From: Candidatus Nezhaarchaeota archaeon WYZ-LMO8
Lineage (GTDB): Archaea; Thermoproteota; Methanomethylicia; Nezhaarchaeales; WYZ-LMO8
Reading direction: 5' to 3'
Assembly: GCA_004347965.1 (NCBI GenBank)
Contig: QNVF01000011.1
Span: forward strand, 1-35,925
Length of the DNA stretch: 35,925 bases
Shown: piece after piece, positions 1 through 35,925 of the stretch
Layout of the letters: each line of letters starts with the position of its first letter
Numbering within the stretch: the stretch's first letter is position 1
Program-made: the position numbers and the translations under genes
The notes under the pieces: model-generated
Told to the model about the DNA's origin: nothing
The model's database searches: none
What the model saw: only the letters and a program-made list of their open reading frames with translations

Positions 1-2
1 TA

Positions 3-542
3 AAAGGTGTTCCTATGATCAAGAGAGTCACTGATGCAGCATTAAAAGTTTCAAGTGAAGTTGTAATCGTCACTAGCAATCGAAGGTTGTCGAGGAATAT
101 AAGTAGCGTAATCGGAGGAGAAGTTACGATAGTTGAAGACGAGGAGAGGGGATGGGGCCCTATAATGGGGGTTCTTACCGGATGCAAGAAGGCACGTGCC
201 GAATACGTAGCCGTTGTCCCATGCGATGTACCTTTCTTAAACCCAAAGGTGTTATTGGAACTTTTTAAGAGAGCTGAAGATCATGATGCTGCGATACCGC
301 TGTGGCCTAATGGGTTCTTAGAGCCCCTTCAATCTGTTTACAGAAGACGAGCAGTGTTAGACGTTGCAGAAGAGCTTATCAAAAGAGGATCGAGATCCAT
401 CGCGCACTTAATAAGTAGCTTAAGAAATGTCGTCTATGTTCCAGTAGAGGAGCTCAAGCTAATGGACGAAAAGCTCTTAACGTTCTTTAATGTAAACACA
501 CCTCGAGACCTGTTAATGGCAGAAGCTACAGAGATTTCATGA
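3..542 (+). CDS. mobA: Molybdenum cofactor guanylyltransferase MobA (5' end outside the window)
   Basis: GPIMGV, VPCDVPF, EPLQSVY and FFNVNTPRDL motifs. The frame is open to the window edge (KGVPMIKRV), and the N-terminal LAGG motif is not in the window. Confidence 0.9.
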   Translation, partial: KGVPMIKRVTDAALKVSSEVVIVTSNRRLSRNISSVIGGEVTIVEDEERGWGPIMGVLTGCKKARAEYVAVVPCDVPFLNPKVLLELFKRAEDHDAAIPLWPNGFLEPLQSVYRRRAVLDVAEELIKRGSRSIAHLISSLRNVVYVPVEELKLMDEKLLTFFNVNTPRDLLMAEATEIS

Positions 543-1071
543 ACGCACTCACTGCATAGATGAGCTTATCTCTATCTCGAGGTAAAATCATGTAGTTGGT
601 ATCGTGATGGCTTTTTTCGATTAGCTCTTCATTGAAAGTGCAATATGCTATTATTGGTTGCTCAGTCCCCTTGATTTTCTCTTCAAGATCCTTAAAATCC
701 TTAAACACTATTATTTTACCTACATCAAATCTTTTAGCTACAAGCCTATGAAAACCCTCCATTATTAGCAAATCTATTTTCAATCCTCCAATTAGCTTTA
801 GAGCCTCCTCAAGGTCTCTCGGCTCTCTCTCAATACTTAAGATAAGACCTGCTTCTAGTGGAGAGATGTAAGTAGTCACTTTAGCTCCCGCACGTCTATG
901 TCTCCAAGTATCGCTACCCTCACTATCAATTGTAAAGTTGGAGTGATGTATATGCTTCATGGTGCCAACTATCAATCCCATCTCCGTAAAGTGTCTTACC
1001 AGCATCTCTACAATACTTGTTTTACCCGATTTCTTGCTTCCAAGAACTGCTATCTTTTTCGTGCCCCTCAC
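526..1071 (-). CDS. mobB: Molybdopterin-guanine dinucleotide biosynthesis protein MobB
   Basis: P-loop GSKKSGKT, MKHIHH, DSEGSDTWRHRRAGA and EGF motifs; converges on mobA with a 17-nt overlap. Confidence 0.9.
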   Translation of the reverse strand: MRGTKKIAVLGSKKSGKTSIVEMLVRHFTEMGLIVGTMKHIHHSNFTIDSEGSDTWRHRRAGAKVTTYISPLEAGLILSIEREPRDLEEALKLIGGLKIDLLIMEGFHRLVAKRFDVGKIIVFKDFKDLEEKIKGTEQPIIAYCTFNEELIEKSHHDTNYMILPRDRDKLIYAVSAFMKSL

Positions 1072-1256
1072 CTATGCCCATTCACACGATTTAAGCTTTA
1101 GTTTGAATATAAGCCTTGATGTGCTAGAGAATTGTGTTTCCAACCTTCACTTTTCTAAGCATTTACGAGAGAGTTTTAGAAATATACAATACCTTTTTTT
1201 ACTCTTACTAACTTTAACTTTTTCTACTGATTACCTGAGGATGGTGGTGAAATCGA

Positions 1257-2210
1257 TTGCTATATGACAAGTACGGTAGACCGATAACGAGCCTTAGGAT
1301 CACGGTAACTCATAGATGTAATTACAGGTGCTTTTATTGCCACATGGAGGGTGAGGAAGGAGAAGAGGTGCTTACAATAGATGATATAATGAGACTTGTG
1401 AAAATCGGCAAAAAGCTTGAAATCGATAAGGTCAAGCTTACTGGAGGAGAACCCCTTATCCGACACGATATAGTCGATATAGTTAAAGCGATAAGCGACG
1501 TGAAGGTGGCTGATTTAGCTATGACCACTAACGGATCATTGCTGGAGGGCCTCGTAGCCAAACTTGTCGAATCCGGTCTAAAGAGGATAAACGTCAGCCT
1601 ACCTTCTCTTAAAAGTGAGGTCTTCGAGAAAATAACTGGCGTGAAAATGCTTGACAAAGTCATAAGTGGCATACTAAAGTCTAAGGATTATAACTTGAAA
1701 CCCATCAAGCTTAACATGGTCCTACTAAAAGGGCTCAATAACGATGAAGTTTGGGAGATGATTGACTTTGCTAGGAAACATGATCTCATACTTCAAATAA
1801 TAGAGCTAGAGCCCTTAGGTATTAGCAACGAACTTTATCGTGAGTATCACATGCCCCTTAACGATATCGAAAAGTGGCTTGAAGAGAGGTCAGTTAAGAT
1901 CGAGGAGAGAAAAAGCATGCATAAGAGGAAACAATACGATTTAGGTGATGTTAGGGTTGAGTTAGTGAGGGCCGTTGATAATCCTGAATTTTGCATGCAC
2001 TGTACTCGACTCAGGGTTACAGCCGATGGAAAACTAAAGCCTTGTCTCATGAGAAATGACAATCTAATCGATGTACTAAGGGCGTTAAGGAAGAGAGCGA
2101 GTGATGAAGAGCTTATTGAGCTATTCATTAGAGCCATTAATGCTCGAGAACCCTACTTCAAGAACAGTTGTAGAGTTGAGAGAGCGAGTGTGAGAGCCAA
2201 GATATGCTAA
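1257..2210 (+). CDS. moaA: GTP 3',8-cyclase MoaA (radical SAM)
   Basis: DKYGR-LRITVT, CNYRCFYC, TGGEP, TTNG and C-terminal CMHC-x13-C; TTG start preceded by a GGTGGTGA RBS. Confidence 0.95.
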   Translation: MLYDKYGRPITSLRITVTHRCNYRCFYCHMEGEEGEEVLTIDDIMRLVKIGKKLEIDKVKLTGGEPLIRHDIVDIVKAISDVKVADLAMTTNGSLLEGLVAKLVESGLKRINVSLPSLKSEVFEKITGVKMLDKVISGILKSKDYNLKPIKLNMVLLKGLNNDEVWEMIDFARKHDLILQIIELEPLGISNELYREYHMPLNDIEKWLEERSVKIEERKSMHKRKQYDLGDVRVELVRAVDNPEFCMHCTRLRVTADGKLKPCLMRNDNLIDVLRALRKRASDEELIELFIRAINAREPYFKNSCRVERASVRAKIC

Positions 2211-2352
2211 TCGACTTGATACGTTACTTTGCTAAACCTATCGTTAACCAATCGTAGCAAATGTTTAACATTATTAAAAGTTAGGCTGGTCGTTAGATCT
2301 AAAAGCTTCTGCCTTGACCAGAGTAGGTGAGGGATTTGAGGTGAGGTAGCTA

Positions 2353-3621
2353 TTGAGGGAAGCTGTAAGAGAGGATTGGAGGAGAGTTCTGAAGCTTACA
2401 TCAATTGATGAAGCGATTAAGAAACTTTTGGAATCTATTGAAATCAAGCCGAGGATCGAGGAAGTAAGCGTGACTGAAAGTCTTCATAGAGTCTTAGCAG
2501 AAGACATTTCATCTAATCAAGACATACCTCCTTACGACTGTGCTTGCTTCGAAGGTTACGCCATTAGATCCAAGGATACCTTAGGAGCTTCGAAGGACAA
2601 CCCGGTTAAAATGAAGATAGTAGGTAAAGCTCTCCCAGGCTTAAAAGAGATTCCAAAGATCGGAGAAAGAGAAGCTGTCTTTCTAGTCACTGGTTCTCCA
2701 ATACCTCCGGGAGCTGATGCTCTTATTAAGGTTGAAGAGGTGAGACTGGAGCAGGGTCACATATTGATCTTCAGAGAGGTGAAGAAGATGGAGAACGTTG
2801 CGATTAAAGGTGAGGATATTAAAGCTGGAGAAGTATTGTTGAGAGCTGGCCACGTCATAAGACCCATAGATATCGGCCTACTCTTGGGACTAGGCTTATC
2901 TAGAGTCAAGGTTTACGCTAAGCCAAGGTTCGCCTTATTATCTATTGGAAAGGAGCTCTACTTGAAGAGCTTAGAGAAGAAGGAGCTACCACCTAATAAC
3001 TATGCTTACGTCATTAAGGGGTTGATTGAGGAGCTTGGCGGTTCAGCCAACATACTAGGCATACTACCGGACGATGTTGATGTAGTTAAGGAGGCCATTT
3101 CAAGTGCTCTTAAAGAGTATGACGTTGTGATAACCATGGGTAGTTGCAGTATAGGTATTAATGACACCGTACCCGATGCTGTAAATATGCTTGGAAAGCC
3201 TGGAGTAATAGTGCATGGGCTCACTTTAAGCCCCGGAAAGCCTGCAGGTTTTGGAGTGTTAAGAGGAAAGCCAATAGTAATGCTACCAGCTCACATAGTC
3301 TCAGCAGTAGCAGCTTTCTACGTACTATGTTTACCCCTACTAGCGGCTATGACTGGGAGGACTATTGAAAAAATTTTGCCATACGTGTATGCTAAGCTTG
3401 AAAGTGATGAAGAACATTGGGGGACTCACAGATTCTTGAGAGCTAAAGTCGAAGATGTGAATGGCGAGATCATCGCAAGACCTATGCACGGCGGGGCAAA
3501 TGTAATGGCAACCCTAGTTAGAGCCAATTACTTTACAATAATCTCACCAAGAACGACTGTTAAGAAAGGTGACAAAGTAAGATTCATGGCTCTTAGCTTG
3601 GCAGATGTTTTACCACAGTAA
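2353..3621 (+). CDS. moeA: Molybdopterin molybdo/tungsto-transferase MoeA family, divergent
   Basis: RVLAEDI, PPYD, GYAIRS, TGSPIPPGAD, GED, PDD and PGKP motifs; several consensus motifs are altered (see findings). TTG start with a GAGGTGAGGT RBS. Confidence 0.88.
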   Translation: MREAVREDWRRVLKLTSIDEAIKKLLESIEIKPRIEEVSVTESLHRVLAEDISSNQDIPPYDCACFEGYAIRSKDTLGASKDNPVKMKIVGKALPGLKEIPKIGEREAVFLVTGSPIPPGADALIKVEEVRLEQGHILIFREVKKMENVAIKGEDIKAGEVLLRAGHVIRPIDIGLLLGLGLSRVKVYAKPRFALLSIGKELYLKSLEKKELPPNNYAYVIKGLIEELGGSANILGILPDDVDVVKEAISSALKEYDVVITMGSCSIGINDTVPDAVNMLGKPGVIVHGLTLSPGKPAGFGVLRGKPIVMLPAHIVSAVAAFYVLCLPLLAAMTGRTIEKILPYVYAKLESDEEHWGTHRFLRAKVEDVNGEIIARPMHGGANVMATLVRANYFTIISPRTTVKKGDKVRFMALSLADVLPQ

Positions 3622-3661
3622 TACTCTCCGATCATCAAGTTCCTTCAAACAGTTCTTCGTC

Positions 3662-4477
3662 TTAATACCCTACAAGAGGTTTTAAGATTTCAATGATGTG
3701 CCTTAAGCTATTCACATCTTGTGCTTGTGGAATGAGACTTAAGTTTATTGGAGTTATAGAGATGTATCCAGATCTCACTGCTTCTACATCGGTGTCTTCA
3801 GAATCCACTGGGTATAGCGATAGGTCCCATCGCGCTATTCTATATCCTCCACAATACTCAGTATGTATATCGGGATATCCCTTCTTTGATGGACGAGTTA
3901 TCTTTATCCCCCTTATGCCATATCGGTAATCAGGAACATTTACCGAGAACAAGTCAACTCCTTCAGGCATGTCCTCATCAATGATCATTTTGGCCAAGGC
4001 TTTTGCAATCTTAGTTGCCAATCTTAACCCGGGATCTTTAAGTGTTTGAGAAGTAATGTTGTCATCAAACTCTCTAGCTATACAGTACGATACTGCTATT
4101 GACGGGATGCCATGTATCGCGGCTTCTATTGCAGCTCCCACAGTCCCGGAGTTTAAAATATCATCGATACCCAAGTTAGGTCCCAAATTTATGCCAGTTA
4201 TGGCGATATCAGGTTTTCTCCTCAGTATTTTGTTTATTGCTATTAGGACAGCATCAGCAGGTGTGCCATCTACTGAATAAACTTCACCACACTGAAGATT
4301 CAATTTCTCAACCTTAATGACCTCACCTACAGTTAATGCTTTTCCTATTCCACTTCTCTCCTTTTTGGGACCTATTACTATGCATTCAAAGTCATTGCTT
4401 AGCTCCTCTCTCAACACATGTATCCCTATGGACTGAACTCCATCATCATTGACCAAGAGAGCTAATGGCTTCTTCAA
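3662..4477 (-). CDS. surE: 5'/3'-nucleotidase SurE
   Basis: NDDG, GTPADAV, GINLGPNLG, SGTVGAAIEA and ISITP motifs. Confidence 0.95.
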   Translation of the reverse strand: MKKPLALLVNDDGVQSIGIHVLREELSNDFECIVIGPKKERSGIGKALTVGEVIKVEKLNLQCGEVYSVDGTPADAVLIAINKILRRKPDIAITGINLGPNLGIDDILNSGTVGAAIEAAIHGIPSIAVSYCIAREFDDNITSQTLKDPGLRLATKIAKALAKMIIDEDMPEGVDLFSVNVPDYRYGIRGIKITRPSKKGYPDIHTEYCGGYRIARWDLSLYPVDSEDTDVEAVRSGYISITPINLSLIPQAQDVNSLRHIIEILKPLVGY

Positions 4478-4479
4478 TT

Positions 4480-5118
4480 CTAATCATCTCTTAACTTCTT
4501 AAGCACCTCTTCAATCTTTACAGCACCTTCTCTGATTACCTTAACCTCTTCATCAACCTCAACGACCGTAGATGGTATTCCTAGCGGGCAGGTACCTCCA
4601 TCTATTACAACGTCAGCCATCTCCTTAAGATAAGGATCGACTTCATTAAGTGATTTAGGAGAGGGCTCGCCAGACTTATTGGCACTTGTCCCAACAATTA
4701 AGCCTCCAACTCCTTCAGCTAAGACCCTCGCAACTAAATGATTGGGGATCCTCAAGCCTACTTTCTGTCTACCCATGGTGATTTTATCAGGAAGAGGGGT
4801 CCTTAACGGTAGGACTATGGTTAATGGACCTGGCCAAAAGGCTCTCATAAGCTTCTCGGCTTTAGGAGGTACTTTAGCTATTGATCTCACAATTTCAATA
4901 CTCGAGACGAGTAGAGGCAACGGTTTTCCTGAGCGACCCTTTAAAGCTAAAAGCTTAGTTAAAGCTTCTTCGTTTAGAGGATCGCAGCCAATACCGTACA
5001 CGGTGTCTGTTGGGTATATCACTATCCCACTGTTCCTTAGAGAGTTCATAGCTGGTTTAAGTGTCTCTTTCACTTCATGCTCCTCTTTAAGCCCTCTAAC
5101 ATCTATAATTAACATCGA
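4480..5118 (-). CDS. tsaC: Threonylcarbamoyl-AMP synthase, single-domain TsaC/YrdC type
   Basis: YPTDTVYG, KGR, FWPGPLT, GTSANKSG, STVV and REGA motifs; no C-terminal Sua5 domain. Start placed at the ATG at 5118 (ORF track starts at 5160). Confidence 0.9.
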   Translation of the reverse strand, partial: SMLIIDVRGLKEEHEVKETLKPAMNSLRNSGIVIYPTDTVYGIGCDPLNEEALTKLLALKGRSGKPLPLLVSSIEIVRSIAKVPPKAEKLMRAFWPGPLTIVLPLRTPLPDKITMGRQKVGLRIPNHLVARVLAEGVGGLIVGTSANKSGEPSPKSLNEVDPYLKEMADVVIDGGTCPLGIPSTVVEVDEEVKVIREGAVKIEEVLKKLRDD

Positions 5119-5177
5119 TAGCACCAGTCTTGAGACCCTATAAATAAGCTTGGTAATCATAAAGTTTGCGGGTACCT

Positions 5178-5588
5178 ATGAGTAGAGGTGTATCCTCTTC
5201 ACTTGCACTTCTAGCATCAATAATGATATTGACGACTCAGATATGCATTAACTTGGCTTTCACAGAAGTTGTGAGCGAAGAGGTTATCAAAAGAGCTAAA
5301 GCAACTGTTGAAGAAGAAGGTTTTAAGATGTTAAGCTTAGTAGTAGTAGTTAACGGCTCATCCCTAGTGGTGGTGAATGGTAGAGATTGTGAACTTTCAA
5401 TAAGTAGCTTGTCATTGTATTGCATTGATGGTAATGTGGTAGATGTTGAGGTAAATTGGAGTATTCCTAGAGGATCCGTTAGCGCCCATCAACTACCCGA
5501 GATTTCTGAGATGTTAACGACTTGCATAGCGATAGGGCTTACATTTAAAGAAGGAAATAAGCTACTACTGCCTTTAAGCAGGGTTTAG
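5178..5588 (+). CDS. Putative type IV pilin-like protein (class III signal peptide)
   Basis: From the ATG at 5178: MSRG|VSSSLALLASIMILTTQICINLAF, i.e. basic residue, Gly and a hydrophobic helix, followed by a beta-rich domain. Confidence 0.5.
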   Translation: MSRGVSSSLALLASIMILTTQICINLAFTEVVSEEVIKRAKATVEEEGFKMLSLVVVVNGSSLVVVNGRDCELSISSLSLYCIDGNVVDVEVNWSIPRGSVSAHQLPEISEMLTTCIAIGLTFKEGNKLLLPLSRV

Positions 5589-6527
5589 CTAAGACGCTAT
5601 TGGAATCTTAAGCTTCTTGATCAGCTCTTTGTACCTATTTCTAACAGTAACCTCAGTCACTTGCGCTGCTCTAGCTATTTCCTTCTGAGTCTTCCTCTCA
5701 CCAGTTAATAGAGAAGCAATGTATATAGCAGCTGCTGCAAGACCAGCTGGATCCTTGCCTGCAGTCAAACCAGATTTTCTAGCTTGCTGTATTATTTCAA
5801 TGGCCTTTCTCTGTAGCACACCACTTAAGCTTAAGGAGCTAACTATTCTAGGTACAAAGTCGACTGGATCAGCTATCGGTATGTTAAGTCTAACATGCCT
5901 TAGCAATAGTCGATAGCATCTAGCAACATCCTTCCTTCCAGCCCTAGTGCAATCTGCTATCTCATCAAGAGTTCTCGGAATTTTGAGCTGCCTACAAGCA
6001 GCATATATGGAGGCTGCCATAACTGACTCTATTGAACGTCCTCTAACGAGACCTGCCTTAACAGCTGCCTTGTATATCTTAAGGGCTTCCTCCTTAACGT
6101 TCTGAGGTAGATTTAATCTGAAAGCTATGCGTTCAAGATGATTAGTTGCCTGCTGGATATTCCTATCTTGTGAAGTCTGGATTCTACTCCTTATTTGCCA
6201 TCGTCTCCACCTAGAAACTTCAAATACTTTTTGAGGGCTTAGTTTATGACCACTTGAATCTCTAGTAGGCCACTGTATAACTGTAGGAGATACTCCTTCA
6301 ACTGAGGCAGTTGAAATTGGAGGGCCAACTCTATCCCTTTTCTCTCTTTCCTCAGGTGTGAATGCTCTCCATTCTGGACCTTGGTCTATGAGCTTTTCAT
6401 CTATGACCAGACCACAATTCATGCATGTAAGCTCCCCACGATCATAACTCCTAATTATATTTGAACTACCACAGTCTGGGCAACGATCAATACCCTTTAC
6501 TTCCACATCAACATTCTTTGCACCCAT
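5589..6527 (-). CDS. tfb: Transcription initiation factor IIB
   Basis: Zn ribbon CPDC/CMNC, GPEWRAF B-reader, two cyclin repeats (GRSIE, GKDPAG) and [13 protein letters not shown]. Confidence 0.98.
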
Positions 6528-6860
6528 AATTTCACCACCAAAAGGTTTCTTGAAATATACATCACCTCATATCTCCAGGTCAAACTTCCAAGGAACTTAC
6601 CTTATACCTCAAATTCTTTTTAGGTAAGGGAAGGTAAGAGCAAGATAAGGTCTATTTAAACTTTTCTACTTTTTTATGGAAAAAGAGATATATAAAGGTT
6701 TTCTGCTGGGGATCACCATAACGAATAGGTTCTTGTTTGGTGCAGAGATGGAACAATTACTCATGTACCTTCCTTCTGCAGATCAGCTATGAATAAGGAT
6801 GCATAATGATGTGAAGTGCTTAGACAAGGCTTGTACGATCTCAAGAGACGAGAGCATTAA

Positions 6861-6870
6861 GATTATAAAG
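6861..6870 (+). promoter_or_regulatory. TATA box of tRNA-Arg(CCT)
   Basis: GATTATAAAG about 23-32 nt upstream of the tRNA 5' end. Confidence 0.55.
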
Positions 6871-6892
6871 GCTCACCTCCTTGTTAGAAGAT

Positions 6893-6988
6893 GGGCCCGT
6901 GGCGCAGTTCGGATAGCGCGGCGACAACTGCAAGGTTGCCGTAGGCCTCCTAAGCCGTTGGTCGGGGGTTCAAATCCCCCCGGGCCCG
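6893..6988 (+). tRNA. tRNA-Arg(CCT) with a 21-nt intron at non-canonical position 29/30 (6924-6944)
   Basis: Acceptor GGGCCCG/CGGGCCC, D arm GCGC/GCGC, T arm GGGGG-TTCAAAT-CCCCC. Removing 6924-6944 restores the anticodon stem GCGGC/GCCGT with loop CT-CCT-AA. CCA is not encoded. Confidence 0.93.
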
Positions 6989-7050
6989 CTAGCTAAAGAT
7001 TTAAAAGCCTTCTTAAAGCTCAAATTGAACTTTGAGGTTGGTGCTAAGGA

Positions 7051-7938
7051 TTGGAGAGAGAGCCCCTAGTCTATATAGATGGAAATCTAGTACCCAAGAG
7101 TCAAGCCAAAATATCAGTCTTCGATCATGGCTTTCTCTATGGTGATGGAGTCTTCGAAAGCGTTATAGTAACTGATGGAGTTGCGTTCAAGTTAAAGGAG
7201 CATATCGACAGGCTGTACGATTCTGCTAAAGCAATATGCATTGACGTCCCTATGAGCAAGGAGGAGATGATAAAGACTATAGTAGATGTAGTGCGTGCCA
7301 ATGGCTTTAAGAACGCCTACATTAGAATCATAGTAACTAGAGGTGTTGGTGATTTAGGCTTAGATCCAAGAAAGTGTTCAAAACCGACTATAGTCATAAT
7401 TGTAGATAAGATAAAACTGTATGACGATGATGTATGGAGCAAGGGGCTCACCACCATAATATCTTCTGTAAGAAGGGATAGAGTGGATGCTACAACTCAC
7501 GAAGTGAAGTCAATGAACTACTTAAACAACATACTAGCCAAAATTGAGGCTAATGCTGTAGGAGCAGATGAAGCAATAATGCTCGATGATAGAGGCTTTG
7601 TTTCTGAGGGCACAGCTGACAACATATTCATTGTTAAGAACGGCGTAATATACACACCGCTAAGAAGCAGTGGTATATTACCAGGAATCACAAGGGCTAG
7701 GGTCATGAAGCTTGCTGAGGAGCTAGGCTATAAAGTTGTTGAGAAAGATATAACACCAGCCGAGCTCTTAACCGCTGATGAAGTCTTCCTAACTGGTACA
7801 GCTGCTGGCATAGTTCCAGTAGTCAAGGTCGCTGGAAGAGTCATAGGCGACGGCAAGCCTGGACCAGTAACAAGGAGACTTTATGAAAAATTCGTGGAGC
7901 TCATGAGGGATCCATCAGAAGGAGTTAAGATATTCTAG
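7051..7938 (+). CDS. ilvE: Branched-chain amino acid aminotransferase (class IV PLP)
   Basis: DHGFLYGDGVFE, HIDRL, KSMNYLNN (PLP Lys), EGTADN, LPGITR and EVFLTGTAA motifs. Confidence 0.95.
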   Translation: MEREPLVYIDGNLVPKSQAKISVFDHGFLYGDGVFESVIVTDGVAFKLKEHIDRLYDSAKAICIDVPMSKEEMIKTIVDVVRANGFKNAYIRIIVTRGVGDLGLDPRKCSKPTIVIIVDKIKLYDDDVWSKGLTTIISSVRRDRVDATTHEVKSMNYLNNILAKIEANAVGADEAIMLDDRGFVSEGTADNIFIVKNGVIYTPLRSSGILPGITRARVMKLAEELGYKVVEKDITPAELLTADEVFLTGTAAGIVPVVKVAGRVIGDGKPGPVTRRLYEKFVELMRDPSEGVKIF

Positions 7939-7953
7939 AGCGATAAATAAGGG

Positions 7954-8706
7954 TTAAGTGTAAACTTCAGCACGTTGATAGAAGGGCTGAATGGATGCTA
8001 CAACTTCTATGGGGAATGGATGCTCTGCCCTCAAGCTCTGAACCCCAGTATCACCGACACTGACCAGAGCGAAGACCCCAGCTACATTAGCCTTCATCTT
8101 CTTTACCAAGCTTATGAGGGCTTGGATAGTACTTCCAGTTCTTATCAGGTCGTCAACTATTAGGACGTCGTCTCTACTCGATAATGCATTTTTTGGAATG
8201 TATAGAGAGGTCATGTATGGACCTGTAGGATAAGATTCCTCTATGTAGTCCCTCACACCCATCTCCTTATGTCTCTTAGCTATTACTAAGGGGACTTCAA
8301 GGATAAGAGCTATTGAAGTGGCTATGGAGACGCCATTGACTGCCGGTGCTAACACTTTTGTTATTCTCTTCCCTGCGAACTTAATCATCACATAATGGGA
8401 TGCTCTCATAAGTATCAGGGGATCGTTGACTATATTGCTCGTGTCAACGTAACCGTAAGGATCAACCGTTATCTTCTCGTATATTACCTGGTGAAACTGC
8501 TCAATTTTATCCAGAGAATCCCAAAGTTTTTTTGCTGTATCATCTCCTGGAAGAACATCTCCCTTAACGTATCTGCAGAGAACAGTCTCAGGAATCCCAG
8601 TTCTTCGGGCAAGCTCACTATAAGAATAAAACTTCTTTAACAACCTTAATCTCTCGATTACCATGAATCTAAACCTTAAGCTTGCTTCACGCCTCCTCGT
8701 AAACAT
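7954..8706 (-). CDS. HTH plus type I phosphoribosyltransferase domain protein (PurR/Apt-like)
   Basis: N-terminal HTH (YSELARRTGIPETVLCRY) and PRPP-binding motif VLIVDDLIRTGST. Confidence 0.85.
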   Translation of the reverse strand: MFTRRREASLRFRFMVIERLRLLKKFYSYSELARRTGIPETVLCRYVKGDVLPGDDTAKKLWDSLDKIEQFHQVIYEKITVDPYGYVDTSNIVNDPLILMRASHYVMIKFAGKRITKVLAPAVNGVSIATSIALILEVPLVIAKRHKEMGVRDYIEESYPTGPYMTSLYIPKNALSSRDDVLIVDDLIRTGSTIQALISLVKKMKANVAGVFALVSVGDTGVQSLRAEHPFPIEVVASIQPFYQRAEVYT

Positions 8707-9031
8707 CTTCCTCCAACTACGCTAGCTTCTACATCCCTCTACGTAATACTTGTAGATCATAAAAATCTTTATTAATTTTTATCTTTTAATTTAATCCGCT
8801 GCTTCAACTTGTACAAAGTCTGTAGTTGCTAATGTGGCTTCTTACAACGTTAGACAATGAAGAGAAAGGAGAGAAGCCCCATTGCTTCACGAAGCATTCA
8901 AAAGCTAGCTTCTCAAACTTTCATTGTTTCAATGCACGATTTTCAAGTTATGAGGGGAGACGTTATGTAGACTTCTTTCATTTGAAGTAAAGTTTATTGG
9001 GATCCAGCTAAGAGTGAGAGAGGAAGGAGTT

Positions 9032-9112
9032 ATGGGAGGAAGACAAAAGACGACATTATTAGAAATGTTTGAGGAGAAGAAAAGCAAAACTGAGAAAAAG
9101 GCTAAAAAGTAG
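9032..9112 (+). CDS. Possible 26-aa microprotein MGGRQKTTLLEMFEEKKSKTEKKAKK, or the 5' part of a pseudogene
   Basis: ATG preceded by purine-rich GAGGAAGGAG; protein-like composition; the frame continues 50 codons past the TAG. Confidence 0.3.
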   Translation: MGGRQKTTLLEMFEEKKSKTEKKAKK

Positions 9113-9621
9113 TTTCCACGCCAACGCTATGATGAGGGCTTGCTTTTCTTGTGCCTATATAGGAATGGAGATGATATTTTGGTTTTGATGATAGTGAATG
9201 ATCCAGAGCTCATGCTCAGGATGGCAGCTATGAAGAAGCTCAGAGAAAAATGGGCTCAAGGATAGTGTTAGAAAGTAAGTGGTAGAGCTATAGTTTTGCG
9301 ATGCTTACGATAGTATCAGAGATAATATGTCTCGTAGATTATTTGCTAAGCACTTCATAAGAATTTCCTGGTTGTCCTTTAGTTTTAAGTACTGCTTAAG
9401 CTACTAGAGGGGCTCAAACCATCTAGGTAGAGACGCTTAATATCTAAATTCATAGCGTCGTCTAAATGAGCGTCAAAAGGCGTGCTTGGGTAAACCATTT
9501 AAGTGATTTTTCAGCGGACATGACGTTAATGAGAGACGTATCTATTACGCCAAAATCGTGACTTAGGAAGGAGCTATAGCTACGTCGAAGACCTTTAGAG
9601 TGTAGGAAGATGGTAAAGCTT

Positions 9622-10263
9622 TCAGCTCATCGCTTCAGCCTTTGAGCGATGACCTCCTGATTCTTTGCCCTTCTTTGACTCCCTTTCAAGTCTCTTCTTC
9701 CTCCACTTGTAGTTATGAGACTCCTTGAGGCCTCTCGACTTTCTCAGCCCCCTCATCTTCTTGCCTGCCGACGTTAGTCCCCTGAAAGCCCTTCCTCTGT
9801 TGGCTGGACTACATATCCAGTTTATTTCTGGATCATTCTGTATAGCTGGATGGTGAGGATCAACCATTATCACCTCATACCACTTATAGCGTCCATCTTC
9901 ACCGACGTAGTAGCTATTTAGAACCTCTAGATTCGGGAATTTTCTAGCTGCTCTCTCCTCAGCTATTAACCTGAGACTCTTCCAAGTGGTGTAGCCGTGA
10001 ACTCCCATTCTCTTAGGTCTCCTGCCAGAATCTGGCCTAGGCTTCCTCTGTCCTCCCTTCCTCACCCTAACCCTTACAACTACGAAGCCCTGTTTAGCCT
10101 TGTAGCCTAACGCCCTAGCTCTGTTAAGCCTAGTGGGTTTCTCGATCCTAACTACTGTGGGCTCCCTTCTCCACTCTATGAAGCGTTGTCTCATTATTTC
10201 TTTCATTTCCCCTTGATAGGGTCTCTTCCAGTGCTCCGCTATGTAGTGGTACATGGACTTCAA
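9622..10263 (-). CDS. rpl15e: 50S ribosomal protein L15e
   Basis: [29 protein letters not shown] and [11 protein letters not shown] motifs. TTG start at 10263 chosen from the GAGGTG RBS (ORF track starts at 10290). Confidence 0.96.
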
Positions 10264-10367
10264 CTCTAGCACCTCGCGGTTTAGGATCATTAGCTAACTT
10301 AAATGTTTTCGCTCAGTTATACGATGAGTTAATTTCTCCGCCCTCAAATTAACTCTTGTGGAGTTAC

Positions 10368-11477
10368 ATGTTTGAGGTCTTCCTACTTAGACCAGATGCT
10401 CTTAGGGTTTGGAATCACCCTGAGATTAGGAAGAGACTTGGATGGTACTACAAGGTTATGGTAGACGAGAATCCAGCTAAGTACAGGATATGCAAGAGGA
10501 TTGAAGTAGATGTTGACTTGTCAGTTGATGATGAGGGGCTTTGGAGAGCACATAGAGAGGGGGCTAAGAGATTCTCTGAGATCTGGAGAGAGATAGCTTC
10601 AGGTGATATGAGGATTGAAGACCTCGAAGAGCCGAAGGTAAGCCTTCTAGATGTGAAGGTTGAACTAGTCAAGAGGATGTTAAGGTCCTGCATATTCTGT
10701 GAGAGGAGGTGCAAAGTGAATAGGGAGAGGGGTGAGAAGGGCTTTTGCAAGTTAGATGCTACTGCTAGGGTCTCTAGCTTCTTTCACCACTACGGTGAGG
10801 AAGCCCCATTAGTACCAAGTGGTACCATATTCTTCACGAGCTGTAGCTTCAAGTGCGTCTACTGTCAGAACTGGGACATATCAACTGATCCATACAACGG
10901 AGTTGAGGTGACGCCCAAACAGCTTGCATCTATAGCTACTAGACTTAGGAAGGAGGGCTGTAGAAACATAAATTACGTTGGTGGAAATCCTGATCAATCT
11001 ATGCATGTGATAGTTGAGTCTCTTAAGTACATGGACATCAACGTGCCGATACTTTGGAATAGCAATGCTTACTCAAGCTTAGAAGCTATGGAGATACTTA
11101 AGGACATAGTTGACATATGGCTTCCAGACTTTAAGTACGGCAACGATAAGTGTGCTGAGAGACTCTCCATGGTTCCTATGTACTTCGAGGTAGTGACTAG
11201 GAACTTGAAGATAATGCATGAAAATGGGGACATAATAGTCAGACACCTAGTCCTTCCAAACCACATAGAGTGCTGCACTAAGCAGGTGTTGAAGTGGTTA
11301 GCTGAGAACTGTCCTAGATGTTTAGTCAACATAATGGAGCAGTATAGACCTGAACACGAGGTTGCTAGAAGACCACACTTGTACCCAGACATCAATAGGA
11401 GACCTACTATGGACGAGATGAACAAAGCTTACAGTATTGCTGAGAAGCTTGGGATAGTTTACGAGCCAGTATCTTAA
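10368..11477 (+). CDS. Radical SAM protein, PflX/pyruvate formate-lyase activating enzyme-like family
   Basis: CIFCERRC...GFC, GEE..LVPSGTIFF, CSFKCVYCQN, DFKYGN and VRHLVLPNH motifs; ATG at 10368 follows GGAG. Confidence 0.85.
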   Translation: MFEVFLLRPDALRVWNHPEIRKRLGWYYKVMVDENPAKYRICKRIEVDVDLSVDDEGLWRAHREGAKRFSEIWREIASGDMRIEDLEEPKVSLLDVKVELVKRMLRSCIFCERRCKVNRERGEKGFCKLDATARVSSFFHHYGEEAPLVPSGTIFFTSCSFKCVYCQNWDISTDPYNGVEVTPKQLASIATRLRKEGCRNINYVGGNPDQSMHVIVESLKYMDINVPILWNSNAYSSLEAMEILKDIVDIWLPDFKYGNDKCAERLSMVPMYFEVVTRNLKIMHENGDIIVRHLVLPNHIECCTKQVLKWLAENCPRCLVNIMEQYRPEHEVARRPHLYPDINRRPTMDEMNKAYSIAEKLGIVYEPVS

Positions 11478-11480
11478 ACT

Positions 11481-12044
11481 TTAACTCTTAGCTTTTAGAG
11501 TTGAGGAAATCCTCTGAGCTATCGTGTTAATTAGAGAAGTCCTGTTTGACAACGTTAACTCGATTATTTCAAAGTCTCTTCGACTCCTTATGTAATTGAG
11601 GAGTGGATGGTTAAGCTTGTAGTGTATTGTTGCTAGTAGAGACTTCTCAGAAGCTAAGGCATTCTTTACTGCCTCAATAAACCTCTGAGACTTGAGCTCC
11701 ATCGGTCCTATTTCGTCTACGACTATTAAATCACACTGCTCTAAGGCTTTAGATATGGAATTAACAACGAAGGAGTCTAGGTTTTCCACGTGAACCAAGT
11801 ATTTGCCAACTCTGGGTCCTGGAGCTGAGCTTACTGAAGCTAGCTGTGCTTCAGCTCCACTTTCAATGTCAACTATCTTAAATCCCACTCTATCACCTCT
11901 ATGATCTCTAACTTCAAGCGTCACAATTCCACCTACCTTGAAACTCATGTTCCTTAATCTGTTAACTACATTGAGAATTAACGTGGTCTTGCCTATTCCA
12001 GGTCTACCAGTTATGAAAATCTTCTCTTTCAGAGCTACCCCCAT
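11481..12044 (-). CDS. Nucleoside-triphosphatase, THEP1/NTPase_1 family
   Basis: ITGRPGIGKTT, RVGF, VGKY and VVDEIGPMELKS motifs. Confidence 0.92.
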   Translation of the reverse strand: MGVALKEKIFITGRPGIGKTTLILNVVNRLRNMSFKVGGIVTLEVRDHRGDRVGFKIVDIESGAEAQLASVSSAPGPRVGKYLVHVENLDSFVVNSISKALEQCDLIVVDEIGPMELKSQRFIEAVKNALASEKSLLATIHYKLNHPLLNYIRSRRDFEIIELTLSNRTSLINTIAQRISSTLKAKS

Positions 12045-12083
12045 TACCTCTTGAAGGCTTAATAGTTAAGCGTTACTAAGGTA

Positions 12084-12860
12084 TTGTTGATGGGCTTGAG
12101 GATATTTAAAGGGCTTGAAACCGATAATGCGTACTTAGAGTTGAAGACTAGCTTAGCCAACAACGAGTCAGTAATAATAGTTGGAGACTGCGAAGTCGAG
12201 TATTATGGGCGAGCGAGCTCAACATTAACGAGAGGTGAGAGGGTCGTTATGATAAAGCAAGATGGTTCCATCCTGGTCCATAGACCTGAAGGCTACGAGC
12301 CTGTCAATTGGCAGCCACCTGGTTGTTTATTTAAGGTGGATAGCTTGAATGGGCTTCTAAAAATTGTTGCAACTAGACTTAGCCCTCATGAAGTCTTGAC
12401 CATCTCATTCCATAAGGTCTATGTAATGGTGTGTGGAAGACTGTACGATAAAGGCATATTCTCTATGCATGCGAGTGAAGATGAGATGAAGGAAGCCATA
12501 AGGCTAAATCCATCATTGATCGAGGAAGGGCTAAGAATATTAACTTCAGAGAAGGATCTTGGAGAAGCTGGTTACGCAGACTTTGTAGGTGAAGATTCTA
12601 AGGGGAACTTCGTAGTAATAGAAATTAAAAGAGAAGTTGCAGGAGAGGAAGAAGTCTTACAACTTGCTAGGTACGTTAATGAAGCTAAACAAAGAGTTAA
12701 CAGACCAGTTAGAGGGGTGCTTGTTGCTCCATCGCTAAGGAGGAGAGGACAGGTGCTCTTAGAGCAACTGAAACTTGAATTTAAGGCATTAACACCTGAA
12801 AGCTGTAAAAGGTTTTTAAAGAAAGTTCCAAGACTGAGCCTACTCGAGTTCATGGAGTGA
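12084..12860 (+). CDS. nucS: Endonuclease NucS/EndoMS
   Basis: YYGRASS, KQDGSILVH, PVNWQPPG, D...EIKR, QLARY and GVLVAP motifs; PIP-like C-terminus. Exact start uncertain (TTG TTG ATG). Confidence 0.93.
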   Translation: MLMGLRIFKGLETDNAYLELKTSLANNESVIIVGDCEVEYYGRASSTLTRGERVVMIKQDGSILVHRPEGYEPVNWQPPGCLFKVDSLNGLLKIVATRLSPHEVLTISFHKVYVMVCGRLYDKGIFSMHASEDEMKEAIRLNPSLIEEGLRILTSEKDLGEAGYADFVGEDSKGNFVVIEIKREVAGEEEVLQLARYVNEAKQRVNRPVRGVLVAPSLRRRGQVLLEQLKLEFKALTPESCKRFLKKVPRLSLLEFME

Positions 12861-14382
12861 GCGTAAATAGCTTTAAGATGACTTTGTTTATTTCTTCCGT
12901 GAATATTGTTGGATACATACCTAGGAAAAGTGATGCTAGAGCCATGACCATTAGTGGTGTAAGAAAACTTAGAGGAGCTTCTTTAACTTCGTTAAGTTGT
13001 GGTGGAGCTTGACCGAAGAGCATTCTCCTTATGGACCAGAGCGAGTAGGCAAACGTTAAGACAGTCGCTATTATTGCCACAATGACCATGAATATCCTGA
13101 AAGCCTCAGCAACTAGCGAGGCAGAGCCTATAGCACCTGTGAAGATCATCCACTCACTTATGAAGCCACTGGTGAAGGGTACTCCCATCAATGTGAAGAA
13201 GCCTATGAACATCATAACAGCTGTGTACGGCATTTTACCCGCTAAGCCTCCCATTTGACTTATGGTCCTCGTACCCACTTGAACCATGAAGACCCCGACT
13301 AAGAGGAATAGTATTGCTTTACCCATGGCGTGAGCTATGTAGTGGAACATGGATCCCGTAGCACCTATTGCTGCTAGGCTCTTGAAACCCATACTTATTG
13401 CTAAGGCTGCAGCACCAAGCCCTAGAAGTATGTAGCCCATCTGACTTATGCTCGAGTAGGCTAGTAATCTCTTGAAGTCGTCTTGACTTAAGGCATTGGC
13501 AGCTCCGTATATCATGGTTATGATGGCTAAGACTATCATGGCAGTAGATATGTACTGTAATGCTGGAGTGTAGAGGAACACTATCCTAATTGTGGCGTAA
13601 GCTGCTAGACCACTCATAGCTGACGAGAGGAGAGCAGTTATTGGTGTTGGAGCTTCAACGTAGGTGTCTGGAAGCCAGCTGTGAAGCGGGAATATGGCCA
13701 TCTTCACGAAGAAGCCTATGAGCATCGCTGAGACTATTGCCGTTAAAATCCCAACGTTAGGGTTTAGCTGCGCTATCTTCTGCGGGATTTCGTATATTTC
13801 GAGAGTTTGAAGATAACCATTGGTTGCAACTATTCCAGCTAAGAAGCAAAGTGCTCCAGCTTCGGTGAATAGGAAGTACTTCAAGGCGACCTTCTCCTTC
13901 TCGCCAGTGCCCCACTCATTTATCAGAGCCCATGAAGCTACAACAGCTATCTCGAAGAAAACGAAGAACACTACAAGGTTTGTAGAGAGGACGAGACCAA
14001 TCATTCCTAAGAAGAACAATTGGTAGAGACTGAAGAAGAGGCCCATGTTCGGCAAGTCCCTCATCAACTTCACGGTGTAGAGGGCTGTGAGGGCTGTAAC
14101 TAATGCTATGGTTAGTGCTACTGGTGAGCTCAAGCCGTCGGCTCTGAAGCCAAACCTCAACACCAAATTGCTGGTTACCACCCAATCGTAAATCTTCTCA
14201 TACGACGACACTAAGCCAGCGAAGATCTTGTACGTTGAAACACTAAAAATCACTATGGAGAGTAACGAGGTTAAGATGGCTATAATGCCGTTCCACCTAC
14301 CTAAGGGCTTGTTGAGGCCCAAAGTCACCAGTGATGCTACTGCTGGTACAATTACTGTGTAGGGAAGTAGCTCCTCTATCAT
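12850..14382 (-). CDS. nuoM: NuoM-like proton-translocating antiporter subunit
   Basis: About 14 TM helices; DGLS, FFVFFE, VKMAIFPLHSWLPDTYVEAPTP, KRLLAYSSISQMG, GGL..KMP and GFISEW motifs. Confidence 0.88.
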   Translation of the reverse strand: MIEELLPYTVIVPAVASLVTLGLNKPLGRWNGIIAILTSLLSIVIFSVSTYKIFAGLVSSYEKIYDWVVTSNLVLRFGFRADGLSSPVALTIALVTALTALYTVKLMRDLPNMGLFFSLYQLFFLGMIGLVLSTNLVVFFVFFEIAVVASWALINEWGTGEKEKVALKYFLFTEAGALCFLAGIVATNGYLQTLEIYEIPQKIAQLNPNVGILTAIVSAMLIGFFVKMAIFPLHSWLPDTYVEAPTPITALLSSAMSGLAAYATIRIVFLYTPALQYISTAMIVLAIITMIYGAANALSQDDFKRLLAYSSISQMGYILLGLGAAALAISMGFKSLAAIGATGSMFHYIAHAMGKAILFLLVGVFMVQVGTRTISQMGGLAGKMPYTAVMMFIGFFTLMGVPFTSGFISEWMIFTGAIGSASLVAEAFRIFMVIVAIIATVLTFAYSLWSIRRMLFGQAPPQLNEVKEAPLSFLTPLMVMALASLFLGMYPTIFTEEINKVILKLFTLTP

Positions 14383-16440
14383 CTACCACAACCCCCCTAG
14401 CTTAAGTAGTATTAAAGCTATGATTATGAGACCCATTAATATGCCTATAATGTTGTAGTTTAAGAAACCTGTCTGTAGCTTCCTAAACTGAGATGCAAAA
14501 CCCACAACACCTGATACAAATCCTGCTAATGCTCGGTCAAAGCCTCCAACCTCGATCCACCTATAGAGACCTCGAGATGCCGACATCAAGGGGTAAGCGA
14601 AGGCGTTGTAGTACATCTTATTTATGAACCACCTCTTGAAGAGGAAAGTGTGAAGTGTGCGTAGCAATAAGCTCTTAGCAACTATAGCTGAGGGGTCTAC
14701 CTTCCTGCTTACATACATGAAGTACGCAGGAATAGCCCCCACAATAAGCATGACTATTGCCAACGGCAACGTTATGATCTGAGGGCTCACAGTTTCAACC
14801 TCCGCTTGCACTGATGGTACCAATGAATGTAAAGCAGCGTATGGAGTCATGCTGGAGAGAGCACGGTGAAGAGCCTCCTCCATCCACCACCCAACAACTC
14901 CTATACCTAGAGAAGCCACGGCTAATATAGCATAGGGCACGTACATTACTGGGCTTGCCTCCTCAATCTTATGGCCTTCGGCCTCGAGCTCCACGATCCT
15001 ATGGCTTTTTTCTCCATGAAACGTTAAGCCCATCATCCTAATAGTGTAAAATACTGTTAGTGCAGCAGTTACTACAGCAAGAACGAATGGACCTAAGAGA
15101 CCTGCTTCCCAGCTTACAGCTAAGACTGTCTCTTTGCTCCAGAAGCCACTGAATGGAGGTACACCTGCTAGTGATAGAGCAGCAAGCCACATCGCCACAT
15201 AAGTCAGGGGCATGTACTTTCGAAGGCCTCCCATGTGGTACATAAATCTAGATTCAACGGCATGTATTATAGCTCCAGCTGAAAGGAATAATGCTGCCTT
15301 AAATATCGCATGGCTCATTAAGTGGAACATTCCTGAAGTTAGCCCTTCAACTAGTCCATGTGCTAATAAACCTCCAGCACCCAACGCCAAGAACATGTAT
15401 CCTATCTGGCTGACAGTTGAATAGGCTAGCACTTTCTTTATCTCCCTAGAAACCATCGCTTGAGTTGCAGCGAGAAAGGCTGTGAAGGCCCCGATCCACG
15501 CAATAATCGTGAAAAATGCCGAAAGCTCTGATATCCTCAATACGTGATAAGCTAGCCAGAATATTGGTAAGACCCTCGCAACTAGGTATACACCTGCTTT
15601 AACCATCGTAGCAGCGTGTATGAGCGCGCTGACAGATGTCGGACCAGCCATGGCATCTGGAAGCCACTCATGAAGTGGGAATTGAGCAGATTTTCCAACT
15701 GGGCCCATGAAGAATAAGATTGCTGCTGGAAGCAGTAGACCAGCCTTGCTTATGGTTGGAGCCCATTGATCAATTCTTTCTAAGAGCTCAGAGTAACTAA
15801 ATGTTCCCGCGAACGCGTAGATAACGAATATCGAGGCCAATAGGCACACGTCACCAATTCTAGTCATTATGAAGGCCTTCATACCTGCATGAGATGGTGG
15901 ATAAGCTTCGTCCCCCTCTCCAACCCAGCACTTTAACCAGTCTTCCTTTGAGTCCCTATACCAGAAGCCTATTAGAGCATAGCTGCAGACACCCACACCC
16001 TCCCAGCCGAAGAACATGAGCAGCATGTTATCTGCCATAACTAGTAGCAGCATGCTGCCGATGAAGAAGTTCATGAAAAACCAGTACCTAGTAAGCCCCG
16101 GCTCTCCATGCATATAACTTAAGGAATAAACCATTATGAGGAAGCTTATCCATGCAACTATGTTGGCCATTATTATGCTTAAAGGATCAACTACGACCCC
16201 CATCTTAACGTTTAGAGAGGGTATCCAGTCAAAGCTCTCGGAATTGAATAGTGGAGTAGCGTTAAATAAGAGAGGTATCATGGTTGAAGCGGATATTGCT
16301 GCAAAAAGAGAAAACAGAACTGCAACGTAGTCTCTAACACGTAGATTAATTTTTGCAAATAGAGGTGTTAGGACGGCTCCAACCATCGGTGAGATCCAGC
16401 AAAGCCAAGCACCAGGATACTCAAGTGACAAGCTCGTCAC
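14383..16440 (-). CDS. nuoL: NuoL-like proton-translocating antiporter subunit
   Basis: GWEGVG, RIGD, GKSAQFPLHEWLPDAMAGPT, HAATMVKAG, HAIFKA and GFWSKE motifs; C-terminal transverse helix ending LQTG plus a TM segment. Confidence 0.92.
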   Translation of the reverse strand: MTSLSLEYPGAWLCWISPMVGAVLTPLFAKINLRVRDYVAVLFSLFAAISASTMIPLLFNATPLFNSESFDWIPSLNVKMGVVVDPLSIIMANIVAWISFLIMVYSLSYMHGEPGLTRYWFFMNFFIGSMLLLVMADNMLLMFFGWEGVGVCSYALIGFWYRDSKEDWLKCWVGEGDEAYPPSHAGMKAFIMTRIGDVCLLASIFVIYAFAGTFSYSELLERIDQWAPTISKAGLLLPAAILFFMGPVGKSAQFPLHEWLPDAMAGPTSVSALIHAATMVKAGVYLVARVLPIFWLAYHVLRISELSAFFTIIAWIGAFTAFLAATQAMVSREIKKVLAYSTVSQIGYMFLALGAGGLLAHGLVEGLTSGMFHLMSHAIFKAALFLSAGAIIHAVESRFMYHMGGLRKYMPLTYVAMWLAALSLAGVPPFSGFWSKETVLAVSWEAGLLGPFVLAVVTAALTVFYTIRMMGLTFHGEKSHRIVELEAEGHKIEEASPVMYVPYAILAVASLGIGVVGWWMEEALHRALSSMTPYAALHSLVPSVQAEVETVSPQIITLPLAIVMLIVGAIPAYFMYVSRKVDPSAIVAKSLLLRTLHTFLFKRWFINKMYYNAFAYPLMSASRGLYRWIEVGGFDRALAGFVSGVVGFASQFRKLQTGFLNYNIIGILMGLIIIALILLKLGGLW

Positions 16441-16592
16441 CCTTGCGACGCCCTTTTTGAGGCTGTAGAAGCGTATTTAACGTTTACTCACTAATCTACT
16501 TAAAGGCAAACTTCAATCATGATGCTAGGTGTACACTGAGTTAGCGCGATTAGAAGACTGCTGCAATAAGGGTTTGAGAGGATCATGAGTTC

Positions 16593-17885
16593 TCACCCGA
16601 AGAAATCCATAATACTTGCTTGACCTCGACGTTCTTTAGCAGTTACGGAAGAAGCATCAACGTCGAGCACTAATCTGCCGTATACACCGTCGTAGCCCGG
16701 CCTTATAGTGACAAGACCTTCTCTCACCCTTACTATTGCTTCTGCTATTCTGCTTGGGACAACCATTTCGAGATCCTTAGCATTAACATTTAAGAGTACG
16801 TTAAGCTCGTTATCGAAGTTCCTTATTAACTTCATGTACAGCTCCCATACCTGCCCCGAGTACAGCTTGGTCTCCCCTCTAATCTTCATGCACTCAGCTA
16901 TGATCTCTGTTAGTGGTAGAAGCTTCTTGAAGCCTATAGCATTCGGCGGTTTAAATCCTCTTGGTCTGTCGGCGAGCTCTTCAACTCTTTGTTCAACACC
17001 CTTCGTTAGCAGCTTCCCGCACTTGGGGCACCTATTACCCCTTTTAATGGCTTCTTCAGGTGGCATGGAAACCCCGCACTTCCTGTGACCAGTCCAGTGG
17101 TATTTGCCGTAGGCCGGATCCACCTCTATGGTCATTAAGAACTTGGAGGGATTCTTGCTAATTATAGCCTCGATAAGCTCTTTATAAGAGGGCTTCTTTA
17201 AGTTAAAGACGTTAACCTCTCTACCAAGCCTATGAGGGTAGGGACTATGACTATCACTATTACTTAGGAGGGTCAGCCTATCAAGCCATGAAACTCGCCA
17301 GTTCATTTCCGGGTCTGAGCTGAGCCCGGTTTCAAGAGCTTTAATTTTGTGGCTCTTATCTCCATAACACTCTTCAAGGCTATCGACTCCACCTATGGAG
17401 CCGAAGATCGACCACCAAGGAGTCCAAGCGTGAGCAGGAAAGATGAAGATGTTACTGTCAATCTCTAGAAGCATTTCTATTAGTTCAGCGGGATTCATGG
17501 CTAGAACTGGACGACCATCAGCCTCTAAGTCGCAGAGTTTACTGAAGACATCAATTACCTGCTCTGCAACCTCAAAGCTAGGCATTAATACGACGTGATG
17601 TATTCTCCTCTTCTTTCCCTCAACTTCATGTATTGTTCCTATCTCTGTCTGAGCTACGAAGTAAAGATTGGCTTGAGAATTCTTAATCTTGTACAGGCTA
17701 GTTCCAGGAACCTCCTCTAGACTTTCCTTTAATTCCTTAAGCCACAATGGATGAATAACGTCACCGGTTCCAAGGAGGTTAATCCCCTTAATGGGGGCAT
17801 AGGCTGATAGCTCTTTCACACTCATCTTTTCTGACGTGGCTCCACTATACTTCGAGTGTATGTGAAGATCAGCGTATATTATCAA
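16593..17885 (-). CDS. Endonuclease Q family PHP-domain nuclease (TIGR00375-like)
   Basis: DLHIHSKYS, GTGD, PAHAWTPW, ETGLSSD, NSDSHS, GRE, GKYH..HRKC...CPKC and PGYDGVYG motifs; C-terminal PIP box QASIMDFF. Confidence 0.88.
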   Translation of the reverse strand: MIIYADLHIHSKYSGATSEKMSVKELSAYAPIKGINLLGTGDVIHPLWLKELKESLEEVPGTSLYKIKNSQANLYFVAQTEIGTIHEVEGKKRRIHHVVLMPSFEVAEQVIDVFSKLCDLEADGRPVLAMNPAELIEMLLEIDSNIFIFPAHAWTPWWSIFGSIGGVDSLEECYGDKSHKIKALETGLSSDPEMNWRVSWLDRLTLLSNSDSHSPYPHRLGREVNVFNLKKPSYKELIEAIISKNPSKFLMTIEVDPAYGKYHWTGHRKCGVSMPPEEAIKRGNRCPKCGKLLTKGVEQRVEELADRPRGFKPPNAIGFKKLLPLTEIIAECMKIRGETKLYSGQVWELYMKLIRNFDNELNVLLNVNAKDLEMVVPSRIAEAIVRVREGLVTIRPGYDGVYGRLVLDVDASSVTAKERRGQASIMDFFG

Positions 17886-17940
17886 ATAAGGTTACCCAAT
17901 TATACTTGCCTTAAATAATGCTAAGAAAGCTTTTCTGTGT

Positions 17941-19473
17941 TTACGGTAATGGAAGGAGGATTGATGCTGCCTTCTGAGCTACCTCTATTAAAGGCCATGG
18001 ATAGCAGCCAATGGCTACTAGCGCTATCATGAGCAGTACTAGGGGGACTACAATCAATGCTGATACCTCCTTTGATGTCTCAGCCCTAATCCCCTTAGGT
18101 CTTATGACGCACACTTGAAGTAGCCTTAGATAATATGCTGCTGCGAACACACTATTTACAAGCATTAGTGAGGTGACTACGTTCATAAAGGCATCACCAA
18201 CACTATAGCCAGACATTAGCAGCAATAGTTTGCTCACGAAGCCAGCTAGAGGAGGAGCTCCACTTAATGATAGTAAACCTATTGAGAACGATGCCCCCGT
18301 CCACGGCATTGCTCTGCCAATGCCTTGGAGGTCATAGATGTTCCTCGTTTTAGCCCTCGTGATAAATGAGCCAGCTGCAAGGAAGAGGAGACCCTTGCCA
18401 ATGGCATGTGATAATAGATGCATTAAGGCTCCAATAAAGCCCATTAAGCTTGCAGCAATAGCTCCTATGCGTAAGCCATAAGCTGCTACTCCTAGACCAA
18501 ACAGTATGAAACCTATGTTAACAGTGCTCGAGAATGCTAAGAGTCTTTTTACGTCCCTCTGCAATAGCGCCATTATGTTTGCAACCGTCGTAGTTACAAC
18601 AGCGAAGACCGTAAAGAGTACTCCATAGTTAAAGATTAATGGGTTAAAGATCGTGTAGGCGCTCCTCGCGATGGCGTAGATAGCAGCCTTAATTACTAAC
18701 CCCGACAGCATGGCGCTTATTGGGCTCGGAGCGGCTGGATGAGCGTCGGGCAACCAAGTGTGGAAGGGTACTATGGAGGCTGTAACGCCGAACCCGACGA
18801 AGATCAAGGTTAACGTGATGTAGCCGTAGAATGGGTCAACGCTTGACGTAGAGAATATCATTGAGAGGGCATGGAAGTTCAGTGTTCCCGCATAGCCGTA
18901 GAGCAACGCCATGCCCAGCAAAGCCATGAGAGAACCAAGAGAGCTCATCACCAAGTACTTGAAGCCAGCTTCTATAGGCTCCCACCGGTACTTCCTGAAA
19001 GCTACGAGAGAATACGAAGATACGCTCATTAACTCCCAGAAAACGAATAACGTGAAGAAATCTCCAGCAATTGCTACACCAATCATTCCAGCTACGAGCA
19101 GCAACAACATCGTGTAGTACCTATCTAAGCCAGTATCATGTTCCATGTACTTTATGGAGTATAAGGATACAAGTAGACCTAGACCGAGGAATAGTAACAC
19201 CATGAAAATGCTTAATGCATCTACCCTGATTTCAACACCTAATGGTGGTCCAAAGCCTGAAAGTGATGCTACAGCGCCCTCAGTTAGTAGGGCCTTAGGC
19301 ATATCTATTGAAAGTAGAAGGGCTATGAGGAGTCCGAGTGTCGCAAATGCCCCCGTCAAACGCTTGAGCTTTAGTTTTCCTTCAATGTAACCTAGTAGTG
19401 GAGCCACTACAGAGAAAGTAATTAAAGCTATTAAAGGCCTTAAAACAGTCACCAAGTCCACTTCAATTACCAT
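17941..19473 (-). CDS. NuoN/MrpD/MbhH-like antiporter subunit
   Basis: GDFFTLFVFWELMS, EAGFKY, VPFHTWLPDAHPAAPSPISAMLSG, KRLLAFSS and GFVSK motifs. Confidence 0.88.
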   Translation of the reverse strand: MVIEVDLVTVLRPLIALITFSVVAPLLGYIEGKLKLKRLTGAFATLGLLIALLLSIDMPKALLTEGAVASLSGFGPPLGVEIRVDALSIFMVLLFLGLGLLVSLYSIKYMEHDTGLDRYYTMLLLLVAGMIGVAIAGDFFTLFVFWELMSVSSYSLVAFRKYRWEPIEAGFKYLVMSSLGSLMALLGMALLYGYAGTLNFHALSMIFSTSSVDPFYGYITLTLIFVGFGVTASIVPFHTWLPDAHPAAPSPISAMLSGLVIKAAIYAIARSAYTIFNPLIFNYGVLFTVFAVVTTTVANIMALLQRDVKRLLAFSSTVNIGFILFGLGVAAYGLRIGAIAASLMGFIGALMHLLSHAIGKGLLFLAAGSFITRAKTRNIYDLQGIGRAMPWTGASFSIGLLSLSGAPPLAGFVSKLLLLMSGYSVGDAFMNVVTSLMLVNSVFAAAYYLRLLQVCVIRPKGIRAETSKEVSALIVVPLVLLMIALVAIGCYPWPLIEVAQKAASILLPLP

Positions 19474-19476
19474 AGC

Positions 19477-19803
19477 TTACCACCTTAACCTCCTAAGCTT
19501 CTTTAAGTCAAGCGTCTTGTAGTGTTGATGTGCATCAACAACCAAGGAAAGAGCTAATGCAGCTACAATACCTCCAATAGCTATCGAGATTATCACGAAT
19601 GTCTGCGCTAGGGGGTCTATGAAGTTAGCTGGGTAAGTCCTCATCCAACCAAGTGACATGAAAGCTGTGTTGACCGCTATCGTTACTATCTCCAAGCCTA
19701 TGACGGTCTTTATCATGTTCCTCTTAGAGACGAGACAGTAAAAGCCTATCGCTAGTAAGATTAGAGAAAGGGCCAAGTAAGATTGAGGTGGAAGGTATTC
19801 CAT
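19477..19803 (-). CDS. nuoK: NuoK/MrpC/MbhG-like membrane subunit
   Basis: Three TM helices; RNMIK..IGLE and DPLAQTFVIISIAIG motifs. Confidence 0.85.
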   Translation of the reverse strand: MEYLPPQSYLALSLILLAIGFYCLVSKRNMIKTVIGLEIVTIAVNTAFMSLGWMRTYPANFIDPLAQTFVIISIAIGGIVAALALSLVVDAHQHYKTLDLKKLRRLRW

Positions 19804-19806
19804 AGC

Positions 19807-20178
19807 TCACACCTCCTCCTCTTCAATGAGCTCCTCAATGGGAGCTTCAATAACCGCCTCCTCCTCTTCGATAACCTCCTTTGGAGGCTCTATCCTAAAT
19901 AGTGCTGTCACCCCGCATGCGGCCCCCAGTATGAGGAAGGCTTGAATTATAATGTCAATTGCTCTATAGCTCCATAACGTTGTGCCCAACCTCAAATCAG
20001 CCAAGAAGTCCTTGTCGTAAGCTTGTGAGACATTACCCCACCAATTTACTCCAAGCTCTCTAAGACCTTGACTTAACGCTAGAGCATTCGTATAAGGTTG
20101 TGGTATTGGCATAAAGTATAGGATTGCTAAGACTGCTAATGCTAGTATTGCACCACATGCAGCAAGCTCTTTACTCAT
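19807..20178 (-). CDS. MbhE-like subunit (NuoJ C-terminal half / MrpA C-terminal region) with acidic tail
   Basis: Two TM helices; YRAIDIIIQ resembles the YRxxDTxxE motif; operon position. Confidence 0.65.
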   Translation of the reverse strand: MSKELAACGAILALAVLAILYFMPIPQPYTNALALSQGLRELGVNWWGNVSQAYDKDFLADLRLGTTLWSYRAIDIIIQAFLILGAACGVTALFRIEPPKEVIEEEEAVIEAPIEELIEEEEV

Positions 20179-20411
20179 GCCACACGCCTCCTTCTAATTG
20201 TATGTACAGTTACCGCTAAAAGTACAGAGACCGCACCTGCATAGATTAGAAGTTGAAATATCGATGCGTAGAATGCACCCATTACGTAGTAGATTATAGC
20301 TATGAGGACGCACATAACAGAGAATGCTATGATGCACTTCACTAAGTCCTTGGATTCAACAGCAAGCAAGGCCATTAGGATTGTTAGGAATGCTAATACG
20401 ATATCCCACAA
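20175..20411 (-). CDS. MbhD-like subunit (NuoJ N-terminal half, DUF4040-like)
   Basis: Three TM helices; KDL..., GA...QLLIYAGAV resembles the NuoJ QxxxYxGA motif. Confidence 0.75.
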   Translation of the reverse strand: MWDIVLAFLTILMALLAVESKDLVKCIIAFSVMCVLIAIIYYVMGAFYASIFQLLIYAGAVSVLLAVTVHTIRRRRVA

Positions 20412-20743
20412 GGCTCAACCACCTCGATCCTCCTATTGTAGGAAGCTAGCTCATAGAACTGAGTCATCTTAATAGCTTTTCGAGGACAAGATTCAACGCA
20501 TTGTGAGCAGAAGGTACATCTAGCTAAGTAATATCTAGGCTTCTTATTCCCACTCGGTAAGGTTACGAGTTCAAGTGCAGCTGCCGGACAATCTTTAACG
20601 CACAGACCGCAACCAACACACCGATTGTAATCTATTTCGACCTTGCCCCTATAGTCTGAAGGGACATCTCTCTTTTCAAAGGGATACAGCAAGGTAGCTC
20701 TCTTCTGAAAAGCGGTCTTCAACACATCACCAAATATGGGCAT
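20393..20743 (-). CDS. nuoI: NuoI/MbhN-like 2x[4Fe-4S] subunit
   Basis: T..YPF, RG, CVGCGLCVKDCP and CTFCSQCVESCP motifs. Confidence 0.92.
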   Translation of the reverse strand: MPIFGDVLKTAFQKRATLLYPFEKRDVPSDYRGKVEIDYNRCVGCGLCVKDCPAAALELVTLPSGNKKPRYYLARCTFCSQCVESCPRKAIKMTQFYELASYNRRIEVVEPCGISY

Positions 20744-20752
20744 TTCACCACC

Positions 20753-21748
20753 TCAAATAACTATCAATCTAGGCACCATAACAGCTAAGAGCAATTGAAG
20801 TATTGAGATGGGTACCAGGTACTTCCACGCGAAGTTCACCATCTGATCTATCCTAAGTCTAGACATAGCTGCCCTTATTATCGTAAGTATCAAGAGGACG
20901 ATGATGGACTTGATTACGAAGATTATTGTTGATGAAAGAGCACCTACGAAGCCTGGAAGTATTGGTTGAGGGCCTCCTAAGAATAATGTAGCTCCCAAAC
21001 CACATAGAAAGGCAAGCTCTATGTCCTTTGCAAGCCTTATGAGGGCAAGCTTCTTCCCTGAGTACTCGGTAAGCCAACCTGCAACTATCTCTGTCTCCGC
21101 TTCAGGTATATCAAATGGAACTCTCTCAAGTTCTGCTTGAGCTGCCAGCAGAAATATCGCAAAGCCTAGTGCTTGAATACCGAGAATGCTCCACCAACTG
21201 CTTTGAGTCTCTACTATACTTTTGATTTGTAAAGAGCCTTCAGTCTGAATCGTTACAGCAGCTGCTCCTAAAACTGAGGCCACGAGAGGTATTTCGTAGC
21301 CTAGTAGCTGCAATACTGATCTTTCAGCCCCCACTCCTGGGTATCTACTTGCAGACGAGAAGCCTGCTAAGAAGACTAGTATCACGAAGAAGGTTAGTAT
21401 GACTGTTACAACGATGAGATCCCCTTCAAACGATAGTACACCTTGAGCCCCGCACACTGGCAAGAACAGAACAGCAAATAAGCTTAGAGCTAAGGCGAAT
21501 ACCGGGATTGAAGAGAATAGTGGTCTATCGGCACCTTCGGGAACTATGTCCTCCTTAGCCATCAGCTTAACGAAATCAGCAAAGGGTTGGAACAAGCCCC
21601 AAGGCCCAGCGTACAAGGGACCTACTCTGTTTTGAAGCTTTGCGTAAAACTTTCTATCTATCCACTCGAAGAATAAACCGAGAACTGCGAAGAATAGGAA
21701 ACCTGGGAAAACTATTATTCGAAGAAGGTCAATGAGGTCTTGAATCAT
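20753..21748 (-). CDS. nuoH: NuoH/MbhM-like membrane anchor subunit
   Basis: RK..AKLQNRVGP, QPFADFVKLMAKE and RVPFDIPEAETEIVAGWLTEYSG motifs. Confidence 0.93.
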   Translation of the reverse strand: MIQDLIDLLRIIVFPGFLFFAVLGLFFEWIDRKFYAKLQNRVGPLYAGPWGLFQPFADFVKLMAKEDIVPEGADRPLFSSIPVFALALSLFAVLFLPVCGAQGVLSFEGDLIVVTVILTFFVILVFLAGFSSASRYPGVGAERSVLQLLGYEIPLVASVLGAAAVTIQTEGSLQIKSIVETQSSWWSILGIQALGFAIFLLAAQAELERVPFDIPEAETEIVAGWLTEYSGKKLALIRLAKDIELAFLCGLGATLFLGGPQPILPGFVGALSSTIIFVIKSIIVLLILTIIRAAMSRLRIDQMVNFAWKYLVPISILQLLLAVMVPRLIVI

Positions 21749-21751
21749 GAG

Positions 21752-22930
21752 TTAATCCCTCCAGTACATACGCTTTATTTGGCTGAAAGTCCAAACCCAA
21801 CTCTTACCGCTTGAGACGTCTATAAACCTTATAGCTCTATCAGTACAGCTTAAGCATGGATCTATGCTAGCAAAGGTTATAGGTACGTCAGCTATGTTAA
21901 CCACGTAATCGCCCCTAGACGTAAGCATTACTGGAATTGAGAGGAGGTTTGCCAGCGTTGGTGCCCTCACCTTCCACCTAAAAGGTCTCTCCGTGCCATT
22001 AGCTCTAACGTAGTGAATCACTTCACCCCTTGGAGCCTCAGTTCTTCCGACGCCCTCTCCAGTTGGCACAACTCTTGGTACTCTAATCCTTACAGGTCCA
22101 GAAGGCATCCTCTTTATAGCTTCTCTAACTATACTTATCGACTCAAGAGTTTCGTCAATCCTAACCAGAAGCCTAGCCGTTACGTCGCAAGTATCATATG
22201 TAACAACCCTGAACGGTATCTCATCATAGGCTGCATGTGGATCGTCAGCCCTTACGTCGAAAGGTACTCCTGATGCTCTTGCTGTTGGACCCACAGCGCA
22301 TAGAGCTATTGCATCCTCCTTCCTTAAAATGCCGACGCCATCGCACCTCATCCTTATAGTTCTCTCATCTAAGCACATCTTCTTGTACTTCCTCACTTTC
22401 TCATCTAGTAAGTCCATGACCTTCAAGATCCTCTCTGCCTTCTCCTGCGGTATATCCCTCCTCACTCCACCTATAGTCATTAGAGCGTACGTGACCCTAT
22501 TACCGGTGAAGTCCTCTATAACGTCCATTACCATCTCTCTATCTCTCCAAACGTACATGAAGAGTGTGTCAAAGCCTATTTCGTGAGCTGCAACTCCAAG
22601 CCATAGCAGGTGGCTATGTATCCTATTTAGCTCAAGACCTATCGTCCTTATGTAGTCAGCTCTCTTAGGTATCTCCTTACCTATTATGTCCTCGGTTGCT
22701 TGAGTTAGACAGAAGGCATGAACTATTCCGCATATACCGCATATTCTCTCAGCTATGTAGAGGTTTTGAATGTACGTTTGGTACTCACCAGCCTTCTCTA
22801 TGCCTCTGTGATTGTAACCAATCCTAAGCTTAGCTCCAACCACATGCTCTCCATCCACATAGCACGTTATGTTTAGGGGCTCCTTTATTGCAGGGTGTTG
22901 AGGACCTATTGGGATGTCAACTACGCTCAT
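21752..22930 (-). CDS. Group 4 [NiFe] hydrogenase large subunit (NuoD/HycE/MbhL family)
   Basis: GPQHPAIKEP, HRGIEK, L1 ERICGICGIVH, EAPRGE, L2 DPCLSCTDR and a 27-aa C-terminal extension. Confidence 0.93.
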   Translation of the reverse strand: MSVVDIPIGPQHPAIKEPLNITCYVDGEHVVGAKLRIGYNHRGIEKAGEYQTYIQNLYIAERICGICGIVHAFCLTQATEDIIGKEIPKRADYIRTIGLELNRIHSHLLWLGVAAHEIGFDTLFMYVWRDREMVMDVIEDFTGNRVTYALMTIGGVRRDIPQEKAERILKVMDLLDEKVRKYKKMCLDERTIRMRCDGVGILRKEDAIALCAVGPTARASGVPFDVRADDPHAAYDEIPFRVVTYDTCDVTARLLVRIDETLESISIVREAIKRMPSGPVRIRVPRVVPTGEGVGRTEAPRGEVIHYVRANGTERPFRWKVRAPTLANLLSIPVMLTSRGDYVVNIADVPITFASIDPCLSCTDRAIRFIDVSSGKSWVWTFSQIKRMYWRD

Positions 22931-22933
22931 ATC

Positions 22934-23410
22934 TCAATCCCTCTCCTTAGTTATCTTGCTAAGAAGTGTTTGAAGATCTACATCCTTCCTAAGTGGATAG
23001 AGACCTTCAGGCCATTCATCTGGTAATTCTAGGTGGCTAAGATCTGGATGGCCGTTAATGTTGATTCCAAACATCTCGTGAACTTCTTTTTCGTAGAAAA
23101 AGGCCCCTGGGATTACGTCGCTTATCGTATCTATTTCTGGATTGTCTTTAGGAATTAACCCTCTAACCGATATCACCACACCTTTGAATGAGAAGTGAGG
23201 TATAACTTCGAATCTATCTACTGCATCAACACCAGATATTGTGGATACGTGTGTCACACCAATATTATCTCTCAAAAACCTAATAACATCCTTATACGTT
23301 GACCTATCAACAGTTATGAATATCCTCCTAGCCCTCTGAATCTTCGCTTCAAGTATTTTCTCTCCAAACTTCTCTTTGAGCTTATTTACGATCTCTTCTT
23401 CAAGAGTCAA
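22934..23410 (-). CDS. nuoC: NuoC/MbhK-like subunit
   Basis: TISGVD, EKEVHEMFGI...GHP, LPDEW and YPLRKD motifs. Confidence 0.9.
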   Translation of the reverse strand: MTLEEEIVNKLKEKFGEKILEAKIQRARRIFITVDRSTYKDVIRFLRDNIGVTHVSTISGVDAVDRFEVIPHFSFKGVVISVRGLIPKDNPEIDTISDVIPGAFFYEKEVHEMFGININGHPDLSHLELPDEWPEGLYPLRKDVDLQTLLSKITKERD

Positions 23411-23844
23411 GAGGCCCCCCCTCTAAGTTTCTCTATGAGTTTAACGACACCGTTTATTATTGCTTCAGGCTTGGGAGGACACCCCATAACATAGACGTCA
23501 ACAGGTATCACGTTATCGAGCCCAGGATAGACGTTGTAGCAATTTCTGAAAGCTCCACTACTAGCACAGCAATTGCCAACAGCCATGACGAATTTAGGTT
23601 CAGGCATTTGCTCGTAGACCCTCTTGAGTCTCTTCTCAACTTGCTTAGTCACTGGACCTGTGACTATCAATATGTCAGCATGTCTTGGCGAGCCAACAAG
23701 TCTAATTCCAAACCTCTCAACGTCATATCTAGGAGTGAGCGCAGCTACTACCTCAATGTCACAACCATTACATGCACCAGTATTGAAGTGTATTACCCAA
23801 GGACTTCTAATTCTAGCCCAGTCAACTAGCCCCAACCTTACCAC
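23407..23844 (-). CDS. Group 4 [NiFe] hydrogenase small subunit (NuoB/HycG/MbhJ family)
   Basis: GACNGCDIE (CxxC, hydrogenase type), SPRHAD, VGNC and GCPPKPE motifs. Confidence 0.93.
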   Translation of the reverse strand: MVRLGLVDWARIRSPWVIHFNTGACNGCDIEVVAALTPRYDVERFGIRLVGSPRHADILIVTGPVTKQVEKRLKRVYEQMPEPKFVMAVGNCCASSGAFRNCYNVYPGLDNVIPVDVYVMGCPPKPEAIINGVVKLIEKLRGGAS

Positions 23845-24179
23845 CTTCTTCTAGCTAAGAGAAGTATAGCCTCTAAAGCCACAAGCGCGTATATTGCAAC
23901 CAAGAAAGATGTTTGAGTGAGCATAGTTGGTGACAATATTGCAAACGCTATGATCAGAGCCAATGTATCAAATACTAAGAAGAGGGTTGCGAAGTTTATT
24001 AAGTGAATCGTTACGGGAACTATTTCAGCAGGAACATCCTCACCACATGCATAGGGTTTAAGCTTATCAGAGCTTGGCTTTGGTCTAGGAGCAATCTTAG
24101 CGCCCCACGCATAAGTTAATGCAGAGACTATGAGGGCGATAATGAATGAAATTATCGGGATTGTGACTGTCGAGCTCAT
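23838..24179 (-). CDS. nuoA: NuoA-like membrane subunit
   Basis: Three TM helices; K..PYACGE loop and FLVFD. Confidence 0.85.
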   Translation of the reverse strand: MSSTVTIPIISFIIALIVSALTYAWGAKIAPRPKPSSDKLKPYACGEDVPAEIVPVTIHLINFATLFLVFDTLALIIAFAILSPTMLTQTSFLVAIYALVALEAILLLARRRW

Positions 24180-24220
24180 AGTGCAACCGCCTCAGATCGC
24201 TAGCCAGCACTCTTGGCTCT

Positions 24221-24240
24221 AAAGTTTAAAATATAAATCC
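24221..24240. promoter_or_regulatory. Divergent TATA region between the hydrogenase operon and proS
   Basis: AAAGTTTAAAATATAAATCC reads as TATA-like on both strands in a 108-nt divergent gap. Confidence 0.45.
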
Positions 24241-24287
24241 TTCGCTGAACCTCACTTAGAAAGCATGATAGCTTCAACTATGGTGTT

Positions 24288-25730
24288 ATGACTATGACTT
24301 TACAGCAGAGGAAAAAACATGAAAACTTTAGTGAGTGGTTTGAGCAAGTCACTCTTCACACTATGGTTTACGACTACAGGTTTCCAGTTAAAGGGTGTGG
24401 TGTATGGCCAGGCTACGGATTTAAGCTTAGAAAGCTTGTGCTGGACATCATGAGGAATTTGCTCGATGAGAGTGGACACGAAGAATGCCTATTTCCAACA
24501 TTAATCCCAAAAAGCCTTTTAGAGAAAGAGAGCGAGCATGTAAGAAGTTTTGAAGGTGAGGTCTTCTGGATTACGAAGGGCGGATTTACCGAGTTGGGGG
24601 AGAAGCTGGCTTTAAGACCTACAAGCGAGACAGTTATTATGCCCATGATGAAGCTGTGGATCAAGGATTACAAGGACTTACCCATCAAGTTATATCAGGT
24701 AGTAAGCGTTTTCAGGTACGAGACGAAGGCAACTCATCCAATGATAAGGGTAAGAGAGGTGACTACGTTTAAAGAGGGCCATTCAGCTCATGCTACCTAT
24801 GAAGACGCAGAAAAGCATGTTTGGAACATGGTTGAGCTCTATAAGAAGTTCTTTGACGAACTCTGCATACCTTACTTGATATCTAGGAGACCAGACTGGG
24901 ATAAGTTTGCTGGAGCTGTCTACAGCATTGCCTTCGATACATTAATGCCCGATGGAAGGGCTCTTCAAGTAGGGACGGTTCACCACTTGGGGCAAAACTT
25001 CTCAAAAGCATTTGATGTAAAGTATTTGAGGGCTGATGGAAGTCATGAATACGTTTGGACGACGAGCTACGGCATATCAGAACGCGTTATAGCTGCTTTA
25101 ATAGCCATACACGGAGACGACCATGGCTTAGTGCTACCACCAAAAGTTGCTCCTATCCAAGTAGTCATTGTACCAATACCCTATAAAGGCAAGGAGCTCG
25201 AAGTATACGAGGAAGCTCAGCGAGCTTACAATGAGCTTAAGTTAGCTGGCTTTAGAGCAACTATGGACGATCGAAGAGATGTCACGCCTGGTTCTAAGTT
25301 CTACGAGTGGGAGCTCAAGGGGGTTCCAATAAGGATTGAGGTAGGACCTCGTGATGTCGAGAGAGGCGTAATAACACTGGTTAGAAGAGATAACCTAGCT
25401 AGAGAAGAGGTCCCACGAAATGAGCTTGTAGCTTCGATACGTCGACTAGCCGAAAACATCACTATAGCCCTCAAGGAAAATGCTTGGAACTATATGAAGA
25501 GTAGAATTTTAAGGGCCCACAGCCTTGAAGACGCTAGCTCATTCATCAGAACTAAGAAGGGAATAGTGGAAATGACGTGGTGTGGTCATAGCGAATGCGG
25601 ACTAGCTCTTGAAGAGAATTTGGAAGCTAAAATTTTAGGGGCAGCCATGGAGACAATAAAGGTAGAAGGTAAGTGCATTAATTGCAGTAAAGAAGCAATG
25701 AAGATCTTAAGGGTTGCAAAGACTTACTAG
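24288..25730 (+). CDS. proS: Proline--tRNA ligase (archaeal/eukaryotic type)
   Basis: LRPTSET, FRYETK, FAGA, HHLGQNFSKAF, GISER, VAPIQVV, WELKGVPIRIEVGPRD; C-terminal Zn domain ending AKTY. Confidence 0.97.
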   Translation: MTMTLQQRKKHENFSEWFEQVTLHTMVYDYRFPVKGCGVWPGYGFKLRKLVLDIMRNLLDESGHEECLFPTLIPKSLLEKESEHVRSFEGEVFWITKGGFTELGEKLALRPTSETVIMPMMKLWIKDYKDLPIKLYQVVSVFRYETKATHPMIRVREVTTFKEGHSAHATYEDAEKHVWNMVELYKKFFDELCIPYLISRRPDWDKFAGAVYSIAFDTLMPDGRALQVGTVHHLGQNFSKAFDVKYLRADGSHEYVWTTSYGISERVIAALIAIHGDDHGLVLPPKVAPIQVVIVPIPYKGKELEVYEEAQRAYNELKLAGFRATMDDRRDVTPGSKFYEWELKGVPIRIEVGPRDVERGVITLVRRDNLAREEVPRNELVASIRRLAENITIALKENAWNYMKSRILRAHSLEDASSFIRTKKGIVEMTWCGHSECGLALEENLEAKILGAAMETIKVEGKCINCSKEAMKILRVAKTY

Positions 25731-25803
25731 GATTTCTCAAAAATCCTTATAAGACAAAAATCGCCAATTCTGTTTACAGCAGGATTTTAAGGGTTGGTGT
25801 TTT

Positions 25804-26127
25804 GTGCCCAAGAAAAGGAAGAATCGAGGAAGAGCTAAGGGAGACAAAGGAAGAGACTCTATAGTCATGTGCGACGGTTGTGGAAGACCAATACCAAGAG
25901 GTAAAGCAATAAAGGTCACTAGATACGTAAGCTTTGTCGATCCACAGCTTAGGAAGGAGCTTGAAAGTAAAGGGGTCCTAATAAGCAAGACCCTTGTCAC
26001 TAAGTACTTATGCGTTAGCTGTGCGATATTTCAAGGCGTGAGGAAGGTTAGAGCTGAGGAAGAAAGGAGGGCTGTTCCAGGTCAAGCTAAGCCCAGAATA
26101 ATTAAAGGAGGAAGTGGAAGCTCTTAG
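25804..26127 (+). CDS. rps26e: 30S ribosomal protein S26e
   Basis: MPKKRKNRGR, CDGCG..IPR.KAIK, CVSCAI and VKVR-like motifs. Confidence 0.95.
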   Translation: MPKKRKNRGRAKGDKGRDSIVMCDGCGRPIPRGKAIKVTRYVSFVDPQLRKELESKGVLISKTLVTKYLCVSCAIFQGVRKVRAEEERRAVPGQAKPRIIKGGSGSS

Positions 26128-26329
26128 CTTAAGGCTTAATCTCTAAACTTAGCTTAATGATTTGTTATCTTGATATAAGTTGAAATTATGAGTTAAAGAA
26201 TTTTGAAGTTAAGGTCATGATTATTGTCTCTTATAACTTTGTAAGCTTTAGATAAAGTTAAAGAGATACTAATGTAATAGCTCATTTATATTCCAAGGCT
26301 TGTTCGTAGATCAAGCAGGGACGCATAAG

Positions 26330-27250
26330 ATGTTCGATTTAGTAGCAATAGGTAACCCCGTATACGACATCATTAAGACCCCCTTCGTTGAGAGCTTAGG
26401 TAGAGTTTTATCAGGGTGTAGTGTAAATGCAGCCATAACTGCTAAGAAGCTAGGAATGAAGAAAGTGGCACTGGTTGGTTGCATTGGAGAAGATTTTGAG
26501 AGACGCTTTATGCGTGAAATGGAGAGCAGAAACATTCAGTTAATGATAGTTAAGAGGTCTAAGGAGACAACAGGCTTCAAACTTAAGTACCTTGATTTCT
26601 CGGGTAATAGGGAGCTCGAGGTTTTAGGATTAAGTGAGGGGATATCGAGGGGCGATATTCCCGAAGGCGTTTTCAATACGAAAGCAGTAGTAGTTGGCCC
26701 AGTTATAGGTGAGGTTGAAGTCGATGTTCCAGCTGCCTTTAAGAGTAGAGGAGTAACAGTCTTTCTTGACCCTCAAGGCTATCTCCGCGAAATCAGTGAA
26801 GGAGTCATCCAGCACTGCAGCAACCCCATGGCTCTAGAGGCTTGCTGTGAAAGCCACGTAGTTAAGCCGAACATGTTAGAGGCAAAACTTCTTTCAGGAT
26901 TTGATGAGCCGATCAAAGCTGCCATCTCAATTCATGAAAGGACTGGAGCCATGGTTGCTGTGACTTTAGCTGAGAAGGGCTCTGTAATCGTTTACGGGAG
27001 GAGAGCCATCATAGTTCCAGCCTATCCTACTCATCCAGTAGATCCGACTGGAGCTGGAGATGTTTACTTAGGCGCCTTTGCGTACTATCTGCATAAGGGT
27101 CTTGGAGCGGAGGAAGCTGCCTCATATGCTTCGGCCATTGCATCCATAAAGGTCGAGAATATTGCTGGGCACTTCGACATAAGTCTAGACGAAGTCGCTA
27201 GACGAGCTCTATGGATAAGAAGCAGGGTTAAGATAAAGAGATTACGTTAG
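26330..27250 (+). CDS. PfkB/ribokinase family sugar kinase
   Basis: IGNPVYD, SGCSVNAA, VGCIGED, DPQG, VTLAEKGS and DPTGAGD motifs; start at the ATG at 26330. Confidence 0.88.
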   Translation: MFDLVAIGNPVYDIIKTPFVESLGRVLSGCSVNAAITAKKLGMKKVALVGCIGEDFERRFMREMESRNIQLMIVKRSKETTGFKLKYLDFSGNRELEVLGLSEGISRGDIPEGVFNTKAVVVGPVIGEVEVDVPAAFKSRGVTVFLDPQGYLREISEGVIQHCSNPMALEACCESHVVKPNMLEAKLLSGFDEPIKAAISIHERTGAMVAVTLAEKGSVIVYGRRAIIVPAYPTHPVDPTGAGDVYLGAFAYYLHKGLGAEEAASYASAIASIKVENIAGHFDISLDEVARRALWIRSRVKIKRLR

Positions 27251-27261
27251 CATCCATTATC

Positions 27262-27423
27262 CTATAGAGGCCATTCGTGGCCGCATTTGGGGCATCTAGC
27301 GTATTGGCAACCTATTGCTGAAGATGGGCAACCACCACAAGCAAAGGTCCTAGCGTAAGTTAAGTCAAACTCGTAACCACACTTGGGGCACGTAAGGGTT
27401 CGAGATGCTGCTCTTATCTTCAA
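27262..27423 (-). CDS. 53-aa Cys-rich zinc-finger-type microprotein, not in the ORF track
   Basis: MKIRAASRTLTCPKCGYEFDLTYARTFACGGCPSSAIGCQYARCPKCGHEWPL: two CPKCG knuckles, 7 Cys. GAGGGA RBS before the TTG, TATA-like TTTTAAAG upstream; fills an otherwise empty gap. Confidence 0.8.
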   Translation of the reverse strand: MKIRAASRTLTCPKCGYEFDLTYARTFACGGCPSSAIGCQYARCPKCGHEWPL

Positions 27424-27495
27424 CTTTAATCCCTCGTCTACACAGTACTAAAGCCCTTTAAAATAGTTTCACAGAAAATTAATTATGGTGAGCCT

Positions 27496-28308
27496 TTGAA
27501 TATACTTCACTTAACAGCCTATGCCAAAGTATTGCTGTGCACTACAGCTCTAGGATTAGCATCGATTCAAGACTGGAAGACCAGAGAAGTAAGTGACGTG
27601 ATATGGCTTATAATGGGGTGCTGTGGAGCCGTAATGACCATGGTCGAGTTAGTCCTTGACTACTCGATTAGCTTCCTCGCAACCTTCACGATATCGACAG
27701 CATCATGCTTCCTACTTGGCTTCGGGCTTTACTACCTAGGCTTCTTTGGAGGTGCTGATGCTAAGTGCTTGTGGTGTGTAGGGGTAACACTGCCCTTTAA
27801 CCCACTAAAGAAACTGGCTTTTAACCTCGCTGGCCCGGAAAGCCCAATATTCTCAATTTCAATATTTAACAACTCCATTTTAACCGCTGCCCTATTGGCT
27901 CTGGGTATCCTGCTCTTTAATGTTGTCAAGAGGGCAAGAGGGCCTCTCTTCACAAGTGGTGAGGAGAGTAGTCTGTGGAAGAGGTGTTTCGTTCTTATGC
28001 TAGGTTATAAGGTGAAAGTTTCAAAGCTCCTTAAAAGAAGAGACTTCTACTTTCTCCTCGAGGAGATCGTGCTTGAAGGAGACTTTGTTAAGAGGAGATT
28101 TAGACTTTCAACAAGGTGCGTAAATAATGGGTCTTACGAGAAGTTGAAGGGGTTAGTGCATAAGAAGATTGTTAAGGAAGGAGATGAAATTTGGGCTTCC
28201 CCAGCGATCCCGTTGATAGTTAACATAACGGTTGGCTTCTTCATAGCCATGCTCTATGGCGACTTAGTGCTAGCGATAGTTAAGGAGGTACTGGACTTAA
28301 TGCTGTAA
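27496..28308 (+). CDS. Prepilin/prearchaellin peptidase (A24, FlaK/PibD-like)
   Basis: Catalytic QDWKTREVSD and GGADAK motifs, multiple TM helices, and C-terminal W.SPAIPLI..IT.G typical of archaeal A24. Confidence 0.88.
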   Translation: MNILHLTAYAKVLLCTTALGLASIQDWKTREVSDVIWLIMGCCGAVMTMVELVLDYSISFLATFTISTASCFLLGFGLYYLGFFGGADAKCLWCVGVTLPFNPLKKLAFNLAGPESPIFSISIFNNSILTAALLALGILLFNVVKRARGPLFTSGEESSLWKRCFVLMLGYKVKVSKLLKRRDFYFLLEEIVLEGDFVKRRFRLSTRCVNNGSYEKLKGLVHKKIVKEGDEIWASPAIPLIVNITVGFFIAMLYGDLVLAIVKEVLDLML

Positions 28309-29310
28309 TTGCAAAATAGTTCTTGCAAGCCGTACTACTTCATTCGCTACATCGACAGTCTTAGCGATGCCACCCATGTCTGGCGTTAGCACCCTACCAT
28401 CTGAGATTAATTTATCAATTGCTGATTCTATCGCCTTTGCTTTCTCAACTTCACCTAAATGGCTTAGCATCATCGCTGCGCTCAGAATTGATGCTATCGG
28501 GTTCGCAATTCCCTTGCCAGCTATGTCTGGAGCTGTTCCATGAATTGGCTCAAACATGGCATGCTTATCGCCCACATTAGCTGAAGGCGCCAGCCCAATG
28601 CTTCCCACAACACCTGCAGCAACATCAGAGAGTATATCTCCAAACATATTCGGAGTCACGAGGACTTCAAGGGTTTCTGGAGCCACTACTATCCTATACG
28701 CAGCCGCATCAACTATTAGCTCGTCTGCTTGAATCTCAGGATACAACTTAGCAACTTCGAAGAAAGCTGAGCGGAATAAACCGCAAGACTCCTTCATAAC
28801 GTTCGCTTTATGAACTACCGTAACCCTCTTCCTCCCCTCTCTTCGAGCCAGCTCGAAAGCGAATCTTGCTATCCTCTTAGATGCCCTTTCACTTACTATC
28901 CTTAAAGTGATTGCTGTAGAGCCAATTTTGAACTCTATACCTGAATAGAGGTCTTCTGTGTTCTCTCTAACTATAATCATGTCGACTTTCTTGGATGTCC
29001 TGCCAAAGCTCTTAAATGGCCTAACATTTGCGTAGAGATCTAGTACCTGTCTCAAGGTTATGGTGACCGACCTATATGACTTGGGACTTGGAGGGGTCAT
29101 TAACGGACCTTTCAGTATACAGTTGCAGTCCTTTATTACGTCGAGAGCTCCATCCTCAATAGGCTTACCTGATTGTCTCCAATACTCGTAGCCAGCCTTT
29201 ATCTCCACGTACTCGGCATCGAGGTCAAGTGCTTTAAGAACCTTAATAGCTGCCCCAATAACCTCAGGGCCTACACCGTCGCCGTATATGACTGCTATCT
29301 TGTACTTCAA
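28297..29310 (-). CDS. Isocitrate/isopropylmalate (homoisocitrate) dehydrogenase family
   Basis: GDGVGPEV, LYANVRP, VRENTEDLY, HKANV, NMFGDILSD and EPIHGTAPDIAGKGIANP motifs. TTG start at 29310 follows GGAGGT (ORF track starts at 29382). Substrate not resolvable. Confidence 0.92.
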   Translation of the reverse strand: MKYKIAVIYGDGVGPEVIGAAIKVLKALDLDAEYVEIKAGYEYWRQSGKPIEDGALDVIKDCNCILKGPLMTPPSPKSYRSVTITLRQVLDLYANVRPFKSFGRTSKKVDMIIVRENTEDLYSGIEFKIGSTAITLRIVSERASKRIARFAFELARREGRKRVTVVHKANVMKESCGLFRSAFFEVAKLYPEIQADELIVDAAAYRIVVAPETLEVLVTPNMFGDILSDVAAGVVGSIGLAPSANVGDKHAMFEPIHGTAPDIAGKGIANPIASILSAAMMLSHLGEVEKAKAIESAIDKLISDGRVLTPDMGGIAKTVDVANEVVRLARTILQLQH

Positions 29311-29367
29311 GCCGTAAACCTCCACATTTTTAAGTACTTTAAGCTTTTGAAGAGTAGGTGCCTTAAA

Positions 29368-30312
29368 GTGGAATTTAAGCATTTATGCGAAGAGCTGGAT
29401 AAAATCTTGAGACTTGACATAGGTTTTAGAGGCGTTGTTGACGGTCTTTACTCAGCAGCTAGATCAATCACTGGTAAGCCTCTCACACAAGCTTTCTCGG
29501 AGATCATTAATTCTATGTCGCTCGGACATATAATAGTGATTACTGGGTTTAAGGTTGTACCTAAGGCAGTTCAAGAGACTGATGGACCGTCCGGTGCAAT
29601 AGTGCTTGCAAAGACCCTTGCATCATTAGGGTTTAGCGTCTCCCTAGCCATCGAAGAAGACTCTGTTGAAATTCTTAAGGCTGGGCTCGAAGTCTTCGAC
29701 CTAAAGTGTCCTGTACATCCTCTGCCAGTAAACGTTCCTTTAAGCAATTTGTCTCAAAGGTTACTCAGGGAACTTAAACCTAGCGCATTGATCTTCATTG
29801 AAAAAGCTGGGGCTAACGATGCCGGAGTATATCACAACATGTTTGGGGTCGACGTTACTAAGTACCATGCTAAGGTTGAGAGGCTCTTAGAAGATGCTCG
29901 AAATATGAGGAGCAAAATCATAGCGATAGGTGATGGCGGGAATGAGGTGGGGTTCGGACTTGTGAGGGAAGCAGTAAGAAAGCTCGTCCCTCGAGGAAGT
30001 GATTGTGGATGTCCATGCCGTGGAGGTATAGCTGCATCGTCAAAAGCAGATGTGGTCATAGTCTCGTCGATATCTAACATTGGCTGCTACGCTGCTTCAT
30101 GCTCCCTCCTAGTCTCCAATAACTCTCCTTGGTTTTACAATCACAACTTAGAGCTTAAGCTCTTGAAGGCAATAATTGATTTTGGTGCAGTTGACGCGAA
30201 GACAGGTGATTCCTGCATGATGGTTGATGGGGTACCTGCCGAGGTTATAGCATCGCTGATGGACGTTATGGCTCACATGGCTGAAAGGTATCTTAAGATG
30301 AGAAGGTTATAG
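29368..30312 (+). CDS. DUF4392 / D-glutamate cyclase C-terminal-like protein
   Basis: TGF...ETDGPSGA, IEKAG, YHNMFG.D, IGDGGNEVG.G, SNIG and DG motifs. GTG start at 29368 follows AGGTG and avoids overlap with the divergent gene. Confidence 0.75.
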   Translation: MEFKHLCEELDKILRLDIGFRGVVDGLYSAARSITGKPLTQAFSEIINSMSLGHIIVITGFKVVPKAVQETDGPSGAIVLAKTLASLGFSVSLAIEEDSVEILKAGLEVFDLKCPVHPLPVNVPLSNLSQRLLRELKPSALIFIEKAGANDAGVYHNMFGVDVTKYHAKVERLLEDARNMRSKIIAIGDGGNEVGFGLVREAVRKLVPRGSDCGCPCRGGIAASSKADVVIVSSISNIGCYAASCSLLVSNNSPWFYNHNLELKLLKAIIDFGAVDAKTGDSCMMVDGVPAEVIASLMDVMAHMAERYLKMRRL

Positions 30313-30838
30313 ATATCGGTGTAAGGCCTAAGTGAATGTAAATGTCCTTGATGAAGTTGATGCAGTCATTTACATCCTGATGAGGTAGGAAAGCTAGGTG
30401 AGAGAAGCACTTACAATCACTACATCCAAACCCCTTTATGCATTTCGTTAAGGAGTTTATTGCAGATGCTATTGTACATTCAAACCTCTTATCGACCATT
30501 GATGCGACGACTCCAACAACTGTCGATGACTTAGATGAGGTTAAGTAGTCTATGTGCCACTTCAACTTCTTCCTCTTCTCGAGATGTCTTAGGACCCTAC
30601 CTCTAAGGCTTAAAGCTCCTCGACCTAGTCCTGAGCCGGTGTACGCATAGAATCCTTCCATTACATCCATAATCCCCAACGAGCCTATGTGCATCCTTCC
30701 TCCTTTCACAACGTGAATTATTACCGTATACACACCCTTCTTAGGGAGAATGTTGAGGGGAGGCTCGGCAAGCCTGTCAACATCATGCCTAAAGTCAGAA
30801 CCCGGGTTACAAGTCATAGCCTCCACCTCGTATAGCAT
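30293..30838 (-). CDS. DUF123 GIY-YIG (Uri) family nuclease
   Basis: KGVY, G.YAYTGS, RVLRH, WHIDYL, EC, GFGCSDCKC.SHL motifs; start uncertain. Confidence 0.85.
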   Translation of the reverse strand: MLYEVEAMTCNPGSDFRHDVDRLAEPPLNILPKKGVYTVIIHVVKGGRMHIGSLGIMDVMEGFYAYTGSGLGRGALSLRGRVLRHLEKRKKLKWHIDYLTSSKSSTVVGVVASMVDKRFECTIASAINSLTKCIKGFGCSDCKCFSHLAFLPHQDVNDCINFIKDIYIHLGLTPISITFSS

Positions 30839-30861
30839 CTCGACAGCGCATTAACGTTTCG

Positions 30862-30870
30862 CATATATAT
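30862..30870 (+). promoter_or_regulatory. TATA-like element upstream of the C/D sRNA
   Basis: CATATATAT 26-34 nt upstream of the sRNA terminal stem; may also serve DUF123 on the minus strand. Confidence 0.45.
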
Positions 30871-30895
30871 GGTTCGCGCTAAAGATTAAATTGAA

Positions 30896-30959
30896 CAGGG
30901 CTGTGATCGAGGGTTCAAAGCGCTGAGAGATGATGATGCCGACTACACTGTGAGCCCTG
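30896..30959 (+). ncRNA. Box C/D methylation guide sRNA
   Basis: Terminal stem CAGGGC/GCCCTG; variant box C GTGATCG (30903-30909), 13-nt guide, D' CTGA (30923-30926), C' ATGATGA (30930-30936), 13-nt guide, variant D GTGA (30950-30953). Intergenic, 64 nt. Confidence 0.8.
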
Positions 30960-31039
30960 GAAAAACCTTTAAAGTTAAGCAATTAGCGTGCTTAAATGTG
31001 AAGTTATGTTCGAGAAAATTAGAATTCATGTGAGGGAAG

Positions 31040-31558
31040 TTGATGTCTAAGTCTAGAGGGCAGAAAAAACAGGAGGGCTCTCAAGAGAACAACCCCGACA
31101 AGGTAATTCTCATACACTCTGAGAGGGGTAATATCAGGAGGGTTGTTGAGCTTAGTGGACCTCTACATGAAGTTGTCAAGAAAGCTGCTCTTGAGGCTTT
31201 GCAGCTATGGAATCCCGAAACATCCGACTTCGTGGTCATGAGGGATAACTACACTAAGACCTTAAAGCTACCACTAACTAAGGAAGAGTACGAGGTTTAT
31301 TCAAAATTCGAGTTGCGCAGAGGATCTAAAGAAGCCGAGGTTATTATCCCTATTTACATAGCATCGTTTAACAATGAATGGAGAGAAACTGACTACTACG
31401 ACAATGAGATATTCATAATAGCCCCCAAGTTGCCGCAAGAAGACTTAGAGGAGCTCAAGAGGAGAGCTATGATTGCTACTTCGGAAGAGCAGCTTGAAGC
31501 AAGTGGCTTAAGTGGTCTAGAAGAAGATTTAGAAGAGCTTGAAGAGGAGGAAGAGTAG
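31040..31558 (+). CDS. Conserved archaeal protein, DUF2286-like, with acidic C-terminal tail
   Basis: SE.G, WNPETSDFVVMRD and IPIYIASF.NEW recalled as DUF2286-like; tail LEEDLEELEEEEE. Confidence 0.6.
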   Translation: MMSKSRGQKKQEGSQENNPDKVILIHSERGNIRRVVELSGPLHEVVKKAALEALQLWNPETSDFVVMRDNYTKTLKLPLTKEEYEVYSKFELRRGSKEAEVIIPIYIASFNNEWRETDYYDNEIFIIAPKLPQEDLEELKRRAMIATSEEQLEASGLSGLEEDLEELEEEEE

Positions 31559-34162
31559 CTATTTATTGAAGAACGAAGTTATGCTCTTAACCCCAAGTAT
31601 CTCATCAAAGTCTAGGCCTAGAGCAGTAAGCACTTGCTCAAATGTAGTCCTCATGTGCTCAACGTACTTATCTACATCTATTTCGTCTATCCTTGCAAGC
31701 TGGATAGGTTTAACGCCTGGCTCTCCCTTTACTTTTACGAATCTTATTATTGAGCCAGAATCTACATTCTTTTTGTAGGCCATCAAGAGCTTAGCTGCCT
31801 TCACGTGTTGAGAGGAAACAGCGTACTCTGATGGGTGCTTCGACAGCATGACAGTAAAGGCCAGCTCATCGAGACTATACCTTCTCTCCTTCAACCTATC
31901 ATAGACTCTTCGTGCCAAATTTCTGATTAGAGTTTTTGATCTCTCAAAGGCTTCTGGCGTGTCTACTTTGCTTAGTAAGCTCACAAAGTTCAAGAATGCC
32001 TCCTTCAGAAATGGTGGTGTATTCCTCTTTTTTCCAACAAGACCTTTAATGTCAACCTCACCGTTCACGAGGACTCCCACATAGTTCTTCTTTAATCCAG
32101 AGAAAGCTACAAACTTATAGTGCTTGTCGTAGTCCAAGTCTACCTTAAGCTCTTCCTCAGCCCATCGCATTAGTTCCTTTATCCTTAGCTCCTCAGGCTC
32201 GTAGATGAAGATGCTGTCTGTATCACCGTAGAGAACCTTGAGCCCTAGACTTTGAGCTTTCTCTATAGTCTTAGTTATTATGTACCTACCTATAGCTGTT
32301 GTGCTCTCTGCAACTGGAGGGCAATATAGTGAGAAGTTTGAGGAACCCATGACTCCATAGGAGGCATTCAATATAACCTTCAAGCTCTTCTCAACCACCT
32401 CGTAGAGACTCCTCTTTGCTGGATCTTGGACCTTCCTAGACATAGGTTTGAACCATAGTGCTCTAATGTCTCGTAGCATTCCTATCAATATAGATGTTAA
32501 TCCCTGTTTTTTCACGCAAACCCAGTGCGGCGTTGAGGGTATTGTATTCGACTTACATTCTGGATGATTGCAGTTTATGACTTCATATGATAAGTTCCTG
32601 GTCTTAACTATGCTTGGATATAGTGATGTGAAGTCGAGAACCGCTACGTTGAAGTAAACTCCTGCTGGAGGTTTCAGTACTATCGCACCCATGTACTTCT
32701 TGCCCTTTATCCTTGCCTCCGTTACTGCTTGACCCTTGACAGCTATTATCTCATCTTTCCTAGGTATTAGGTAGTTCCTCTTACGGTGTTCGAAGTATAG
32801 CATATTCCTTATCCAATTCGATATGCCTTGTCTGGTCACATCCTCCATGCTCATCTTGGCTATGCGCATGAAGAGTATCACAAGTTTCATTACAAGATTA
32901 TCGTTAAACTTCGTAAACTGCATCACCAGCTCAGCATCCCTCAAGCAGTAAGATGCTAATTGAGCATAGCTTAATTGTGAGACCGAATCTTTAAGCTGAA
33001 TTTTTCTGACTGAGAGCAATGCTTCAGCAACAGCATCTAAGGTCACGTCTCTGTACTTGTTGCTGAAGGCATAGCCTTGAATGGACTTGTTGTGGAAGAA
33101 CTTATAGAGATCCACATGAACTGATGATGCTAAGAGTGCTGCAGGATTTTCGCCCGCTGTCATCGATATTGGTACTTTATCCCTAGAAAAGCCAAGCTTA
33201 AGTGCTCTATGAAGTATGTAGTTTAAGTCGAAGTTATCTCCATTGAATGTGAGTATCACTGGGTACTCACATAGTAGCTTGAAAATTTCCTCCAACATCT
33301 TGTACTCGTCATAGAAGAACCTCACCTCACAATCCTGTGGAAACTCGTCTGGTTGCGAGGACTCAACGTTTTCTCTTCTTAGTAGGAAGACGAGCTTTCT
33401 CCCGTCGGAGTCTACGAGACTAAATGCTATTATTGGGTACAGAGCTTCTTTAGGGTTTGGAAGCTTATCAGGGTCAGGGGAGTAGACCTCTATGTCTATT
33501 GCTGCTCTCCTTATGTCGGGTATAGGTGCTAAGAAGAGTGGTAGCCACTCTTTTGCGAGCTCTTTGATTGCTACCTGATCTTCAAAGAGCTTTAAAACTT
33601 CTTCAGATTCCTCTCCACTAGGCTCTACATCGACTTTGACTAGCTTCCCATTCTCAACCTTATAGAACATCCCTGGTACAAGTTGTCTATCGAAGATGTA
33701 GCAGTTGTGGTACTTTATGTCAGCTTCCCAAGCTTTGGGTAGTAGATCCCTTATAGCCCCCCTTCTTCCACCTATAGCTAGAGGATCTGAGGCAATTATC
33801 TTCGTAAGCTCAACTTCCCTTTCTTTAAGAACATCAAATTTTTTAACCCTCTCAAAGCCCAAGAAGCCTGGATGCGATACGACCTTGCTTCTCTTGAGAT
33901 CCTCAATATTCATGTCGGTTAAGCAATAAGGCTTGTGACCAGAATCATCATACCAGAAGTGCATAATGCGCTTTTCAACGTCATAAAGTTTAAGGAGAGC
34001 TTTCTTTGCTTCACCACTATAAGAGACCGATAAGAGTATGCACACCCCAGTGTTCCTAGCTGGTTTAAGTTCAACTTTCTCGGGAATGTAGAGCTCCTCT
34101 TCGTACTCAGCTTCAAAACCCTCCTCGACTTCAAAATACTCCTCAAGCAGCCTGCTCACCAT
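31559..34162 (-). CDS. polB1: Family B DNA polymerase, crenarchaeal PolB1 type
   Basis: GHKPYCL, DPLA and AWEADIKY (PolB1-like N-terminus); Exo DIEV, FNGDNFD, YCLRDA; Pol DFTSLYPS, K...NASYG, YGDTDS and KKNY. No intein. Confidence 0.95.
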   Translation of the reverse strand: MVSRLLEEYFEVEEGFEAEYEEELYIPEKVELKPARNTGVCILLSVSYSGEAKKALLKLYDVEKRIMHFWYDDSGHKPYCLTDMNIEDLKRSKVVSHPGFLGFERVKKFDVLKEREVELTKIIASDPLAIGGRRGAIRDLLPKAWEADIKYHNCYIFDRQLVPGMFYKVENGKLVKVDVEPSGEESEEVLKLFEDQVAIKELAKEWLPLFLAPIPDIRRAAIDIEVYSPDPDKLPNPKEALYPIIAFSLVDSDGRKLVFLLRRENVESSQPDEFPQDCEVRFFYDEYKMLEEIFKLLCEYPVILTFNGDNFDLNYILHRALKLGFSRDKVPISMTAGENPAALLASSVHVDLYKFFHNKSIQGYAFSNKYRDVTLDAVAEALLSVRKIQLKDSVSQLSYAQLASYCLRDAELVMQFTKFNDNLVMKLVILFMRIAKMSMEDVTRQGISNWIRNMLYFEHRKRNYLIPRKDEIIAVKGQAVTEARIKGKKYMGAIVLKPPAGVYFNVAVLDFTSLYPSIVKTRNLSYEVINCNHPECKSNTIPSTPHWVCVKKQGLTSILIGMLRDIRALWFKPMSRKVQDPAKRSLYEVVEKSLKVILNASYGVMGSSNFSLYCPPVAESTTAIGRYIITKTIEKAQSLGLKVLYGDTDSIFIYEPEELRIKELMRWAEEELKVDLDYDKHYKFVAFSGLKKNYVGVLVNGEVDIKGLVGKKRNTPPFLKEAFLNFVSLLSKVDTPEAFERSKTLIRNLARRVYDRLKERRYSLDELAFTVMLSKHPSEYAVSSQHVKAAKLLMAYKKNVDSGSIIRFVKVKGEPGVKPIQLARIDEIDVDKYVEHMRTTFEQVLTALGLDFDEILGVKSITSFFNK

Positions 34163-34353
34163 CTCAACCTCTCAAGCTCACGCTCTTCTTCACTCCTTTT
34201 CTTATACTCCTTGTAGTGCTTCTTGCACAAATAGACCCTTCTACGTGTTTCAAGTCTCACGTTGAAATACCTTGAGACTTCAGCGGTAGAAATGGATCTA
34301 ACCGCAACATCGTTGCAGAGGGCACATTTCTCTCCCTTAGAGATCTTGCCCAA
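34156..34353 (-). CDS. Small basic C3H zinc-binding protein translationally coupled to polB1
   Basis: MGKISKGEKCALC...AVRSIS...YLCKKHYKEYKK; TTG at 34353 follows GGGAGG; the stop overlaps the polB1 start. Confidence 0.75.
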   Translation of the reverse strand: MGKISKGEKCALCNDVAVRSISTAEVSRYFNVRLETRRRVYLCKKHYKEYKKRSEEERELERLRW

Positions 34354-34577
34354 GTCAATTAGCCTCCCACTAGAGAGATTATAGAAGGCTAATTTTAAAG
34401 ATTGCAATAGATAAGGGGAAGTTACCTAGCTTCACGTAATGCCAAGCTAAAGAGTGAAAAATTTCGTAAGTAGAAGGGTCTACCTCCGCATAGAGGTAAT
34501 GATATGGCTATATGTGGGGCTGAAACGTATGTTGCAATCAGGAGGGGGCGAAGATAGTAGAGGAAAGAGGTTCTACG

Positions 34578-35354
34578 ATGAGGAGTATCTTATTTGTCTC
34601 ATTCTTTGGCTTGATGATTGGGGGCGTTGCTGGGCTAATAGGTGTTGGTGGAGGTGAATTTAGGATCCCAGTTTTGCTTTACGCACTTAAACGCCCAGCC
34701 GCCACTGCTGTAGCAATTAACCTATTTGTAGGCTTGCTAGTAGTTGTCGCTTCCTTTATTAGACGTCTTCAATTAGGTTTGTTGAGCAACCACTACGCCA
34801 ACATAGCCTTCACTATGTCGATGTCATCGATTGTCGGTGCTTATTTAGGAGCTCGGTTAATAGGCAAGTTCCCTGAAAAAATGTTGAGAAAGATTTTAGT
34901 ATCGTTCCTAATAGTAGTCGGCTTAAAAGTTGGTATTGAGCCCTTCATTGAAGTACCAAAGCTCTCTGCCTTCACGCTAGGCTTTGTGGAAGAGACCTTG
35001 CTATCTGCGATGATAGGTTTAGCGATAGGTATCATCGCGGGATACTTTGGAGTTGCTGGTGGTGAGTTTCGTATTCCAGCGTTGATCTACATCTTCGGTC
35101 TTGACATTGTTAATGCCGGTACCCTTAGTCTCCTCGTCTCTATTCCAACAGTTGCTTCAGGCCTCCTTAAGCATCATAGGACAAAGCACTTAAACTATGA
35201 CACATGTATCATTGCTACAGCTATGGGGGTAAGCTCGGTTATAGGCTCCCTGATCGGGGCTTCCTACGTTAACAATGTAGATAAAGGTTTGCTTAAGGTA
35301 ATGCTTGGAGCGATTCTCGTCTTGTCAGCTCTACGAATCGCTACTAAACCATAG
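34578..35354 (+). CDS. TSUP (TauE/SafE sulfite exporter) family membrane protein
   Basis: About 8 TM helices; internal repeat GVGGGEFRIP / GVAGGEFRIP. Confidence 0.88.
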   Translation: MRSILFVSFFGLMIGGVAGLIGVGGGEFRIPVLLYALKRPAATAVAINLFVGLLVVVASFIRRLQLGLLSNHYANIAFTMSMSSIVGAYLGARLIGKFPEKMLRKILVSFLIVVGLKVGIEPFIEVPKLSAFTLGFVEETLLSAMIGLAIGIIAGYFGVAGGEFRIPALIYIFGLDIVNAGTLSLLVSIPTVASGLLKHHRTKHLNYDTCIIATAMGVSSVIGSLIGASYVNNVDKGLLKVMLGAILVLSALRIATKP

Positions 35355-35793
35355 CTTCACTTTTAATCTCTTAATAATTACATCGAACGGTACGTCCCTT
35401 CAAGGTCTTGAAAGTTATTTTTAGCGGCTCTTACAATATTGGCTTATGATTTATTCGCATGTAGTATGTGCATTATCTTGGGTTTTATATTATAATTATT
35501 GAAGACGTGCTAAGCTTTTCAAAGAAAAGAAGATAGTAAAGATTTAAATAGGGATGGCATCTCCACAATTCTTAAAGAGATACTTGCGAAATTGTTTAAA
35601 GCGTTGCTCATGGCTCTCATAATCTTTGTAGTAATTTTGTAGTAATATTGACTATGCTCCTTTACCTTCATAGTTAATGAAGGGCTTCGCAACCCTCATA
35701 TAATTTAAGGGGAACGTCTATAACTAATTCTTTCAAGTCTCGCTGAGAAAATAGGATAAGAAAAGATATACAAATGCTTGAACAGGAGGAGTA

Positions 35794-35879
35794 GGGCCCG
35801 TCGTCTAGCTTGGATAGGACGCCAGCCTGCGGTTCATGCAGAAAGCTGGAGGTCCGGGGTTCAAGTCCCCGCGGGCCCG
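35794..35879 (+). tRNA. tRNA-Arg(GCG) with an 11-nt intron at 37/38 (35833-35843)
   Basis: Acceptor GGGCCCG/CGGGCCC, D arm GTCT/GGAC, anticodon stem CCAGC/GCTGG, loop CT-GCG-G^A after removing TTCATGCAGAA, T arm CGGGG-TTCAAGT-CCCCG. Confidence 0.93.
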
Positions 35880-35925
35880 CTTAAAACTTAGATCATTTTC
35901 TTGCTGCCACACGCTCCTACACCTA

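Follow-up and report, generated by a model that had tools for sequence, protein, structure and literature searches.

A box C/D sRNA of Nezhaarchaeales with a reversed k-turn pair and two guides that probably address tRNA-Gln

Locus and RNA architecture

The window, the whole stretch of DNA that was analysed, comprises 35,925 nucleotides of Candidatus Nezhaarchaeota archaeon WYZ-LMO8 (contig QNVF01000011.1). Nezhaarchaeales, and the class Methanomethylicia to which they belong, are uncultured hot-spring and methane-cycling archaea. Between divergent genes for a DUF123 and a DUF2286 protein lies an element of about 64 nt in which the boxes C, D', C' and D follow one another inside a terminal stem, and the locus reads as follows.

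30293-30838, minus strand: gene for a DUF123 protein (Pfam PF01986, E 1.2e-27), adjoining the sRNA in 23 of 31 loci
30863-30870, no strand assigned: AT-rich ATATATAT, perhaps serving as a TATA box, some 26-30 nt upstream of where the sRNA begins
30896-30959, plus strand: archaeal box C/D sRNA, about 64 nt
30896-30901, plus strand: 5' half of the terminal stem, CAGGGC, pairing with 30954-30959; C30901 is k-turn position -1b
30902-30904, plus strand: 3-nt k-turn bulge UGU (U30902-G30903-U30904), which includes the first two letters of box C
30903-30909, plus strand: box C, GUGAUCG; G30905 and A30906 belong to the sheared pairs, U30907 to the U:U pair and C30908 to the flipped pair
30910-30922, plus strand: D' guide AGGGUUCAAAGCG, with A30918 as the N+5 nucleotide
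30923-30926, plus strand: box D', CUGA, retained in homologs
30927-30929, plus strand: 3-nt loop GAG between D' and C', closing the k-loop; variable in length and sequence in homologs
30930-30936, plus strand: box C', AUGAUGA, retained in homologs
30937-30949, plus strand: D guide UGCCGACUACACU, with A30945 as the N+5 nucleotide
30950-30953, plus strand: box D, GUGA; G30950 (D position 1) pairs with C30908 (C position 6)
30954-30959, plus strand: 3' half of the terminal stem, GCCCUG, complementary to CAGGGC
31040-31558, plus strand: gene for a DUF2286 protein (Pfam PF10051, E 3.4e-36), which neighbours the sRNA at 30 of these 31 loci

An earlier note, made from the letters alone, had described a box C/D sRNA at 30896-30959 with box C as GUGAUC(G) and box D as GUGA; the sequence reads that way, and the family and covariation presented below uphold that description. 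Boxes C and D would fold as a k-turn through G30905:A30953, A30906:G30952, U30907:U30951 and C30908:G30950, so that the pair beside U:U (4b:4n), usually G:C, would be reversed to C:G. Set against the consensus boxes RUGAUGA and CUGA, two letters are different while the pair is preserved. Boxes D' (CUGA) and C' (AUGAUGA), 3 nt apart, would form the internal k-loop. Both guides are 13 nt long in this genome, within the 11-13 nt seen in homologs.

No Rfam 15 family reached its gathering score at the locus, including sR14, sR1, snoPyro_CD, sR58 and sR17. Six of the eight sub-threshold matches within 30700-31150 are to C/D-box families, at 30899-30955 on the plus strand, and the best of them, sR14 (RF01145), reaches 22.6 bits, short of its gathering score of 38; the suspicion that motif scanners could miss this RNA was thus well founded. 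The single sequence folds with no extra stability over its shuffles (z = -0.26), which is usual for C/D sRNAs.

The genome encodes the proteins that such an RNA would need, namely fibrillarin (PF01269, 324 bits), Nop5 in the adjacent gene (PF01798, 234 bits) and two L7Ae-family proteins (PF01248, 107 and 65 bits). We infer that the sRNA is expressed, assembled into an RNP and engaged in methylation, and, from the known behaviour of the family, L7Ae, Nop5 and fibrillarin would assemble on its C/D and C'/D' motifs. The possible TATA box is about as far from the start of the divergent DUF123 gene, and is common to the relative G006 and absent from the other family members compared. In the one metatranscriptome run compared, alongside three DNA runs, the contigs cover 31039-31600 of this region and do not extend over 30896-30959, which weighs neither for nor against expression.

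Distribution and covariation

BLAST recovered the element in all nine other genomes of its own taxonomic family, and a covariance model found it in 44 of 62 Methanomethylicia genomes at 37.7-86 bits, with next-best matches at 34.7 bits or less. The nearest relatives are in Nezhaarchaeales. It is also present in Thermofilaceae. Outside the class, the RNA occurs in both genomes of family f33 and also in f37, and 31 archaeal loci score at least 33.6 bits, some of them labelled Thermofilum and Culexarchaeum. We know of no catalogue of C/D sRNAs in Nezhaarchaeales or Methanomethylicia.

Across the 44 homologs, each of the six base pairs of the terminal stem has undergone double-sided changes, and 89.8% of the alignment cells of the stem pair, compared with 66.7% after shuffling, a value that none of 500 shuffles reached. 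The -1b:-1n pair is C:G in 43/44. Box C reads AUGAUCG in 13 genomes, GUGAUCG in 10 and some other variant in the remaining 21, while box D reads GUGA in 31, AUGA in 8, UUGA in 2, CUGA in 2 and GUAA in 1. Conservation in relatives, which the earlier note had left for checking, is borne out by these homologs. From these sequences, the stretch 30896-30959 is a genuine, previously unannotated RNA of the archaeal methylation-guide type.

Box C position 6 and box D position 1 form C:G in 31 homologs, U:A in 5, G:C in 2, A:U in 1 and G:U in 1, and are mismatched in 4. Since this pair is Watson-Crick in 39/44 and takes all four forms (C:G, U:A, G:C, A:U), the flipped pair is real and covarying, and its proposed reading as a compensated swap holds. 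The usual G:C is replaced in 42/44, mostly by C:G and at times by U:A or A:U. Within the ten genomes of its own family the pair is invariant C:G, and the covariation comes from the other families of the class; the covariation test that had been suggested among relatives, run on these 44 homologs, found both this pair and the stem pairs covarying. In a published description, archaeal box C/D k-turns carry a strongly conserved G:C at 4b:4n (PMC5689011). In eight further C/D candidates of this genome, position 6 of box C is G and box D is CUGA. They come from a survey with the Rfam snoPyro_CD model, which replaced a strict regular expression because the latter gave merely four canonical raw hits and was too strict for the purpose.

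Guides and targets

The tRNA-Gln(UUG) gene lies on contig C2 (6025-6100, minus strand). Genes for tRNA-Gln are intron-free in this genome, and throughout the class tRNA-Gln hardly varies in its D arm and anticodon arm. The earlier note had predicted G31-C41 of this tRNA as GCUUUGRACCC and had named that string as its own refutation test. The gene reads GCUUUGGCCCC, departing from it at position 38, and the perfect 11-pair duplex foreseen for the D' guide gives way to nine Watson-Crick pairs, one G:U (at G37) and one internal mismatch (at C38). These are arranged as seven contiguous pairs (six Watson-Crick and the G:U), the mismatch and three G:C pairs. What does stand from that prediction is the placement by the N+5 rule, which lands on U34 with A30918 opposite. 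Neither the D' nor the D guide reaches nine uninterrupted Watson-Crick pairs on tRNA-Gln; in vitro, substrates of 9-10 bp were methylated efficiently and one of 8 bp was not (PMC7229835).

Ranked by duplex energy among the 38 tRNAs of this genome, tRNA-Leu(UAG) (-16.6 kcal/mol) and tRNA-Gly(GCC) (-16.0) precede tRNA-Gln(UUG) (-15.2), and 43 of 2000 shuffled D' guides match or beat the energy on tRNA-Gln. U34 of tRNA-Gln(UUG) survives as the best target of the D' guide family-wide, but takes only third place in the genome in which it was proposed. The D' core CAAAGC + GGG is retained in 39/44 homologs, and the D' guides of 22/44 rank tRNA-Gln first when set against the 38 tRNAs of this genome. 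The N+5 base is A opposite U34 in 39/44 and U in 5/44.

Searches for other D' targets were largely empty. In four relatives with full rRNA, no rRNA match went beyond 10/13 scattered pairs; the rRNA of this genome comprises 16S model positions 4-857 only, and no 23S. Full complements to either 13-nt guide in this genome are confined to the sRNA gene itself, as are perfect 11-nt targets in G006 (95% complete). A further observation, that the base opposite G37 is never C and that m1G37 would thus block pairing, describes the class (0/44); we set it aside because a wider relative, L296, carries C there.

The D guide had been left out of the earlier note's analysis. It pairs with G9-G15 and C16-C20 of the tRNA-Gln D arm (7 + 4 pairs, A30942 bulged) at -17.1 kcal/mol, the next tRNA reaching -13.8, and the D guides of 35/44 homologs rank tRNA-Gln first among this genome's 38 tRNAs. 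The core GCCGCUAC occurs family-wide. In family f6, tRNA-Gln has U16 (GUAGUGGC) and the guide carries the matching change (GCCACUAC), a case of guide-target covariation, and in our genome's own family the guide changes that face G10, G18 and G19 are C-to-U, with pairing retained. The predicted N+5 site of this guide is U13 here and G12, U13 or A14 depending on the family.

Across the family, then, the conserved guide cores match the anticodon arm (D') and the D arm (D) of tRNA-Gln, a correspondence of sequences that suggests one tRNA as the common partner of both.

Discussion

The motif layout, its conservation, the covariation of stem and k-turn and the complementarity to tRNA-Gln are all directly observed. 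They are probably best explained by a box C/D sRNA of about 64 nt with a C:G-reversed k-turn, both guides of which address tRNA-Gln. The D' guide would pair with G31-G36 and C39-C41 of tRNA-Gln(UUG), with U34 at N+5, and its most likely role is in 2'-O-methylating the wobble uridine (Um34). For the D guide, the partner would be positions 9-20, the D stem and loop, in both tRNA-Gln isoacceptors. Because its N+5 site drifts among G12, U13 and A14, this guide may chiefly grip the tRNA at a second place, and not act as a methylation guide for a fixed site.

This drift of the predicted site around an unchanging core GCCGCUAC would also be expected if the sRNP held tRNA-Gln with both arms chiefly as a clamp or folding helper, with methylation secondary or lacking, in some lineages and for the D guide at any rate. 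Families f2 and f3 lend weight to such a function. In all five of their genomes the D' guide has U at N+5, opposite U34, while the tRNA-Gln anticodon arm is unchanged, and by the accepted rule a mismatch at N+5 should block methylation, yet the entire RNA is retained. A pattern search for another target of their guide, CAUAGC, gave many scattered matches, roughly 2-3 times as many as the control, and none of them pointed to a conserved RNA site. Conserved N+5 mismatches in Pyrobaculum sRNAs have likewise been read as interaction without modification (PMC6009581). A predominantly structural role is nonetheless unlikely in our judgement, given that the D' guide offers A opposite U34, as methylation needs, in 39/44 homologs, that fibrillarin is encoded in the genome, and that Um34 has been observed in tRNA-Gln(UUG) of S. 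acidocaldarius (PMC7668247).

One-base insertions in both guides in the family of our genome might instead have moved or widened the targets, taking the D' guide to U34 of tRNA-Leu(UAG), perhaps also to tRNA-Lys(UUU), and the D guide to 16S rRNA near position 252 of this genome. tRNA-Leu(UAG) does form the best D' duplex here (-16.6 kcal/mol), with U34 at N+5 as well, and its counterpart in S. acidocaldarius also has a 2'-O-methylated U34 (PMC7668247); an A:A mismatch at position 35, however, sits beside the target base. tRNA-Lys(UUU) offers the D' guide ten Watson-Crick pairs and one mismatch. On the genome's own 16S rRNA, at about 251-260 (GGUAGUUGGC(G)), the D guide finds ten uninterrupted pairs (eight Watson-Crick and two G:U, -16.2 kcal/mol), and the complementary site is conserved in four relatives. 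Several unrelated rRNA sites, though, also give duplexes of -14 to -17 kcal/mol, so that chance may account for the 16S match. The guide of G007 (GCCACUAC) fits tRNA-Gln with one mismatch and does not fit the 16S site, and guides outside the own family fit tRNA-Gln only. We consider such a shift quite unlikely.

The C:G-reversed k-turn of the favoured explanation rests on how box C is parsed. It could be a canonical GUGAUGA with an inserted C (GUGAU-C-GA), in which case box D would have a plain C-to-G change and no pair would be compensated. cmscan indeed aligns the locus to sR14, sR1 and snoPyro_CD with a C inserted, leaving a D' spacer of 12 nt. Homologs with the box pairs AUGAAUA/AUGA, AUGAUUA/AUGA, AUGAUAG/UUGA and AUGAUGY/CUGA have no GA after position 6, however, and there it is position 6 that pairs with D1; with C6:D1 Watson-Crick in 39/44, an insertion is very improbable. 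It is scarcely credible that the element is a conserved piece of intergenic DNA, for example part of the divergent DUF123/DUF2286 promoter region, and not an RNA gene: its place beside DUF2286 in 30/31 loci, the metatranscriptome contigs that do not reach it and its non-significant fold (z = -0.26) would suit that, but it shows compensatory changes in stem and k-turn pair, a complete C/D/C'/D' layout, guide cores complementary to one tRNA, and, in f5, retained orientation and sequence where its place and orientation relative to DUF2286 differ.

As a probable guide for tRNA-Gln, the RNA has several points of comparison. With archaeal box C/D sRNAs at large it shares a size of about 64 nt, the terminal stem, a k-turn with tandem sheared G:A and U:U pairs, the C'/D' k-loop, spacers of about 12-13 nt, the N+5 rule and the encoded protein partners, and it differs in having C:G where their k-turns have G:C at 4b:4n. 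Rfam sR14 shares its box layout and spacing, but the guide sequences are unrelated and the score, 22.6 bits, lies below the gathering score of 38, so we ruled out membership.

The earlier note had pointed to Sulfolobus guides on tRNA-Gln, U34 included, and this is in print for S. acidocaldarius, where Um34 and the G18 methylation of tRNA-Gln(UUG) are attributed to C/D guides (PMC7668247, citing snoRNAdb and Ziesche 2004 for the attribution). Judged by target sites alone, the likeness lies in the same tRNA being addressed at U34 of the anticodon loop and in the D loop, although the site there is G18, while the prediction for the D arm here is U13, and in other families G12 or A14. Pyrobaculum sR27 is directed at U34 of one tRNA family only, that for Gln, in 6/6 species (Lui et al. 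2018, PMC6009581, supplementary Figure S8), as would the present RNA; going by its published description, sR27 does so with its D guide, the other guide having no predicted target (PMC6009581 Table S5), whereas here it would be the D' guide. The sR27 prediction required nine consecutive Watson-Crick pairs, of which our D' duplex falls short. Two guides of one C/D RNA acting on the same tRNA, one of them at the wobble position, are described for the guide in the tRNA-Trp intron (Cm34 and Um39; PMC7994747), but that guide is located inside a pre-tRNA intron and the present one is a free-standing intergenic gene. We conclude that the sRNA is a new example of an already known type, probably the tRNA-Gln U34 guide, with one uncommon structural feature. 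A pattern scan with canonical box C gave 40 matches, mostly bacterial chance hits and three archaeal-labelled, and none labelled Sulfolobus or Pyrobaculum; PMC1635284 contributed nothing on tRNA-Gln.

The reversed pair invites a further comparison. In the ribosomal k-turn Kt-7, C:G at both -1b:-1n and 4b:4n favours Mg2+-driven folding without protein (Ashraf et al., PMC5689011), and by pair identity alone these two features are shared by 43/44 and 31/44 members of our family, respectively, although Kt-7 belongs to rRNA and the present k-turn to a guide RNA with U:U at 3b:3n, as in box C/D RNAs. It is conceivable, though unlikely, that the sRNA is a two-armed tRNA-Gln clamp whose Kt-7-like k-turn needs no protein to fold. 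The D guide would then be a non-catalytic anchor that opens the D arm and its contact with the T loop and gives the D' guide access to the wobble base; f2 and f3 would have kept binding only and lost methylation, and the one-base guide insertions of our genome's lineage would have widened the reach to U34 of tRNA-Leu(UAG) and to the 16S site.

The sRNA family leaves existing knowledge of C/D RNP function unchanged. What it offers is a natural test of the k-turn rules, a set of variants in which the effect of 4b:4n on folding and on Nop5/L7Ae assembly could be followed, and it illustrates that genes of this sort escape scanners built on consensus boxes. Among guides dedicated to the tRNA-Gln wobble uridine it would be a further, deep-branching case, which suggests that the Um34 modification, or at least the contact between guide and tRNA, is old within Thermoproteota.

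Results

The element at 30896-30959 (+) has the complete layout of an archaeal box C/D sRNA, CAGGGC-UGU-GAUCG-AGGGUUCAAAGCG-CUGA-GAG-AUGAUGA-UGCCGACUACACU-GUGA-GCCCUG, and lies, where the earlier note had placed it, between a DUF123 gene and a DUF2286 gene.

Features of the sRNA and its surroundings in the window (stem, bulge, pairs and spacers read from the sequence)
30896-30901 with 30954-30959, +, terminal stem of 6 bp
+, k-turn bulge of 3 nt, UGU
G30905:A30953 and A30906:G30952, +, sheared pairs
U30907:U30951, +, U:U pair
C30908:G30950, +, flipped pair (G:C in the consensus)
30923-30926, +, box D' (CUGA), 3 nt from box C'
30930-30936, +, internal box C' (AUGAUGA)
+, two spacers of 13 nt each, the D' and D guides
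30293-30838, -, DUF123 gene flanking the sRNA
31040-31558, +, DUF2286 gene flanking the sRNA
6893-6989, intron-bearing tRNA gene
35794-35880, intron-bearing tRNA gene

At curated thresholds Rfam gives no match at the sRNA locus; among its eight permissive matches in 30700-31150, six are C/D-box families on the sRNA strand, led by sR14, whose 22.6 bits fall short of its gathering score (38). The element is confirmed as a genuine box C/D sRNA that had not been annotated; what the earlier note observed holds, and its interpretation is supported in part.

Directly downstream, the segment AAACCTTTAAAGTTAAG (30963-30979) is conserved among the family's genomes and looks like a BRE/TATA promoter of the DUF2286 gene. 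Contigs from the metatranscriptome run X13 cover 31039-31600, the only RNA cover near the sRNA, and this cover starts at 31039. One contig of 498 nt runs from 31559 back round to 31039. The 521-nt span coincides nearly end to end with the DUF2286 reading frame (31040-31558), and the contig may reflect a circular RNA, tandem duplication in a related strain, or misassembly at the 3' end, which is rich in GAA/GAG. Elsewhere in the window, ARAGORN reads the tRNA gene at 6893-6989 as Ala(tgc) without intron handling and as Cys(gca) with it.

The sRNA is a family trait. BLAST finds it in all nine other genomes of the window's own family (f1) and in one that belongs to a different family. A first covariance model, built on 16 copies and run on 62 genomes of the class Methanomethylicia, detects it in 44 of them at 37.7-86 bits; runner-up matches in those genomes reach 34.7 bits or less and are presumably other C/D sRNAs. 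Counting the window's genome, strong matches occur in 10/10 genomes of f1, and in the other families of the class in 1/1 (f2), 4/4 (f3), 6/6 (f4), 2/2 (f6), 4/5 (f7), 1/1 (f8) and 1/1 (f9), with 15/32 in f5, where one genus has none (0/6). A second model, applied to 151 sampled genomes of the phylum, adds two families outside the class, f33 (2/2) and f37. A pattern scan rescored by the model yields 31 archaeal loci at or above 33.6 bits, labelled Methanomethylicia, Nezhaarchaeales, Culexarchaeum, Culexmicrobium, Thermofilum and Thermofilaceae, and bacterial matches at 27 bits or less. Where flanking sequence suffices, a DUF2286 gene adjoins the sRNA in 30 of 31 loci and a DUF123 gene in 23 of 31, and this neighbourhood (window 30293-31558; loci L083-L111) is kept across families despite changes of order and orientation in f5.

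In the 44-row alignment all six pairs of the terminal stem show two-sided changes, and 89.8% of stem cells are paired, against 66.7% when shuffled (0/500 shuffles as high); shifting the partner by 1-3 columns lowers pairing to 20-51%.

The flipped k-turn pair was examined by parsing boxes directly, since in 13 rows the automatic alignment had put the first base of box D into a gap column. At the pair of box C position 6 with box D position 1 (C6:D1), the 44 homologs have C:G in 31, U:A in 5, G:C in 2, G:A in 2, and A:U, G:U, A:G and A:A in one each, the canonical G:C occurring in f6 only. The pair is invariant within f1, and its covariation comes from the wider class, where compensatory change maintains it; C6:D1 is therefore a true base pair, as the earlier note had proposed in calling the flip compensated. 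The neighbouring pair, C5:D2, is U:U in most copies and A:U or G:U in others. Reading box C as GUGAU-c-GA with an inserted C, as in the Infernal alignment, fails, because homologs with the boxes AUGAAUA/AUGA and AUGAUAG/UUGA lack a GA past position 6. In one copy from families f2 and f3 (G010), box D is GUAA, which puts A:A in place of one sheared A:G pair.

Within the window's genome, eight other C/D candidates have G at box C position 6 and CUGA as box D. A further candidate outside the window (contig C50:559-623, +) shares the flip, with GUGAGCG as box C and GUGA as box D, and its terminal stem is similar. The D' guide of this candidate makes 10 uninterrupted Watson-Crick pairs with 16S rRNA of a relative (G006) near 1199-1208, and so the flipped pair is not confined to tRNA guides.

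Contig C2 carries the genome's tRNA-Gln(UUG) and contig C21 its tRNA-Gln(CUG), and the UUG anticodon arm (G27-U43) reads GCGGG-CUUUGGC-CCCGU. Numbered from box D', the D' guide makes Watson-Crick pairs C2:G31, G3:C32, A4:U33, A5:U34, A6:U35 and C7:G36, then a wobble (U8:G37), a mismatch (U9 with C38) and three further Watson-Crick pairs (G10:C39, G11:C40, G12:C41). The target string predicted earlier, GCUUUGRACCC, is absent from this tRNA, and the N+5 rule does fall on U34 as predicted. From the window's genome alone, the assignment is not unique: duplex energies are -16.6 kcal/mol for tRNA-Leu(UAG), -16.0 for tRNA-Gly(GCC) and -15.2 for tRNA-Gln(UUG), tRNA-Lys(UUU) offers 10 Watson-Crick pairs with one mismatch, and 43 of 2000 shuffled guides do equally well on tRNA-Gln.

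It is the family-wide comparison, rather than the own-genome ranking, that decides for tRNA-Gln(UUG) as the predicted D' target. GGG(G)-N(1-3)-CAAAGC is the pattern common to the D' guides; it complements G31-G36 and C38/39-C41 of tRNA-Gln, leaving variable unpaired bases opposite G37, and tRNA-Gln is near-invariant in both arms across the class. When the 44 D' guides are scored on the 38 tRNAs of the window's genome, used as a proxy, tRNA-Gln(UUG) comes first for 22 guides, second for 9, third for 8 (those of f1) and further down for 5. An extra U in the f1 guide improves the fit to tRNA-Leu(UAG) by pairing with A38, at the cost of an A:A mismatch beside the target base. All five genomes of f2 and f3 (loci L119, L120, L122-L124) have the D' guide CAUAGC, with U instead of A at N+5, opposite U34; their tRNA-Gln(UUG) anticodon arm is unchanged, which counts against a simple methylation-guide reading. 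A pattern search for a substitute target of CAUAGC gave scattered matches, roughly 2-3 times as many as the control, and no conserved RNA site.

The D' guide GGGUUCAAAGC (30911-30921) is also a same-sense near copy (10/11) of the T-arm/T-loop sequence GGGUUCAAAUC of many tRNAs of the genome, which accounts for numerous opposite-strand GATTTGAACCC matches in relatives. The resemblance is probably fortuitous, as the guides of other families carry GGGGACAAAGC instead.

The D guide appears to address the same tRNA. Across the family its core, GCCGCUAC, perfectly complements tRNA-Gln G12-C20, which spans the D stem and loop with G18 and G19, and tRNA-Gln is the best of the window genome's 38 tRNAs for 35 of the 44 D guides. 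The window's own guide has an extra A (A30942), which bulges out between 7 + 4 pairs; this duplex has -17.1 kcal/mol, that of the runner-up tRNA -13.8 (12/2000 shuffles as good as the former). In f6, U16 of tRNA-Gln (GUAGUGGC) is matched by a change in the guide (GCCACUAC), and within f1 the guides vary opposite G10, G18 and G19 by C-to-U changes, which keep a wobble pair; both patterns support a real pairing constraint. The two f6 tRNA-Gln(UUG) genes (L078 in G017, L136 in G020) carry two apparent introns, one past position 37 and one of ~25 nt at the junction of acceptor stem and D arm; ARAGORN leaves both genes uncalled.

The N+5 position of the D guide is not conserved, falling on U13 in f1 and some f7, G12 in f5 and f6, and A14 in f3 and f4. 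The f1 guide also makes 10 uninterrupted pairs (8 Watson-Crick, 2 G:U; -16.2 kcal/mol) with 16S rRNA at GGUAGUUGGC(G), about 251-260 of its own 16S. This site is conserved in four relatives; guides outside f1 and the guide of G007, a relative's genome, leave it unmatched, and unrelated rRNA sites give comparable energies. It is possibly a secondary or chance match.

The genome (78 contigs, 1.35 Mb, 43.5% G+C, 93% complete) encodes fibrillarin and Nop5 in adjacent genes and two L7Ae-family proteins, so the C/D RNP machinery is present. In family B DNA polymerase it shares 80-88% identity with MAGs labelled Candidatus Nezhaarchaeales, Nezhaarchaeota and Methanomethylicota, and hot-spring metagenomes contain this DNA.

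Discussion

Ashraf, Huang and Lilley (2017, PMC5689011) describe archaeal box C/D k-turns with U:U at 3b:3n and a 4b:4n pair "strongly conserved as G:C", and state that protein-free folding in Mg2+ is favoured when 4b:4n and -1b:-1n are both C:G, the Kt-7 configuration. The sRNA family resembles Kt-7, with C:G at -1b:-1n in 43/44 copies and at 4b:4n in 31/44; applying those rules, its k-turn would be expected to fold unaided more readily.

With the motifs, conservation, covariation, complementarity and protein genes observed directly, established knowledge of archaeal C/D RNPs suggests how the sRNA would act. L7Ae would bind the k-turn and k-loop, on which a Nop5 dimer and two fibrillarins would assemble, and the D' guide duplex would place U34 of tRNA-Gln(UUG) in an active site, yielding Um34. 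More speculatively, the D guide may hold that tRNA by its D arm, which would have to unfold for either duplex to form; as its N+5 site drifts among families, a binding role seems likelier for it than methylation at a fixed site. Against this simple reading, both duplexes in the window's genome have fewer than 9 uninterrupted Watson-Crick pairs; a reconstituted system (PMC7229835) modified 9-10-bp substrates well and an 8-bp one not, with the guide duplex capped at 10 bp.

RNAs and targets of this kind are already known, here with two guides predicted to aim at tRNA-Gln. In S. acidocaldarius (PMC7668247), tRNA-Gln(UUG) bears Um34 and a methylated G18 that are ascribed to C/D guides. Lui et al. 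(2018, PMC6009581) describe Pyrobaculum sR27, whose D guide is listed for U34 of tRNA-Gln and whose other guide is without a target, and guides predicted for tRNA positions 12 and 13; they put known sRNAs missed by their model owing to unusual boxes at 3-11%. Our comparison with these earlier-described tRNA-Gln guides, sR27 included, is by the targets described there, not by sequence. What is new is the lineage, the lineage-wide k-turn pair that departs from the consensus and is nonetheless compensated, and the imperfect, bipartite pairing.
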